Origin: Vulcanimicrobiota bacterium | Lineage (GTDB): Bacteria > Vulcanimicrobiota > Vulcanimicrobiia > Vulcanimicrobiales > Vulcanimicrobiaceae | NCBI GenBank assembly: GCA_003135555.1 | Contig: PLCF01000079.1 | Location: 1 to 55,506 of the forward strand | DNA: 55,506 bases | Direction of reading: 5' to 3' | In this document: piece after piece, positions 1 to 55,506 of the stretch | How positions within the stretch are numbered: position 1 is the first letter of the stretch | Layout: every line of letters begins with the position of its first letter | The notes under the pieces: model-generated | Databases searched by the model: none | What the model was told of the DNA's origin: nothing | The model's input: only the letters and a program-made list of their open reading frames with translations | Program-made: the position numbers and the translations under genes

Positions 1-133
1 TCCGCTGACCGCCGATCACGACCATCTCGGTGGAATCCGGGACGGCGGCCGCGCGCGCGGAAAAAGCGGCGCCGCCGAGGGCGGCGACCACCACGACGAG
101 GGCGGCGGACAACAGACGGGTGCGGGCGGTCAA
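1..133 (-). CDS. 5' part of an exported protein, probably S41 (CtpA-like) C-terminal processing protease; truncated by window edge
   Basis: TTG at 133 with AAGGA upstream; MTARTRLLSAALVVVVAALGGAAFSARAA signal peptide; product inferred only from position after ftsEX-envC. Confidence 0.45.
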   Translation of the reverse strand, partial: MTARTRLLSAALVVVVAALGGAAFSARAAAVPDSTEMVVIGGQR

Positions 134-263
134 ACGGCGGTCCTTACGGGCTATCGCGGCGGGGCTGTATTCCCATAGAACCCCTTCGACTGATCCTTTG
201 TTCCATCGACTCCTGTGGCTCTAACCTTATGGCGCGCCGGGGAGGGTCCGAGCGCCCGGCGGT

Positions 264-1487
264 TTAGCGCAAGAAGCCCATCGGGTCGACCGGGTTCCCG
301 TTCTGCATCACCTGGAAGTGGACGTGCGGCCCGGTCGAGAGGCCGGTCGAGCCGGCTGCCCCGATCGCCTGCCCGCGCTGGACTTCCTGTCCGACCGAGA
401 CGAAGATTTGCGACATGTGGCAGTACATCGTCGAGAGGCCGCCGTGGTGGTCGATTGCGACCATGTTGCCGCAGCCCCCTTGGTAGCTGGCCACGATGAT
501 CCGGCCTTCGGCGGCGGCGGCGACCGGGGTTCCGGTCGGCACCCCGATGTCGATCCCGCGGTGCAGGATCATGCGGTGCAAGATGGGGTGCATCCGCCAG
601 CCGAACGGTGAGGTGATCGGCCCCGAGACCGGCCACAACAGCTGCCCCGGTGCGCCCGGCTCCCGCGGCAACTCGACGCCGGCGAGCTTCGCGGCCCGGC
701 GAGCGGCACGGCGCTTGGCCTCTTCCTCGCGTTGCTTTTCGACGATGAGCGCTTCGAGCGCCGCCTCTTCGGCGTCGGAAAGCTCGGCGAGCTGGTACAC
801 CTCGGTCTGGACGCTTTGCCGTTCCGCGTCGGCGGCGACGAGCAGCTGTTTGCGCTGGGTGGCCAACCCGTCGAGGGCCAAGCGCTGCTGGCGGGCCTGC
901 GCCTCTTGCGTTTGCAGCTCGGACTGCGTCCCCAGCAGGCCCCGCTCGATGCCGAGCACGCGGGCCTGGTCGGCCCGGCGCGCGCGGATCGTCGACTCGT
1001 TCGCTTTGACCACGTAGCGCACGTCGTTCCACCGCTCGACGAAGTCACCGAAGGAACGCGCCCGCAGCAGCACGTCGACGTAGCCCAGATCGCCGTGCTC
1101 GTAGGCGTCGACCAGGCGCCGGTTCAGCACCTCTTGGTGGCGCCGCAGGGTTGCCTTGGCTGCGGCGAGCTGGATCCGGTTCCAGTCCAGCTTGCGCTGC
1201 GTCGACTTGATCTGTCCTTCGACCGTGTCCAGGCGACCGTTGACTTGCGCGATGTGATGGTTCGTGTCGCTGAGCTGCTGCTGGATCGAGCCCACCCGGG
1301 CACGCGCCTCGTTGAGCTGGCCACGCTTGACGCGCAGCTTCAGGTGCAGATCGTGGATGTGCGCTTTCTGGGCTTGGATCTTTTCGTCGATGCGGCTCTT
1401 GCTCTGGACCGTGCTCGGCCCGAGCGCGATCAGAAACACCGCCGCGGCGAGCGCGGCCCGCACGCGGTCCCGGCTGCGGTTCAGCAC
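264..1487 (-). CDS. Murein hydrolase activator EnvC-like / M23 peptidase with coiled coil
   Basis: Signal peptide, long coiled coil, C-terminal M23 motifs HRGID and HVHF; downstream of ftsEX. Confidence 0.9.
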   Translation of the reverse strand: MLNRSRDRVRAALAAAVFLIALGPSTVQSKSRIDEKIQAQKAHIHDLHLKLRVKRGQLNEARARVGSIQQQLSDTNHHIAQVNGRLDTVEGQIKSTQRKLDWNRIQLAAAKATLRRHQEVLNRRLVDAYEHGDLGYVDVLLRARSFGDFVERWNDVRYVVKANESTIRARRADQARVLGIERGLLGTQSELQTQEAQARQQRLALDGLATQRKQLLVAADAERQSVQTEVYQLAELSDAEEAALEALIVEKQREEEAKRRAARRAAKLAGVELPREPGAPGQLLWPVSGPITSPFGWRMHPILHRMILHRGIDIGVPTGTPVAAAAEGRIIVASYQGGCGNMVAIDHHGGLSTMYCHMSQIFVSVGQEVQRGQAIGAAGSTGLSTGPHVHFQVMQNGNPVDPMGFLR

Positions 1488-1506
1488 GAGCTCCCAAGGC
1501 GCGCGG

Positions 1507-2379
1507 TCACGTGCGCAGGTAGCGGCCGACGCTGATCCAGGATGCGATCAGGCCGACCGCCGCGCCGACCGCGAGCAGTTCGAGGCACAGCGTCAGCTCG
1601 TTGACGCGGAAGGTCACGAACGCCAGGGTCGCGGCGAGCTTGGGCACGACTTGATGCTCGGCCAGCGCGAGCACGCCGATCGCCACCGCCGCGCCGAACG
1701 TCCCCGCCAGCATCCCTTCGGCGATGAAGGGCATCCGAATGTACATGTTCGTCGCGCCGACGAGCTGCATGATCGCGATCTCGCGGCGGCGTGCGAACAC
1801 CGTCAGGCGGATCGTGTTGGCGATGACGATCGCCGCCGAGATCGAGAGCAGCGCGATGAGCGCGATGCCGGCGCGGCCCAGAACGGTGGCGGTCTTGAGC
1901 AGCTTTTGCACGGTGTCGGCGGCGTAGTCGGCCTTGGCGACCCGCGGGTCCTTGGCGATGGCGCGCGCGACGGCCGGGACGTCGTCGGCGTTGCGGACCC
2001 GCACGTGATAGGAGTTGGGCAGCGGGTTGGTCGTGAGCAGCGAGGTGTCGAAATCGCTGCCTAGGACGGCCTGCATGCGCTTGAGGCCGTCCCGCTTGGA
2101 GACGTAGGTCGCCGACGCGATGCGCGGGTCGGCCGCGAACGCAGCCGCCAACTCTTTGGCCTTCGTGTCGTCGACGCTGTCCTTGAGGTACACCGCGATC
2201 TCGATCTGCGACAGCACCCCGGCGCCGAACGTCTGCAGCGTCTCGCGCACGAACAGGAACGCGCCGAGCAGTACGATGGTGACCGCGACGGTTCCGATCG
2301 CGGTGAATTGCATGCCGGCGTTGCGGGTGAAGTTGGCAAAAACCTCACCCAGGAAGAACCGCAGTTTGCCCCAATCCAC
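1507..2379 (-). CDS. ftsX: Cell division permease FtsX
   Basis: GTG start MDWGKLRFF; TM segments; NTIRLTVFARRREIAIMQLVGAT signature. Confidence 0.92.
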   Translation of the reverse strand: MDWGKLRFFLGEVFANFTRNAGMQFTAIGTVAVTIVLLGAFLFVRETLQTFGAGVLSQIEIAVYLKDSVDDTKAKELAAAFAADPRIASATYVSKRDGLKRMQAVLGSDFDTSLLTTNPLPNSYHVRVRNADDVPAVARAIAKDPRVAKADYAADTVQKLLKTATVLGRAGIALIALLSISAAIVIANTIRLTVFARRREIAIMQLVGATNMYIRMPFIAEGMLAGTFGAAVAIGVLALAEHQVVPKLAATLAFVTFRVNELTLCLELLAVGAAVGLIASWISVGRYLRT

Positions 2380-3055
2380 GGAAATAGTAGCCTCGCTCGT
2401 CGTCGTGCAGGATGCGGCCGTGCTCGAGACGCACGACGCGCCGGCGCATCCGGTCGACGACTGCTTGATTGTGGGTCGCGACCACGACGGTCGTGCCTTT
2501 GAGGTTGATGCGCTGCAACAACTCCATGATCTCGGTCGTGTTCGACGGGTCGAGGTTCCCGCTGGGCTCGTCGCACAGCAGGATCTTGGGATTGCCGACG
2601 AGGGCGCGCGCGATCGCAGTGCGCTGCTGCTCGCCGCCGGAGAGCTCGGAGGGAAGCATGCGGCTCTTGTGCGAGAGCCCGACGAGGTCGAGGGCACGCG
2701 GCACCATGCGCATGACGTCTCTGGTTCGCGTCCCCGTCACTTGGAGCGCGAAGGCGACGTTCTCCCAGACCGTCTTGTTCGAGAGCAGTTTGAAGTCTTG
2801 GAACACGACGCCGATGTTCCGGCGCAGCTTCGGTACCCGGCTGCGCCGCAGCGTGTCGACGCGGATGTTGTCGACGATCACTTCTCCGGTCGACGGCACT
2901 TCTTCGCGGTAGAGCAATTTGAGCAGCGACGATTTCCCGGTGCCGGAGCTACCGACCAGAAAAACGAAACTTCCTTTTTCGATCTCGAGATCGACGTCGT
3001 CCAACGCTCGCGTCCCGTTGGGGTAAACGAGCGAAACGCCGCGGAGTCTGATCAT
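2345..3055 (-). CDS. ftsE: Cell division ATP-binding protein FtsE
   Basis: MIRLRGVS start; Walker A GSSGTGKS, VVFQDFKLL, LSGGEQQR; adjacent to ftsX. Confidence 0.93.
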   Translation of the reverse strand: MIRLRGVSLVYPNGTRALDDVDLEIEKGSFVFLVGSSGTGKSSLLKLLYREEVPSTGEVIVDNIRVDTLRRSRVPKLRRNIGVVFQDFKLLSNKTVWENVAFALQVTGTRTRDVMRMVPRALDLVGLSHKSRMLPSELSGGEQQRTAIARALVGNPKILLCDEPSGNLDPSNTTEIMELLQRINLKGTTVVVATHNQAVVDRMRRRVVRLEHGRILHDDERGYYFRGLGQTAVLPG

Positions 3056-3130
3056 GCTTTGAAACGATACTCCGGCGTCAGGTTTGCGAAGGTATTGGGC
3101 GGGCCACGGCTGATACCTCCGTGGAGAATC

Positions 3131-4279
3131 ATGAACTTTGACCTCACCGACGAGCAGAAGGCGATCCAGGATCTGTGCCGTGATTTCGCACAGAGCGAGG
3201 TCGCACCGCAGGCCGAACGCAACGACGCCGAGGAGCGCTTTCCGTACGAGTTGGTGCGCAAGATGGCCGAGCTCGGGTTGATGGGCTTGCCCTTCCCTGA
3301 GAAGTACGGCGGCGCCGGCGCCGATACGGTCAGCTATGCGCTCGCCGTCATAGAGATCGCCCGCGCGGATGCGTCGACCGCGATCACGCTGGCGGCGCAC
3401 GTCTCGCTGGGCGCGTCGCCGATCTTGCTGTTCGGCACCGAGAAACAGAAGCAGCAGTATCTCGTGCCGCTGGCGCGGGGCGAGCGGCTGTGGGGCTTCG
3501 GCCTCACCGAGCCGGGGGCCGGCAGCGACGCCGGCGCGACCCAGACGCGCGCCGAGCTGCGGGACGGCCACTGGGTGATCAACGGGACCAAGGCCTTCAT
3601 CACCAACAGCGGCACCGACATCAGCGGCGGCACCACCATCACCGCGGTGACCGGGCGCGACGCCAAGGGCCGGGCCGAGATCTCGAACATCCTGGTCCCG
3701 CAAGACACGCCCGGGTTCACCCGCTCCAAGAAGTATAAGAAGATGGGCTGGCGGGCGTCGGACACCCGCGAGCTCGCTTTCGCCGATGCCGCGGTCCCCG
3801 AAGAGAACTTGCTCGGAGGGCGGGGCAAGGGGTTAAAGCAGTTCCTGACCATCCTCGACGGCGGGCGCATCTCGGTCGCCGCGCTGTCGGTTGGGCTGGC
3901 GATCGGCGCCTACGACGAGGCCTTCAAGTACGCCAAGGAGCGGCGGCAGTTCGGCCAGGCGATCGCAGCCTTCCAGGCGATCCAGTTCAAGCTCGCCGAC
4001 ATGCGCATGGAGATCGAGCACGCCAAGCTGATGGTGCTCAAGGCCGCCTGGGAGAAGGACGAGGGCCGGGCCTTCGAGCTCAACGCCTCGCTGGCCAAGC
4101 TGTATTCGGGCGAGGTCTCGCGCCGGGTGGTCAACGAGGCGTTGCAGATTCACGGCGGCTACGGGTTCATGGACGAGTACCCCATCTCGCGGATGTACCG
4201 CGACCAAAAGATCAACGAGATCGGCGAGGGCACCAACGAGATCCAACGGCTGGTAATCGCCCGGCAGATCGGCCTCTAG
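3131..4279 (+). CDS. Acyl-CoA dehydrogenase
   Basis: MNFDLTDEQ start after GGAG; GLTEPGAGSD, QIHGGYG, IGEGTNEIQR motifs. Confidence 0.93.
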   Translation: MNFDLTDEQKAIQDLCRDFAQSEVAPQAERNDAEERFPYELVRKMAELGLMGLPFPEKYGGAGADTVSYALAVIEIARADASTAITLAAHVSLGASPILLFGTEKQKQQYLVPLARGERLWGFGLTEPGAGSDAGATQTRAELRDGHWVINGTKAFITNSGTDISGGTTITAVTGRDAKGRAEISNILVPQDTPGFTRSKKYKKMGWRASDTRELAFADAAVPEENLLGGRGKGLKQFLTILDGGRISVAALSVGLAIGAYDEAFKYAKERRQFGQAIAAFQAIQFKLADMRMEIEHAKLMVLKAAWEKDEGRAFELNASLAKLYSGEVSRRVVNEALQIHGGYGFMDEYPISRMYRDQKINEIGEGTNEIQRLVIARQIGL

Positions 4280-4332
4280 CCGTGCCGGGCTTCAGACTTG
4301 CTTCATCCCGGGCCGCGACTATGAGGACCACT

Positions 4333-4887
4333 ATGCCACGTTCGTTGATCCTGCCGGTCCTCGCGTCTCTGGCACTTGCCGTCGCAGTCGTCACCGTCGG
4401 CGTGGGCCGCGTCTCGGCGCATCTCGAACACGGCGCCGTCGCACCGGCCTTCACCCTGCAGGCGGCTCAGGGCGGCGACGTCGCCACGGTCGATCTCAAG
4501 GCCGCGCTCGCGAAGGGCCCGGTCGTGCTGTACTTCTTTCCGAAGTCGTTCACGCAGGGCTGCACCGTCGAGGCGCACCTCTTCTCCGAGCACATCGCCG
4601 ACTACAAGAAACTCGGCGCGCAAGTGATCGGGGTCAGCGGCGACGACATCGAGACGCAGAAGAAGTTCTCGACCGAAGAGTGCCGCTCGGCGTTCCTGGT
4701 CGCCTCGGACCCCGGGCTCAAAATCGCCAAGGAGTACGACGCCGTGCTGACGGGGACGTACGCGAACCGGACCTCCTACGTGATCGCCCGCGACGGCACG
4801 ATCGCCTACGCGTACACCAGCCTGGATCCCGAGAAGCACGTCGACAACACCCTCGAAGCCCTCAGAAACCTCGCCGCGAAGAAGTAG
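4333..4887 (+). CDS. Exported peroxiredoxin (BCP/AhpC-TSA family)
   Basis: YFFPKSFTQGCT peroxidatic Cys motif; N-terminal signal; GAGG upstream of ATG 4333. Confidence 0.88.
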   Translation: MPRSLILPVLASLALAVAVVTVGVGRVSAHLEHGAVAPAFTLQAAQGGDVATVDLKAALAKGPVVLYFFPKSFTQGCTVEAHLFSEHIADYKKLGAQVIGVSGDDIETQKKFSTEECRSAFLVASDPGLKIAKEYDAVLTGTYANRTSYVIARDGTIAYAYTSLDPEKHVDNTLEALRNLAAKK

Positions 4888-4894
4888 GGTTCGG

Positions 4895-7024
4895 TCAGGC
4901 GATCGCGGCGAGCGGGCCGAGTTCGATGCGGTTCGCGCCGGCCGCGGCTGCCGCTGTGGCCAGCTCGTAGCTGGCGGTGAAGAGGATGCACTGCGCGTCG
5001 AGCGCGCCGTGCAACACGATCGGCAGGCAACGTGCGATGCGCTCCGCGTCCCAGAACGCGAACGGGTCGTCGAGCAGCAGCGGCGGCGTCTCCAAACCTT
5101 CGGCGAACATCCGCGCCGTCGCGAACCGCATCACCAGCCCGATCTGATCGCGCGTCCCGGCCGAGAGCTTGTCGAGATCCTCGATCCGCCCGCCCTCCGG
5201 GACGCGCACGCGGATCGCCAACGTGACCGGATCGAGCCGGATCTCGCCGTAGCGGCCGGCGGTGATCGTCCCAAGGATCCCGGCGCTGTACTCCTCGAGC
5301 CGCCGCGCGAACCCGCGATGCGCCTCGTCCTTGCGCGTCTCGATGGTGGTGCGCGCGAGCTTGAGCGCCCGTTCAAACGTTTCCAGCCGCGCGATCTCGG
5401 CCCGCGTGAGGGCCAGCTCTTCATCGAGCGCGGCCACGTCGCGCACGTCCTTTTCGCCGGCCCGCAGTTCACCCTCGAGATCGGCGACGCGGCGTTCGGC
5501 CGCGCGCGCTCGGACGTCGAGCTGCGCGCGTTCGCGCTCGAGCGCCCGCAGCGTTTGCGGGGCATCCTCGGCGGCCGGCTCGACGCCGCTCGTCACGAGC
5601 GCATCGTACTCGGCTTGCAGCGCAAACTCGTCGTCGCCTTGCAGGATGTTGCCGCGCGCGATCGCCAGCATCGCGAGCCGATTGTCGAGGCCGTCGCGTT
5701 CGCGGCGGCGGGCGGCGCGCGCATGCGCGGCGGCGCGCCGTTCATCGCGCTCGCCGGCGGCGCCGGTGAGGCTGCGCGCGAGCTCGTCGAAGCGCGCGCC
5801 TTCAGCTTCGGCCGTCTCGCGGGCGGCGTCCGCGCGCGCGGCGGCCTTGCGAGCCGCCGCATCGCGCGCGCTCAGCGCGACCAGCGCCGATTCGGTTCGC
5901 CCGCGCCGGAAGGCGGCGATCGCCAGGATGAGCGCGACGGCGCTCGCGACCGCCGTCCAGGTCCACTGGTGCGCTACCGCGACGCCGATGTCCGCGAGCG
6001 TCGCAGTCAGCGCCGCGACGACGAGCGTCCCCGCCGGCACGCGCGTGTCCCCGACGTCAACGGGATGTTCGTCCGCGCCGAGCGCTTCCTCCGCAGCGGC
6101 GCGCGCGGCGGCTTTTGCCACGTTGCGCGCCGAGCGCCACACATGGTACGCGTCCTCGAGCAACGGTAAACGCTCGAGCGCGAAGTCGCGGACATCGTCG
6201 AACCCGCCGCGCTCGCTCTGCAGCTCCGCGACCTCGTCGCGGTGTTCCTTGAGCGCAGTCAGTCGCGCCCGGATGTGCGCGGCGCGCAGCGAGCGTGCGC
6301 GGCGCTCGAGCTCGGCCGCCGCGGAGGCGTCGCGATCGCGTTGCGCGCGCTCGGCCGCGATGTTCTCGCGCAGGGCGGCGAGCGCGGCGAGCGCGCGCCG
6401 CGCTTCGTCGCCGGCGCGTGCCTGCGCGGCCTCGACCTCGCGCAGTTTCTTGAGCGGCGCGTTTTTGAACGCGCGGCCGGTACCGACGTACCCGCGCAGC
6501 GCAGCATCGAGGCGCGCGAGCGCGCCGAGCGCCGCATCTTCTTTGGGGCCCCCATCGAGCGCTTGCGCCAACGCCGTCGACACGTCACCGGCACTCCCGC
6601 TCTCGAGCCCGACTGCGCGCTGCCGCGCGCACGCCGTCTGCACGAACACGTCGTGCGAGATGCGCAGGTGCGCCTCACCGGGGTTGAGCGTCTTGCCCGC
6701 GCCGACGCGCGCGGCGGCGTCGGCGCCGTCCGCATCGTACACGCGCACGCCTTTGGCGTCGAGCTCGAAGGCGCGCTGCACTTCCCAGCTCGCGCCGTCC
6801 GACGTCTCGTACCGCAGCGACGTCGCGTACGCACCGCCGCTCCAGGGCCGCCAACGATCCTTATCGCCACGCCGGCACCCGTACAACGAGGCCACGATCG
6901 CGGCCGCGAGCGTCGACTTCCCCGCTTCGTTGGGACCGACCACGACGTTGAGCCCGGGCGCGAAGTCGAAGCGGCGCTCGGCCAAGCGCCCGAACCCGTC
7001 GATGCGCAGCGACCGCAGCCTCAT
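4895..7024 (-). CDS. SMC/Rad50-like AAA ATPase (YhaN/SbcC-like)
   Basis: MRLRSLRIDGFG, Walker A GPNEAGKST, coiled coils, signature LSAGTRDQ, Walker B LLLDDPF. Confidence 0.85.
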   Translation of the reverse strand: MRLRSLRIDGFGRLAERRFDFAPGLNVVVGPNEAGKSTLAAAIVASLYGCRRGDKDRWRPWSGGAYATSLRYETSDGASWEVQRAFELDAKGVRVYDADGADAAARVGAGKTLNPGEAHLRISHDVFVQTACARQRAVGLESGSAGDVSTALAQALDGGPKEDAALGALARLDAALRGYVGTGRAFKNAPLKKLREVEAAQARAGDEARRALAALAALRENIAAERAQRDRDASAAAELERRARSLRAAHIRARLTALKEHRDEVAELQSERGGFDDVRDFALERLPLLEDAYHVWRSARNVAKAAARAAAEEALGADEHPVDVGDTRVPAGTLVVAALTATLADIGVAVAHQWTWTAVASAVALILAIAAFRRGRTESALVALSARDAAARKAAARADAARETAEAEGARFDELARSLTGAAGERDERRAAAHARAARRRERDGLDNRLAMLAIARGNILQGDDEFALQAEYDALVTSGVEPAAEDAPQTLRALERERAQLDVRARAAERRVADLEGELRAGEKDVRDVAALDEELALTRAEIARLETFERALKLARTTIETRKDEAHRGFARRLEEYSAGILGTITAGRYGEIRLDPVTLAIRVRVPEGGRIEDLDKLSAGTRDQIGLVMRFATARMFAEGLETPPLLLDDPFAFWDAERIARCLPIVLHGALDAQCILFTASYELATAAAAAGANRIELGPLAAIA

Positions 7025-7034
7025 GCGGCGACGC

Positions 7035-8132
7035 TCACGGGCGCACGTCGCCGGCGAAGGCGGCGACGGCGTAGCGCAACGCGGCGCGCGCGTCGGCATC
7101 GCCGGCGCCGGCGCGGGCCAGAAGATCGGCGACCGCGCGGCCGCGCACGTTGGGCTCACGCGCGATCGCGGCGTAGTCAGCGGCGACGGTGTCGTCGATC
7201 ACCTCGATCGCGCCGAGCCCCGAGCCGAAGCGGTCGGCGATGAGGTCGCGGTCGACGCGCGTGCCGGGCGCCACCGTCCCCTGCAGCCGAACCCGCACGA
7301 AGTCGTCGCGGCCGAACGGGGTCAGCACGCGTTCGAGCGCCGCCAGGACGGCGTGCTCGCTAGCGGCGTCGTCGAGCGGGACGTCGACGTCGACCAGCCG
7401 GGTGCGCGCCAGCGCGACGCTTTCGAGCGCGACCCGACCGTGCTCGACCGTCATCACCAGCGCGCCGTGCGCGCCGCGCTCGCCGAACTTGATCGGCTCG
7501 GGCGAGCCGGGATATGCGAGCCGCGGCCCGGTCTCGTCGGCGATGACCGTGCCGCCGTGGTAGTGCCCCGTCAGCGCGCAGGTCGCTCCGGAAGCGACGA
7601 TCTCGGCCAGGGTGAACGGCGCCGTCGCGCGCTTCCCGGGCGGACAACGGTCCTCGTCGCTGCCGTGCACCAGCGCGATGCGCGTTCCGGGCCGGTCGAA
7701 GCGCGCATTCGCGAACGGCCGCCCCGGGTCGGCGGGGGCGTGGCCGAACCCGTAGAGCGTGACGTCGGCGGCGAGCCGGTACGCGGCCCATCGCGGTTCG
7801 GCGAACACGCGCACGTTGGGCGGACGGTCGTCGCGGGCGTAGAGCGACCGCGCCGAGTAGGGGTCGTGGTTGCCCGGCGCGACGAAGACCGGGCCGCCGA
7901 AACGGGCCAGCTGCTCGAACACGAAACGCGCCGTTTGTGGCCCTGCGCGATCGGCTTCGTAGAGGTCGCCGCCGATCGTGAGCGCGTCGGCCTTGCGTTC
8001 GAGCGCCAGATCGACCACGCGTACGAACGCATCGGCGAGCGCAGCCCGCCGGCGCGCGCCGCCGCGGAGCTCGGTGAACGCGGTCTCCAAGTGTACGTCC
8101 GCGCAGTGGACGATCGTCGTCTGCGCTGCCAT
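7035..8132 (-). CDS. Mre11/SbcD-like metallophosphoesterase nuclease (YhaO-like)
   Basis: ADVH, GGDLYE, PGNHD, GHYH, YPGSPE motifs; paired with Rad50-like ATPase. Confidence 0.88.
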   Translation of the reverse strand: MAAQTTIVHCADVHLETAFTELRGGARRRAALADAFVRVVDLALERKADALTIGGDLYEADRAGPQTARFVFEQLARFGGPVFVAPGNHDPYSARSLYARDDRPPNVRVFAEPRWAAYRLAADVTLYGFGHAPADPGRPFANARFDRPGTRIALVHGSDEDRCPPGKRATAPFTLAEIVASGATCALTGHYHGGTVIADETGPRLAYPGSPEPIKFGERGAHGALVMTVEHGRVALESVALARTRLVDVDVPLDDAASEHAVLAALERVLTPFGRDDFVRVRLQGTVAPGTRVDRDLIADRFGSGLGAIEVIDDTVAADYAAIAREPNVRGRAVADLLARAGAGDADARAALRYAVAAFAGDVRP

Positions 8133-8146
8133 CGCACGTTTGTTCG
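8133..8146 (-). promoter_or_regulatory. Putative LexA (SOS) box, one mismatch
   Basis: Minus strand CGAACAAACGTGCG directly abutting ATG 8132; consensus CGAAC-N4-GTTCG. Confidence 0.6.
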
Positions 8147-8213
8147 ACGCGGCAGGTGAAAATCCAGCCTCCGGGTATCGTCGCGACAACCCCAACGTGC
8201 CGGAGGCTCGAGT

Positions 8214-9458
8214 ATGCGGCGTTCCTTCCTTGCTTTTGCCGCCGCGGCGCTCGCCGCCGGCACGGTTGTCTCGTCGACGCCGGTGGCTAGCCGCGCCGAT
8301 AACGGGCCCTCGGAGGTCGTCGTAGGCGCCGTCCTGCCGTTGACCGGTGAGGAGAGCCGCGTCGGGACCTTCTATAAAGCGGCGTACGAGCTGGCGACCA
8401 AGGAGATCAACGACCACGGCGGGCTGCAACTGCGTCAGTACGGCCGCAAGATCCCCGTCAAGCTGATCATCTACGACGACAAGACCGATCCGGCGACCTC
8501 GCGCAACCTCTACGAGCGGCTCGCGCTCCAGGACCACGTCGACGCGATGCTCGGCGGCTACTCGACCGATCTGGTTCAGGCGCAGACCGTGGTGCCGAAT
8601 CAACACGGCATCCCCTACGTCGGCGGCGGCGGGGCGGCGTCGGCGATCTACAAGCGCGGCTTCAAGACGATCTTCAGCCTGCTGGCGTCGATCGAGAACC
8701 TGGCCTATACCGAATGCGACTTCATCGAGGAGATGCAAGCGCAGAAGAAGCTGCCCAAGCCGCTCAAGATGGCGGTGGTGTACGAGAACACCTCGCACGG
8801 CCAGGACTTCGCGAAAGGGCTGACGGCGCGCGCAAAGCAGAAGCCGCAGAACTTCCAGATCGTGATGTCCGAGGCGTTCGACCTCCACGGTAAAGACTTC
8901 ACGCCGTTGCTGCAAAAGGTCAAGGCCATCAACGCCAACGCGTTCATGTCCGACGCGCATCTGGACGACTACATCACGATGCAGCGCCAGTACGCGCAGG
9001 TCGGGCTGCACCACGCCTACCTGACCTATGGTGCCCGCGGCCCCGAGAAGTCGGCGCGCGACGCGCTCGGCAAGAGCGCCGACTACATCGTCGCGGCGGC
9101 GTGGTGGAACCAAGCGATTCCGAATGCGGCGGTCAAAGCGTTCGACGAGAAGTGGGCCAAGGCGTATCCGAAGCTCAACGCGGAGTGGTACGCGGCGCTG
9201 CCCTACGAGACGGCGCGCACGCTCTACATCGCGATGACGGAGACCGGTTCGGTCGACAAGGCCAAAGTCGTCGAGACGCTGCGCCACATCGACATTCGCG
9301 ACACGGTGCTCCCCGGCGGCCACATCCGGTTCGAGGCGGACGGACAGATCAACGCACCGTTCGTCGTCACCGAGAACCTCCCCGACGGGAAGACGGTGAT
9401 CGTCTACCCGCACGCCGAGAAGACCGGCGAGGCGGTACTGCCGGTCCCGGGATCGTAG
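8214..9458 (+). CDS. Branched-chain amino acid-type ABC transporter substrate-binding protein
   Basis: MRRSFL signal; GAVLPLTG and IIYDDKTDP LivJ/K-like motifs. Confidence 0.88.
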   Translation: MRRSFLAFAAAALAAGTVVSSTPVASRADNGPSEVVVGAVLPLTGEESRVGTFYKAAYELATKEINDHGGLQLRQYGRKIPVKLIIYDDKTDPATSRNLYERLALQDHVDAMLGGYSTDLVQAQTVVPNQHGIPYVGGGGAASAIYKRGFKTIFSLLASIENLAYTECDFIEEMQAQKKLPKPLKMAVVYENTSHGQDFAKGLTARAKQKPQNFQIVMSEAFDLHGKDFTPLLQKVKAINANAFMSDAHLDDYITMQRQYAQVGLHHAYLTYGARGPEKSARDALGKSADYIVAAAWWNQAIPNAAVKAFDEKWAKAYPKLNAEWYAALPYETARTLYIAMTETGSVDKAKVVETLRHIDIRDTVLPGGHIRFEADGQINAPFVVTENLPDGKTVIVYPHAEKTGEAVLPVPGS

Positions 9459-9462
9459 CGGC

Positions 9463-10338
9463 CTGGACACCCTCTCCACCCTGATTTCGGCGCTGCTGGT
9501 GGCGGGGCTGTACGCGGCGATGTCGTACGGCCTCGCGCTCATCTACGGCGTGCTCAAGATCATCAACCTCGCCAACGCCGGGTTTCTGATGCTCGGCGCG
9601 TACGTGACGTGGTGGCTCTTCACGTCCTATCACATCCATCCGCTGCTGGCGCCGCTGTTGATCGTCCCGGCCTTCTTCCTGTTCGGCTGGGCGCTCGAGC
9701 GGACGCTGGTACGGCGCGTGCTGAGCGCCGAGCCGATCATCTCGCTGCTCTTGCTGTTCGGCGTCTGGCTGGTGCTGCAAAACCTGGCGTACGTGATCTG
9801 GACCGGCGACACGCGCTCGATCGAAACCCCGTTCGTCGAGGCGACGGTCAACGCCGGCGGCTTGCAGCTCGCCGTGCCGCGCCTCTACGTCTTCGCGATG
9901 GGCGCGCTGGTCTTGATCGCGCTGCAGCTCTTCCTCACCCGCACCTATCTGGGGCGCGCGATCCGCGCGACGGCGCAGGACCGCGACGCCGCGCGGCTCG
10001 TCGGCGTCGACGTCGACCGGGTGATGGGGATCGCGTTCGGGATCGGGATCGCGCTGGCGGGCTTCGGCGGCTCGCTGCTCTCCCTGCTGTTCTCGTTCAC
10101 GCCGGACTTCGGCCGCGCGCTCTCGCTCAAGTCGTTCTGCATCGTCGTGCTGGGCGGGCTCGACTCGATCGTCGGCGTTGCGTTCGGGTCGCTCGCGCTC
10201 GCGCTCGCCGAAGCCTTCGGCGTGCGCTACATGCCGGCATCGTTGCAGAATCTGATCTCGTTCGTCGTCTTGGTCGTGGTGCTGATCGCGCTACCGCGCG
10301 GGATCGTGGGCACGGTGCGGGCGTTGCGGCGTGGGTAA
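9463..10338 (+). CDS. Branched-chain amino acid ABC permease (LivH-like)
   Basis: GLALIYGVLKIINLA, GRAIRATAQD motifs; start may be CTG 9463 or GTG 9499. Confidence 0.88.
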   Translation: MDTLSTLISALLVAGLYAAMSYGLALIYGVLKIINLANAGFLMLGAYVTWWLFTSYHIHPLLAPLLIVPAFFLFGWALERTLVRRVLSAEPIISLLLLFGVWLVLQNLAYVIWTGDTRSIETPFVEATVNAGGLQLAVPRLYVFAMGALVLIALQLFLTRTYLGRAIRATAQDRDAARLVGVDVDRVMGIAFGIGIALAGFGGSLLSLLFSFTPDFGRALSLKSFCIVVLGGLDSIVGVAFGSLALALAEAFGVRYMPASLQNLISFVVLVVVLIALPRGIVGTVRALRRG

Positions 10339-11272
10339 GCCGGTCGCCTACGCGGTCGTCGCGATCGTGGCCCTGAGCGCGGTGCCGTTCGTCGCGCCGC
10401 GATCCGAGTACGCGATCGAGGTGCTGTTCTTGATCTTCCTGTACGGCGCGATGGCGACCGCGTGGAACCTGCTGGGCGGCTTCGCCGGACAGGTCTCGTT
10501 CGGCCACGCGGCGTTCCTGGGCATCGGCGCGTACGCGACGACGATCATGATCGCGAACGGCGTGTCGTTGTGGGTCGCGGTGCCGGTCTCCGCCCTGCTT
10601 GCGGGTCTGTACTCGCTGGTGATCGGCATCCCCGCGTTTCGCCTGCGCGGTCCGTACTTCTCGATCGCGACGATCGGGATCGGCGAGGCGACGCGGCTGA
10701 TCGCGCTCAACTGGACGTCGCTCACCGGCGGCGCGTCGGGGCTGACGCTGGCCGGTGCGCCGCCGCTGGTGCAGCAGTACTTTGCCGCGCTCGCGCTGCT
10801 CGTCGCCGCGGTCGGGTTGGCGGCCTGGATTCGCTCCTCGCGCTTCGGCTACGCGCTGGCCGCGGTGCGTCAGGATACCGACGCCGCCGAGACGCTCGGC
10901 GTCGCGACGACGGTGACCAAAACGCAGGCGCTGTTCCTCTCGGCTTGCATCCTGGGCGTCGCCGGGAGCGTCTACGCGCTGCACTATCTGTTCATCAGCC
11001 CCGACTCGGTGTTCGGTTTCTCGACCTCGATCTCGCTGGTCATCATGCCGATCATCGGTGGGCTCGGCACCGTCACCGGACCGCTGATCGGCGCGGTCGT
11101 CTACACGTTCATCCGCGAGCAGTTCGCCGCGACGCTGGCGAACGTCGATCTGCTCGCCTTCGGCGTGCTGCTCATCGCGATCGTCGTCTTCGAGCCGCGC
11201 GGCATTCTCGGCATCGCCGATCGCGTGCGCGGGATGCGGCGCGCGCGTCCGCCCGCCGGCGCCGATGCCTGA
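10331..11272 (+). CDS. Branched-chain amino acid ABC permease (LivM-like)
   Basis: WNLLGGFAGQVSFGHAAF, LRGPYFSIAT motifs. Confidence 0.9.
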   Translation: MGKPVAYAVVAIVALSAVPFVAPRSEYAIEVLFLIFLYGAMATAWNLLGGFAGQVSFGHAAFLGIGAYATTIMIANGVSLWVAVPVSALLAGLYSLVIGIPAFRLRGPYFSIATIGIGEATRLIALNWTSLTGGASGLTLAGAPPLVQQYFAALALLVAAVGLAAWIRSSRFGYALAAVRQDTDAAETLGVATTVTKTQALFLSACILGVAGSVYALHYLFISPDSVFGFSTSISLVIMPIIGGLGTVTGPLIGAVVYTFIREQFAATLANVDLLAFGVLLIAIVVFEPRGILGIADRVRGMRRARPPAGADA

Positions 11273-12005
11273 CCCGCTCCTCGAAGGCCGCGGGCTGACC
11301 AAACGCTTCGGCGGCCTGGTCGCGGTGAACGCCGTCGACATCGCGGTCGAGCGCGGCGAGATCCTCGGCTTGATCGGGCCCAACGGCGCCGGGAAGTCGA
11401 CGTTGTTCCGGCTCATCGCCGGCGTCATGCACCCGACGGCGGGGAGCGTCAGGTTCGCCGGCCGCGCGATCACCGGGCGATCCGCGCACGACGTCTGCGT
11501 CGCCGGGATCGCGGTCACCCATCAGATCGTACGGCCGTTCCGCGAGATGAGCGTCGTCGACAACGTGATGATCGGTGCGTTCTTCGGCCATCGCCCGCGG
11601 CCGCGTGGGCGTGCCCGGGCGCGAGCGACCGCGATGGAGGCGCTGGCAGTTTGCGATTTGGCCGATCGTGCCGCCACGCCGGCGCGGGCGCTGACGCTGG
11701 GCGGCCAGAAGCGGCTCGAGATCGCGCGTGCCCTGGCGACGCGGCCGGAGGTGCTGCTGCTCGACGAGGTGCTGGCCGGGCTCAACCCGACCGAGACGGA
11801 CCGCACGCTCGACCTCGTGCGCGCGATTCGCGAGCGCGGGACGACAATCGTCATGGTCGAGCACAACCTGCGCGCCGTGCGCGGCCTGTGCTCGCGCATC
11901 GTCGTGCTGGTCGAAGGGCGCAAGATCGTCGAAGGCGACCCGCAAACCGTGCTCACCGACGAACGCGTGGTGAGCGCGTACCTGGGCACGTCTGCGCATG
12001 CTTGA
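11265..12005 (+). CDS. ABC ATP-binding protein (LivG-like)
   Basis: KRFGGLVAV, GPNGAGKST, LLLDE. Confidence 0.9.
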   Translation: MPDPLLEGRGLTKRFGGLVAVNAVDIAVERGEILGLIGPNGAGKSTLFRLIAGVMHPTAGSVRFAGRAITGRSAHDVCVAGIAVTHQIVRPFREMSVVDNVMIGAFFGHRPRPRGRARARATAMEALAVCDLADRAATPARALTLGGQKRLEIARALATRPEVLLLDEVLAGLNPTETDRTLDLVRAIRERGTTIVMVEHNLRAVRGLCSRIVVLVEGRKIVEGDPQTVLTDERVVSAYLGTSAHA

Positions 12006-12702
12006 GGTGACCGAGCTGGCCGTCGCGTACGGCGACGTGCAGGTGTTGTGGGACGTGTCGCTGCGCGTCGAGCGCGGCGAGATCGTCGCGCTGCTCGGCG
12101 CCAACGGTGCCGGCAAGACGACGCTGCTGCGTGCGATCTCGCGCACCGTGCCGGTACGCGCCGGCACGATCGTCCTCGAGGGCGAGCGCATCGACCGCTC
12201 GCCGTCGGCGCACGTCGTCGAGCTGGGCGTCGCGCACGTACCCGAAGGCCGGCGGCTGTGGCCCGACATGAGCGTCGAGGACAACCTGCGGCTGGGAGCG
12301 TACCCACGCCGCGCCCGCGCCGGCGCTAGCAGCGCGCTCGACTACGTCTACGCGATGTTCCCGCGCGTCGCGGACCGCCGGCGGCAGATCGCCGGGACGC
12401 TGTCGGGCGGCGAGCAGCAGATGGTCGCAATCGGCCGCGGGCTGATGAGCAAGCCGTCGATCCTAATGCTCGACGAGCCGTCGCTCGGGCTCGCGCCGAT
12501 CGTCGTCGCCGAGATGTTCGAGACGGTGCGCCGCATCAACGCCGAAGGGACGACCGTGCTGCTGGTCGAGCAGAACGTGCGCCAAGCACTCGAAATCGCA
12601 ACGCGCGGCTACGTCGTCGAGACGGGCCGAGTCGTCAGCAGCGGCACGCGCGAGGAGCTGCTCGGCAGCGACGAGATCCGCAAAGCCTACCTCGGCCTTT
12701 GA
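11998..12702 (+). CDS. ABC ATP-binding protein (LivF-like)
   Basis: GANGAGKTT, VPEGRR, LSGGEQQM, LDEPSLGLAP. Confidence 0.92.
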   Translation: MLEVTELAVAYGDVQVLWDVSLRVERGEIVALLGANGAGKTTLLRAISRTVPVRAGTIVLEGERIDRSPSAHVVELGVAHVPEGRRLWPDMSVEDNLRLGAYPRRARAGASSALDYVYAMFPRVADRRRQIAGTLSGGEQQMVAIGRGLMSKPSILMLDEPSLGLAPIVVAEMFETVRRINAEGTTVLLVEQNVRQALEIATRGYVVETGRVVSSGTREELLGSDEIRKAYLGL

Positions 12703-12815
12703 ACGCCGAGCGTTGCCCGGACTCGGGCAATCTCAACCTCGATGTCGGCCTGAATCCGCGCTTCCCGTTCGGGTGAAAGCGGTCGGCGAATCTCGCGCCA
12801 CGGTCGCGTGCGCAT
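12687..12815 (-). pseudogene. 42-aa ORF resembling the N-terminus of HigA/XRE-type antitoxins, lacking the HTH
   Basis: MRTRPWREIRRPLSPEREARIQADIEVEIARVRATLGVQRPR; TTGACG-containing AT-richer region upstream. Confidence 0.4.
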
Positions 12816-12917
12816 CTCAACGACTCTCTTTCATCGCCTACACCACAACGTCTTATGGCATGAAACCCGCGATGGCGTCAAGGGCATAGCACAATGGTCT
12901 TGTTGGACCGACGCGCC

Positions 12918-13370
12918 TCAGGGCAGCGTGGTTTCCATGATCGGTTGGTTCGAGGGTGTGACGACCCGCACGGGATAGCCGCGCCGGTAGAGGGAGTTCG
13001 GAGCGATCCAGAGCGTGTAGGTGCGGTACGGCCGCGTCGGCTGGCCGCCGTCGAGGGGTTGCTCTTCGAAGAGCACGATGTGCGTTCGGTCCAGCGTGGG
13101 GCTGAGATGCTCCTGAATCTGGCGGTAGCCGGTCTGCGTGTGCGGGCCGAGCAACAGCACGACGGCGAACTCGTTGCGGAAGTGGACGGGTGCCTTGATG
13201 CCGAGCCGGTCGAGCGTTGCGGTATCACGCACGACGACGAGCTCTTTGCCGCTGCCTAGCACCGTCGTCGTTCCGCGCTGCAGCGCCTGGACGCGCAATT
13301 CACGACAGCCGGACAGAACGAGCAGCGCGCCGAGCAGGCATGCCCACCGCGTGCTGGTCGCCGGTCTCAC
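12918..13370 (-). CDS. Lipoprotein, PrcB C-terminal-like domain
   Basis: GTG overlapping upstream TGA; lipobox LSGC; VVLLLGPHTQTGY motif. Confidence 0.6.
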   Translation of the reverse strand: MRPATSTRWACLLGALLVLSGCRELRVQALQRGTTTVLGSGKELVVVRDTATLDRLGIKAPVHFRNEFAVVLLLGPHTQTGYRQIQEHLSPTLDRTHIVLFEEQPLDGGQPTRPYRTYTLWIAPNSLYRRGYPVRVVTPSNQPIMETTLP

Positions 13371-14860
13371 CTCTGCTGCCGCGCTGCAAGCAACTCGCGC
13401 AGCCGCGGTTTTTCTACTTTGCCCATCGCGTTGCGGGGAAGCGCGTCGATCGGGTAGAGGTGCTTGGGGACCTTGAAGCTCGCCAGCCGTTCGCGCAGCG
13501 TGTCGAGCGCCTGTTCCGCGTCGAACTGCTCGTCGGTCTCGACGAACGCGACGGGGATCTCGCCGCGCGCGGCGTCCGGCTGTCCGACCACCGCCGCCGC
13601 GCGAATCCCCGGGATACGCAGCAGCTCGTCCTCGACCTCGATCGGGTAGATGTTGAAGCCGCCGCTGATCACCAGCTCTTTGAGGCGGCCGTTGATGACG
13701 TAACCGCGCTGCGGATCGAACGTCGCGAGGTCGCCGCTCTTGTACCAGCGCCGGCCTTGCGCGTCGTGCGCGAACGCCGCCGCGGTCGCGGCGTCGTTGC
13801 GCCAATAGCCTTCGAACACGTTGGGCCCATGGACGAGGATCTCGCCCGCCATGCCCGGCGCGATGTCTTGGTTCGTGACCGGATCGGCGAGCCGCACCTC
13901 GACGTGCGGGAGCGGAAACCCGACCGTTCCGGCGTGACGCGGAGCGTCGTAGCGATTGCTCAGCGCAAAACCGAACTCGGTCGAGCCGTAGCGTTCGAGG
14001 ATCGAGACGCCGAAGCGCCGGCCGAACTCCTCGTGCACGCTCGCCGGCAGCGCGGCCGAGCCCGAGACGAACAGCCGCACACCGTCGAAGCGCACGCCGT
14101 CGCGGGCCTGCTCGAGGATGCGCACGTACATCGTGGGCACCCCGAAGAACATCGTCGCCTCACCGGTCGCCAGCGCCGCGACGACCGAAGGCGCGTCGAA
14201 GCGCTCGCGCAGCAGCACGCGCGCGCCGGCGACGAGCGTGCCATTCAACCCCGCGCCGAGCCCGTGTACGTGGAAGAGCGGGAGCGTCAGCAGCAGCGTG
14301 TCGCTCGCGGTCCAGTGCCACGCTTCGACCAGCGCGCTCGCGATCGCGGCCAGGTTACCGTGGGTGAGCAGCGCGCCCTTGCTGCGGCCGGTCGTGCCGC
14401 TGGTGTAGATCAGGATCGCGCCGTCACCGGCGTCGATCGCGGGCGGATCGGCTGGCGGTGCGATCGACGCGTCGTGCGCCCACGCTTCGATGTCGGCGAG
14501 GTCGAGAACCGTGCGCCCGTCCTGCGGCGACACGTACTGCGCGCTCTGCGCGGAGACGCACACCACCGATGGCGTCGCGTCGCTCAGGATGTGTTCGAGG
14601 TCGGAGGTGCGGTACAGCACGTTGACGGTCACGACGATCGCGCCGGCGCGCAAGCCGCCCAGGTACGCGTAGATGAAACCGGGCCGGTTCTCGGCATAGA
14701 TCGCGAGCCGGTCGCCGGGGCGCAGCCCTTTTTCGCGCAGCTTAGCTGCGACGCGCAGCGACGCGTCACGCAGCGCTGCATACGAAATATCGTCGAGGGC
14801 GAGCGCCATGGGTCTTTCGGCAGCGTGGGCGTCGAGCGACTCGAGCATGGAGCCCGTCAT
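13367..14860 (-). CDS. Acyl-CoA synthetase (MatB/malonyl-CoA synthetase-like)
   Basis: YTSGTTGRSKG, LPLFHVHGL, ERYGSTE, SGD, NAMGKV motifs. Confidence 0.88.
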   Translation of the reverse strand: MTGSMLESLDAHAAERPMALALDDISYAALRDASLRVAAKLREKGLRPGDRLAIYAENRPGFIYAYLGGLRAGAIVVTVNVLYRTSDLEHILSDATPSVVCVSAQSAQYVSPQDGRTVLDLADIEAWAHDASIAPPADPPAIDAGDGAILIYTSGTTGRSKGALLTHGNLAAIASALVEAWHWTASDTLLLTLPLFHVHGLGAGLNGTLVAGARVLLRERFDAPSVVAALATGEATMFFGVPTMYVRILEQARDGVRFDGVRLFVSGSAALPASVHEEFGRRFGVSILERYGSTEFGFALSNRYDAPRHAGTVGFPLPHVEVRLADPVTNQDIAPGMAGEILVHGPNVFEGYWRNDAATAAAFAHDAQGRRWYKSGDLATFDPQRGYVINGRLKELVISGGFNIYPIEVEDELLRIPGIRAAAVVGQPDAARGEIPVAFVETDEQFDAEQALDTLRERLASFKVPKHLYPIDALPRNAMGKVEKPRLRELLAARQQR

Positions 14861-15060
14861 CCCGCGATGAGCGCCAGCTCAAGGCGCGAGGATGGCGGCG
14901 GTTCTTCGACGGCGGGCCCACGTGCGATTCGACCATTAGGCACGGGACCGAGCAGTCGCGCAGCGGAGCGCAGCGCGTGGCTCGTCGGGGCCGTCCATGA
15001 ACTGTGGTGAGCGTTAGTGCCCGGTGATGCCATGACGTTGGCACAGCGTCGCGGGACGAT
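14861..15060 (-). ncRNA. Candidate structured RNA homologous to the tnpB 3'-end (omegaRNA-like)
   Basis: Ungapped inverted similarity to 16231-16311 including exact CACCGGGCACT; several hairpins. Confidence 0.4.
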
Positions 15061-15066
15061 GCCGTC

Positions 15067-16305
15067 GTGGCATCGCGCTTCGACGGTCAGCTCCGGTGGC
15101 TGCACAAAGTCCGGCTCTATCCGACCTGCGCGCAGGAACGCGCGCTCGTCACGATGCTGCGCGTCACGCGCGAGCTCTACAACGCATTGCTTATGCAGCG
15201 CCGAGACGCCTGGACGACTCGTCGCACTGGGCTCTCCAGCCGCGACCAATACGCGCAACTCACCGAGCTGCGTGAGGCCGAGCCGCGTTTCGCTAGCGTC
15301 TTTCGCGAATGCGAGGACGCGGTGCTGCACCGGTTGGACCTCGCCTTTGCGGCGTTCTTCCGGCGGCTCAAACGCGGCGAGACTCCGGGGTATCCGCGCT
15401 TCAAGCCCGCGGCCCGCTGGAATCAGCTCGAGTTTCCGCACGGCGACCGCGCGCTCAAGCTCGATATTGTGCAAGGGCGGGTGCGGATACCGGGTGCAGG
15501 TGCAGTGCGGCTGCGCAAGGGCCGGACGGTGCCCGAGTTCGGGCGCGCCTTCTTGGTGACCAAGAACGGCCGCTGGTACGCGGTGTTCGAGGCTCACCGT
15601 CGCCCATCGCCTTTGCCGGCGAGCGGGTGCAGCGTTGGGATCGACCGTGGCATCCGGGTGCTCGCCGCGCTCTCCGACGGCAGCACCATTGAGAACGTAA
15701 GGCCCGGTTCCCGCCGCCGCGCCGTGGTCGCACGACACCAGCGCGCGCTCGACGCGGCGACGCGCAAAGACGCCGCAGGTCGCCTGCTCAACCGGCACGA
15801 TCGCGCTCGAATGGCGACGGCCCGGCGTCTCGCTCGCGCCAAAGAGCGCGAGGCCAACGCGCGGCGCGAATGGCTGCATCAGGTCAGCCGCGAGATCGTG
15901 TTGCGGTTCGATCGCATCGCCCTGGAGGCACTGAACCTCCGCGGGATGACCCGCAGCGCCAAGGGCACGATCGAGAAGCCCGGGACGAACGTGGCGCAAA
16001 AGACGGGGCTGAACCGCTCTCTCCTCGACGCCGGGTTCGGGATGCTGGCGACACTGATCCGCGAAAAAGCAGAGTACGCTGCTCGCACGGTGGTCGACGT
16101 TGACGCCAGATACAGTTCGCAGACGTGTGCCGCGTGCGAGCACGTCTGCAAGGAAAGTCGGGAGGGACCACGCTTTGCCTGCGTTCGCTGCGGCCATGCG
16201 GCCGACGCGGACGTGAATGCGGCTCAAGTCATCCTCCTGCGGGCGGAGTCGCCGCCCATGAGAGCACCGGGCACTGCTCGGGGCAGGCAGCACGATGCGG
16301 CCTGA
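15067..16305 (+). mobile_element. tnpB: RNA-guided endonuclease TnpB (IS200/IS605 family), no tnpA nearby
   Basis: N-terminal HTH (KVRLYPT, RELYNALL), GYPRFK, RuvC GIDRG / IALEAL / DADVNAA, zinc finger CAAC..CVRC. Confidence 0.93.
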
Positions 16306-16325
16306 CCAAGCTCACGACGAATCGC

Positions 16326-17063
16326 TTATGCGCCGAGACGGTCCGCCAGCTCACCGAGGTCGCGCACGGCGAGGTCGAACTCGGGCATGGCCAGCGGATT
16401 GTTCGACTGCGTAGGGCCGTGTTCGTGCGGCCGCGCGATGAACCCCGTGCGCAGCCCCGTGGACGCCGCCGCTTTGAGGTCGCCGGGGTGGGCGGCGACG
16501 AGCATCACGCGCTCCGGCACCGTTGCGAGCAGCGCGACGGCGCCGCGATAGACTTCCGGGTCGGGCTTGTAGTGCCCGAAGAGTTCCGCCGAAAAGATGA
16601 CGTCCATCGGCAGCGGCGCACCCTTGGCGAGGTCGGTCAGCAGCCGCACGCCGCCGTTCGAGAGCGTGCCCAGAATGTAGCGCGTGCGCAGTCGCATCAG
16701 CCCGGCGACGGTGTCCGGCCACGGCCGCAGCCGGTGCCAGCGGTCGACGCACCAGCGGCGCGCGTTCTCGTCGAGCCCGCCGGCGATGTCGAACTGATCG
16801 GCGAGCGCGTCGAACGACTCCCGATGCAGCGCGTCGAGCGAGGTCCAGGGCCGCTCGCCGCGTCGCACGCGGTCCATCGAAGGCACGTACATGCCGCGCC
16901 AGAGGTCGACCAAGGCCGGCCAGTCGGCGGCCAGCCCGCGCTCCCGGCCGAACGCCGTCAGGTCCTCGATCAAGCTGCTGCGCCAGTCGACGAGCGTCCC
17001 GAAGACGTCGAAGAGCAGCGCCTCGACGCCGCCGCTCGCTACGTCAGGTATTTCTGGAACCAG
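16326..17063 (-). CDS. Haloacid dehalogenase type II (HAD)
   Basis: LFDVFGTLVDW, LSNG, YKPDP, VAAH motifs; nucleophile motif lies upstream of first canonical start (16973), so start is uncertain (CTG 17063 or ATA 17051). Confidence 0.85.
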   Translation of the reverse strand: MVPEIPDVASGGVEALLFDVFGTLVDWRSSLIEDLTAFGRERGLAADWPALVDLWRGMYVPSMDRVRRGERPWTSLDALHRESFDALADQFDIAGGLDENARRWCVDRWHRLRPWPDTVAGLMRLRTRYILGTLSNGGVRLLTDLAKGAPLPMDVIFSAELFGHYKPDPEVYRGAVALLATVPERVMLVAAHPGDLKAAASTGLRTGFIARPHEHGPTQSNNPLAMPEFDLAVRDLGELADRLGA

Positions 17064-17944
17064 GCCAGCGTGCGCGCCAACGCGTCGGCCGCCGCGCTCG
17101 GGACGTAGCTCTCGCGCTGGTCGTCGAAGAATCCGTGTCCCGCTTCGTCGTAGATCTTCGCCGCGTGCGGGGCGGTGAGGCGCGCGAACATCGCCACGAC
17201 GTCATCGGCCTTGATCGAGGTGTCACGCGCGCCGAAGCTTCCCAGCAGCGGCGTCGTGATGCGGCTGGTGAAGTCGAAGTCCGACGGCTTCGCGGGTTCT
17301 TTGGCGTTCGAGCCCGGCCGGACATTGCCGTAAAACATCGACGCGGCGGCGAATCCCTTCGAGTCGATGATGGACTGCAATACGATCGAGCCACCCATGC
17401 AGAACCCGGTGAGTCCGATCGAGCCATCGCGGGCCTGCGCTTGAATCCAGTCGTGGGCGGCGATGATGTCGCTAGGAACGAAACCGTCGGCGGTCATCTT
17501 CGTGGCGAAGGGGACGAACGGCATGTAATCCGTTCCACCGTCACCGCTCGGTGCGTTCAAGCGGTCGAACAGTGCCGGCGCGATCGCGATGAATCCGGCC
17601 TTGGCGTAGCGCCGCACGACGTCGCGGATCGACGTGTCGACGCCCCAGATGTGCTGGATCACGACGACGCCGGGCGTCAGCCGCGTTATCGTGCGCGGCG
17701 TGGCGGCGTACGAGCCGATCGGGCTGCCGGCCTTGGGCGCAAGGCGCGGGCGCGAGACGATGATCGCGGGGTCGTCCTCGGCGACGATCGGCGGGTGCGG
17801 CTTGCCGAAGCCGTCGGTCTGAGCCTGCGCGGCGGCGGCGTTCCCGATGAAGAACGCGGCGCCGGCGCCGAGCGTGACGAACCCGCGGCGTGAAACCTCG
17901 GCGCTGGTGGCAGCAAGGGGATCGGTGAGTTCTTCGAGGCTCAC
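17039..17944 (-). CDS. Dienelactone hydrolase family protein, Tat-exported
   Basis: SRRGF Tat motif, GFCMGG nucleophile, AGHGF; GTG overlaps upstream TGA. Confidence 0.88.
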   Translation of the reverse strand: MSLEELTDPLAATSAEVSRRGFVTLGAGAAFFIGNAAAAQAQTDGFGKPHPPIVAEDDPAIIVSRPRLAPKAGSPIGSYAATPRTITRLTPGVVVIQHIWGVDTSIRDVVRRYAKAGFIAIAPALFDRLNAPSGDGGTDYMPFVPFATKMTADGFVPSDIIAAHDWIQAQARDGSIGLTGFCMGGSIVLQSIIDSKGFAAASMFYGNVRPGSNAKEPAKPSDFDFTSRITTPLLGSFGARDTSIKADDVVAMFARLTAPHAAKIYDEAGHGFFDDQRESYVPSAAADALARTLAWFQKYLT

Positions 17945-18360
17945 GAGTACAGGTGGCCGCAGGCGGTCGCGTGCGCGCCGACAGTGTTCGACGCGAAGAC
18001 CACGATGTTGTAGTTTCCGGAGAGCAGCTTCGCCTCGGGGAGCTTGACCGTGGACCGGGAGTCGCCGTCCTTGAGGTCGGTCAAAAAGAACGCCGGACCG
18101 CCGGGGACGAAATCCTCGCACGAGTGCCCACGGTAGAATCGCACCGACTGTGCGCGTCCGGGGGGCACACCCTGCAGATGGACCAGGATGCGCGTCTCTG
18201 CGCCGCGGTCGAGCAGCGTGACCATTCCGACCTGCCCCGAGTTGTTGACCTCCTCGATCCCGAGTTGCGTCCCGGTCCCTGAATCCCCCGGATACGATTG
18301 CGCCGAGGCGACGGCGGTGGTGAGCAGGGCCGCGACGAGCGCGGCGACGGATCGCTTCAT
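17941..18360 (-). CDS. Small secreted protein (Cu/Zn-SOD-like or CHRD-like fold possible)
   Basis: AGGAGG RBS; signal peptide; NNSGQVG, RGHSC, ACGHL motifs. Confidence 0.6.
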   Translation of the reverse strand: MKRSVAALVAALLTTAVASAQSYPGDSGTGTQLGIEEVNNSGQVGMVTLLDRGAETRILVHLQGVPPGRAQSVRFYRGHSCEDFVPGGPAFFLTDLKDGDSRSTVKLPEAKLLSGNYNIVVFASNTVGAHATACGHLYS

Positions 18361-18552
18361 GGAGCCTCCTGGGAAGCGCGGAGCGGATGCGAATGCGGCG
18401 GTGCGGTCGTACTGTTGCGCCCCGCCTTTGGGGCGGTCCTTGGTCGAGGCGCTGCGCCGCCGAAAGGATTGTGCCGTGCGGCGGTGGAGTAGCGCTGTAA
18501 TGGGCGCGCGGCAGAGCCGCGGCGCCGTTTGACACGCAATCGAGGTGCCCGA

Positions 18553-19941
18553 GTGCAACGAATGACGCTCGGTACGCTCATGATGAGCGCGCTTTTCCTC
18601 GCAGGATGCGGCGGCGGCCTGGTGAGCGTTGCTCCCCGCGCCGCGAATCAGACAGCGCCGTCTTCGGGCGCCCGTCATTTCAAGTCGCTTCGCGACGGCT
18701 TGGCCGCCGGCGATCTGAAGCCGGCCTGCGGCCCCGTCGGCGTGGGGCGCGCACGCTGTTCGGCCGTCGTGCTCACCGCCGGCGCGTCCGCCGCCGTCGC
18801 AGCTGCGCCGCTCTCCCCGGCTGCCGCTCCGGCCCTGCCGGCGGGATACGGACCGGCCGATCTGCAGTCGGCCTACCACCTCACCGAGGCCGCCCGGAAC
18901 AACGGCGACGATGCGCTCATCGCGATCGTCGACGCCTTCGACGATCCGCACGCCGAGCGCGACCTCGCGGTCTATCGCGCGCGCTTCGGGCTGCCGCCGT
19001 GCACCACGGCGAACCACTGCTTTCAAAAGGTGAACCAACAGGGCCGCGCTCGCCCGATGCCGTCGCTCCCCACGGCGGACCTGGCCGGGTGGACGCTGGA
19101 GACCTCGCTCGACCTCGACATGGTGTCGGCGAACTGCCCGCGCTGCCGCATCCTCTTGCTCGAATCGAACGACGACAATATGAGCAACCTCGGCACGGCC
19201 GTGAACGAAGCTGCCGAGATGGGCGCGAACGCGATCTCGAACAGCTACGTCGCGCTCGAGTCGCCCACCGACCCGCTGCGGGTGGCCGACGGCGGCGTGC
19301 TTCCGTACTACGTGCACCCCGGCGTCGCGGTCGTGGCCGGCGCAGGTGATTTCGACTTCGCGTTCTTCGGCCCGAGCCTCGGGCCGCTCGTCCCGGCCGC
19401 GTTTCCCACCGTCGTGACCGTCGGCGGAACGCAGTTGGTGCGTGACCCGACCTCGTCGCGCGGCTGGCAAGAGTCGGCCTGGGACGGTACGGGCAGCGGC
19501 TGCAGTGCCTACGAGGCGATGCCGCCGTGGCAGACGGCGGATCCCAGCTGCGTTGGCGCCGTTACCGATTCCGCCGGGAACACGACGACGTTTCCATCGC
19601 GTATTTACGGCGACGTCGCATACGTCGGCTCGCCGTTCACCGGGGTCGCCGTATACGATACGGACGGCCAACTCGGGACGACCGGTTGGGGCGTGGTCGG
19701 CGGTACGAGCGTGGGTGCGCCCGCGATCGCGGCGATCTACGGGCTCTCCGGATACGGCCGGTCCGAGCGCGGCGACGATCTGCGGTTCCCCGCGGCGAAG
19801 CTCTACCGTGTGAAACGCGGGCTGTTCGACATTACGACGGGCTCGAACGGGCTCTGCACGGTCGCGTTCTTGTGCAATGCCGGACCGGGCTACGATGCGC
19901 CAAGCGGAAACGGGACGCCCAACGGGATCGGCGCCTTCTGA
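18553..19941 (+). CDS. S53/S8 family serine peptidase lipoprotein
   Basis: Lipobox LAGC; ETSLD (E-x3-D), GGTS catalytic Ser, GYDAPSGNGTP C-terminus. Confidence 0.85.
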   Translation: MQRMTLGTLMMSALFLAGCGGGLVSVAPRAANQTAPSSGARHFKSLRDGLAAGDLKPACGPVGVGRARCSAVVLTAGASAAVAAAPLSPAAAPALPAGYGPADLQSAYHLTEAARNNGDDALIAIVDAFDDPHAERDLAVYRARFGLPPCTTANHCFQKVNQQGRARPMPSLPTADLAGWTLETSLDLDMVSANCPRCRILLLESNDDNMSNLGTAVNEAAEMGANAISNSYVALESPTDPLRVADGGVLPYYVHPGVAVVAGAGDFDFAFFGPSLGPLVPAAFPTVVTVGGTQLVRDPTSSRGWQESAWDGTGSGCSAYEAMPPWQTADPSCVGAVTDSAGNTTTFPSRIYGDVAYVGSPFTGVAVYDTDGQLGTTGWGVVGGTSVGAPAIAAIYGLSGYGRSERGDDLRFPAAKLYRVKRGLFDITTGSNGLCTVAFLCNAGPGYDAPSGNGTPNGIGAF

Positions 19942-19949
19942 CCGGAGCC

Positions 19950-20645
19950 GTGGCGGCGGTGATCGACGACCTCGTCGCCGCCAACCGTATCCTGGCGCGT
20001 GAAGGCGTCGTCGACGGTTTCGGCCATGTCAGCGTGCGCGATCCGCGCGATCCCGCGCGCTACCTGTTGGCGCGCAGCATGGCCCCGGCACTGGTCACGC
20101 CGAGCGACGTCATCTGCTACGACCTCGACAGTACCGCGCTCGACGCCGGCGAGCGCACGAGCTACGCCGAGCGTTTCATCCACGGCGCGATCTACCAGGC
20201 GCGGCCCGACGTGAACGCGGTGGTGCACTCGCACACCCCGGCGGTGATCCCGTTCGGTGCCACGGCCGTCGCGTTGCAGCCGATCTTTCACATGGCCGCG
20301 TTCTTGGGCGCCGGCGTTCCGCTCTTCGAGATTCGCGACGCTGCCGGGAGCGCGACGGATCTGCTGGTGAAGACGCAGCCGCTCGGTGAAGCGCTGGCGC
20401 GCACGCTCGGCAGCGCGAACGTCGCGTTGATGCGGGGCCACGGTATGGTCGCGGTCGGCGGGTCGATCCCCGAAGCGGTGTTTCGCGCCTACTACACCGG
20501 CCAGGACGCGCGGCTGCAGGCCGACGCGATGCGGATGGGCACGCCGAACTACCTCACCCCAGACGAGGCTCGCAGCGCGACGCAGACCATGGCCGCGCTG
20601 GTTTCACGCAGCTGGGAGCTGTGGAAACACGCGATCACGCCTTAG
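19950..20645 (+). CDS. Class II aldolase/adducin family protein
   Basis: GFGHVSVR, ERFIHGAIY, VVHSH, LMRGHG. Confidence 0.9.
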   Translation: MAAVIDDLVAANRILAREGVVDGFGHVSVRDPRDPARYLLARSMAPALVTPSDVICYDLDSTALDAGERTSYAERFIHGAIYQARPDVNAVVHSHTPAVIPFGATAVALQPIFHMAAFLGAGVPLFEIRDAAGSATDLLVKTQPLGEALARTLGSANVALMRGHGMVAVGGSIPEAVFRAYYTGQDARLQADAMRMGTPNYLTPDEARSATQTMAALVSRSWELWKHAITP

Positions 20646-20686
20646 GGGAAGTCCCGATCGTGCCTCCGGCGAACGTTGCAGGAGAC

Positions 20687-21856
20687 ATGCTCGACCAGCA
20701 GCTTGCAACGGTGACCGCGACGATCCGCGACATGGCGCGCTCGGGGATCCGCGAGGTGATGGACGCCGCGTGGCAGGTTCCCGGCGCGATCATCTTGGCG
20801 GTAGGGGAGCCGAACTTCCCGACCCCGGCCCACGTCATCGATGCCGCCGACGCGGCGGCGCGGGCCGGCAAGACCGGCTACGTCTCCAACGCCGGGATCT
20901 TCGAGCTGCGCGAAGCGCTCGCCGCCAAGGTTTGTTCGCGCAACGGCTACGACGTCGGCGCGGACGAGGTCGTGGTGACCAGCGGCGGCGTCGAAGGCCT
21001 CTTCGCGGCGCTCTCCGCGCTGCTCGACCCCGGCGACGGCATCTTGCTGCCTGATCCGGGCTGGCCGAACTTCGTGATGATGGCGCAGATGCTGCGCGCG
21101 CGCATCCGCGCCTACCCGGTGGTGCCGGCGAACGACTTTCTGCCGACGGTGCCGGACTTGGAACGGCTCTGCGACAGCGGCACGAAAGTGCTGTTGCTGA
21201 ACTCGCCGTCGAACCCGCTCGGCGCGGTGATCGATCGCGAACGCATGCACGGGATCGCCGCGTTCGCGGCGGCGCGCGGACTATGGATCGTCTCCGACGA
21301 GTGCTACGACGCGACGCTGTTCGACGAGCGTTTCGTCAGCGCCGCCGCCGTCGCCGGCCTGGAGCGCACGATCTCGATCTACACGTTTTCCAAGACCTAC
21401 GCGATGACCGGTTGGCGCGTCGGCTACGTGACGGCACCGCCGCGCGCGATCGAGCAGATCGCCAAGCTGCAAGAGCCGCTGATCTCGTGCGTGAACGCGC
21501 CCGCGCAGTACGCGGCGCTGGCCGCCTTGACCGGCCCCCAAGACGTGGTCGCGCAGATGAACGCGGCGTACCGCGAACGGCGTGACGAGGTCTGCCGCCG
21601 GCTTGCGGCCGCCGGCGTGCCTGCGCTGCCGCCCAGCGGTGCGTTCTACGTGTGGGCCGACGTTCGCGCGAGCGGGATGCCCAGCCGCGACTTCGCCTTC
21701 GCACTGCTGCGCGAGCGCGGCGTCGCGATCGCGCCCGGAACCGCCTTCGGACCCGGCGGCGAAGGCTTCGCGCGCATCTCGCTCGCCACCGAGCCCGCCG
21801 CGCTGTATGAGGGGATCGACCGGATCATTGCAGCCTTGGCAGGCGCGCCGCCCTAG
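20687..21856 (+). CDS. Class I/II PLP aminotransferase
   Basis: GEPNF, NSPSNPLG, SDECY, FSKTYAMTGWRVG. Confidence 0.92.
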   Translation: MLDQQLATVTATIRDMARSGIREVMDAAWQVPGAIILAVGEPNFPTPAHVIDAADAAARAGKTGYVSNAGIFELREALAAKVCSRNGYDVGADEVVVTSGGVEGLFAALSALLDPGDGILLPDPGWPNFVMMAQMLRARIRAYPVVPANDFLPTVPDLERLCDSGTKVLLLNSPSNPLGAVIDRERMHGIAAFAAARGLWIVSDECYDATLFDERFVSAAAVAGLERTISIYTFSKTYAMTGWRVGYVTAPPRAIEQIAKLQEPLISCVNAPAQYAALAALTGPQDVVAQMNAAYRERRDEVCRRLAAAGVPALPPSGAFYVWADVRASGMPSRDFAFALLRERGVAIAPGTAFGPGGEGFARISLATEPAALYEGIDRIIAALAGAPP

Positions 21857-21863
21857 CGACGCG

Positions 21864-22913
21864 ATGAGGCTGCGAGCACTCGTCGCGCCGGCGCTTGCCT
21901 GCGCGCTCGTTTCGTTCGCGGCGCCGTTGCGCGCCGAGCCTTCCGCGGTGGTGGCGGGTCACGCGGTCGTTGCCGGTCACGCGGTCGCGTTCGTAAAGGT
22001 ACGCCTGGGCGCGGTACGGATCCGGATCGGTCTGGCGGGCGGGCGCCCGGGGCACGTAGAGCCGCTCGCCGAGATCGCGCGGCGGTTCGGCGCGTTTGCG
22101 GCGATCGACGGCGGCGCGTTCGAAGCGTACGGCAACGACGTCGTGCGCAATCCGAACCATACGCTGATCAGCGGCGGGGACCTGACCTTCAAAGGCGACC
22201 TCGGCGACGTGCTGTATTTCGATGCGGACAACAACGCTGCGATCGACCGGATCCCGTTGCGCATCGAGGGCGCGCTCGACGGCAGCTACGGCTGGCCGAA
22301 CAACTGGTTCGCGTATTGGATCAACCGCTATCCGCGCGGACCATCGAACACCATCACCATCTTCACGCCGGCGTGGGGCGAGCGCACGGGCCTGGGCGGT
22401 GGTCCGCAGATGCAGGTCGCCGACGGCGTGGTGACCGCCATCAACGACAGCTCGACGATCATCCCGCGTCACGGCTACGTCATCTATTTTCGCGGCGAGC
22501 GCGCCGCGGCGTCGCACTTCCGGGTAGGACGCCGGGCCGAGTACCGCATCGTGCGCGGCGACGGCCTGCCGCTGGGCGCGTTCGCCCGCGCGCGCGAGGC
22601 GATCGGCAGCGGACCGCGGCTCGTCACCGACGGCCGCGTGACGGTCGATCCGGCGGCGGAGGGGTTTCGCGATCCGAAGATCCTGGTCGCTTCGGCGGCG
22701 CGCAGCATCGTGGGGCTCTCGCGCGACGGCTGGCTCATCATGGCGACGTCGAGCGGAACGACGCGCCAGATGGCCGACGTCGCGCTGGGTCTGGGGACGT
22801 ACCAGGCGATGCTGCTCGACGGCGGCGCATCGTCGGGGCTGTGGTATCGCGGCCGCTACGTGACCGTGCCGGGCCGGCCGCTGAGCAACGCGCTGCTGGT
22901 GCTGACGCACTAG
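21864..22913 (+). CDS. Phosphodiester glycosidase (NAGPA-like) family protein
   Basis: Signal peptide; GSGPRLV, ARSIVG, AMLLDGGASS motifs. Confidence 0.8.
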   Translation: MRLRALVAPALACALVSFAAPLRAEPSAVVAGHAVVAGHAVAFVKVRLGAVRIRIGLAGGRPGHVEPLAEIARRFGAFAAIDGGAFEAYGNDVVRNPNHTLISGGDLTFKGDLGDVLYFDADNNAAIDRIPLRIEGALDGSYGWPNNWFAYWINRYPRGPSNTITIFTPAWGERTGLGGGPQMQVADGVVTAINDSSTIIPRHGYVIYFRGERAAASHFRVGRRAEYRIVRGDGLPLGAFARAREAIGSGPRLVTDGRVTVDPAAEGFRDPKILVASAARSIVGLSRDGWLIMATSSGTTRQMADVALGLGTYQAMLLDGGASSGLWYRGRYVTVPGRPLSNALLVLTH

Positions 22914-22932
22914 AACGGCGCCGCGATCAGGC

Positions 22933-25900
22933 TCAGTGAAAATTGCGGGCGCGCACCTTCTCGGTGCTGCCTTGGGTGTCGAGCGGCCAGCAGCGCTTCA
23001 TGATCAGGTCGATGCAGCCGTGCTCTTTCTGCAACACGCCTTCGACGATGAGGCACTGCGCGCTGCGGATCGTGCGGCGGTTGCGTTCGTAGACGTCGGG
23101 CCGCACGATCACGTTCACGATGCCCGTCTCGTCCTCGATGGTGAGGAACACGAAACCCTTGGCCGTGCCGGGGCGCTGGCGGGTGATGACCAGGCCGCCG
23201 ATCTTGCACACGAGATTGCTCGGCATCCCGGGCAAACGGGAAGCCGCGAGCACGTTGTGCGCGTCGAGGAAAGGCCGCACGTGCGCGATCGGCTGTACGT
23301 CGCTCACGCCGGTGGCGTCGATGTCGAGGGTCGTGCGCTCGACCGCGGTCAACGCGCGCAGCGTGGGCGCGGGCTCGTCCACGATCTCCATCGCACGGCC
23401 CAGCTCGCCGCGCGCTTCGCGCTCGTCGAGGCCGCGCAGCGCCCACATCGCGTCGCGCCGGGTCGGGTACCAGTGCGCGAACGCTCCGGCCGCGGCGAGG
23501 TTCTCGAGCGCGTCGCGCTCGAGACCGGTGCGGCGCGCGAACTCGACGAGTTCGCCGAAGTCACCGCCTTGCGCGAGCGCGCGCTCGAGCCGGTCGCGCT
23601 GGACGTCGCCCATGCCGCGCACCAGATGGAAGCCCAGCCGCAGCGCGCCGTCGTGGTCGACGAAGCTCCACCACTCGCTCTCGTTCACCACGATCGGCTT
23701 GACGGTGACGCCGTGACGGCGCGCGTCGTTGACGAGCACTTCGGTGGAGTAGAAGCCCATCGGCTGCACGTTGAGGATCGCGGCGCAGAATACGGCCGGC
23801 TCGTGACACTTGAGGTACGCCGAGGCATACGCGAGCAGCGCGAACGAGGCCGCGTGCGACTCCGGGAAGCCGTAATCGGCGAAACCTTCGAGCATGTGGT
23901 ACAGCTTGTCGGCGTCCTCGCGCGGGATGCCGTTGTGCGTCATGCCGTCGATCAGCCGCGGATAGAGCTCGATCATGCGCTCGCGCGAACGCTTGTGTCC
24001 CATCGCGCGCCGCAAGCGATCCGCCTCTCCGGCCGAGAATCCCGCCGCTTCCATCGCCATGCGCATCCCTTGTTCCTGGAACAGCGGTACGCCCAACGTG
24101 CGTTCGAGGATCGGCTTGAGGCTGGGATGCGGGTAGGTCACCGGTTCGATTCCGTTGCGGCGGCGCAGGAACGGATGGACCATGTCGCCTTGGATCGGGC
24201 CGGGCCGGATGATCGCGACCTGCATCACGATGTCGTAGAAGCAGTGCGGCTTGAGGCGCGGCAACATCGACATCTGGGCTCGCGACTCAACTTGGAAGAC
24301 GCCGATCGAGTCGGCGCGCTGCAGCATCTCGTAGGTCGGACGGTCGTCGGGTGGGATCGCCTCGAGCGAGAGCGGCGGACGCTCGGGGTAGCGGCGCCGG
24401 CACAGCGCGAACGCGTCGCGCAGCAGCGACAGCATCCCCAACCCGAGCAAGTCGATCTTGATGAGGCCGAGGTCGGAGAGGTCGTCTTTGTCCCATTGCA
24501 CGATCGTGCGGTCGCGCATCGTCGCCCACTCGACCGGCGCGACCGCGACCAGCGGCGAGCGCGTGATCACCATCCCGCCGCTGTGGATCCCCATGTGGCG
24601 CGGGAAGCCGTCGATGCGCCGGCACAGCCGCAGCAGCAGCGCACCGAGCGCACCGCCGACCGGCCCCCGGATGTGCGTGTCGGGGTCGTGCCCGAAGTAC
24701 TCGTCGGCGTCTTGGAAGCCGGGGACGAGCGCACGCCCAGGCGTCGCGGCCGGCGTGTCGTCCCCCCGTGAGTGCAGCACCATCGAGCTGGCGTCGAGAT
24801 CGCGCCGCTTCGCGACCGAGTGCGGCAGCGGCTTCTCCGCGCCGGCGTTCGGAACGCCGAGCGTTCCGGAGAGCGATTCGCGGGCGTCGTACTCGCGCAC
24901 GATCGCATCGACTTGGCCCAGCGTCAGGCCCAGCGCCTTGCCGACGTCGCGGATCGCCGAGCGCGTGCGGTAGGTGATGACCTCCGCGGTCATCGCGGCG
25001 TGCTCGCGGCCGTAGCGCTCGTAGACGTACTGGATCACCTTCTCGCGGTCTTGGTGCGCGAAGTCGATGTCGATGTCGGGGACTTCGCCGCGCTCCTCGC
25101 TCAAGAACCGCTCGAAGAGCAGGCCGCTCGCGACCGGATCGATCGCAGTGATCCCCAGCGCGTAGCAGACCGCCGAGTTGGCCGCCGAGCCGCGGCCTTG
25201 CGCGAGGACGCCGAGGCGCTTCGCGGCGTCAGAGATGTCCCACACGACGAGGAAATATCCGGCCAGATCCATGCGCGCGATGATCCCCAGCTCGTACTCG
25301 AGCTGGCGCTCGACTTTGGGATCGAGCGGTTGGGCGTACCGTTCCTTCGTGCCCGCGTAGACCAGCGTGCGCAGATACGACTGAGCCGACGTCTCGCCCG
25401 GCGGGATCGGGTAGAGCGGAAACTCGCCGTGCAGTTTGTCGAGGCGAAACGTGCAGCGCTCCGCGATCGCCACCGAGTTCGCGAGCGCGAGCGGAAACTC
25501 GGCGAAGAGCCGGGCCATGCGCGCCGCTGATTTCAAGTCGTGCTCGTGGTTTGGCCGCAGCAGCGTCCCGGCGTTCTGCAGCGACGTCGTGTACTTCACG
25601 CACGTCAGCACGTCGCAGAGCTGAGCGTCTTCGCGCGTTGCGTAGGCAACGCCGTTGGTCGCGACATACGGCACGTCGAGCTGCATCGCCAGGCGCACCA
25701 GCGCGCGGATCAGCGCCGGATCCTCGGGCCGAACGTGATGCTGCAGCTCGAGGTAGAAGCGCCCGGGGAAGAGGTCGCGCAAGCGCGCGCCCAGCGCGAC
25801 CGCGCCGGCGCCATCGCGCCGCAGCAGCGCTTTTTCGACCACGCCGTTGCGCCCGCCCGAGAGCGCGACGAGCCCGGCGGTGCGGCCCTCGAGGTCGTCG

Positions 25901-26298
25901 AGCCGCAGGCGCGCGTCGCGCTTGCGCCCCCGCAGCTGGGCCGCCGAGAGCAGCCGCGCGAGGTTGCCGTAGCCCGTCTTGTCGGCGGCGATGAGCACCA
26001 GCCGCGGCGTGTCGGTCGGAACCTCTTTGGCCGGCCGGGCCGGGCGGCTGGCCCGGATCGGTTCCGCGGCCTCGGTTTCCAGCGTCAGCTCCGCGCCGCA
26101 CAGCGCGGCGAACGACGGCACCGCGGCCGCCGCTTTGGCGAAGCGAACGGCGCCGTAGAGGCCGTCCCGATCGGTCAGGGCGATCCCGCGCAGCCCCAGG
26201 CGCAGGCCGTGCTCGACCAGCTCCTCGGGGTGCGAGGAGCCCTCGAGGAAGCTGAAATTCGACCAGCAGTGCAGCTCGGCATACTCGGGCGCGCCCAT
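22933..26298 (-). CDS. dnaE2: Error-prone DNA polymerase DnaE2 (ImuC)
   Basis: YAELHCWSNFSFLEGSSHPEEL, GRGSAANSAVCY, PDIDIDF, C-terminal ARNFH tail. Confidence 0.95.
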   Translation of the reverse strand: MGAPEYAELHCWSNFSFLEGSSHPEELVEHGLRLGLRGIALTDRDGLYGAVRFAKAAAAVPSFAALCGAELTLETEAAEPIRASRPARPAKEVPTDTPRLVLIAADKTGYGNLARLLSAAQLRGRKRDARLRLDDLEGRTAGLVALSGGRNGVVEKALLRRDGAGAVALGARLRDLFPGRFYLELQHHVRPEDPALIRALVRLAMQLDVPYVATNGVAYATREDAQLCDVLTCVKYTTSLQNAGTLLRPNHEHDLKSAARMARLFAEFPLALANSVAIAERCTFRLDKLHGEFPLYPIPPGETSAQSYLRTLVYAGTKERYAQPLDPKVERQLEYELGIIARMDLAGYFLVVWDISDAAKRLGVLAQGRGSAANSAVCYALGITAIDPVASGLLFERFLSEERGEVPDIDIDFAHQDREKVIQYVYERYGREHAAMTAEVITYRTRSAIRDVGKALGLTLGQVDAIVREYDARESLSGTLGVPNAGAEKPLPHSVAKRRDLDASSMVLHSRGDDTPAATPGRALVPGFQDADEYFGHDPDTHIRGPVGGALGALLLRLCRRIDGFPRHMGIHSGGMVITRSPLVAVAPVEWATMRDRTIVQWDKDDLSDLGLIKIDLLGLGMLSLLRDAFALCRRRYPERPPLSLEAIPPDDRPTYEMLQRADSIGVFQVESRAQMSMLPRLKPHCFYDIVMQVAIIRPGPIQGDMVHPFLRRRNGIEPVTYPHPSLKPILERTLGVPLFQEQGMRMAMEAAGFSAGEADRLRRAMGHKRSRERMIELYPRLIDGMTHNGIPREDADKLYHMLEGFADYGFPESHAASFALLAYASAYLKCHEPAVFCAAILNVQPMGFYSTEVLVNDARRHGVTVKPIVVNESEWWSFVDHDGALRLGFHLVRGMGDVQRDRLERALAQGGDFGELVEFARRTGLERDALENLAAAGAFAHWYPTRRDAMWALRGLDEREARGELGRAMEIVDEPAPTLRALTAVERTTLDIDATGVSDVQPIAHVRPFLDAHNVLAASRLPGMPSNLVCKIGGLVITRQRPGTAKGFVFLTIEDETGIVNVIVRPDVYERNRRTIRSAQCLIVEGVLQKEHGCIDLIMKRCWPLDTQGSTEKVRARNFH

Positions 26299-26316
26299 CG
26301 GGACTCCGGAGATACC

Positions 26317-26330
26317 CGAACATACGTTCG
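26317..26330. promoter_or_regulatory. LexA (SOS) box upstream of dnaE2
   Basis: CGAACATACGTTCG, perfect CGAAC-N4-GTTCG, 18 bp upstream of dnaE2 ATG. Confidence 0.85.
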
Positions 26331-26372
26331 ATATCCCGCTTGTACCGCGCTGTGGGATTGCGGTGGTGGTTA

Positions 26373-26432
26373 ACTACTTACACATAGTAATATCACTACC
26401 TTGAAGTAGTTTTAAAACTATGTTAACGTAGT
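26373..26432. promoter_or_regulatory. Three palindromic operators ACTAY-N6-RTAGT at 22-bp period overlapping a sigma70-type promoter
   Basis: Sites at 26373, 26395, 26417; TTGAAG-17-TAACGT with extended TG; AT-rich. Confidence 0.75.
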
Positions 26433-26437
26433 AGTCA

Positions 26438-26773
26438 ATGGCTACCCGCCCTGACGCCCTTTTCGGATCGCTCTTGCGCGAGAGAATCCTGAAGCTGCTC
26501 GTCTTCATCGACCCCGCCTATCCGAGCCAGCTTGCGACGTTGCTCGGCGCGCACCTCATCTCGGTGCAAAATGCGGTCGCAGCGTTGCAAGACCTCGGCG
26601 TCGTCGCGTCGCGCCTCGTGGGCCGAACACGGCTCGTCGAGCTGGATCCTCGATGGTACGCCGCCGCCGAATTGCGTGCTCTCCTCGAACGGCTTGCCGA
26701 AGCGGACGCCGAGATCGGGAAGATTGCGGCGACGGTGCGCCAACGCCCGCGACGACCCGGCAAACCACTATGA
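26438..26773 (+). CDS. Winged-helix DNA-binding protein, probable antitoxin/autorepressor
   Basis: LFGS..R.RIL, YPSQLATLLG, VQNAVAALQDLGVVASR wHTH pattern. Confidence 0.7.
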   Translation: MATRPDALFGSLLRERILKLLVFIDPAYPSQLATLLGAHLISVQNAVAALQDLGVVASRLVGRTRLVELDPRWYAAAELRALLERLAEADAEIGKIAATVRQRPRRPGKPL

Positions 26774-26939
26774 TCCACGCCGGCTCATCGCTCATCGACG
26801 GGGCTTTCGCGGTATGTACGGCGATGGACGCAGCCGGATACACCGCCATACTGTGGCGGTGGAAGCGCAGCAACAGGTCTACGAACGTGGACGCGTCGAC
26901 GCGTTCTTCAAGGCTCTGCGTAAACAAGAATTGAGCTGA
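26770..26939 (+). pseudogene. Frameshifted, internally deleted nucleotidyltransferase-like (toxin) remnant
   Basis: ATGA coupled to wHTH gene; AFAVCTAMDAAGYTAIL then GGGSAAT in a second frame, then a C-terminal-like piece in the third frame. Confidence 0.5.
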
Positions 26940-26965
26940 AACCGGGGATGGCTACGGAGACGGGC

Positions 26966-27742
26966 TCACGTTTCGATCCGCGCCGCCTGATCGGCCTGCG
27001 CGAGCAGCGTTCTCAGCGCGGCGGCGACGACGTCGGGACGATCGAGCATCAGTGCGCCGGTCGATCCGGCGACGACGGTGGCCGTCATGCGCCGCGGCGT
27101 CTTGCGGTCGAGCACGCCCTCACCGACCAGCACCGTGCGATGCGTGACGGCGGCATTGAGCTGCGCCGAGATGGGTTGCGTGATCGCGAGGAGCAATTCC
27201 GCGCTGCGTGCGGCGACCCGTTCGGTTCTGGGGTCGGCCAGCCGAGTTTGCGCCTCCGCGACCAGCGCATCGCTCGCGGCCGCTTCGCCGCCGAGCAACA
27301 GCAGCTGCTTGCGTACGTACGCCACGTCGCCGGCCAGCCGCTGCTGCTTCGACGCACCGTACCGTTGGAGGAGCGATCGCCCGGGCGGCGATCCGATCAC
27401 GGCGCGGAAGACGCGCAGCCAGGCCGTCATGCGCGTAACGAGCAGCGGCGAGAGAAGCACGATCGGCAGGTCCGGATCGACGGCCGCGACGGCCTCGAGT
27501 GCCGGCCGCGCCGCCGAGCCGTGCGCGACGATCCCCGCCGCGCCTGCGAGCAGGCCGGCCAGCGCGTCGCGACAGGTGACGAGCGGGTTCGCGGCGTCGG
27601 CGAGCGCCAGCGTATCGTACTCGACGAACGCGAACTCGGGCGCGGCGGCACGCAACGGGAGCCACGTCTGCGGCCCGCCGAGATAGGGCGCCTCGCCGGT
27701 GACAGCGACGATGCGCGGGCGCGCGTTACTCGGCGACGACAG
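26966..27742 (-). CDS. Hypothetical protein, degenerate alpha/beta-hydrolase-like
   Basis: IVAHGSAA elbow-like segment and LMLDRPDVVAAAL C-terminus; start uncertain (TTG 27655 or CTG 27742). Confidence 0.5.
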   Translation of the reverse strand: MSSPSNARPRIVAVTGEAPYLGGPQTWLPLRAAAPEFAFVEYDTLALADAANPLVTCRDALAGLLAGAAGIVAHGSAARPALEAVAAVDPDLPIVLLSPLLVTRMTAWLRVFRAVIGSPPGRSLLQRYGASKQQRLAGDVAYVRKQLLLLGGEAAASDALVAEAQTRLADPRTERVAARSAELLLAITQPISAQLNAAVTHRTVLVGEGVLDRKTPRRMTATVVAGSTGALMLDRPDVVAAALRTLLAQADQAARIET

Positions 27743-28619
27743 GTTTGATCTCGCCGAAGCGTCCGGCGCGAAAGTCTTCGAACGCGCGCGCGATCTCGTC
27801 GGCCGTGTTCATCACAAAGGGACCGTAGCGCACCATCGGCTCGTTGACGGGACGCGCGCACAGCAGCAGCGCTTCGAGCACCTGCTCGCCGGTGTTTTCC
27901 AGCGCGATCGTGGCGCCGTCGGCGGCGAAAACGGCGTAGTCGCCGCGCCGCACCTCGCGTGAACCGATGCGTCCGGCGCCGTCGAAGACGTACGCGGTCG
28001 CGGTCCAGCCCGCCGGCACCGCCTGCTCGACACGCGCGCCCGGTGCGAGCGTGACGTGAACGTAGCTCCACGGCGTTGCCGTGTGCACCGGCCCCTGCAG
28101 GCCGAAGACGTCGCCGGCGATCACCCGCGCCGTGACGCCGTCCGCCGGGTGCGCGACGGGGATATCTGCGGCGCGCACGTCCTTGTAGCGCGGCGCAAGC
28201 GCTTTGTCAGTGCGCGACAGGTTGACCCAGATCTGAAAGCCGTGCCGCCGCCCGCCGCTGCGCAAGAACGCCTCGCTGGGCATCTCGGAGTGGACGAGCC
28301 CGGCGCCGCCAAGCATGTACTGGGCGTCGCCCGGGCGCAGGGCCCCGTGGTTGCCGTGTGAGTCGAGATGCTCCATCTCGCCCGCCAACAGGTAGGTGAT
28401 GAGTTCGAAGCCCTGATGCGGATGATCGGGCGCGCCTTGCGCCTCGCCCGGTGCGTGCTCCAGCGGCCCCATCTCGTCGAGCAAGAGAAACGGATCGACC
28501 TGTTCGACGCTGCGCGTCGGAAGCGGGCGATGGACCAAGAAGCCGCCGCCTTCGAGCGTGGCTGCGGCGGGGATGACGCGGGCGAGCGAGCGCGTCGCTC
28601 CAGGGCTGTGAACGGACAT
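27726..28619 (-). CDS. Pirin family protein
   Basis: DPFLLLDE, HPHQGFE, HSEMP, GPFVMNT. Confidence 0.93.
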   Translation of the reverse strand: MSVHSPGATRSLARVIPAAATLEGGGFLVHRPLPTRSVEQVDPFLLLDEMGPLEHAPGEAQGAPDHPHQGFELITYLLAGEMEHLDSHGNHGALRPGDAQYMLGGAGLVHSEMPSEAFLRSGGRRHGFQIWVNLSRTDKALAPRYKDVRAADIPVAHPADGVTARVIAGDVFGLQGPVHTATPWSYVHVTLAPGARVEQAVPAGWTATAYVFDGAGRIGSREVRRGDYAVFAADGATIALENTGEQVLEALLLCARPVNEPMVRYGPFVMNTADEIARAFEDFRAGRFGEIKPVVAE

Positions 28620-28677
28620 AGCCTCTCCATAACCGCCGAGCACTCCATTTGGGTGCGCCCGCGGCGATCGTCCGCGC

Positions 28678-29436
28678 CTACGGCTGCGAGGCCGAGCCGA
28701 GCGCCGCCTCGACCAGCGGCAGCACCGTTGCGAGCGCATCCGGTTGTCCGAACACTTCCGGCTTGAAGGTGCACGCCAAGCCCAGCGCCGCGATCGTCCC
28801 GCGTCGCGCGAGAGCGTGCAAAGCCGCCGCGACGGTGTGTATGCCGGGTCCGCCAGGTGCGGGGAAGCGCAGCGGCGGCAGCTCATCCGGGTCGATGACG
28901 TCAACGTCGAGATGAACGTACCACGGCGGCGCGGGCAGCGGCGCGTCGGCCAAGCTCGCGACATCGGTGATGGTGCGCACCGCCGAACCATCCAGAAGAT
29001 CGCGCTCCGCCGGGTCGAGATCGCGCGCGCCCGCGAGCAGACAGTCCGCCTCGGCGACGGGTTGCAGACCGATCGACCGCGTGAACGATGTGCCGGCCCG
29101 GCCGACCAGGAGCGCGAGCGCCATTCCGCCCAGGTAGCCGCTCCGCGTCGTGCGCGGCGTGTTGAAGTCGCCGTGCGCGTCGAGCCAGATGACGGCGGGC
29201 GCGATGCCGCGCCGCTGCAGGCCGGCGACGACGGCGAGCGCGGTCGTGCAATCGCCGCTCGCCACGACGACCGGCTCGGCGTTCGCCGCGACGCGCGCAG
29301 CGACGCCGTCATAGAGGCGCTCGAGCATCGCGCCGGCCGGCCCTTTCGACACGACCACCGCGTCGTCGGCGGCGAACGCGTCGGCCAGGCGCGGCAACGG
29401 CTCGGCGTGATGGTACGGAACGAGGATTCGTCTCAC
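28678..29436 (-). CDS. Arginase family protein
   Basis: SGDC, WLDAHGDFN, HLDVDVIDP. Confidence 0.85.
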   Translation of the reverse strand: MRRILVPYHHAEPLPRLADAFAADDAVVVSKGPAGAMLERLYDGVAARVAANAEPVVVASGDCTTALAVVAGLQRRGIAPAVIWLDAHGDFNTPRTTRSGYLGGMALALLVGRAGTSFTRSIGLQPVAEADCLLAGARDLDPAERDLLDGSAVRTITDVASLADAPLPAPPWYVHLDVDVIDPDELPPLRFPAPGGPGIHTVAAALHALARRGTIAALGLACTFKPEVFGQPDALATVLPLVEAALGSASQP

Positions 29437-29449
29437 CGCACCGCGGCCG

Positions 29450-30334
29450 TCAAACTGTCATGATGGCGTGCATGACGGTGACCGCCGGGCCGGCGACGAC
29501 GATGCGGCCGATGTCGTGCGGGGGATCGCCACCCACCTCAACCTGCCCGCGTCCGGGGCGATGGACGTGCATCCCTTGCTCGACGGCGTACGTGCGCTCG
29601 CGTACGATGTCGTAGCGCGCGCAGTATGCGGCCATCCCGCCGGTCGCCGAGCCGGTGAACGGATCCTCTTTGATGTCGCCGAAGTCGGCGAAGTGCCGCG
29701 ACGCGAGCTTGACGTCGTCGTCGCGTTCGACCCGGGCGAAGACGTGCACGGAGAACCACTCGTGGCCGTCGTGCGGAAACAGTGCGTGCCGGTTCGCCTC
29801 GACGCGGTCGAGTGCGGCGATCGACGCCAGCGCGATCATGAGCTGCGGCGTTCCGGTGCTCACCGTCTGCGGCGTCACGCCCGCGAGCAGATCGTCCTCG
29901 CGCAGCCCCAACGCCGCCGCCGCGGTAGCGCGCGGCAACGTCGCGCCGAATGCCGGCGGTGGCTGCGACATCGCGTAGGTCGTCGGTGCGCCCGGGCGGA
30001 CCGTCACCGGGACGAGCGCCGCGGGCATCCGCAGGCGAACGACCTGATGCCCGGCCGGGATCGCGCCGCTCTCGTGCAGTGCGTGCGTCGTCGCGATGGT
30101 GGGATGGCCGGCGAGCGGGATCTCGCCGTTGGGGGTCCAGTAGCGCACCACGAAATCCGCCTCACCGTCGCCGGGGAACACGAAGCTCGTCTCGGAGAGG
30201 TTGGTCTCGCGCGCGATCGCCTGCATGGTCGCGTCGTCGAGTCCGCGCGCATCGAGCACCACCGCGCAGGCATTTCCCGCCAGCGGGGTGGTGGTGAACG
30301 CATCGATCCAGACGATCTTCAACTGCCGTGCCAT
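29450..30334 (-). CDS. PhzF family epimerase/isomerase
   Basis: DAFT..GN, ETNLSETSF, AGHPT, EDPFTGSA. Confidence 0.9.
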   Translation of the reverse strand: MARQLKIVWIDAFTTTPLAGNACAVVLDARGLDDATMQAIARETNLSETSFVFPGDGEADFVVRYWTPNGEIPLAGHPTIATTHALHESGAIPAGHQVVRLRMPAALVPVTVRPGAPTTYAMSQPPPAFGATLPRATAAAALGLREDDLLAGVTPQTVSTGTPQLMIALASIAALDRVEANRHALFPHDGHEWFSVHVFARVERDDDVKLASRHFADFGDIKEDPFTGSATGGMAAYCARYDIVRERTYAVEQGMHVHRPGRGQVEVGGDPPHDIGRIVVAGPAVTVMHAIMTV

Positions 30335-30391
30335 GCGCGCGGACTTCGCCGAGCGAGGTTCGCCCGCCGCCCGGCGGGTACGAACGCTGGT

Positions 30392-31291
30392 ATGGCTCGC
30401 CGCGTGCTCCTCGCCGTGAATGCGCGCGCCCGGCGCGGGCGCACCGCGCAGGCGCAAGCCGCGGCGGCGCTGCGTGCGCGCGGGCACGAGGTGACGGTGA
30501 TCGACCTCGACGCGAGCGGCGGGCTGTCCGAGGCGATCGTCGCGCACCGCGAGCAGGTCGACGTGGTCTGCGTCGGCGGCGGCGACGGGACGCTGCTGGG
30601 CGCGCTCGACGGCTTGGTCGAGACGAAGCTCCCGCTGGCGGTGCTCCCGCTGGGCACGTTCAACGAGCTGGCCCGCACGCTGGGGATCCCGGCCGACCCC
30701 GAAGCGGTCGCGGCGCTCGTCGACGACGGCGTGCCGCTACCGCTCGACGTCGGATGCGTCAACGGCGTGCACTACCTCAACGAAGCATCGGTCGGCTTGT
30801 CGACGCGGGTGACGCGCATGCAGACCGGCGAAGTGAAGCGGCGCTTGGGAATGCTCGCGGTTCCGTGGACGACGTTGCGCGCGCTGCGCTGGGCGCGCCC
30901 GATGCACTTGGAGATCGAGTCCGACGATGGCGGGAAGCGGGTCGTACGGACGTTGCAATTGACCGTCGCCAACAGCTACCGCTTCGGCGGGGTCGTCGAG
31001 AATCCCGAGGGCAGCCTCGAGGACGGCAAGCTGTGGCTCTACTCGATCGATGCGCGCGGCGTGTGGCATACGCTCGCGTTGCTCGCATCCGTTGCGCTGC
31101 GCCGGTTCCAGCATTCTCCCGAGGTCATGGCGGTGCGCGGGACGCGTTTCGTGGTCCGCTCCGTCCACGGTCACGCGCACCGGGTAACCGCCGACAGCGA
31201 AGAGGCCACCCGCCTCCCCGCGGAGTTCACGATCGTCAAGGGCGGGGTCACGGTACTCGTCCCGGCCGACCGGGTATCTGAGATCCGCTAA
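30392..31291 (+). CDS. YegS/BmrU-like diacylglycerol (lipid) kinase
   Basis: GGGDGT, LPLGTFNELARTLG. Confidence 0.88.
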   Translation: MARRVLLAVNARARRGRTAQAQAAAALRARGHEVTVIDLDASGGLSEAIVAHREQVDVVCVGGGDGTLLGALDGLVETKLPLAVLPLGTFNELARTLGIPADPEAVAALVDDGVPLPLDVGCVNGVHYLNEASVGLSTRVTRMQTGEVKRRLGMLAVPWTTLRALRWARPMHLEIESDDGGKRVVRTLQLTVANSYRFGGVVENPEGSLEDGKLWLYSIDARGVWHTLALLASVALRRFQHSPEVMAVRGTRFVVRSVHGHAHRVTADSEEATRLPAEFTIVKGGVTVLVPADRVSEIR

Positions 31292-31785
31292 TGCTGGCTT
31301 TCTTTCGGCCGTCGCACTGGGCGACGCGCATCACGCAGATCGATCCTCACGCACTGCGCGCGCGCGGGATCCGGGGCGCGATCGTCGACCTCGACAACAC
31401 GCTGGTCGGCTTCCGCACCCTCGTTCCGCTCGAAGAGGATGCGGCGTGGGTGCTTCAAGCGAAGGAAGCCGGCGTGCGTGTCGCGGTCTTGACCAACAAC
31501 GGCACGCCCTGGGCGTCGAAGATCGCGCAAGACCTCGGCGTGCCGTGCATCCCCCGGGCGCGCAAGCCGCTTCCGTACGGTTTTCGGCGCGCGCTGGCGG
31601 TGCTGGAGCTGCGCGCCGATGAAGCCGTGGTGATCGGCGATCAGCTCTTCACCGACGTGCTCGGTGCGAAGCTGGCGGGGCTGGAGGTCATCCTGGTCGA
31701 TCCGCTGGTGCGTTTCGACCCTTGGAACACGCGCCCGCTGCGCTGGCTCGAGCGCATCGTGCTGCGCGGCGTGCCGCGCGCGTAG
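31291..31785 (+). CDS. YqeG family HAD IIIA phosphatase
   Basis: DLDNTL, ARKP, IGDQLFTDVLG. Confidence 0.9.
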   Translation: MLAFFRPSHWATRITQIDPHALRARGIRGAIVDLDNTLVGFRTLVPLEEDAAWVLQAKEAGVRVAVLTNNGTPWASKIAQDLGVPCIPRARKPLPYGFRRALAVLELRADEAVVIGDQLFTDVLGAKLAGLEVILVDPLVRFDPWNTRPLRWLERIVLRGVPRA

Positions 31786-32642
31786 TGAACGACCGGATCG
31801 GCCAAGCCCGCACGCTGCTCGATGCCATCGCGGCGCAGGAGCGGGCGGATGCGGCGATCGACCCTCAGCACGGTACGCGCTGGTGGATCGGCGACGAGGT
31901 CCTGCCGACGGCGGTCGTGCTGTTGCACGGCCTCACTAACTCCCCGCCGCAATACGATCGCCTCGCACGTGAGCTGTACGCGCGCGGGCATGCGGTGATC
32001 GTACTGCGGATGCCCTACCACGGCTATCGCGACCGCATGACCGATGCGATTGCCGCGCTGCGAGCACGCGATCTCGAAGCGGCCGCGTTGCAGGCCGTGC
32101 TGATCGCGGCGCTGTGCGGCGAGCGCGTCGTCGTCGCCGGGATCTCGGTCGGCGCGACGCTTGCGGGCTGGCTCGCCGCGCGCACCCGCATCGACGTGGG
32201 GATCGGCGTCGCACCGTTTTGCGGTTTGCGCGAGCTGCGCGCCGGCCTCAACGACGCGCTGGGCGGGCTGCTGCGCGCCGCGCCCAACGTTTTTGGCTGG
32301 TGGGACCCGCGCGAGAAGGAAGCGCAGCCGCCGCCGCACGGGTACCCGCGCTTCGCGACGCGCTCGCTGGGTGAATCGTTGCGCATCTCCACGGAGCTCG
32401 CGCAAGCGCCGCTCGGTCCTCACGCGCGGCGCGCCGTGCTGGTGCTCAATGCCAACGATCCGGTGGTCAACAACCCTCACGCCGCGCGCCGCTTCGACGC
32501 CTTGCGGCCGCTGGGCGTCGAGGTCGAGCACGTCGTGCTGCAGGGGCTGCCGGCGATTCACGACATCCTCGAGCCCGCGATCCCGCAGGCACAGCCCGAG
32601 CTCGTCTATCCCGCGCTGATCGACCTCATCGAAGGGCAGTAG
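31785..32642 (+). CDS. Alpha/beta hydrolase (esterase/lipase-like)
   Basis: LLHGLTNSP, GISVG nucleophile, ND and H residues. Confidence 0.8.
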   Translation: MNDRIGQARTLLDAIAAQERADAAIDPQHGTRWWIGDEVLPTAVVLLHGLTNSPPQYDRLARELYARGHAVIVLRMPYHGYRDRMTDAIAALRARDLEAAALQAVLIAALCGERVVVAGISVGATLAGWLAARTRIDVGIGVAPFCGLRELRAGLNDALGGLLRAAPNVFGWWDPREKEAQPPPHGYPRFATRSLGESLRISTELAQAPLGPHARRAVLVLNANDPVVNNPHAARRFDALRPLGVEVEHVVLQGLPAIHDILEPAIPQAQPELVYPALIDLIEGQ

Positions 32643-33258
32643 CGGCGCCGCTGCGCAGGATCACCGCCAGCGCGGCGCACAGGAACGCCGTGCCGAGCAG
32701 CAGGCCGGCGATCACGTCGGTGAGATAGTGCGCGCTCAGCGCCAGGCGCGACCAGGGGATGCCGGCGGCGCAGATGCCGAGCGCGACGACGATGGCGGCC
32801 GCGAGCGGTCGCGGCAACGGCGCGTGCCACGCCAAGAGCGCGAAGCCGACGAAGAACACGACCGCCGTCACCGCGTGGCCGCTGGGAAACGACAGATCGA
32901 CTTCTTTGATCTGGAGCCACGCGTCGGGGCGATGGCGGTGAAAGAGCAGCTTGAGCAGCGCGTTGACACCCTGCGAGAGCACCTGCGCGCTGTACAGCAC
33001 CGCGACGGCGGTCAGCCCGGCTCGGAGCTTGTACGCGACGGCTGCGGCGACAAGGCCGAGCGCGAGCAGTACCGGCCAGCGCCCGAGCCCGGTGAAGAAG
33101 AGCGCCAGCGGTACGGCGGTGCCGCGCAGCGCTCCGGCTTCGACGTCGAGCCGAGTCGGCGGACGCGACGCGACCAACGCGCCGATGGCGAGCGTCGCGC
33201 ACAGGCAGGCGAGGGCCACGATCCACAGGCGCAATTCGAGCGGGCTAGCCGTGCGCAA
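32626..33258 (-). CDS. PAP2 family membrane phosphatase
   Basis: K..FHRHRP, SFPSGHA, SRLALSAHYLTDV. Confidence 0.9.
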   Translation of the reverse strand: MRTASPLELRLWIVALACLCATLAIGALVASRPPTRLDVEAGALRGTAVPLALFFTGLGRWPVLLALGLVAAAVAYKLRAGLTAVAVLYSAQVLSQGVNALLKLLFHRHRPDAWLQIKEVDLSFPSGHAVTAVVFFVGFALLAWHAPLPRPLAAAIVVALGICAAGIPWSRLALSAHYLTDVIAGLLLGTAFLCAALAVILRSGAATALR

Positions 33259-34162
33259 CGCCGGTCTCCGGAACGAACACGCGCAGTGCCTGACGGGCCA
33301 CCGTGAAGCGCGCGGGTGTCCGCGCCAACAAGTCGCCGTCGATTGCGATCGGTTGGCGTTCGCGCGCGCGGATCGTGAACGCGCGCGCCGTCACGACGTG
33401 CGCGTCCGGCAGCGCCGCCTGCAGCCCGCGGCCGAGCGCGACGAACGTGCGCAGCGCGTCGAACGCGGACGCCCCGTCGGCGGTGAAGAGATGCAGGCGG
33501 CCGTCGACGATCGTCGCGTCCGGCGTCACGGGCGTGTTGCCGAAGAAACGGCCGTTGGCGACGATGATGTCCTGCGTGCGCACGTCCAGGCGGCCGCCTT
33601 TCCAGCGGATGCGCGCGCGGAACGCCCGGTGCGTCAGGATCGGCCGGATCCCGGCCAGCGCATAGGCGACGGCTCCGGTGAACTTCTTGAGCAGGCGCGG
33701 CGTCGCGTTGGCGATCTCCGACGATAGCCCGATCGTCGCGAAATTCGCAAAGTGCGTGCCGTTCACGACGCCCAGATCGACGCGCTCGGCGTGGCCGTGT
33801 GCGATGACGCCGACCGCGGCGTCGAGGTCGCCGGTGGGGATGCCGAGCGACTGCGCGAAGCTGTTGCCGGTTCCGAACGGGAGCAGCCCCATGACGCTGC
33901 GGCGGTTCGCGAGCGCGTCGACGGCGCGCGTCATCGTCCCGTCCCCGCCGCCCACGACGATCTCGGCCGCGCCGTCTTTCACCGCACGCTTGATCCGGCG
34001 CCGGCAGGCTTCCGCGTCGTCTTCGACGTGGAACGCCGCGACGTGCAGGCCGCGAGCGGCCATAGCAGCGCGCGCTTGGTCGATGGCGCTATCGGTGTGG
34101 CGCGAGTGGCGGTTGACGACGACGACGAGCTCGCGTGTCGCGGGGTCGGGCGGGGCGATCAG
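33245..34162 (-). CDS. YegS/BmrU-like diacylglycerol (lipid) kinase
   Basis: VVVVNRHSR, GGGDGT, LPFGTGNSFA; probable CTG start at 34162 overlapping upstream TGA. Confidence 0.85.
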   Translation of the reverse strand: MIAPPDPATRELVVVVNRHSRHTDSAIDQARAAMAARGLHVAAFHVEDDAEACRRRIKRAVKDGAAEIVVGGGDGTMTRAVDALANRRSVMGLLPFGTGNSFAQSLGIPTGDLDAAVGVIAHGHAERVDLGVVNGTHFANFATIGLSSEIANATPRLLKKFTGAVAYALAGIRPILTHRAFRARIRWKGGRLDVRTQDIIVANGRFFGNTPVTPDATIVDGRLHLFTADGASAFDALRTFVALGRGLQAALPDAHVVTARAFTIRARERQPIAIDGDLLARTPARFTVARQALRVFVPETGVAHG

Positions 34163-34329
34163 CGCGATCCTTCGGGATCGCCGGCACGGCCGCCGATATC
34201 GGAGCCGCCGGCCGTCGGGTCCGCGTCGTTCTCGTTGAGCGGCAGCTCGCGGTCGTCGCGGCCGATATCGACCTCGTCCGCCCCCGGATTGTCCAGGCCG
34301 CCGTCCTCGCGCAGTTCACGATCGTTCAT
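34159..34329 (-). CDS. Small acidic disordered protein (56 aa)
   Basis: MNDRELREDGGLDNPGADEVDIGRDD...EGSR; typical GC3 codon use; stop coupled to next gene. Confidence 0.55.
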   Translation of the reverse strand: MNDRELREDGGLDNPGADEVDIGRDDRELPLNENDADPTAGGSDIGGRAGDPEGSR

Positions 34330-34395
34330 GCCCGGTTCGTTCCCACTTACCGCCGGATCGAAAGGAGCGCCGCTGCCGAGCGTGTACGACCCGTC

Positions 34396-35370
34396 GTGCG
34401 ATATCGAAACCTCGGGCGCTGGGGCGTCAAACTCTCATCGGTCGGGCTGGGCTCGTGGCTGACGTACGGCAGCAGCGTTGAGGAGGACGCGGCCCAAGCC
34501 TGCATCAAGCGCGCGTACGAGCGCGGCGTGACCTTCTTCGACACCGCGAACGTCTACGCGCGCGGCCGCGCCGAGCAGGTTGTCGGGCGCGCGATCCGCG
34601 ACTTTGCGCGCGCCTCGATCGTGCTCGCGACCAAGGTCTATTTTCCGATGGGCGACGGCTCGAACGATCGAGGCCTCTCGCGCAAGCACATCCGCGAGCA
34701 GATGGACGCGTCGCTGCAGCGGCTCGGCGTCGACTACGTCGATCTCTACCAGTGCCACCGCTACGACGTCACGACCCCGCTCGAGGAGACCGTGCAGGCG
34801 ATGGATGACCTGGTGCGCAGCGGCAAGACGCTCTACTGGGGCGTGAGCGAGTGGAACGCCGACCAGATCGCCGCGGCGGTGAACCTCGCCCGCGCGCGCG
34901 GCTGGGCCGAGCCGGTGTCGAATCAGCCGCAGTACAGCGCGCTGTGGCGGCGGATCGAACAGCGCGTCCTGCCGACCTGCCGGCAATACGGGTTGGGCAA
35001 CGTCGTCTGGTCGCCGCTGGCGATGGGGATCCTCACCGGCAAGTACACGGATGCCGCGAACCCGCCGGCCGGGACGCGCGCGGCCGGCCGCGCCAAAGAG
35101 ATGATGGAAGACTACTTCACTCAGCGGGTGCTCGACGCCGTGCAGCGCCTCGTGCCGCTGGCGCAACGCGCCGGGTGCACGCTCGCGCAGCTCGCGCTGG
35201 CGTGGTGCCTGCGCGACGACGTCGTGTCGTCGGTCATCGTCGGCGCGACGCGCCCCGAGCAGGTCGACGACAACGTCGCCGCCGCCGACCTCGACGTCGA
35301 TCCGGCGATCTTCGCGCAGCTCGACGAGATCCTCGCGCCGGTCGCGCCTTCGGAGCCGTATACGTCGTAG
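34396..35370 (+). CDS. Aldo/keto reductase (Kv-beta-like)
   Basis: GLGSWLTYG, FDTANVY, LATK, DLYQCH, WSPLAMG. Confidence 0.92.
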   Translation: MRYRNLGRWGVKLSSVGLGSWLTYGSSVEEDAAQACIKRAYERGVTFFDTANVYARGRAEQVVGRAIRDFARASIVLATKVYFPMGDGSNDRGLSRKHIREQMDASLQRLGVDYVDLYQCHRYDVTTPLEETVQAMDDLVRSGKTLYWGVSEWNADQIAAAVNLARARGWAEPVSNQPQYSALWRRIEQRVLPTCRQYGLGNVVWSPLAMGILTGKYTDAANPPAGTRAAGRAKEMMEDYFTQRVLDAVQRLVPLAQRAGCTLAQLALAWCLRDDVVSSVIVGATRPEQVDDNVAAADLDVDPAIFAQLDEILAPVAPSEPYTS

Positions 35371-35371
35371 G

Positions 35372-35818
35372 CTAGTTCTCGCTCGGGCTGGGGTGCTCGA
35401 CGTCGGGGATCAGCGTGCCGAGAAAAGCGCCCAGGATGTCTTGCGGGGCGTTGTTCTGCGGGCCGCCGATCACGCTCCAGTCGAAGTATTCGTTGACGTC
35501 GGAGCGGCGCAGCGTGCTTTCGAGCGTCTCGAGCGCTTCGTCCGAGGTGATCATCCACAACAGGACGACCGCGTCGACCTCGCGCGCGCGTTCCATGACG
35601 TGATAGCGATAGGCCCAGATCACGCCCTCGTCTTCTTCGACGAAGGATTCGTTGAGCTGCGCGACGCGGTTCTGTAAGAACGCGGTCGCTTCGTCGGAGT
35701 CCAAGTCGTACCAGGCCGGCCTGGGGATGAACGTGGTGAGATAGAACTGCGGCGGAGCGTCGTCGTCCTCCTCATCCTCGTCGTCGAGGTCCTCGTCGTG
35801 CGGGTCCACGGGTTCCAT
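35372..35818 (-). CDS. Hypothetical acidic protein
   Basis: MEPVDPHDEDLDDEDEEDDD N-terminus followed by globular region; strong codon bias. Confidence 0.65.
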   Translation of the reverse strand: MEPVDPHDEDLDDEDEEDDDAPPQFYLTTFIPRPAWYDLDSDEATAFLQNRVAQLNESFVEEDEGVIWAYRYHVMERAREVDAVVLLWMITSDEALETLESTLRRSDVNEYFDWSVIGGPQNNAPQDILGAFLGTLIPDVEHPSPSEN

Positions 35819-35924
35819 CGCCACACTGTACCCGCATCGGCGCGCGCGCGCCTGCGAGCGCTGCCGGCCTGCTAATAGCCGGCGGAAGGATCCCGGCGTG
35901 CTCGATCCGTGGCGACGCGTTCGT

Positions 35925-37847
35925 TCATTCGAACGCCCAATGTGTGAACGCTTCGACCGGCGGAGCGACGTTCTTGGCCACGGCGTCTCGGGCACTACGC
36001 AACTGAAGCCAATCGGGCGCGAGCTGAAGTGCCGCCTCATACTTCGCCCGCGCGTCTGACCAGCGCCGCTTTCGAGCGAGCACGTCTCCCCAAGCCTTGA
36101 GCGGATCGGCGAACTGTGGAGCAATGCGGTTTGCCGCAGCAAAGTCCACTTCGGCCCGATCGAGACTCCCACGCTTCAAGTTCGCCAGGCCGCGGTGGAG
36201 GTAGATGACCGGACAATCGGGTACGAGCCGCAAGCCTTCCGCCCAGATTCTTTCCGCACCGCGAAAGTCGCCGGCGTTTGCGAGCACGTCGCCGTGCATG
36301 CCATAGCAGCGCACCCACCGGCCGGCGGCGGCGAACGTAGCCTCTGAATCAGTAAGGCGGCCGGTAAGTCCTTGCACAAGGCCAACTACGCACGGTGCGT
36401 CGTTGTCTACGGATTGCAATTCAGCGGATTTCTTCCAGAGCTTCTGTAGTGACAGTATTGGAGCAAGAGCCGCTTGGGCATGGCCTTGGTCCAAGGCCGC
36501 ATAGGCCTGCACCAAGAGAAGCTCAGCCTGGGTTAGCTGATTGTCCGGATCGCTTTGATCGAGGTAGCGCTTTGACTTCGCGTAGTTGTGCAAGGCTGCA
36601 TAGGTGTCCGCGATAAATGGGCTGTCGATACTGGCATTCGCGCCCGCCCCGTTGTTGTATGCAGCATCGTCGAGCATCGCGTGCGACGCGCGCAGAAAGT
36701 CTCGCGTCATGAGCGCCGGGGCATCGTAGCTGCGTTCTTGCGGTCGGCTATCCTTGGGGACGGTGTTCGCCTCATGCAAGAATCGTAGACTCTCTTTGAG
36801 GGCATCCTCTTCGTTCTCAGTCGACAGCGAATTGATGAGATTCGCCCACGCTACCCAGTTCGGCGGCTTGAGCGACATCGCGAGCCGAAACTCGTTGTCA
36901 GCAAGCTTCGGTTTGTTCTCATTGAGATATGCGTTTCCAAGGATGTTCGCGAGGCTGGCGCGGTCGTCGTCGTTGCCGGCGCTCGCCACTGCACGCCGTA
37001 GGTACTTTTCTGCATCTCCGTATCGGTTGGTACTCACCAGGAAGATCGCGTACTCCGGGGGGCGTTCAGTTCGATAGATATACTCGGCAGCCTGCGACGC
37101 CAGCTCACGAACGCGGGTGATTTTCCCCGGAATCGTCTTGGCCGGCACGTCCCCTGCGCGCACTGTCAGGGTTATGTCGTCTCCGTTTCCCTGGACGAGG
37201 TCGCCGTCGATGTACACATCATGTCCCAGCTGTGAATGCAAGAGCCGTTTTAATTCTCCGATCGAAATGCCGGTCTGCGGAACTTGAATCTTGATGTCGG
37301 CCGCCGATGCGCTTACGACCCGATGCGTGTTCTTCCGATCGAGCAATCGCGCTTTGCTCTGCATCTCTTGGAGCCTATCGAGGACGGCTGAGGCAACGAC
37401 GTTGCCCGTGAGGCCACGGTTAGCCAGTTCGGGCGAACTGCTGAAAGCGTTCATAATAGTGGCCTGCGAACGGTGTGCTTCTACCAGCATAACGACGATG
37501 ATCACGGCTAAGGCAAATGAAGCAAGCGTGATCGCGGCTTGATACGCGGCTTTCAGCCAGTCCAGGACGTGCCTGCGTCGCGCGGCAGAACGTGAAGTCT
37601 TTCGGTCGTCATCGTAGTGTTCGACCTGTCTCTCAACGAGACGCGTCTGCGCGTGGACGAGGGTGCTCAGCGTCTCGAGATAGCCCGCCGCCTTGCGGCG
37701 AAGCACCCGATCGCGTTCTGCGGCTTTGAGCACGAGTGCGGCGGCGAACGCATCCGCCGCAGTGCCCGCGCCGTCTTTCGCGTCCCCGCCGGGTTTGACG
37801 TCGTTCTCGCGACCGGGATCGCCGTTGTCGTCGTCGTCCTGAGCCAT
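35925..37847 (-). CDS. Membrane-anchored tetratricopeptide-repeat protein, lower GC
   Basis: One TM (AAITLASFALAVIIVVMLV), multiple TPR-like helical repeats; GAGGG RBS. Confidence 0.75.
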   Translation of the reverse strand: MAQDDDDNGDPGRENDVKPGGDAKDGAGTAADAFAAALVLKAAERDRVLRRKAAGYLETLSTLVHAQTRLVERQVEHYDDDRKTSRSAARRRHVLDWLKAAYQAAITLASFALAVIIVVMLVEAHRSQATIMNAFSSSPELANRGLTGNVVASAVLDRLQEMQSKARLLDRKNTHRVVSASAADIKIQVPQTGISIGELKRLLHSQLGHDVYIDGDLVQGNGDDITLTVRAGDVPAKTIPGKITRVRELASQAAEYIYRTERPPEYAIFLVSTNRYGDAEKYLRRAVASAGNDDDRASLANILGNAYLNENKPKLADNEFRLAMSLKPPNWVAWANLINSLSTENEEDALKESLRFLHEANTVPKDSRPQERSYDAPALMTRDFLRASHAMLDDAAYNNGAGANASIDSPFIADTYAALHNYAKSKRYLDQSDPDNQLTQAELLLVQAYAALDQGHAQAALAPILSLQKLWKKSAELQSVDNDAPCVVGLVQGLTGRLTDSEATFAAAGRWVRCYGMHGDVLANAGDFRGAERIWAEGLRLVPDCPVIYLHRGLANLKRGSLDRAEVDFAAANRIAPQFADPLKAWGDVLARKRRWSDARAKYEAALQLAPDWLQLRSARDAVAKNVAPPVEAFTHWAFE

Positions 37848-37902
37848 CGTACACCCTCACGCGCCGTGTCTGGATCGTGCACCAAGGCAGGCGACCTTCC
37901 CT

Positions 37903-39414
37903 CTAGTCGTAGACGCCGCGAACGCTCCACGCAGCGGCGCCCGAGATCGTTGCAGGACCTTCGCGCGCGATGCGCAGCAGCGCGCCGTCGTCGAGGCAGA
38001 CGTCGTACTCGTCACGGACCAGCGGCGCGCCCTCGCCGGTCGACGGTGCCCACCAGCCTTCCTCGACGCGCCACGGTCCGGCGAGCTCGACGACCTGCTG
38101 CGGCGGCGTGCCGACGAAGCGCGGCGCGCCGTCGAGCACGCGCACCGCGACCGTACGGGGTTCCACGATGCGCAGCTGCAGCGTCGCCGACGCGTTGGGT
38201 GCCGGCAGTTCGGCGGGCGGTCCTTTCGTCGCGAGCGCTTCGACCGCGAAGGGTTCGAGCGCGAAACGGCGCTCGATGCGCGATCCGTCGACGACGCGCG
38301 CTCGCTGCGCCTTCCCTTCGCCCAACACGGCGTCGAGGCGCGCGAGCACGACGCCCAGCGCGTCCGGATCGGGATCGCTCGCGGCGAACAGCGAGAGCGT
38401 GACGCCGCCGCCGGCGAGCTCTTCGGCGGCCAGCCGCAGCCCGACGACCGGCGCTTCGAGCGTCACGCCTTCGAGCCGGGCGCGCAGCAGCTCGAACAGC
38501 GTCGCCGGCACCGCTGTCGGCTGCGCGACGCGCGTCGCGAGCTCGCGCGTCGAGCCGTCCTCGCACTCGAGCTGCAGCACGAGCCGGCCCGCGCGCCTTC
38601 CCGCCGCGCACAGATCGTCGACGACCCAACCGACGAGCGTGCGCAGCGCGAACAGCACCTGCTCCTCGGAGCTCGCCTCGCCTTCGCCGTAGAGCGTGCG
38701 GCCGACGCGCAAAGCACGCGTGCGCGGTTGGAGCGGACGGTCGTCGCAGCCGCGCGCGAGATCGTGCCAGCGCGCCGCTTCGGCCCCGAAGCGGCGTACG
38801 AACGGTCCGTGCGGGAGCGCTGCAAGCTCGCCCAGGGTAGTCACGCCGAGCAGCCGCAAACGCTCGCGCACGCCGTCTTCGGGGGCGAGCAATTCCAGCG
38901 GCAGCGGCGCCAGAAACGCCGCCGGATCGCTTTCGCACGCGCTGCCGTCGCCGCGCCAGGTCGCCGCATACGCGACGAAGCGATTGCGCCCGAACCCCAC
39001 GCGCACGGGCAGCGCGGCGACCTCGCCCCCAGCCTGCGCGAGGACGCCGCGCGCCGCCGCCAGCCAGCCGCGTGGATCTCCCGCGACCCCCTGCATCTCC
39101 AGAAAGGCGCGGCCGAGACCGGCGTCCTCGACCAGCGGCGAAGCGCCGTCGAGCGCGTCGAGTACGTGGCTCCACACCCGCGCGCCGGCAGCCGGATCGG
39201 CGAACACCGTGCGCGCCTCGGTGGCGACCGCTTGCGCCTGCACCAGCGTCATCCCGGGCCGCACGCCCAGCGCCGACGCGGTGAGCGTGCAGTCGACGAC
39301 GCGCCCGCGCTCGACTCGGTCGGCCAGGATCACCGGCGCGTCGAGGTCGACGCGTAGTGTCAGGCCGGCGACGGCGAGCCGAAAGGCCGGGATCCAGACG
39401 CAGACGACCGGCAT
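37903..39414 (-). CDS. imuB: ImuB, inactive Y-family polymerase
   Basis: GVRPGMTLVQAQA, SPLVE, LRLLGVTTLGELAAL, C-terminal GPWRVEEGWW..RDEY..GVYD. Confidence 0.88.
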   Translation of the reverse strand: MPVVCVWIPAFRLAVAGLTLRVDLDAPVILADRVERGRVVDCTLTASALGVRPGMTLVQAQAVATEARTVFADPAAGARVWSHVLDALDGASPLVEDAGLGRAFLEMQGVAGDPRGWLAAARGVLAQAGGEVAALPVRVGFGRNRFVAYAATWRGDGSACESDPAAFLAPLPLELLAPEDGVRERLRLLGVTTLGELAALPHGPFVRRFGAEAARWHDLARGCDDRPLQPRTRALRVGRTLYGEGEASSEEQVLFALRTLVGWVVDDLCAAGRRAGRLVLQLECEDGSTRELATRVAQPTAVPATLFELLRARLEGVTLEAPVVGLRLAAEELAGGGVTLSLFAASDPDPDALGVVLARLDAVLGEGKAQRARVVDGSRIERRFALEPFAVEALATKGPPAELPAPNASATLQLRIVEPRTVAVRVLDGAPRFVGTPPQQVVELAGPWRVEEGWWAPSTGEGAPLVRDEYDVCLDDGALLRIAREGPATISGAAAWSVRGVYD

Positions 39415-39450
39415 CGGGCACCTCTTCGACGGTGGAAACGTTGCAGCACC

Positions 39451-39924
39451 ATGTTGCTCGCGTTCGGTCTTGCGGTCGCCCTCATCGGGACGATTCCCAC
39501 GTACGGGCCCATCCCCCAACCTTCACCGTCGGCGGTCCCGGGGGTTCCGAAGACGTCCGGCGAGGCGCTCATCGTGAACTCGGGCTCGACCAATCGCGCC
39601 GGATATCGCTTGCGCGTGTACGCCGCCGGCTGGACCGCGCTGCAGCAAGGTGACGTGCCGATCCGCAAGCGCGTCCCGGGCGCGTTGATCAAGCACTTCT
39701 TCGCCGACCTCGCAGCGGCCGGGGCGCTCGACAAGCTGCCGGCGCCGAACTGCATGAAGAGCGCGTCGTTCGGCTCTTCGACGCAGGTCGGATATCGCGG
39801 CGCGATGTCGCCCGATCTCGAGTGCCCCAGCCCCTCCGCGTCCGCGCGCGCGTTGGCCATCGACGCCACTGCGCTGGCGGCGGCCGCCGGCGTCTCGATG
39901 CTGCCGCGCCCGCTCAAGCCGTGA
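39451..39924 (+). CDS. Hypothetical exported protein
   Basis: Hydrophobic N-terminus; NSGSTNRAGY and CMKSASFG..SPDLEC. Confidence 0.65.
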   Translation: MLLAFGLAVALIGTIPTYGPIPQPSPSAVPGVPKTSGEALIVNSGSTNRAGYRLRVYAAGWTALQQGDVPIRKRVPGALIKHFFADLAAAGALDKLPAPNCMKSASFGSSTQVGYRGAMSPDLECPSPSASARALAIDATALAAAAGVSMLPRPLKP

Positions 39925-39929
39925 GCAGA

Positions 39930-39977
39930 TGAAGCTGCGCTGAGAACGCGGTGAGCGTTCGCTGAAAGCGGGTGATG
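39930..39977. promoter_or_regulatory. 11-bp-period TGA(A/G) direct repeats, OmpR-family-like binding array
   Basis: TGA at 39930, 39941, 39952, 39963, 39973. Confidence 0.45.
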
Positions 39978-40050
39978 CCTCAGTTGCAGCGAGCGTACGC
40001 CCAGTACACGGACATCGTCCGCGCGCAATCATCTTCTGGGGAGGCATCGA

Positions 40051-40377
40051 ATGTTCACCAAAGCTCTCGTCGCCACCGCTCTGCTCACCTCGCTCGTCGC
40101 CCCGCTCGCGGCCAGCGCCGACGGCCGAGTCGAACAGCGCATCGACAACCAGCAGCACCGCATCAACGCGGGCGTCCGCAACGGCTCGCTGACCTACGGC
40201 GAATACCACCGGCTCGACAACGGCCTCGACCACATTGCGGGGCAGCGCGCGCGGGATCTGCGCCGCAACGACGGGCATCTCACGGCGGGCGAGTACCGGC
40301 AGCTCAACCGCGAGCAGAACCGGCTCTCCGACCGCATCTCCTTCGACACGCACAACCGCTGGCATCAGCACCGCTAG
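40051..40377 (+). CDS. Small secreted protein with two helical repeats
   Basis: GGAGG RBS; signal peptide; NGSLTYGEYHRL and DGHLTAGEYRQL repeats. Confidence 0.75.
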   Translation: MFTKALVATALLTSLVAPLAASADGRVEQRIDNQQHRINAGVRNGSLTYGEYHRLDNGLDHIAGQRARDLRRNDGHLTAGEYRQLNREQNRLSDRISFDTHNRWHQHR

Positions 40378-41138
40378 CCCACGATCTCACGCCGGTGCGG
40401 GCGCGCACCCACGTCGATGAGACGTTCGCGCACGTCGGCCGGCGCCGGGCGGTCTTCGAACGGATCGCAGCGCACGAGCGCGTCGCCCACCGGGACGGCG
40501 CGTTTGTGCTTGCGCACGACCGCGCGCACGTCGTAACCCGCGAGCTCGCCGAGATGGCCCGACGGGCCGTTCCAGCGCACGCGCTCGATCGCCGTTTCGA
40601 GCCGCACGGAGGCGAAGTAGCGTAACTCCGCCGAGGCCTCGTCGCCCAGCGCGACGAGCAGCGCGTTGGCGCGGTGCGTCAGGCTGGCCAGTCGGGTCCA
40701 CATCGCCGAGCCCGTTCCGCGCCCGCCGGGCAGCGTGGGGATCACGACCACCGTGAACGCGCCCGAACGCACCACGATGTCGGCCGCGCGCGCCAGCGCC
40801 ACCGGCTCGTCGACGCGCACGACGAGCAACCGCTCCAACCGCACCCCCGCGGCGGCGAGTGCGGGCGGGAAGAGATCCACCCCCAGGATCGCTCCCAGCC
40901 CGCGCCGCGTCGCCGCCGCGAGCAAGCGCGCGGCCAGCGCGCTGCGTCCGGAGCTTGGCGGGCCCTCGAGCGTCCCGATCGTGCCGCGCGGAAAGCCGCC
41001 GCCCAAGACGGCATCCAGCGCGTCGAGCCCGGTTCGAACCACCGCCTCGTCCCCCCGCGCGAACGCCACCGCCGTCGCCTCGCGGTGGCGGCGGTCGAGG
41101 CGCTCGCGAAGGGCCGCGAAGGCGGGGTCGGCGCTCAT
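40374..41138 (-). CDS. imuA: ImuA/RecA-like protein
   Basis: TGLDALDAVLGGGFPRG, degenerate Walker A GPPSSGRS, AAAGVRLERLLVV; LexA box upstream; near imuB. Confidence 0.8.
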   Translation of the reverse strand: MSADPAFAALRERLDRRHREATAVAFARGDEAVVRTGLDALDAVLGGGFPRGTIGTLEGPPSSGRSALAARLLAAATRRGLGAILGVDLFPPALAAAGVRLERLLVVRVDEPVALARAADIVVRSGAFTVVVIPTLPGGRGTGSAMWTRLASLTHRANALLVALGDEASAELRYFASVRLETAIERVRWNGPSGHLGELAGYDVRAVVRKHKRAVPVGDALVRCDPFEDRPAPADVRERLIDVGARPHRREIVG

Positions 41139-41147
41139 GGGAGGCTC

Positions 41148-41176
41148 ATGCTAATCGAACGTATGTTCGATGTCAA
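41148..41176 (-). promoter_or_regulatory. Sigma70-type promoter of imuA with LexA box in the spacer
   Basis: TTGACA-17-TAGCAT; TCGAACATACGTTCGA at 41155-41170. Confidence 0.88.
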
Positions 41177-41271
41177 CCGCCTCTCCTTTTGTCACCCTGA
41201 CGGAGTCACGTGCGCGTGAGCCCCGTCGAAGGGGGCCGAAACAGCCGGCCTGCGACCGGGGTACCTCGGGC

Positions 41272-41589
41272 ATGCGACACGTTGCGTTGGACGGGGTCTT
41301 CGACTCCGCCGAAGACTCGCTCGACGGCATCTTCGACTCGGCCCGGGACGCGCTGGACGCGGTTTTTGACGCCACGCGCGACTCGCTACGCGAAGCGCGC
41401 GACTCGGCGCACGGCGGTGATACCGGCGCCGAGGGGCCCGCGGCGGCGTGTGAGAGCGTGTTCGGTGCCGCCGGCGCCACGCTGGAACGGTCGTTCTCCG
41501 AGACGCTGCGGTCGCTGGAGACGGCGTCCAAGGCGACTCGGATCGCGCTCGAGCGCGCACGCGCGGTGCAAGCGGGGTCGCGCACATAG
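41272..41589 (+). CDS. Hypothetical protein with 11-residue amphipathic repeats
   Basis: LDGVFDSAEDS LDGIFDSARDA LDAVFDATRDS. Confidence 0.55.
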   Translation: MRHVALDGVFDSAEDSLDGIFDSARDALDAVFDATRDSLREARDSAHGGDTGAEGPAAACESVFGAAGATLERSFSETLRSLETASKATRIALERARAVQAGSRT

Positions 41590-41628
41590 GAGGTACGCGC
41601 GCCCTGCGTGCGGATGAAGCGAGAGCCC

Positions 41629-42921
41629 GTGACCGCTCTTCCCACGATTTCCGCCTCGGCGATCGACGTCGCACCGATTCGCTACGTCGACCGCACGCTC
41701 GACAACGGCCTGCGCGTCATCCTCGCCCCCGACCGGCGCGTACCGGCGGTCGCCATCAACATCGCGTACCGTGTCGGAGGGAAGGACGATCCGCCGCATC
41801 GTTCGGGCTTCGCGCACCTCTTCGAACACCTCATGTTCAAGGGAACCGCGCGGACCGCACCCGAGACGATCGACCGTCTGACTGAGGACGTCGGCGGTTA
41901 CAACAACGCGTTCACCTCCGAAGACATCACGAACTACTACGAAGTCATCCCGTCGAACCATCTCGAGCGGTTGTTGTGGGCCGAAGCGGACCGGCTCGCC
42001 GCGCTCGACGTCAACGCGCAGAACTTCGCGACCGAACGCGAGGTCGTGATCGGCGAGTACGATCAGCGCATCCTGGCCGAACCGTACGGCATGCTCGACG
42101 AGCTGATCAATCGCGAGGCGTTTGCAGTGCACCCGTACCGCCGTGGCGTGATCGGTAGCCCCGCGGAGCTCAACGCGGCGTCGCTCGAAGACGTCGTCGC
42201 CTTCCACACCACGTACTACCGGCCCGACAACGCGGTGCTCGTCGTAGCCGGCGATCTCGATGTCGACGAGACGCTGGGCTGGATCGGTCGCTACTTCGGG
42301 AAGATCGGCACGCCGGCGACGCCGATTCCGCGCGTGCGCGTGGTCGAGCCGGAGCAGACCGCGCAGCGCACCTACGAGTACCGCGCGCCGAACGTCCCAC
42401 TCGCCGCGCTGGAGCAGGCGTATCACATCCCGGCCGCTTCGCATCCCGATGCCGCGGCGCTCGACGTGCTCGAGACGCTGCTCGGCTACGGTCGCTCGTC
42501 GCGCCTCTATGCCTCGCTCGTCTACGACCGGCAGCTCGCGACGAGCGCGTACGCGTCGGCCGATCTGCGCGAACAGCCGGGCCTGTTCTCGGTGCGCTTC
42601 ACCTGCGCGCGCGGGGTCGCGCTCGCCGACGCGCGCGCGGCGCTGGAGATCGAGCTCGAGCGCGTCTCGACCCTACCGCCCGGCGACGCCGAGCTCGAAC
42701 GGGTCCGAACGCAGATCGCAAGCAGCGTCGTGCGCTCGCACCAGACCAACAACGGAATCGCGCTCATGCTGGTGCGCGCGACGACCGAGCGCGGCGATCC
42801 GGAGGTCGTGAACGGCGATCTGGCGCGCTATCTCGCCGTGACGCCCGACGACGTGCAGCGGGTCGCGCGAACGTATTTACGCACCGCCAACCGGACCGTT
42901 GTGGAGTACCTCCCCGCGTGA
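41629..42921 (+). CDS. M16 zinc peptidase, catalytic subunit
   Basis: LDNGLRV, SGFAHLFEHLMFKGT (HxxEH). Confidence 0.92.
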   Translation: MTALPTISASAIDVAPIRYVDRTLDNGLRVILAPDRRVPAVAINIAYRVGGKDDPPHRSGFAHLFEHLMFKGTARTAPETIDRLTEDVGGYNNAFTSEDITNYYEVIPSNHLERLLWAEADRLAALDVNAQNFATEREVVIGEYDQRILAEPYGMLDELINREAFAVHPYRRGVIGSPAELNAASLEDVVAFHTTYYRPDNAVLVVAGDLDVDETLGWIGRYFGKIGTPATPIPRVRVVEPEQTAQRTYEYRAPNVPLAALEQAYHIPAASHPDAAALDVLETLLGYGRSSRLYASLVYDRQLATSAYASADLREQPGLFSVRFTCARGVALADARAALEIELERVSTLPPGDAELERVRTQIASSVVRSHQTNNGIALMLVRATTERGDPEVVNGDLARYLAVTPDDVQRVARTYLRTANRTVVEYLPA

Positions 42922-44315
42922 ACGAGCCGGACCTGCTGATCCCGCCCGCCGGGCCGCCGCGCGACGCGCTCTTGCCCGCGCCTGTGGAGCGCGTGCTCGA
43001 CAACGGTTTGCGCGTGGTCGCTTTCTCGCAGCGCAATTTGCCCTTGGTCTCGGCTCAGCTCGTGGTGCGCTGCGGCGGCGCGGCCGAGCACGAAAACGAA
43101 GCCGGGCTCTCGGCGCTGGTCGCGGCGCTGTTGACGCAAGGGACGACCGCGCGTGGCGCGAGCGAGCTCGCGGCGACCGTCGACGCACTGGGCGCGCAGC
43201 TCAATGCCGCGTCGGGTTTCGATGCGTCGGTCGTCGGCGTCAGCGCGACCACGCCGGCCTTCCCGGCGGCGTTCGCGCTGCTCGATGAGGTCGTGCGCCG
43301 CCCGGCCTTCGCTCCCGCCGAGGTCGACCGCGTACGCACCAAGTCCATCTCGGACCTCGCGCTGATGTACGCCAACCCGAACGCGCTGGTGCGGCTGGTC
43401 GCGCAACGCGTCGCCTACGCCGGCGCGCCGTACGGCCATCCGCTGGCCGGAACCCCCGCGACGCTGGCGGCGCTGGGACGCGACCGCGTCGCGTGGTTTC
43501 ACGAGCGCTTCTACCGGCCCGACGATGCGGTGCTGGTGATCGGCGGCGATCTCGAGGTCGAGGCGGCGTTCGCGCTCGCGCAACGGGTCCTGGGTACGTG
43601 GCGCGCGCCCGACGCACCGCTCGCCGCGTGTCCCGACGGCGCGATCCCGGTGCCGCGCACGCGCCTGGTCGTCGTCGACAAACCCGACGCCGGCCGCACC
43701 GCGCTGCTGGTCGGGCGGACGACCATCGCCCGCGGCTCGCCGGACTACTACGCGGCGACCGTGGCCGCAGCCGTGCTGTCCGGCTACAGTGGACGGTTGA
43801 ATCAAGAGATTCGCGTGAAGCGCGGCCTCTCGTACGGTGCGAGCGCGTCGCTCTCGGCGCGCCGGATGCCGGGACTGTTCGGGGCCTCGACCTTGGTCGA
43901 CCATACGCGTGCCGCCGAAGCCGTCGAGGTCACGCTGGCGGCGATCCGGTCGCTCGCCGACGATCCGCCGACCGACGACGATCTGATCACCCGCAAAGCT
44001 ACGCTCACCGGCGCCTTCCACCGCGGCATCGAGACGATCGACGGCATTGCATCGGCGCTCTCGGAGTATGTGCTCTACGATGTCGCGCTCGACGAGCTGA
44101 ACCACTTCGCGCCCCGCGTGAACGCGGTGGATGCGCGTTCGGTGCGCGAGTTCGCCGCGCGCGCGCTGATCCCGGACGACTTCGTCGTCCTCGTCGGCGA
44201 CGCATCGAAGTTCGTCGCCGAGCTCGGCGCGCGCTTCGCCGACGTGCGGGTGATCCCGGTCGAGCGCCTAGACTTGGGTTCGCTGTCGCTCGAAGCGCTG
44301 AGCGCTACGGGATGA
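42918..44315 (+). CDS. M16 peptidase, non-catalytic subunit
   Basis: LDNGLRV, no HxxEH, RLNQEIRVKRGLSYG. Confidence 0.9.
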   Translation: MNEPDLLIPPAGPPRDALLPAPVERVLDNGLRVVAFSQRNLPLVSAQLVVRCGGAAEHENEAGLSALVAALLTQGTTARGASELAATVDALGAQLNAASGFDASVVGVSATTPAFPAAFALLDEVVRRPAFAPAEVDRVRTKSISDLALMYANPNALVRLVAQRVAYAGAPYGHPLAGTPATLAALGRDRVAWFHERFYRPDDAVLVIGGDLEVEAAFALAQRVLGTWRAPDAPLAACPDGAIPVPRTRLVVVDKPDAGRTALLVGRTTIARGSPDYYAATVAAAVLSGYSGRLNQEIRVKRGLSYGASASLSARRMPGLFGASTLVDHTRAAEAVEVTLAAIRSLADDPPTDDDLITRKATLTGAFHRGIETIDGIASALSEYVLYDVALDELNHFAPRVNAVDARSVREFAARALIPDDFVVLVGDASKFVAELGARFADVRVIPVERLDLGSLSLEALSATG

Positions 44316-45279
44316 GCAGAATCTTGCCGGTGGTCTTGCGGGCTTCGAGGTCGCGGTGCGCGTCGGCCGCGGCGGCGAGCGGATAGGTCGCGCCAACGCG
44401 GATGTGCAGCGCGCCGCTGCGCATCGCCTCGAACACGGCGCCGGCGCGCGCCGCCAGCTCCTCGGGCGTGCGGATGTAGTCGACGAGCGTCGGCCGGGTG
44501 AGGAACACCGAGCCGGCGCCGGCGAGCTTTTGCGGTTCGATCGGCGGAACGGGTCCGCTGGAGTTGCCGTACACGACGAGCATCCCGCGTTGGCGCAGCA
44601 AGCTCAAGCTGCGCTCCCACGTGTCCTTGCCGACCGAGTCGTAGGCGACGTCGACGCCGTGCTCGCCGACGAGCGCGCGCGTAGCCTCGGCGAAGTCTTG
44701 CTGCGCGTACACGATCACGTGATCGGCGCCGAAGCCGCGCGCCAGCTCGGCCTTCTCGGGCGTGCCGACCGTGGCGATCACCGTCGCGCCGCGCGCCTTG
44801 GCCAGCTGCACGAGGGTCGAGCCGACGCCGCCGGCGGCGGCGTGCACCAGCGCCACGTGTCCGGGTCGCAGCGGGAAGGTATCGCTGGCGAGGTAGTGGG
44901 CCGTCATCCCTTGCAGCATCGCCGCGCAGGCATCCCGGTCGTCGATCCCGTCGGGGACGTGCACCAGCTCGCGCGCCGGAACGGCGTTGGCCTCGGCGTA
45001 GCCGCCCATGTTCGGCGTTTGCGCGTAGGCGACGCGATCGCCGGGTTTGACGCTGGTCACGCCGTCGCCGACCGCTGCGACCACGCCCACGCCTTCGCGC
45101 CCGTCGATGAACGGCAGGGGTCGCTTGTAGAGCCCGGTCCGGAAGTAGACGTCGATGAAGTTCACGCCGCACGCACTCTGGCGGACGAGGGCCTCGCCGG
45201 GGCCGGGCACGGGCTCCGGGACGTCGGCGAGCTGGAGTACTTCGGGGCCGCCGAGGCGGTCGACACGGATCGCTTTCAC
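44305..45279 (-). CDS. NADPH:quinone oxidoreductase (zeta-crystallin family)
   Basis: GGPEVL, GVNFID, LQGMTAHYL, HAAAGGVG, RKTTGKILL. Confidence 0.92.
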   Translation of the reverse strand: MKAIRVDRLGGPEVLQLADVPEPVPGPGEALVRQSACGVNFIDVYFRTGLYKRPLPFIDGREGVGVVAAVGDGVTSVKPGDRVAYAQTPNMGGYAEANAVPARELVHVPDGIDDRDACAAMLQGMTAHYLASDTFPLRPGHVALVHAAAGGVGSTLVQLAKARGATVIATVGTPEKAELARGFGADHVIVYAQQDFAEATRALVGEHGVDVAYDSVGKDTWERSLSLLRQRGMLVVYGNSSGPVPPIEPQKLAGAGSVFLTRPTLVDYIRTPEELAARAGAVFEAMRSGALHIRVGATYPLAAAADAHRDLEARKTTGKILLIP

Positions 45280-45344
45280 GCCCGTTGGGAACCGCGCAAC
45301 GCCGCGGCAGTTTCCATCGCCGGTGCCGGGGTACGTCACCAAAC

Positions 45345-45491
45345 GTGGAACGCCAAGACCTCTACCAGGACGACCTCACCGAAGAGCGCCAGCCGACGCC
45401 CGCCCAGCGCGACGACGTCGCGGCGAGCGAGGTGCTCGACCCGGACCGCCCCGACCACGACGAAACGGAACCGAAAAAGGACGCCCCCTAG
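45345..45491 (+). CDS. Small acidic protein (48 aa)
   Basis: MERQDLYQDDLTEERQPTPAQRDD...; GTTT-15-GGGTAC upstream. Confidence 0.5.
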   Translation: MERQDLYQDDLTEERQPTPAQRDDVAASEVLDPDRPDHDETEPKKDAP

Positions 45492-46138
45492 CTCGGCATC
45501 GTCGTCCCGCTCGCCGAGGTCCCCGGGACGCGCGGCAGCGTCGGATCGTCGAGCACGCTGGTCGTGCTCGGTACGGTCTCGTCGCCCTTGATGACGCGCG
45601 CGGTGTCCTCGCTCATCCCCATCGACTCGTCCTGGTCGCGCGTGGTCTGACCCTTCGCCGCGGCGCTGTCGCTGTGGAAGAGATACGACGACGACGTGGG
45701 ATCGAGCGCGCCGGGCGGCGCGTGCTCGACCATCATGGCGAAGTGTTGAAGGTCGTGTTGCAGACGGCGTTCGAACAGGCCGCCGGCGCCGAGCACCTCG
45801 CCGAGCTGCCCGAGAATCCCCTGCGGCGGCTCGTAGCTGACCTCGACCGTCACGTGCGTCAGCTGCGTGCCGATCGGTTCAAAGAGGACGCGACCGCTGT
45901 TGTTCACCCCGTCGACCGAGCGCCAGCCGATCTGCCGGTCCGGGATCCAACCGTCGTTGACGGCGTCCCACTCGTGCTTGCCGGTGACGTCGACGACCCA
46001 GTGGCTGTGCTCGTCGTCCAGATACGTGACCTCCTTCACGAAGGTCATGAACTTGGGATAGTCGTTGAAGTGCGAATAGAGCCCGTAGACCTGATGGACG
46101 GGCGCGTTGACCGTGACCGCTGCGCTGTGCTCCGCCAT
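45488..46138 (-). CDS. SRPBCC (cyclase/dehydrase) family protein
   Basis: VNAPVHQVY, YPKFM..V.EV, SHW, WDA, IGWRS, YEPP. Confidence 0.85.
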   Translation of the reverse strand: MAEHSAAVTVNAPVHQVYGLYSHFNDYPKFMTFVKEVTYLDDEHSHWVVDVTGKHEWDAVNDGWIPDRQIGWRSVDGVNNSGRVLFEPIGTQLTHVTVEVSYEPPQGILGQLGEVLGAGGLFERRLQHDLQHFAMMVEHAPPGALDPTSSSYLFHSDSAAAKGQTTRDQDESMGMSEDTARVIKGDETVPSTTSVLDDPTLPRVPGTSASGTTMPS

Positions 46139-46224
46139 GCGAAACCGCCTTCTGTGTCGTTGACGAACCTAGGAAGGTAGCATACCCGCTTTGCGCCGCG
46201 CAACGCGGGTACGATACGGCGGCG

Positions 46225-47172
46225 ATGGCCCTGCACCTCGACTTCGGCATGCTCAAAGACACCTACTCCGGATTCAGTGCCGATAAGGCGCCGCGGCTGG
46301 CTGCGGCGTTGTCGTACACGACCATCTTCGCCGTTGCGCCGCTGTTTCTGATCGTCATCGCGATCGTGGGCGAGGTACTGGGACTGCGCAGCGGCGGGCA
46401 CGGCAACAACCTCGTCGAGGACCAATTGCTCGAGACGATCCGGCGCTCGGCCGGCACCGAAGCCGCCGACACCGTGAAGCAGATGGTGACCGCCGGCTAC
46501 GGGCACCAGCGGCAGGGTGGGATCGCCCAGGTCGTGGGTTGGGTGACGCTAGTGCTCGGCGCCGCCGGGTTGTTCGCCGCGCTGCAAGACGCGCTCAACA
46601 CCGTCTGGCACGTCGAACCGCCCAAGCAAAGGCTGTGGGCCGCCGTTCGCGATCGGCTGGCCTCGATCGGGATGCTGCTCGCGATCGGGTTCGTGCTGCT
46701 GGTGACGACGGCGATCAACGCTGCGATCGCATACGTCGCGACCTATGTCGCGCGCGCGCTGCCTTTCCCCGGCGCGGGCTTCGTCTGGGGGTCGATCAAC
46801 CTCGCCGTCTCGCTGGGCGTGATCGCGGTGCTGTTCGCGTTGATGTACAAGTACTTGCCCGATGCGAAGATCGAATGGCGCGACGTCTGGACGGGCGCCC
46901 TGGTCACCGCGCTCGCGTTCGTGATCGGGCAGGCGGTCATCGCGCTGTATCTGGGACGGGCCGGCGTCGCCTCCGCGTACGGCGCCGCCGGCTCGCTGCT
47001 GGTGTTGTTGTTGTGGGTGTACTACTCGTCGCTGGTCTTGCTGTTCGGCGCCGAGTTCACGCGCGTCTATGCCGAGAAGCACGGCTCGCGGATCGGAGTG
47101 ACGCCCGCGGAGATCGACCCCAACGCGAAGCGTGAGCCGGACCCCAAGTCCGCGGCGCCTGCACAGGCCTAA
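46225..47172 (+). CDS. YihY/virulence factor BrkB family membrane protein
   Basis: LAAALSYTTIFAVAP, LQDALNTVW, YGAAGSLLVLLLWVYYS..GAEF. Confidence 0.9.
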   Translation: MALHLDFGMLKDTYSGFSADKAPRLAAALSYTTIFAVAPLFLIVIAIVGEVLGLRSGGHGNNLVEDQLLETIRRSAGTEAADTVKQMVTAGYGHQRQGGIAQVVGWVTLVLGAAGLFAALQDALNTVWHVEPPKQRLWAAVRDRLASIGMLLAIGFVLLVTTAINAAIAYVATYVARALPFPGAGFVWGSINLAVSLGVIAVLFALMYKYLPDAKIEWRDVWTGALVTALAFVIGQAVIALYLGRAGVASAYGAAGSLLVLLLWVYYSSLVLLFGAEFTRVYAEKHGSRIGVTPAEIDPNAKREPDPKSAAPAQA

Positions 47173-48482
47173 CGGATCGCGGCGCTGCCGCTGACGAGCC
47201 GCGTTCGCGACCACTTCTCGTAGGGTTGCACGCGGCGGAAGATCGACAGCCACCCGACGATCGCTAGCAGGCTCGCGATGAGCGCGATGTATCGGCCGAG
47301 CGCGCGCACGAAGCCGATGCGCGGGTCGCGATTGGCGGTCACGACGCGCAAGTCGCAGATCATCATCCCCACCGTTTGGCCGGCGAGCGCGACGAGCACG
47401 ATCGCGTAGACGCCGAACACGAACCACAGCAGAGGGTTGCCGCCGAAGGAGACCTGCACGTGGCTGCTGGCGCCGAGATCCTTGGCGATCCGGCTGACGA
47501 TCGGAGCGACGTCGGGATCCGCCGCGAGCTGCTTGAGCGAGAACACACGCTCTTGGACGGCCGCCGCCGCGGGCACGATCGCCTGGATGACGGCGACATC
47601 GATCAGGAACGCCCACGTGCGCCGCCAAAATCCGGCGTATACTGCCTCGCGAGCGTCGGGCACCGGCGACGCCGAGGCATTGGCCGTGAAACGCGGCGCC
47701 CAGGCGAGAAAGAGCGGATCGCGCGCGAAGCGGTGCAGCGCGGCGATGCGGTTGGTCGAATAGGGCGTCGACGCCGTCCACTCGGCCATGCGCAGCGACG
47801 GTTCGGCGTGCAATTCCTTGAGTTGTCCGGCGAAGGCGGCGAGGTCGGCCTTGCGGCCCACCGAACCGAAGGTCGCGACGGCGATCGCGCGCATCGCGGT
47901 TTCGAGCGAGCCGCAACAGAGCAGGCCGATGCGGTCGGCGGTGTATTCGATGCGCCGCAACCACGCGCCGAACGCGATGGCGATGACGCCGGTCTCGCGG
48001 CCGTTCGCGCTGAGCAGCGAGGTGAAGCGCGTGTGGCCGGCCGCGATGTGCCCGAGCTCGCGGCCGACCAGAAAGCGTAGTTCGTCAGCTTGAAAGTGAT
48101 CGACGAACTGCGCGGAGATCACGATCGCGTACGGATCCCCGATGCCCACCGCCACTACGGGTACGAACGGATCGTCGCGGACGAAGACGTGCGGCATCGG
48201 AAGGCGCGCCATGCGCGCGCATTCCTCGACGACGGCGTGGATGTGAGCGAACTGCGCGGCGTGCACGCGCAGCCCCGCGCCTAACAGACGCCCGCGCGCG
48301 AAGGCGACGTAGACCATCGCGACGACGAGCAGCAGCGCGATCTCCTGCCAGGTGACTTGGTGCTGCAGCAGCCATCCCAGGACCAGCACGGTGAGCGGCA
48401 GCGAGAGCAGCGTCCAGACGAAGGTCGCGCGCTCGCCGCGCACGCGTAACGACTGGGGTCCCGAGAACAGCGCCGCCGCCAC
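47169..48482 (-). CDS. M48-like peptidase domain fused to RDD domain
   Basis: ELRFLVGRELGH, EYTADR; C-terminal YAGFWRR..AFLID and GQTVGMMICDLRVV. Confidence 0.78.
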   Translation of the reverse strand: MAAALFSGPQSLRVRGERATFVWTLLSLPLTVLVLGWLLQHQVTWQEIALLLVVAMVYVAFARGRLLGAGLRVHAAQFAHIHAVVEECARMARLPMPHVFVRDDPFVPVVAVGIGDPYAIVISAQFVDHFQADELRFLVGRELGHIAAGHTRFTSLLSANGRETGVIAIAFGAWLRRIEYTADRIGLLCCGSLETAMRAIAVATFGSVGRKADLAAFAGQLKELHAEPSLRMAEWTASTPYSTNRIAALHRFARDPLFLAWAPRFTANASASPVPDAREAVYAGFWRRTWAFLIDVAVIQAIVPAAAAVQERVFSLKQLAADPDVAPIVSRIAKDLGASSHVQVSFGGNPLLWFVFGVYAIVLVALAGQTVGMMICDLRVVTANRDPRIGFVRALGRYIALIASLLAIVGWLSIFRRVQPYEKWSRTRLVSGSAAIR

Positions 48483-48494
48483 CGCTGGGTCCTC

Positions 48495-49646
48495 CTACTT
48501 CAGCATGAAACCGCTGGGATGGGCTTGGCGCTCGTAGCTGAACTTCCCGTCCTTGAGCCGGTAGAAGTAGCAGTTCGGATCGAGGACATCGCCGGTCGGC
48601 CCGAAGGTGTACGAGCCGGTCACCGTGTCGTACGCCCCGCCGCTCGCGATCGCGCGGATCAGCGATTGACGCGTCGTGGCGTTGGTGCGCCGCGCCGCGA
48701 GCCGAACCAGCTGCACGCCGGCGTAGCCGTAGGCCGCTACCGGGGTGAGCGGGCCGTAGCGCGCCTCATAGAGCTGCACGTCACGCATCGCGATCGGCGC
48801 CATCGGATAGTAGGGAACGGCCGATGAGACCACGAGACCGTCGGCGATCTTCGAATACGTTCGAATGGTCTGCGCGTCGAAGAAGCCCTGGGTCCCGACG
48901 AACCGGCCGGCGAAACCCTTCGTTCGCAGGACGCCGATCAGTCCGCCCATGTCGTCGACGTTGCCGGCCAAGACGATGCAGTCCGGCGCGTGGGTAAGAA
49001 TCGTGTCGGCGGCTTTGCCGAAGTCGGGCTTGTCGACCGAAAACTGCGTGAGGCCGGCGTTGAGGTGCAGCGCGCCGGCACGGCGGACGAAACCGCTCGC
49101 GACGGTGGGACCGTAGTCGCCGTCCTGCGTGACGACGTGCGGCGCCTTCGAGCCGGTGCTGATGACGTAGGCCGCGACGAGGCTGCCCTCGTCCGAGTCT
49201 TTGGTCGGCAGGCGGAACACGTTGCGGTAGCCGCGCGCGGTGATGCGGTCGTCGGTAACGGTCGGCACGAGCAGCGGAACCTGCGCGTTGGCATAGCTCT
49301 GCAACGTCGCCAGCGTCGCGCCCGAGCTGAGGTGTCCGATCACCGCAATCACGTCGGGCGAACCGGTGGCGAACGATGCCTGGACGACCGCGTCGGCGGC
49401 GGTGTTGTGATCGTCGTAGGCGTCGAAGAGGAACGCGCGCTCGAACGAGCTGCGCGAGTAGTTCGCTTCGTCGACCGCCGCCCGCACGCCGTCGACGAGC
49501 TGTCGTCCCAACCGCGCGTCGGGCCCGCTCTGCGGGCAGACGACCGCCAGCCGCAGCGAAGGCGTATACGGCGTGACCTGCGCAACCTCGGTAGAGCCGG
49601 CGGCGCCCGCGGCGCCGAGCGCGGCGAGAAATTGGGCGCGGATCAT
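48495..49646 (-). CDS. Branched-chain amino acid-type substrate-binding protein
   Basis: CPQSG, AYDD, VIGHLSSG, NVFRL..D, YGYAG. Confidence 0.82.
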   Translation of the reverse strand: MIRAQFLAALGAAGAAGSTEVAQVTPYTPSLRLAVVCPQSGPDARLGRQLVDGVRAAVDEANYSRSSFERAFLFDAYDDHNTAADAVVQASFATGSPDVIAVIGHLSSGATLATLQSYANAQVPLLVPTVTDDRITARGYRNVFRLPTKDSDEGSLVAAYVISTGSKAPHVVTQDGDYGPTVASGFVRRAGALHLNAGLTQFSVDKPDFGKAADTILTHAPDCIVLAGNVDDMGGLIGVLRTKGFAGRFVGTQGFFDAQTIRTYSKIADGLVVSSAVPYYPMAPIAMRDVQLYEARYGPLTPVAAYGYAGVQLVRLAARRTNATTRQSLIRAIASGGAYDTVTGSYTFGPTGDVLDPNCYFYRLKDGKFSYERQAHPSGFMLK

Positions 49647-50500
49647 TGCGCGACGACGTACGACGCCAACGTCGTCCCCAAGAAGGCGACCGAGAAGCCC
49701 ATGTTGGTGAGGAAGACGCGCTCGTTGAGCGCGAACACGTCGGTCGCCAGCGCGATGAGCCGCTCTTCGTAGAGCGTGACCGCGAGCGCCAGCGCCACGC
49801 CGGCGTAATACAGCGGTCCGGGGTGCGCGATGAGCCCCGCACCGAGCAGCGCCAGCGTCATGAGGACGTGCAGCGCGACCGACCAGCTGCGCGCGCTGCG
49901 CTCGCCGAAGCGCTGCGGGAACGAGCGGACGTTGTTGGCGACGTCGAAACGCACGTCCATGAGCGCGTAGAGGATGTCGAACCCGGCGACCCACACCGTC
50001 ACCGCGGCGAAGAGCAAGAGTGCGGGGACGGTCACCGTACCGGCCACGGCGATGTAGGCGCCCAGCGGAGCGAAGCCGTCGACGGCGCCCAGCACGAAGT
50101 GGACCAGCCAGGTGAAGCGTTTGCACAGCGGATAACCGACCGCGCCGAGCGCCGCCAGGGGCAGCAGCTTCACGCACAGCGGGTTGAGCATCGCGGCGCT
50201 GAGCACGAGCAGCGCCAGCCCGGCGCCGATCGCCCACAGCATCGCCGCGGGCGCGAGCGTCCCGCTGGCGAGGGCGCGCCGCGCGGTGCGCGGGTTCGCG
50301 GCGTCGATGTCACGATCGAAGTACCGGTTCGCGGCCATCGCCGCGGTGCGCGCGCCGATCACCGCCAGCGTGATCCAGGTCAGCTGCCACCAGTGCGGAA
50401 GCCCGCGCGCCGCCATCACCGCGCCGACGTAGGCGAACGGCAGCGCGAACAGCGTATGCTCGACCCGAATGTCCCGCAGGAACAGCTTGACGGCGTTCAC
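49643..50500 (-). CDS. UbiA-family prenyltransferase (MqnP-like)
   Basis: EHTLFALPFAY, NRYFDRDIDAANPRTARR, GFDILYALMD. Confidence 0.9.
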   Translation of the reverse strand: MNAVKLFLRDIRVEHTLFALPFAYVGAVMAARGLPHWWQLTWITLAVIGARTAAMAANRYFDRDIDAANPRTARRALASGTLAPAAMLWAIGAGLALLVLSAAMLNPLCVKLLPLAALGAVGYPLCKRFTWLVHFVLGAVDGFAPLGAYIAVAGTVTVPALLLFAAVTVWVAGFDILYALMDVRFDVANNVRSFPQRFGERSARSWSVALHVLMTLALLGAGLIAHPGPLYYAGVALALAVTLYEERLIALATDVFALNERVFLTNMGFSVAFLGTTLASYVVAQ

Positions 50501-51480
50501 GCGCCGGCCGGCTTTCTGCCGCGCGGATCCTTCGTTCGATAGTAGTCATCAACCCATTTGCGCGAGCTGTACAGGACACCATGGTGGACGCGGTGCGGCA
50601 GTTTCCCGCGCGCTGCGGCGGCACGGAGTGCGGTCAGAGGCCGCCCAGCCGCGACTAACGACGTGACCGGCACGAGCTTCGCCGGCCCCGCAATGGACGG
50701 ATAGATGAAGCGGTCGAGATTTGCCTTCGCCGCTTTTGCGAACAATTCGGCGAGCGGCCGCGCGTTGCCCTGGTCTGCTTTGGCGAGCGCCTGAAGGTAA
50801 CGCGAACGGTCGCCCTTCAGGATGATTGCCGGAGGGTACCGGAGGCGGACGAGCAGCAGATTCGTGAGCAATCTCCCGACTCGGCCGTTGCCGTCTTCGA
50901 ACGGATGGATGCGCTCGAAGCGCGCGTGCTGTTCGGCGATCCAGACGAGCGCATGCGTGTCGCTCGGCGGTCCCGCGCCGATTGCATCGACAAATGCCGT
51001 CATCTCGGCGGGAACCGCGAAGCTTTCGGGCGGCTGCATCCCGCTTGGAAAGCGCGCGACTTCCAGCTCGCGCCACGCGCCCGGCTTCGCTCGTTTCTCC
51101 GTGACGAGCCATTCATCGCCGACGATCAGCTCGTGAATGTGACGAAGTTCCGTGACCGAGACGATCTTGGCGGCGTCGTCGCGCACGTCGATCGCGCGCT
51201 CGTACACCCATTGTGATGCCTTGGCGTAACCCTGAACCTCGAGGTACTCTCGCAGCTCCTTGTCGCCCGTTGCTCGACCTTGTCCGAGGAGCGCCTCGAC
51301 TTGACGGAAGACGAGGGTGTTACCCTCGAGTGCCGTGGAGTGGTGGGCCTCTTCGAGCCAGATCGCGTGCCAAATGGCGCGGGCCGTGTCGGCCGGCGGC
51401 AAGCCGCCGAACCGATCGTGAAGGTCGCTCATCTCGAGGTCGAACTGGCGGAGCCGCTGCTCCAGGGTCAGATTCGGCAT
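50497..51480 (-). CDS. Fic family protein with C-terminal HTH-like domain
   Basis: HPFEDGNGRVGR catalytic motif; N-terminal STALEGN inhibitory motif; AAGGA RBS. Confidence 0.9.
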   Translation of the reverse strand: MPNLTLEQRLRQFDLEMSDLHDRFGGLPPADTARAIWHAIWLEEAHHSTALEGNTLVFRQVEALLGQGRATGDKELREYLEVQGYAKASQWVYERAIDVRDDAAKIVSVTELRHIHELIVGDEWLVTEKRAKPGAWRELEVARFPSGMQPPESFAVPAEMTAFVDAIGAGPPSDTHALVWIAEQHARFERIHPFEDGNGRVGRLLTNLLLVRLRYPPAIILKGDRSRYLQALAKADQGNARPLAELFAKAAKANLDRFIYPSIAGPAKLVPVTSLVAAGRPLTALRAAAARGKLPHRVHHGVLYSSRKWVDDYYRTKDPRGRKPAGA

Positions 51481-51562
51481 TATTGTCTTTTCCTTGGCAT
51501 CACGATAGCATAAAGACAATAGTTTTGTCCACCAGTTGTCGCAAGGCTGTCATAAAGACAAT
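51481..51562. promoter_or_regulatory. AT-rich repeated operator-like region upstream of fic
   Basis: CATAAAGACAAT at 51509 and 51551; inverted ATTGTCTTT at 51482. Confidence 0.55.
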
Positions 51563-53136
51563 TAATCCTTCGAGCGGGCGGCCGCCGACTTTGGGGGGCG
51601 GTCGTTCGGGGAGCTCGAGGCGGAGGCCAGGAGGCGGGCGAGCCGGGCCGCGCCCTGGCCCGACCAGTCGTCGGCGACGCCGATGCGTGCGAGGTCGCCG
51701 ATCCCGTACTCTTTCCAGCGCGCGCTGACCCGGGCGCGGGTCTCGGCGTCCATGCGGATCTCCGGCGGCCAGTCGCGCTGGTAGCCCTCGTCGGCCCCTT
51801 TGCGCGTCGCGTCGATGCCGATCTTGTGGCCCAGCGCGAGCTCGTACGAGCCGGCGTGGTCGAGGTCGTCGACCGGGCCGGGCATGATGACCAGATCGCG
51901 CGACGCGTCGATGTTGTTGAGCGCGTACCATACGACGCCGCGCACGTCGTGCACGTCGATGTCGTGATCCACCACCACGATACAACGGGTGAGCATCATC
52001 ATGTGTCCCAGGCCCCACAGCGCGTTCATGACTTTTTTCGCTTGGCCGGGATACGATTTGCGGACCGCGACGATGACGAGGTTGTGAAATCCGCCCTCGA
52101 CCGGAAGGTTGTAGTCGACGATCTCCGGGACGACCGCTTGGAGCAGCGGCAGAAAGATGCGCTCCGTCGCCTTGCCCATCCAGGCGTCTTCCATCGGTGG
52201 CTTACCGACGACCGTCGCGCCCCAGATCGCATCGCGCCGGTGAGTGATCGCGGTGACGTGGAACGCCGGGAACAGGTCCGCGGCCGAATAGACGCCGGTG
52301 TGGTCGCCGAAGGGACCCTCGACGCGCAGGTCGTCGTTGTCGACGTAGCCTTCGATCACGAAGTCCGCATCGGCGGGCACGTCGGCGTCGATCGACACCG
52401 CCTTGGCGATGCGCACCGGCGCGCCGCGCAGAAAGCCTGCGAAGGCGAGCTCGTCGACGACGGGCGGCAGCGGCGCGCTGGCCGCGTACGTCAGCGCCGG
52501 ATCGCCGCCGACCGCGACGGTCACCGGGATGCGCCGGCCCCATTTCGCGGCGTGCGCGCGGCCCTGCTTGTGGCGCTGCCAGTGCATCGCCGCGGTCGTC
52601 GCGTCGTACACTTGCACGCGATACATGCCGATGTTGGGCCGGCCCGTCTCGGGATCGCGGGTGAACACGAGCGGCAGCGTGATGAACGGCCCACCGTCGA
52701 GCGGCCAGGTCGTCAGCACCGGCAACTGGGTGAGGTCGGGCGGGTCCATCACGACCTGTTGTGACGGCGCGTGCTTCACGCGGCGCGGCAGCGCCGAAGC
52801 GCCGGCCGCCGCGAGTGCGGCCAGCCGGCCCAGCTTACCGCCCAGCGTCGGCGGCAACGCGAGGTCGATCGTACGCCGCATCCGCTCCTCGACCTCGCGC
52901 AGCGAGCGCGCCCCGAGCGCCATCGCGGCGCGCCGCTGCGTGCCGAACTGGTTCGTCAACACGGGGAATTTCGAACCGCGGACGTTGCGGAACAGCAGCG
53001 CCGGGCCGCCCGCTTTGACGACCCGGTCGGTGATCTCCGCGATCTCGAGGCGCGGGTCGACCGCGACGTCGATCGTCGTGAGCTCACCGGCGTCGCGCAG
53101 AGCGCGCACGAACGCGCCAAGCGATTCGTAGGGCAT
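51562..53136 (-). CDS. UbiD-family decarboxylase (menaquinone futalosine pathway, MqnL-like)
   Basis: EIAEITDR, DGGPFITLP, NIGMYRVQ, EGPFGDHTG, VGKPPMED, GIDATRK. Confidence 0.92.
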   Translation of the reverse strand: MPYESLGAFVRALRDAGELTTIDVAVDPRLEIAEITDRVVKAGGPALLFRNVRGSKFPVLTNQFGTQRRAAMALGARSLREVEERMRRTIDLALPPTLGGKLGRLAALAAAGASALPRRVKHAPSQQVVMDPPDLTQLPVLTTWPLDGGPFITLPLVFTRDPETGRPNIGMYRVQVYDATTAAMHWQRHKQGRAHAAKWGRRIPVTVAVGGDPALTYAASAPLPPVVDELAFAGFLRGAPVRIAKAVSIDADVPADADFVIEGYVDNDDLRVEGPFGDHTGVYSAADLFPAFHVTAITHRRDAIWGATVVGKPPMEDAWMGKATERIFLPLLQAVVPEIVDYNLPVEGGFHNLVIVAVRKSYPGQAKKVMNALWGLGHMMMLTRCIVVVDHDIDVHDVRGVVWYALNNIDASRDLVIMPGPVDDLDHAGSYELALGHKIGIDATRKGADEGYQRDWPPEIRMDAETRARVSARWKEYGIGDLARIGVADDWSGQGAARLARLLASASSSPNDRPPKSAAARSKD

Positions 53137-53157
53137 TCGTCGAATCTTGGACAGCCT

Positions 53158-53454
53158 ATGGCTCAGTTCATCGCGCTCTTCCGCCGCGACTACGATCGCT
53201 TCCCCGAGGCCGAGTTCACGCCGGCGCTCCTCGAGCAGGAGGCCGAGCGAGCTCGCCAGCTCTACACCGGGGGCACCTTCCGGGCGATCTGGAGCCGGCA
53301 AGACGTCCCCGGCGCCGTCGTGCTGCTGGAAGCCGGTTCGATCGACGAGGCCCGCGCGGTCCTCGGGTCGCTCCCCCTGGCCGTGCTCGAGATGCTGGCG
53401 CTCGACGCGCTCGTGCCGCTGATCCCCTATCGCGGCTTCGCCCCCCGCGGCTGA
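53158..53454 (+). CDS. Muconolactone isomerase-like / YciI-like small protein
   Basis: EAERARQLY..G.FRAIW, GAVVLLEA, SLPL. Confidence 0.65.
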   Translation: MAQFIALFRRDYDRFPEAEFTPALLEQEAERARQLYTGGTFRAIWSRQDVPGAVVLLEAGSIDEARAVLGSLPLAVLEMLALDALVPLIPYRGFAPRG

Positions 53455-53467
53455 CCCGCAGCCGGCC

Positions 53468-54058
53468 TCAGGCGATCGAGATAACCGCCGCCGACGCCTC
53501 GGGCGCGTCGGTGCGCCGCAGCAGCGCGGCTGCGGTGCGGTCACCGGCCGGCCACCATCCGCGATCGACCCGAACCGTGCTGGCGACGACGAGCTCGTCG
53601 CGATGGAGCCGGTGGCACTCAAAGCGCGGCTCCTCATCCGGTGCGACGACCCCGGTTCCGAGCGCGGCGGAAAGCCCATGCAGCGCGTTGCGCTCGTCGG
53701 CGATCGCACCGAAAACCGACGTGTCGAGGTTTCCCGCGCCCACGAAATCGACGTCATAGCCGTCGGCGGCGAATGCGAGCAAGGCGATCGAAGCGGCCAG
53801 CTCGTCGTCACGGTGCTCGCGCGCGTGGTGCTGCACGATTCGATCGAGCGCGACGATCGCGCCGTGCAGTGCGGCGCGCGACGATATCAGCGCGCGCGTC
53901 CCGGCACGCAACAGGTCGCTGACCGCGACGCGATCGTTCCCGCCGACTACCGCCCCGACCGCGACGATGGTCGTGCCGTCGTGGGTGGTCCATGACTCGG
54001 CAAAGGTCGAACCGTACTTCCGGTGATGCGCGCAGCGCGTCTCGAGGTCGACGTGCAC
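53468..54058 (-). CDS. Hypothetical protein, degenerate PP2C/SpoIIE-like fold possible
   Basis: SIALLAF, FVGAGN, ALGTG, ELVVAST pattern without catalytic Asp motifs. Confidence 0.45.
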   Translation of the reverse strand: MHVDLETRCAHHRKYGSTFAESWTTHDGTTIVAVGAVVGGNDRVAVSDLLRAGTRALISSRAALHGAIVALDRIVQHHAREHRDDELAASIALLAFAADGYDVDFVGAGNLDTSVFGAIADERNALHGLSAALGTGVVAPDEEPRFECHRLHRDELVVASTVRVDRGWWPAGDRTAAALLRRTDAPEASAAVISIA

Positions 54059-54064
54059 GATGGT

Positions 54065-54568
54065 TCAGTCCGCGGTTAGCGCGCGACGCATGACGATCGC
54101 GTCGAGCGCGCTGCCGTCCCGACGGGCGATCGCCTGAGGCTGCACGACCACGTCGACGAAACCCGCCGCGCGATAGAGTCCGCGCGCCCGCTCGTTGTCC
54201 GGGAACACGCGCAGCCGCAGCGCCGTCTTCCCGTTCACGCGGGCCCATCCAACGGCGCTGTCAAGCAACGCGCGGCCGATCCCGCGACCGCGGTGCGACG
54301 CGGCCACGATCATCCCCAGCTCGGGCTCGTCTTGGACGAGGTCGAAGACCGACAGGTCGCCGACGAGTTCGCGGCCGTCGAGCGCGACCCACCCGACGCA
54401 GCGCCGAGCCAGCAACGCTGCGCGCAGTTCGTCGACACGCTCGGCGACGTCGAACGGCCACTCCGTGGCGATCCAGCGGCCTTCGCGCGCGACCTCGGCG
54501 AGCAGCTCGACGACCGCTTCGGCGTCGCGCTCCCCCTTGGGGCGCAGGGTCCACGCCGGCCGCGTCAC
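54065..54568 (-). CDS. GNAT acetyltransferase
   Basis: HRGRGIGRALL, LRVFPDNERARGLYRAAGF. Confidence 0.9.
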   Translation of the reverse strand: MTRPAWTLRPKGERDAEAVVELLAEVAREGRWIATEWPFDVAERVDELRAALLARRCVGWVALDGRELVGDLSVFDLVQDEPELGMIVAASHRGRGIGRALLDSAVGWARVNGKTALRLRVFPDNERARGLYRAAGFVDVVVQPQAIARRDGSALDAIVMRRALTAD

Positions 54569-54569
54569 G

Positions 54570-55127
54570 TCACTGGATTCCGAGCTTGGCCAGGTACGAC
54601 GGCAGGACGTCGAGCGGATCGCCCTCGACGGTGAGCGCCAAGCCGTGCCACGCGTAGCGCACGACGCCGTTCGCGTCGAGCAAGAAGTCGGCCGGGATGC
54701 GGTATTTCGTACCGGCGTGTAGTTGAATCTCCGGCGCGATGATCGCGTCGAGCTGCTCGATCGAATAGATCGCTACCGGAAACGGCAACGCCGCCCGCAT
54801 CACCGCGGCGTGCGCCGCGTCGTCTCCTTCGAGCACGTCGACGCCGACGAAGCGGACGCGGTCGCCGTACTTCGCAAAGTCGCTGCGCACGAACGGCAGC
54901 GCCTCCTGGCACGGCCCGCACCAGCCGGCGAACAAGAAGACGTAGGTCGGTTTTCCGCGCAGCGTGCCCAACGGCACTGGGGCGCCGTCGCCGGTGGTCA
55001 ACAGCACGCTCGGCGCCGGCCTGCCAACCGCGTCGGAAAGGTCGAATATAGTCGTCGGCCGCCGTGCGGCACCGCTGAGCGCGACCGCGGCAAGCAGAGC
55101 AAATCCGAACGTGCGCAAGCCGGACAT
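54570..55127 (-). CDS. TlpA-like thioredoxin/disulfide reductase, exported
   Basis: Signal peptide; FAGWCGPC. Confidence 0.85.
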   Translation of the reverse strand: MSGLRTFGFALLAAVALSGAARRPTTIFDLSDAVGRPAPSVLLTTGDGAPVPLGTLRGKPTYVFLFAGWCGPCQEALPFVRSDFAKYGDRVRFVGVDVLEGDDAAHAAVMRAALPFPVAIYSIEQLDAIIAPEIQLHAGTKYRIPADFLLDANGVVRYAWHGLALTVEGDPLDVLPSYLAKLGIQ

Positions 55128-55130
55128 CGT

Positions 55131-55156
55131 GAGAGCCCGTCTTGCGACGGGCTCTC
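55131..55156 (-). terminator. Stem-loop downstream of pnp
   Basis: GAGAGCCCGTC-GCAA-GACGGGCTCTC, 11-bp perfect stem; no U-tract. Confidence 0.65.
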
Positions 55157-55170
55157 CGGGTTCCCTGGGG

Positions 55171-55506
55171 TTAGTCGCCCGAACCGCCGCCGGTGGGCCG
55201 GGGACGGCGCCGGCGCGGCCGGTCGCCGCCTCCGCCGCCCGTACCGCCGCTGGGAGCGGCGTCACGTCGCGGCATCGGACCGTTCCCGCGCACGCCGGCG
55301 CCGACGGGTTCGCGATCCTCGCTGGGCGCGCCACCGCCGCCATCGCCGCCGAGCATCGCCTTGCGGCTGAGGTTGATGCGGCCTTGTGAGTCGATCTCCA
55401 TGACCTTGACCATGATCTGGTCGCCGGGCTTCACCACGTCCTCGACCCGCTCGACGCGTTGCGGCGCGAGCTGCGAGATGTGAACCAGGCCTTCCTTGCC
55501 CGGCAA
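55171..55506 (-). CDS. pnp: Polyribonucleotide nucleotidyltransferase, C-terminal S1 domain (partial)
   Basis: [40 protein letters not shown] plus Gly/Arg tail. Confidence 0.88.

Follow-up and report, generated by a model that had tools for sequence, protein, structure and literature searches.

The locus analysed here raises the question of what is meant by a tnpB gene preceded by letters that resemble the reverse complement of its own 3' end. A sequence-only reading of the 55,506-nucleotide stretch of Vulcanimicrobiota DNA that contains it (the window) took the resemblance for an inverted second copy of the guide-RNA (omegaRNA) module and announced a dual-guide or split-guide system. That headline found no support, and the three short complementary segments H1-H3 described below more likely tune expression than supply a second guide. 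The gene belongs to a tnpB-only element of the IS200/IS605 type (IS1341-like) that spans about 14866-16320 and is flanked by two co-oriented host genes. Its main parts are the following:

14861..14865, plus strand: TAM-like 5' flank CCCGC, abutting the left end (LE)
14866..15066, plus strand: LE, 201 nt, taken as the tnpB 5' leader; homologous to the paralog on contig 17 (query 3-202, 81%)
15067..16305, plus strand: tnpB, 412 aa, intact; Pfam HTH_OrfB_IS605, OrfB_IS605 and Cas12f1-like_TNB
16316..16320, plus strand: terminal motif GACGA, conserved in all copies; the element ends at 16320/16321
16321..16341, plus strand: predicted guide region, placed by the known TnpB-omegaRNA layout; overlaps the 3' end of the HAD gene

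The TnpB protein starts at a GTG codon, scores 215.5 bits against the NCBIfam model guided_TnpB (cut-off 100) and matches the ISDra2 TnpB chains 8bf8/8exa/8h1j (E 7e-21). By motif reading (GIDRG, ALEALN, ADADVNAA and two CxxC), the RuvC catalytic triad and the zinc finger are present. The ends of the element are defined by an empty site, a comparison that the sequence-only reading had proposed: the contig of a related strain joins 14867 to 16322, with four extra letters, and the junction is thus known only approximately. Other copies diverge from the window at about 14862-14866 on the left; on the right their contigs part from it at 16320-16322, and the contig with the empty site picks up again at 16322. 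No target duplication is visible at the insertion. Among 29 usable insertion sites, CC stands at -4/-3 before the LE in 26 (pattern WCCNY), six rows having been excluded from this count for a misplaced anchor (4) or duplication (2). All copies end in CGA(A) and the 3' flank beyond the element is different in every one. The source genome holds four copies, relatives occur in 32 of 201 genomes of the family, and the many near-identical copies in one genome, together with the empty site, mark the element as mobile. The window copy is antisense to its host operon. Open frames across reconstructed empty sites were tried as a gauge of orientation and rejected (15 plus, 16 minus), being uninformative in GC-rich DNA and mislabelling the window locus. 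A Y1 transposase (PF01797) was not found in four of the five genomes searched, which have completeness of 84-97% and include the source genome (84%); it was present only in the fifth (G014), there in a different IS. Since no cognate Y1 TnpA lies in the element or was found in the source genome, movement would depend on mobilisation in trans.

The element is otherwise ordinary, and its right end (RE) carries a canonical omegaRNA scaffold of three stem-loops and a pseudoknot. The pairing levels given here refer to 35 copies:

16241..16257, plus strand: omegaRNA stem-loop S1, 100% paired
16260..16265, plus strand: pseudoknot 5' strand in the S1-S2 linker, pairing with 16310-16315, 79% paired
16267..16281, plus strand: omegaRNA stem-loop S2, 100% paired
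16284..16304, plus strand: omegaRNA stem-loop S3 with loop ACGAT, 90.4% paired, two pairs changed on both sides

No Rfam family matches the RE scaffold at E<=10. A by-eye reading of the RE alignment suggests that the two pseudoknot strands change together between lineages, and S3 is probably also the RE hairpin recognised by a transposase. In its intact TnpB (RuvC D-E-D, zinc finger), its multiple copies, its insertion without visible duplication, its scaffold overlapping the tnpB 3' end and the RE, with three stem-loops and a pseudoknot, and the short conserved motif 5' of its LE, the element is like the OMEGA elements of the ISDra2/IS608 type. It differs from them in having no tnpA and in having a structured LE of 201 nt with three segments complementary to the scaffold, which we did not find described in the literature for ISDra2/IS608-type elements.

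Is the LE then a second omegaRNA? The ungapped inverted alignment exists as reported, the minus strand from 15060 running against the plus strand from 16231 with coordinates that sum to 31291 and 36 identities in 81 positions, and the named blocks are present, including the exact 11-mer (15016-15026 and 16265-16275). However, in 300 dinucleotide-preserving shuffles of the LE at least 36/81 was reached by 91% in either orientation and by 71% in the inverted orientation alone, and the real LE matches the RE better in direct orientation (39/81) than inverted; the 81-nt copy is therefore not above chance. Only the 11-mer is mildly unusual (4.3% of shuffles reach one, 2.3% counting the inverted orientation only), and the same 1.8 kb holds several other exact 10-11-mers. 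A BLAST search of the RE against the whole genome gave 40 matches at E<=10, the LE not among them. The covariance model of the scaffold (R1) scores 97.3 bits on the RE; on the minus strand of 14982-15061 it gives 3.9 bits (E 1.7), which puts that hit 16th among 27 at background level. With so low a score the LE is not a second omegaRNA, and the sequence-only reading had itself named such an outcome as refuting. Moreover, stem-loop 3, its CACGATG loop and the terminal AACGA(A) motif are all missing from the LE, H1 and H2 adjoin in the LE and stand 31 nt apart in the RE, and the LE block 15007-15065 lies 140-200 nt inside the left boundary (about 14866), a distance at which no guide is obtainable from the flank. 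The differences between the LE and the reverse-complemented RE are also wobble-biased, as in pairing and unlike homology. In spite of the 36/81 alignment with its exact 11-mer, a second outward-reading module that supplies a second guide is thus hardly credible.

The RE hairpin GGGCGG-AGTCG-CCGCCC of the earlier reading is real (100% paired in 35 copies), and so is the further LE hairpin at 14914-14949. Its proposed partner for the RE hairpin, GACG-N9-CGTC, is not the conserved LE hairpin, and as the LE and RE hairpins are not homologous, no compensatory change can be claimed between them. The conserved LE hairpins are:

14914..14949, plus strand: GGGCCCACGTGC ... GCACGGGACC, conserved, with compensatory changes (RNAalifold)
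15028..15043, plus strand: hairpin A, TGCCA-N6-TGGCA, 91.9% paired in 35 copies; found in all lineages examined

In the first of these, RNAalifold columns 98-100:117-119 stay paired through two-sided changes, in 3-4 sequences each. The consensus from 24 LEs of mixed lineages was weak (-9.75 kcal/mol) because the LE aligns poorly between lineages, and the hairpins alone were taken from it. Read in direct orientation, the hairpin loop A(G/C)GATG of the LE resembles the loop ACGATG of the RE. In close pairs the LE is more conserved than third codon positions (0.81-0.91 against 0.65-0.69) and is, by this measure of constraint, under purifying selection.

Comparison among relatives gives the alignment another meaning. 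Read from these sequences, three short collinear LE segments, 2 to 60 nt before the start codon, are complementary to the scaffold:

15007..15014, plus strand: H1, LE strand, GTGAGCGT; pairs with 16308-16315, 92.1% paired in 35 copies
16308..16315, plus strand: H1, RE strand, which is the pseudoknot 3' strand and guide-adjacent; pairs with the LE strand of H1
15015..15026, plus strand: H2, LE strand (the 11-mer plus one); pairs with 16265-16276, 12 bp of which 11 are Watson-Crick
16265..16276, plus strand: H2, RE strand; made up of 16265-16266 (last base of the pseudoknot 5' strand, then a linker base), 16267-16271 (S2 5' strand) and 16272-16276 (S2 loop)
15049..15065, plus strand: H3, LE strand; holds a Shine-Dalgarno-like GGGA(G)GA and ends 2 nt before the GTG start
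16226..16242, plus strand: H3, RE strand; includes CCTCC and lies within the tail of the tnpB coding sequence, immediately 5' of stem-loop 1

The comparison with relatives shows that two of the blocks on the inverted diagonal, H2 (15015-26:16265-76) and H3 (15049-65:16226-42), are selected complementarities, and so is H1 (15007-14:16308-15), which lies off that diagonal. H2 is 90.6% paired in 35 copies with four pairs changed on both sides; its co-varying columns 1413-1416 are S2 loop nucleotides, and the column pair 112:1414 reads UA in 17 copies, GC in 11 and CG in 2. H3 is paired at 14 of 17 positions in the window copy and at all 17 in L076, at 13 or more in 13 of 15 copies of the window lineage, and at 69-70% over all 35 copies. 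The window copy's H1 is weakened to 7/9 by a C>A change in the RE. H1 was scored with a 9-nt probe, an 11-nt probe with at least 10 pairs being too strict, and the whole-element alignment of the second group was unusable for column counts, H1 being out of register between its sub-lineages.

Over the 35 distinct copies the LE and RE strands are 79.7% paired, against 30.7-42.6% when the partners are slid by 1-3 columns, and H1 and H2 reach levels comparable to those of the omegaRNA's own stems. More distant lineages carry differing yet matching H1 pairs (GTGTGTGCC/GGCACACAC, GTGAATGCC/GGCATTCAC, GTCTGCGCC/GGCGCAGAC and GAATGCGCTC/GGGCGCATTC), and in 11 of 17 types the LE fits its own RE type best. 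The covariation score was 0.194, against 0.043-0.074 for slid partners, and was reached by 0 of 500 shuffles, and the mean LE-RE score out of 9 was 7.79 with the own type and 6.69 with others, reached by 0 of 20000 permutations, although the relatedness of the sequences means that both the shuffle and the permutation figures overstate independence. That homologous positions are conserved through compensatory changes, in all the lineages examined, contradicts the suggestion that the LE is the orphan end of an older inverted element. A decayed relic of that kind or a chance similarity would fit the single sequence, in which the 11-mer alone is unusual (2-4% of shuffles) and GC-rich DNA yields many 10-11-mers; against the changes across lineages and the purifying selection on the LE, it is highly improbable.

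The kind of mismatch tolerated gives a hint of what pairs. G-U oppositions outnumber A-C by 27 to 6 in H2 and by 35 to 12 in H3 of the window lineage, and by 56 to 15 in the local RNA stems. This bias points to pairing of the plus strand itself and not to a double-stranded protein site. The plus strand could pair as single-stranded DNA, the LE and RE of the top strand meeting in replication-coupled 'peel and paste' transposition and joining the ends for a Y1 transposase or blocking the RE cleavage region. Such a role would suit an element that has moved, as the near-identical copies in one genome and the empty site tell; the tnpB sense strand carries the TAM-like flank, G-T wobble is tolerated in DNA, and the direct-orientation loops of LE and RE are as expected of transposase sites. 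Yet the LE segments, 140-200 nt from the left boundary, always lie beside the start codon, a placement that a DNA role does not need; H1 pairing would occupy the stretch from the RE hairpin to the cleavage site; and the Y1 transposase was not found in four of the five genomes searched, the source genome included. We consider this explanation unlikely.

The placement of the segments argues for a connection with translation. All of them are located in the last 75 nt or so before the start. In the majority of lineages examined, the segment nearest the 3' end adjoins or overlaps the Shine-Dalgarno sequence or the start codon; no such helix was found in G014. In the window lineage H1 and H2 stand 41-60 nt before the start and only H3 touches the ribosome site. 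When leader and scaffold are co-folded, 9 of 11 lineages gain 16.6 to 27.1 kcal/mol, against 5.5-11.7 kcal/mol for mononucleotide-shuffled LEs. S1, S3 and LE hairpin A persist beside the H helices in most of the predicted dimers inspected. The gain of the window copy (17.4 against 9.6 +/- 3.3 kcal/mol, reached by 0 of 40 shuffles) stands out from shuffles less than that of any other close lineage. Folding of long LE and RE pieces in the manner of RNAduplex was rejected as too permissive (huge internal loops, z-scores of only -0.5 to -2 in the window lineage), and helix lists, column counts and co-folding were used in its place.

The best reading, to which we give an even chance, is that leader and omegaRNA pair as RNA in a self-regulatory toggle that masks the ribosome site and unfolds the scaffold. 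Complementarity, conservation, covariation, proximity to the start codon, predicted stability and mutual exclusivity with the scaffold fold were computed; from these we infer that the strands are RNA, that they meet and that regulation is the outcome. Leader and scaffold would pair within the full-length tnpB transcript, or as tnpB mRNA with free omegaRNA, probably beginning in the loop of stem-loop 2. Once formed, the duplex would cover the tnpB ribosome-binding region and undo the stem-loop 2 and the pseudoknot needed by the nuclease. A given RNA molecule would then serve for translation or for guiding but not for both, and a rise in omegaRNA or in the number of copies would dampen the output of TnpB. 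A more specific proposal, which we advance tentatively and think somewhat less than probable, is that the omegaRNA scaffold doubles as an antisense RNA against the tnpB leader, acting through the S2 loop and the pseudoknot strand in cis or across copies and coupling guide folding to nuclease translation by a lineage-specific, co-evolving 'kissing' code. Copies inside one genome are cross-compatible in LE-RE pairing, which makes cis and trans action indistinguishable.

Several observations weigh against the toggle. No sigma-70-like promoter was found in 14700-16500, and no RNA run was found that contains the locus. The RE strand of H3 is protein-coding (I-L-L, CCTCC), and its fit to the Shine-Dalgarno sequence could partly be coincidence. 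In the window copy H1 is weakened, and H1 and H2 lie away from the ribosome site. Distant segments of one transcript would have to find each other in the face of fast local folding and of ribosomes at work on the message, and TnpB-bound omegaRNA may be unavailable for pairing. An IS200/IS605 transposase would also handle the sense strand as single-stranded DNA, and the pairing could act there too.

The leader RNA might also be a partner of the guide. In tracrRNA:crRNA anti-repeat pairing, and in the 'RNA splitting' seen in the origin of type V CRISPR, a separate RNA segment pairs with the guide-adjacent part. By analogy, the H3 and H2 duplexes could be cut by a double-strand RNase that sets the omegaRNA 5' end, or the leader could stay in the TnpB complex as a maturation or structural partner. 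H3, 17 bp long in L076, stops precisely at the base of stem-loop 1, the place expected for an omegaRNA 5' end, and the leader pairs with the guide-adjacent strand as an anti-repeat pairs with its repeat. However, the scaffold is already complete, with its own pseudoknot partner and three stem-loops. The leader pairing replaces essential scaffold elements, unlike that of tracrRNA, which forms them. What it removes are S2 and the pseudoknot, and substitutions in the pseudoknot are reported to disrupt cleavage in a characterised IStron TnpB system (PMC13521648); ISDra2 TnpB is reported, in the available part of PMC10278001, to process its own mRNA without such a partner. A tracr-like role is accordingly quite improbable: the earlier suggestion of a 5' leader that pairs with the scaffold is supported in silico as regards the pairing, and its tracr-like guide part is not supported, the pairing replacing stem-loop 2 and the pseudoknot.

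For the toggle, a precedent is provided by the IStrons of C. botulinum and C. difficile, which combine a group I intron with TnpA and TnpB. According to the accessible portions of 10.1101/2023.11.20.567912 and PMC13521648, the LE-encoded RNA and the omegaRNA fold of IStrons compete for the same RE nucleotides, the pseudoknot 3' strand included, so that a transcript is either one or the other, and substitutions in either pseudoknot half disrupt DNA cleavage in the characterised IStron TnpB system (PMC13521648). A comparable competition is predicted here. Outside IStrons we did not find leader-scaffold pairing described in the literature. The present LE and RE could themselves be halves of an unrecognised IStron-like self-splicing ribozyme with H1-H3 as its long-range helices, given that the LE is a conserved, hairpin-rich region of 200 nt and that the LE-encoded ribozyme of known IStrons contacts RE nucleotides overlapping the pseudoknot (10.1101/2023.11.20.567912 and PMC13521648, in the parts available). 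Nevertheless, neither the group I intron model nor any other Rfam family, within the limits of a model that may miss divergent introns, gave a hit at E<=10 to the LE, to the RE or to the full element; the terminal letters are CGA(A), without a final G; and splicing of a copy antisense to its host operon, as in the window, could not heal the host transcript. We regard a ribozyme as very unlikely. Unlike IStrons, the window element has neither group I intron signature nor terminal G, its LE is only 201 nt long, the helices are plain antisense helices of 8-17 bp with no ribozyme active site, and the other partner is the tnpB ribosome-binding region.

Control of the proposed kind has precedents among insertion sequences. 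In the multicopy inhibition of IS10, RNA-OUT and RNA-IN form a pair in which an RNA pairs with the mRNA 5' end and ribosome site, starting at the loop of a stem-loop. In IS200, the 5'UTR structure together with art200 holds transposon expression down, according to the available text of PMC4513863. The complementarity to the mRNA 5' region and the co-varying loop nucleotides seen here may correspond to those of IS10 and IS200 control. Antisense RNAs of the IS10 and IS200 kind are cis-encoded, read from the other strand of the very DNA that they target. The partner here would be the guide RNA itself, on the same strand and 1.2 kb downstream, so that the complementarity must be maintained by compensatory change.

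TnpB elements are ancestors of Cas12 and are under development as compact genome editors, and the balance between nuclease and guide in them is only now emerging, with Arc repressors and the intron-versus-guide conflict of IStrons as examples. If the toggle is true, the co-varying pairing of tnpB leader and scaffold would represent a new, purely RNA-based layer of control in which the guide RNA also regulates its own nuclease, and keeping or omitting the native leader could alter the output of TnpB and omegaRNA in heterologous use. Should the 'kissing' code hold as well, it would constitute a self-limiting circuit inside a TnpB transposon, possibly a step towards split guide RNAs.

The product of the window's tnpB shows the Pfam domains HTH_OrfB_IS605, OrfB_IS605 and Cas12f1-like_TNB, scores 215.5 bits against the NCBIfam model guided_TnpB (cut-off 100), matches ISDra2 TnpB structures (E 7e-21) and has the RuvC motifs GIDRG, ALEALN and ADADVNAA together with two CxxC pairs. 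The element is a TnpB-omegaRNA element of the tnpB-only IS200/IS605 kind. A Y1 transposase (PF01797) was found neither in its own genome (84% complete) nor in three of four other element-carrying genomes; the sole match, in genome G014, is part of another IS605-type element. The own genome carries four tnpB copies (protein identity 100, 86, 69 and 68%), and relatives at E<=1e-60 were present in 32 of 201 family genomes, often as multiple copies. G014 holds about 20 nearly identical copies with 75-76% identity to the window's TnpB (loci L081-L088 and L099-L123), and this multi-copy genome points to a recent burst of the element.

Features of the element and its surroundings (LE, left end, taken as the tnpB leader; RE, right end; paired percentages from 35 distinct copies)
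13367-14860, minus strand: AMP-binding acyl-CoA ligase gene, upstream of tnpB
15007-15014 (LE) with 16308-16315 (RE), plus strand: H1, complementary to the pseudoknot 3' strand
15015-15026 (LE) with 16265-16276 (RE), plus strand: H2, complementary to the S2 5' strand and S2 loop
15049-15065 (LE) with 16226-16242 (RE), plus strand: H3, partner directly 5' of S1
15067-16305, plus strand: tnpB, intact, 412 aa
16241-16257, plus strand: stem-loop S1, 100% paired
16260-16265 with 16310-16315, plus strand: pseudoknot between linker and 3' segment, 79% paired
16267-16281, plus strand: stem-loop S2, 100% paired
16284-16304, plus strand: stem-loop S3, loop ACGAT, 90.4% paired
16308-16315, plus strand: 8-9-nt segment between S3 and the terminal GACGA
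16326-16973, minus strand: HAD hydrolase gene, downstream of tnpB

The entire 206-nt intergenic stretch upstream of tnpB belongs to the element, the paralog on contig 17 being 81% identical over query positions 3-202. The left boundary was placed at 14866, directly before GATGAGCG, where the upstream flanks of other copies diverge, and the right boundary at 16320/16321, after the terminus ...CACGACGA(A) conserved in all copies. For other copies, the contigs diverge at 14862 and at 16320-16322. An empty site was identified in contigs of two peat runs (X4 and X5, each with a single 847-nt record) that join 14867 to 16322 with 1454 bases absent and 4 other letters between; they come from a related strain whose two flanks differ at 20 and 60 letters. 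In this empty site the HAD/ligase spacer is 15 nt long. In the window, the element lies antisense to both neighbours in the short gap that separates the stop codon of the HAD gene (16326-16328, minus strand) from the start codon of the ligase gene (14858-14860, minus strand). It probably splits a two-gene HAD/ligase operon, which would leave the ligase dependent on read-through or on a new promoter. Contigs of the same runs also contain a tnpB-internal junction, 15464 to 15624 (159 bases or 53 codons absent, short sides of 30-35 letters), which could represent a deletion variant or paralog chimera. The 5' flank has CC at -4/-3 in 26 of 29 usable insertion sites, a TAM-like WCCNY pattern (six rows excluded, four with a misplaced anchor and two duplicates).

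The comparison covered 53 oriented copies of the element found in family genomes and 14 full-length ones from metagenomes. The right-end architecture was constant across them: S1, linker, S2, S3, an 8-9-nt segment and the terminal GACGA. This agrees with the three stem-loops and pseudoknot described as universal for omegaRNAs in 10.1101/2023.11.20.567912. In four peat runs the scaffold stretch 16214-16300 had a summed contig depth 4-15 times that of its flanks, which is no gauge of expression, and many related copies in those communities share it at >=90% identity. A loop motif is common, in direct orientation, to the 5' terminal region of the left end (14880-14900, A(G/C)GATG) and S3 (ACGATG); by eye, 10 of 13 positions match between them in G197 (L051, L092 and L093). 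These may be transposase-binding hairpins.

Three left-end segments, collinear and antiparallel, are complementary to the right end of the same strand (H1 to H3). In alignment A1 (35 distinct copies, excluding L066, which is a pseudogene, L080, which the filter did not pick up, three exact duplicates and L047, whose left end is intron-broken), H1 and H2 were paired at 92.1% and 90.6%, and the whole set at 79.7% against 30.7-42.6% once the partners were shifted by 1-3 columns. Covariation scored 0.194, compared with 0.043-0.074 for the shifted partners, and none of 500 shuffles attained it, although the sequences are related and shuffle figures thus overstate independence. Both-sided changes occurred in four H2 pairs, all involving S2 loop nucleotides. 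H3 was weaker overall (69-70% paired), although 13 of the 15 copies in the window's lineage keep 13 or more of its 17 pairs; the G070 lineage has a version of different sequence with 11 bp, all Watson-Crick. In L047 (G014) the left end is broken at the 3' arm of hairpin A (15028-15043 in the window) by a group II intron (L047 2849-4168, locus minus strand) whose ORF carries RVT_1 (E 2.8e-37) and GIIM maturase (E 5.3e-17) domains, and the hairpin may have served as its stem-loop target.

The sequence-only reading had proposed that the left end holds a second, inverted copy of the omegaRNA module. The ungapped inverted alignment exists as described, with 36/81 identities in the blocks named, but it has no significance as an 81-nt copy: the same value was attained by 91% of 300 dinucleotide-shuffled left ends, and the direct orientation of the real left end gave 39/81. 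The exact 11-mer alone is uncommon (4.3% of shuffles; 2.3% counting inverted matches only). H2 and H3 share the diagonal of that alignment only because hairpin A matches the combined length of S1 and its linker. The left end was absent among the 40 BLAST matches of the right end against its own genome at E<=10. A covariance model of the scaffold (R1, 97 positions, from 58 distinct right ends in alignment A3) scored 97.3 bits on 16230-16320 (E 5.8e-25) and 3.9 bits on the left-end minus strand at 14982-15061 (E 1.7, rank 16 of 27 background hits). Since this is background level, the left end is not a second omegaRNA module, and the dual-guide reading was rejected. A leader that pairs with the scaffold, another option of the same reading, is supported in silico by the comparison of relatives.

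At 53-65% protein identity, H1 is formed by different yet matching pairs: GTGTGTGCC/GGCACACAC, GTGAATGCC/GGCATTCAC, ATGAATGCC/GGCATTCAT, GTCTGCGCC/GGCGCAGAC and GAATGCGCTC/GGGCGCATTC. Among the 47 of 53 copies with enough upstream sequence, the own right-end type was the best fit for the left end in 11 of 17 segment types, with a mean fit of 7.79/9 against 6.69 for other types, attained by none of 20000 permutations. In distant lineages too, the S2 5' strand and loop take part in H2-like helices of 8-15 bp. One lineage (L053 of genome G028, flagged unpublished, which also enters the H1, own-type, start-codon and co-fold comparisons) has a 34-nt helix that includes the Shine-Dalgarno sequence. 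Compensatory changes between lineages are a stronger argument than the shuffle figures. The own genome's 68-69% paralogs on contigs 7 and 53 (L003 and L004) are without H2 and show H1-like matches immediately ahead of the start codon; the pair in L004, GTGTGTCA with TGACACGC, fits the altered right end of that copy.

Concerning the molecule that pairs, G-U outnumbered A-C among the non-Watson-Crick cells of H2 (27 against 6) and of H3 in the window's lineage (35 against 12), a ratio resembling that of local stems (56 against 15); H1 had too few to tell (4 against 8). In addition, H1 and H2 are adjacent in the left end and 31 nt apart in the right end, with S3 between. The G-U bias and this spacing difference favour pairing within the plus strand over a double-stranded inverted-repeat protein site, and they fit RNA and single-stranded top-strand DNA, the IS200/IS605 transposase substrate, alike. 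With start codons assigned, every lineage has its left-end segments no more than about 75 nt ahead of the start, and in most of them the 3'-most helix reaches up to or across the Shine-Dalgarno sequence or start codon. In the window's lineage H3 spans -18 to -2 and sets GGGA(G)GA against CCTCC; in G014 no helix was found at either site. Left-end identity in close pairs was 0.81-0.91 against 0.65-0.69 at third codon positions. Start-codon proximity and left-end constraint favour RNA as the pairing molecule.

When the leader's last 80 nt plus 6 nt of the gene were co-folded with the terminal 100 nt of the right end, the predicted gain over separate folding was 16.6-27.1 kcal/mol in 9 of 11 lineages (5.5-11.7 for mononucleotide-shuffled left ends), a net gain overestimated because the pseudoknot is uncounted. 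L062 (14.5) and L067 (8.6) were weak, and the window's copy gained 17.4 against 9.6 +/- 3.3, attained by none of 40 shuffles. Most printed dimers retained S1, S3 and hairpin A while the H helices formed.

IStrons are the closest in logic, as a left-end-encoded RNA and the omegaRNA compete there for right-end nucleotides; unlike them, this element has no group I intron match and no terminal G. For a characterised IStron TnpB system, PMC13521648 reports that DNA cleavage is disrupted by substitutions in either pseudoknot half. The cis-antisense control of IS10/IS200 is also close in logic, whereas here the partner is trans-located, of the same strand and the guide RNA itself. In the main texts of the open full-text literature we found no description of leader-omegaRNA pairing outside IStrons. 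The complementarity is supported in silico; no RNA run contained the locus, and a promoter scan there gave no match. In classical insertion-sequence antisense control, recognition is initiated at a loop, and by analogy the S2-loop covariation suggests loop-initiated recognition here.

Leader pairing and the working scaffold fold are mutually exclusive, since H1 takes the pseudoknot 3' strand and H2 the S2 5' strand. Copies that share a genome are cross-compatible, most combinations giving 9-11 of 11 pairs; the pairing may act in trans between copies, and the same data fit action in cis. Because the ribosome site lies within or directly next to the leader strand and pairing excludes the scaffold fold, we infer from these comparisons an RNA toggle or feedback, in which a scaffold bound by the leader would give no guide and a leader bound by the scaffold would give no translation.
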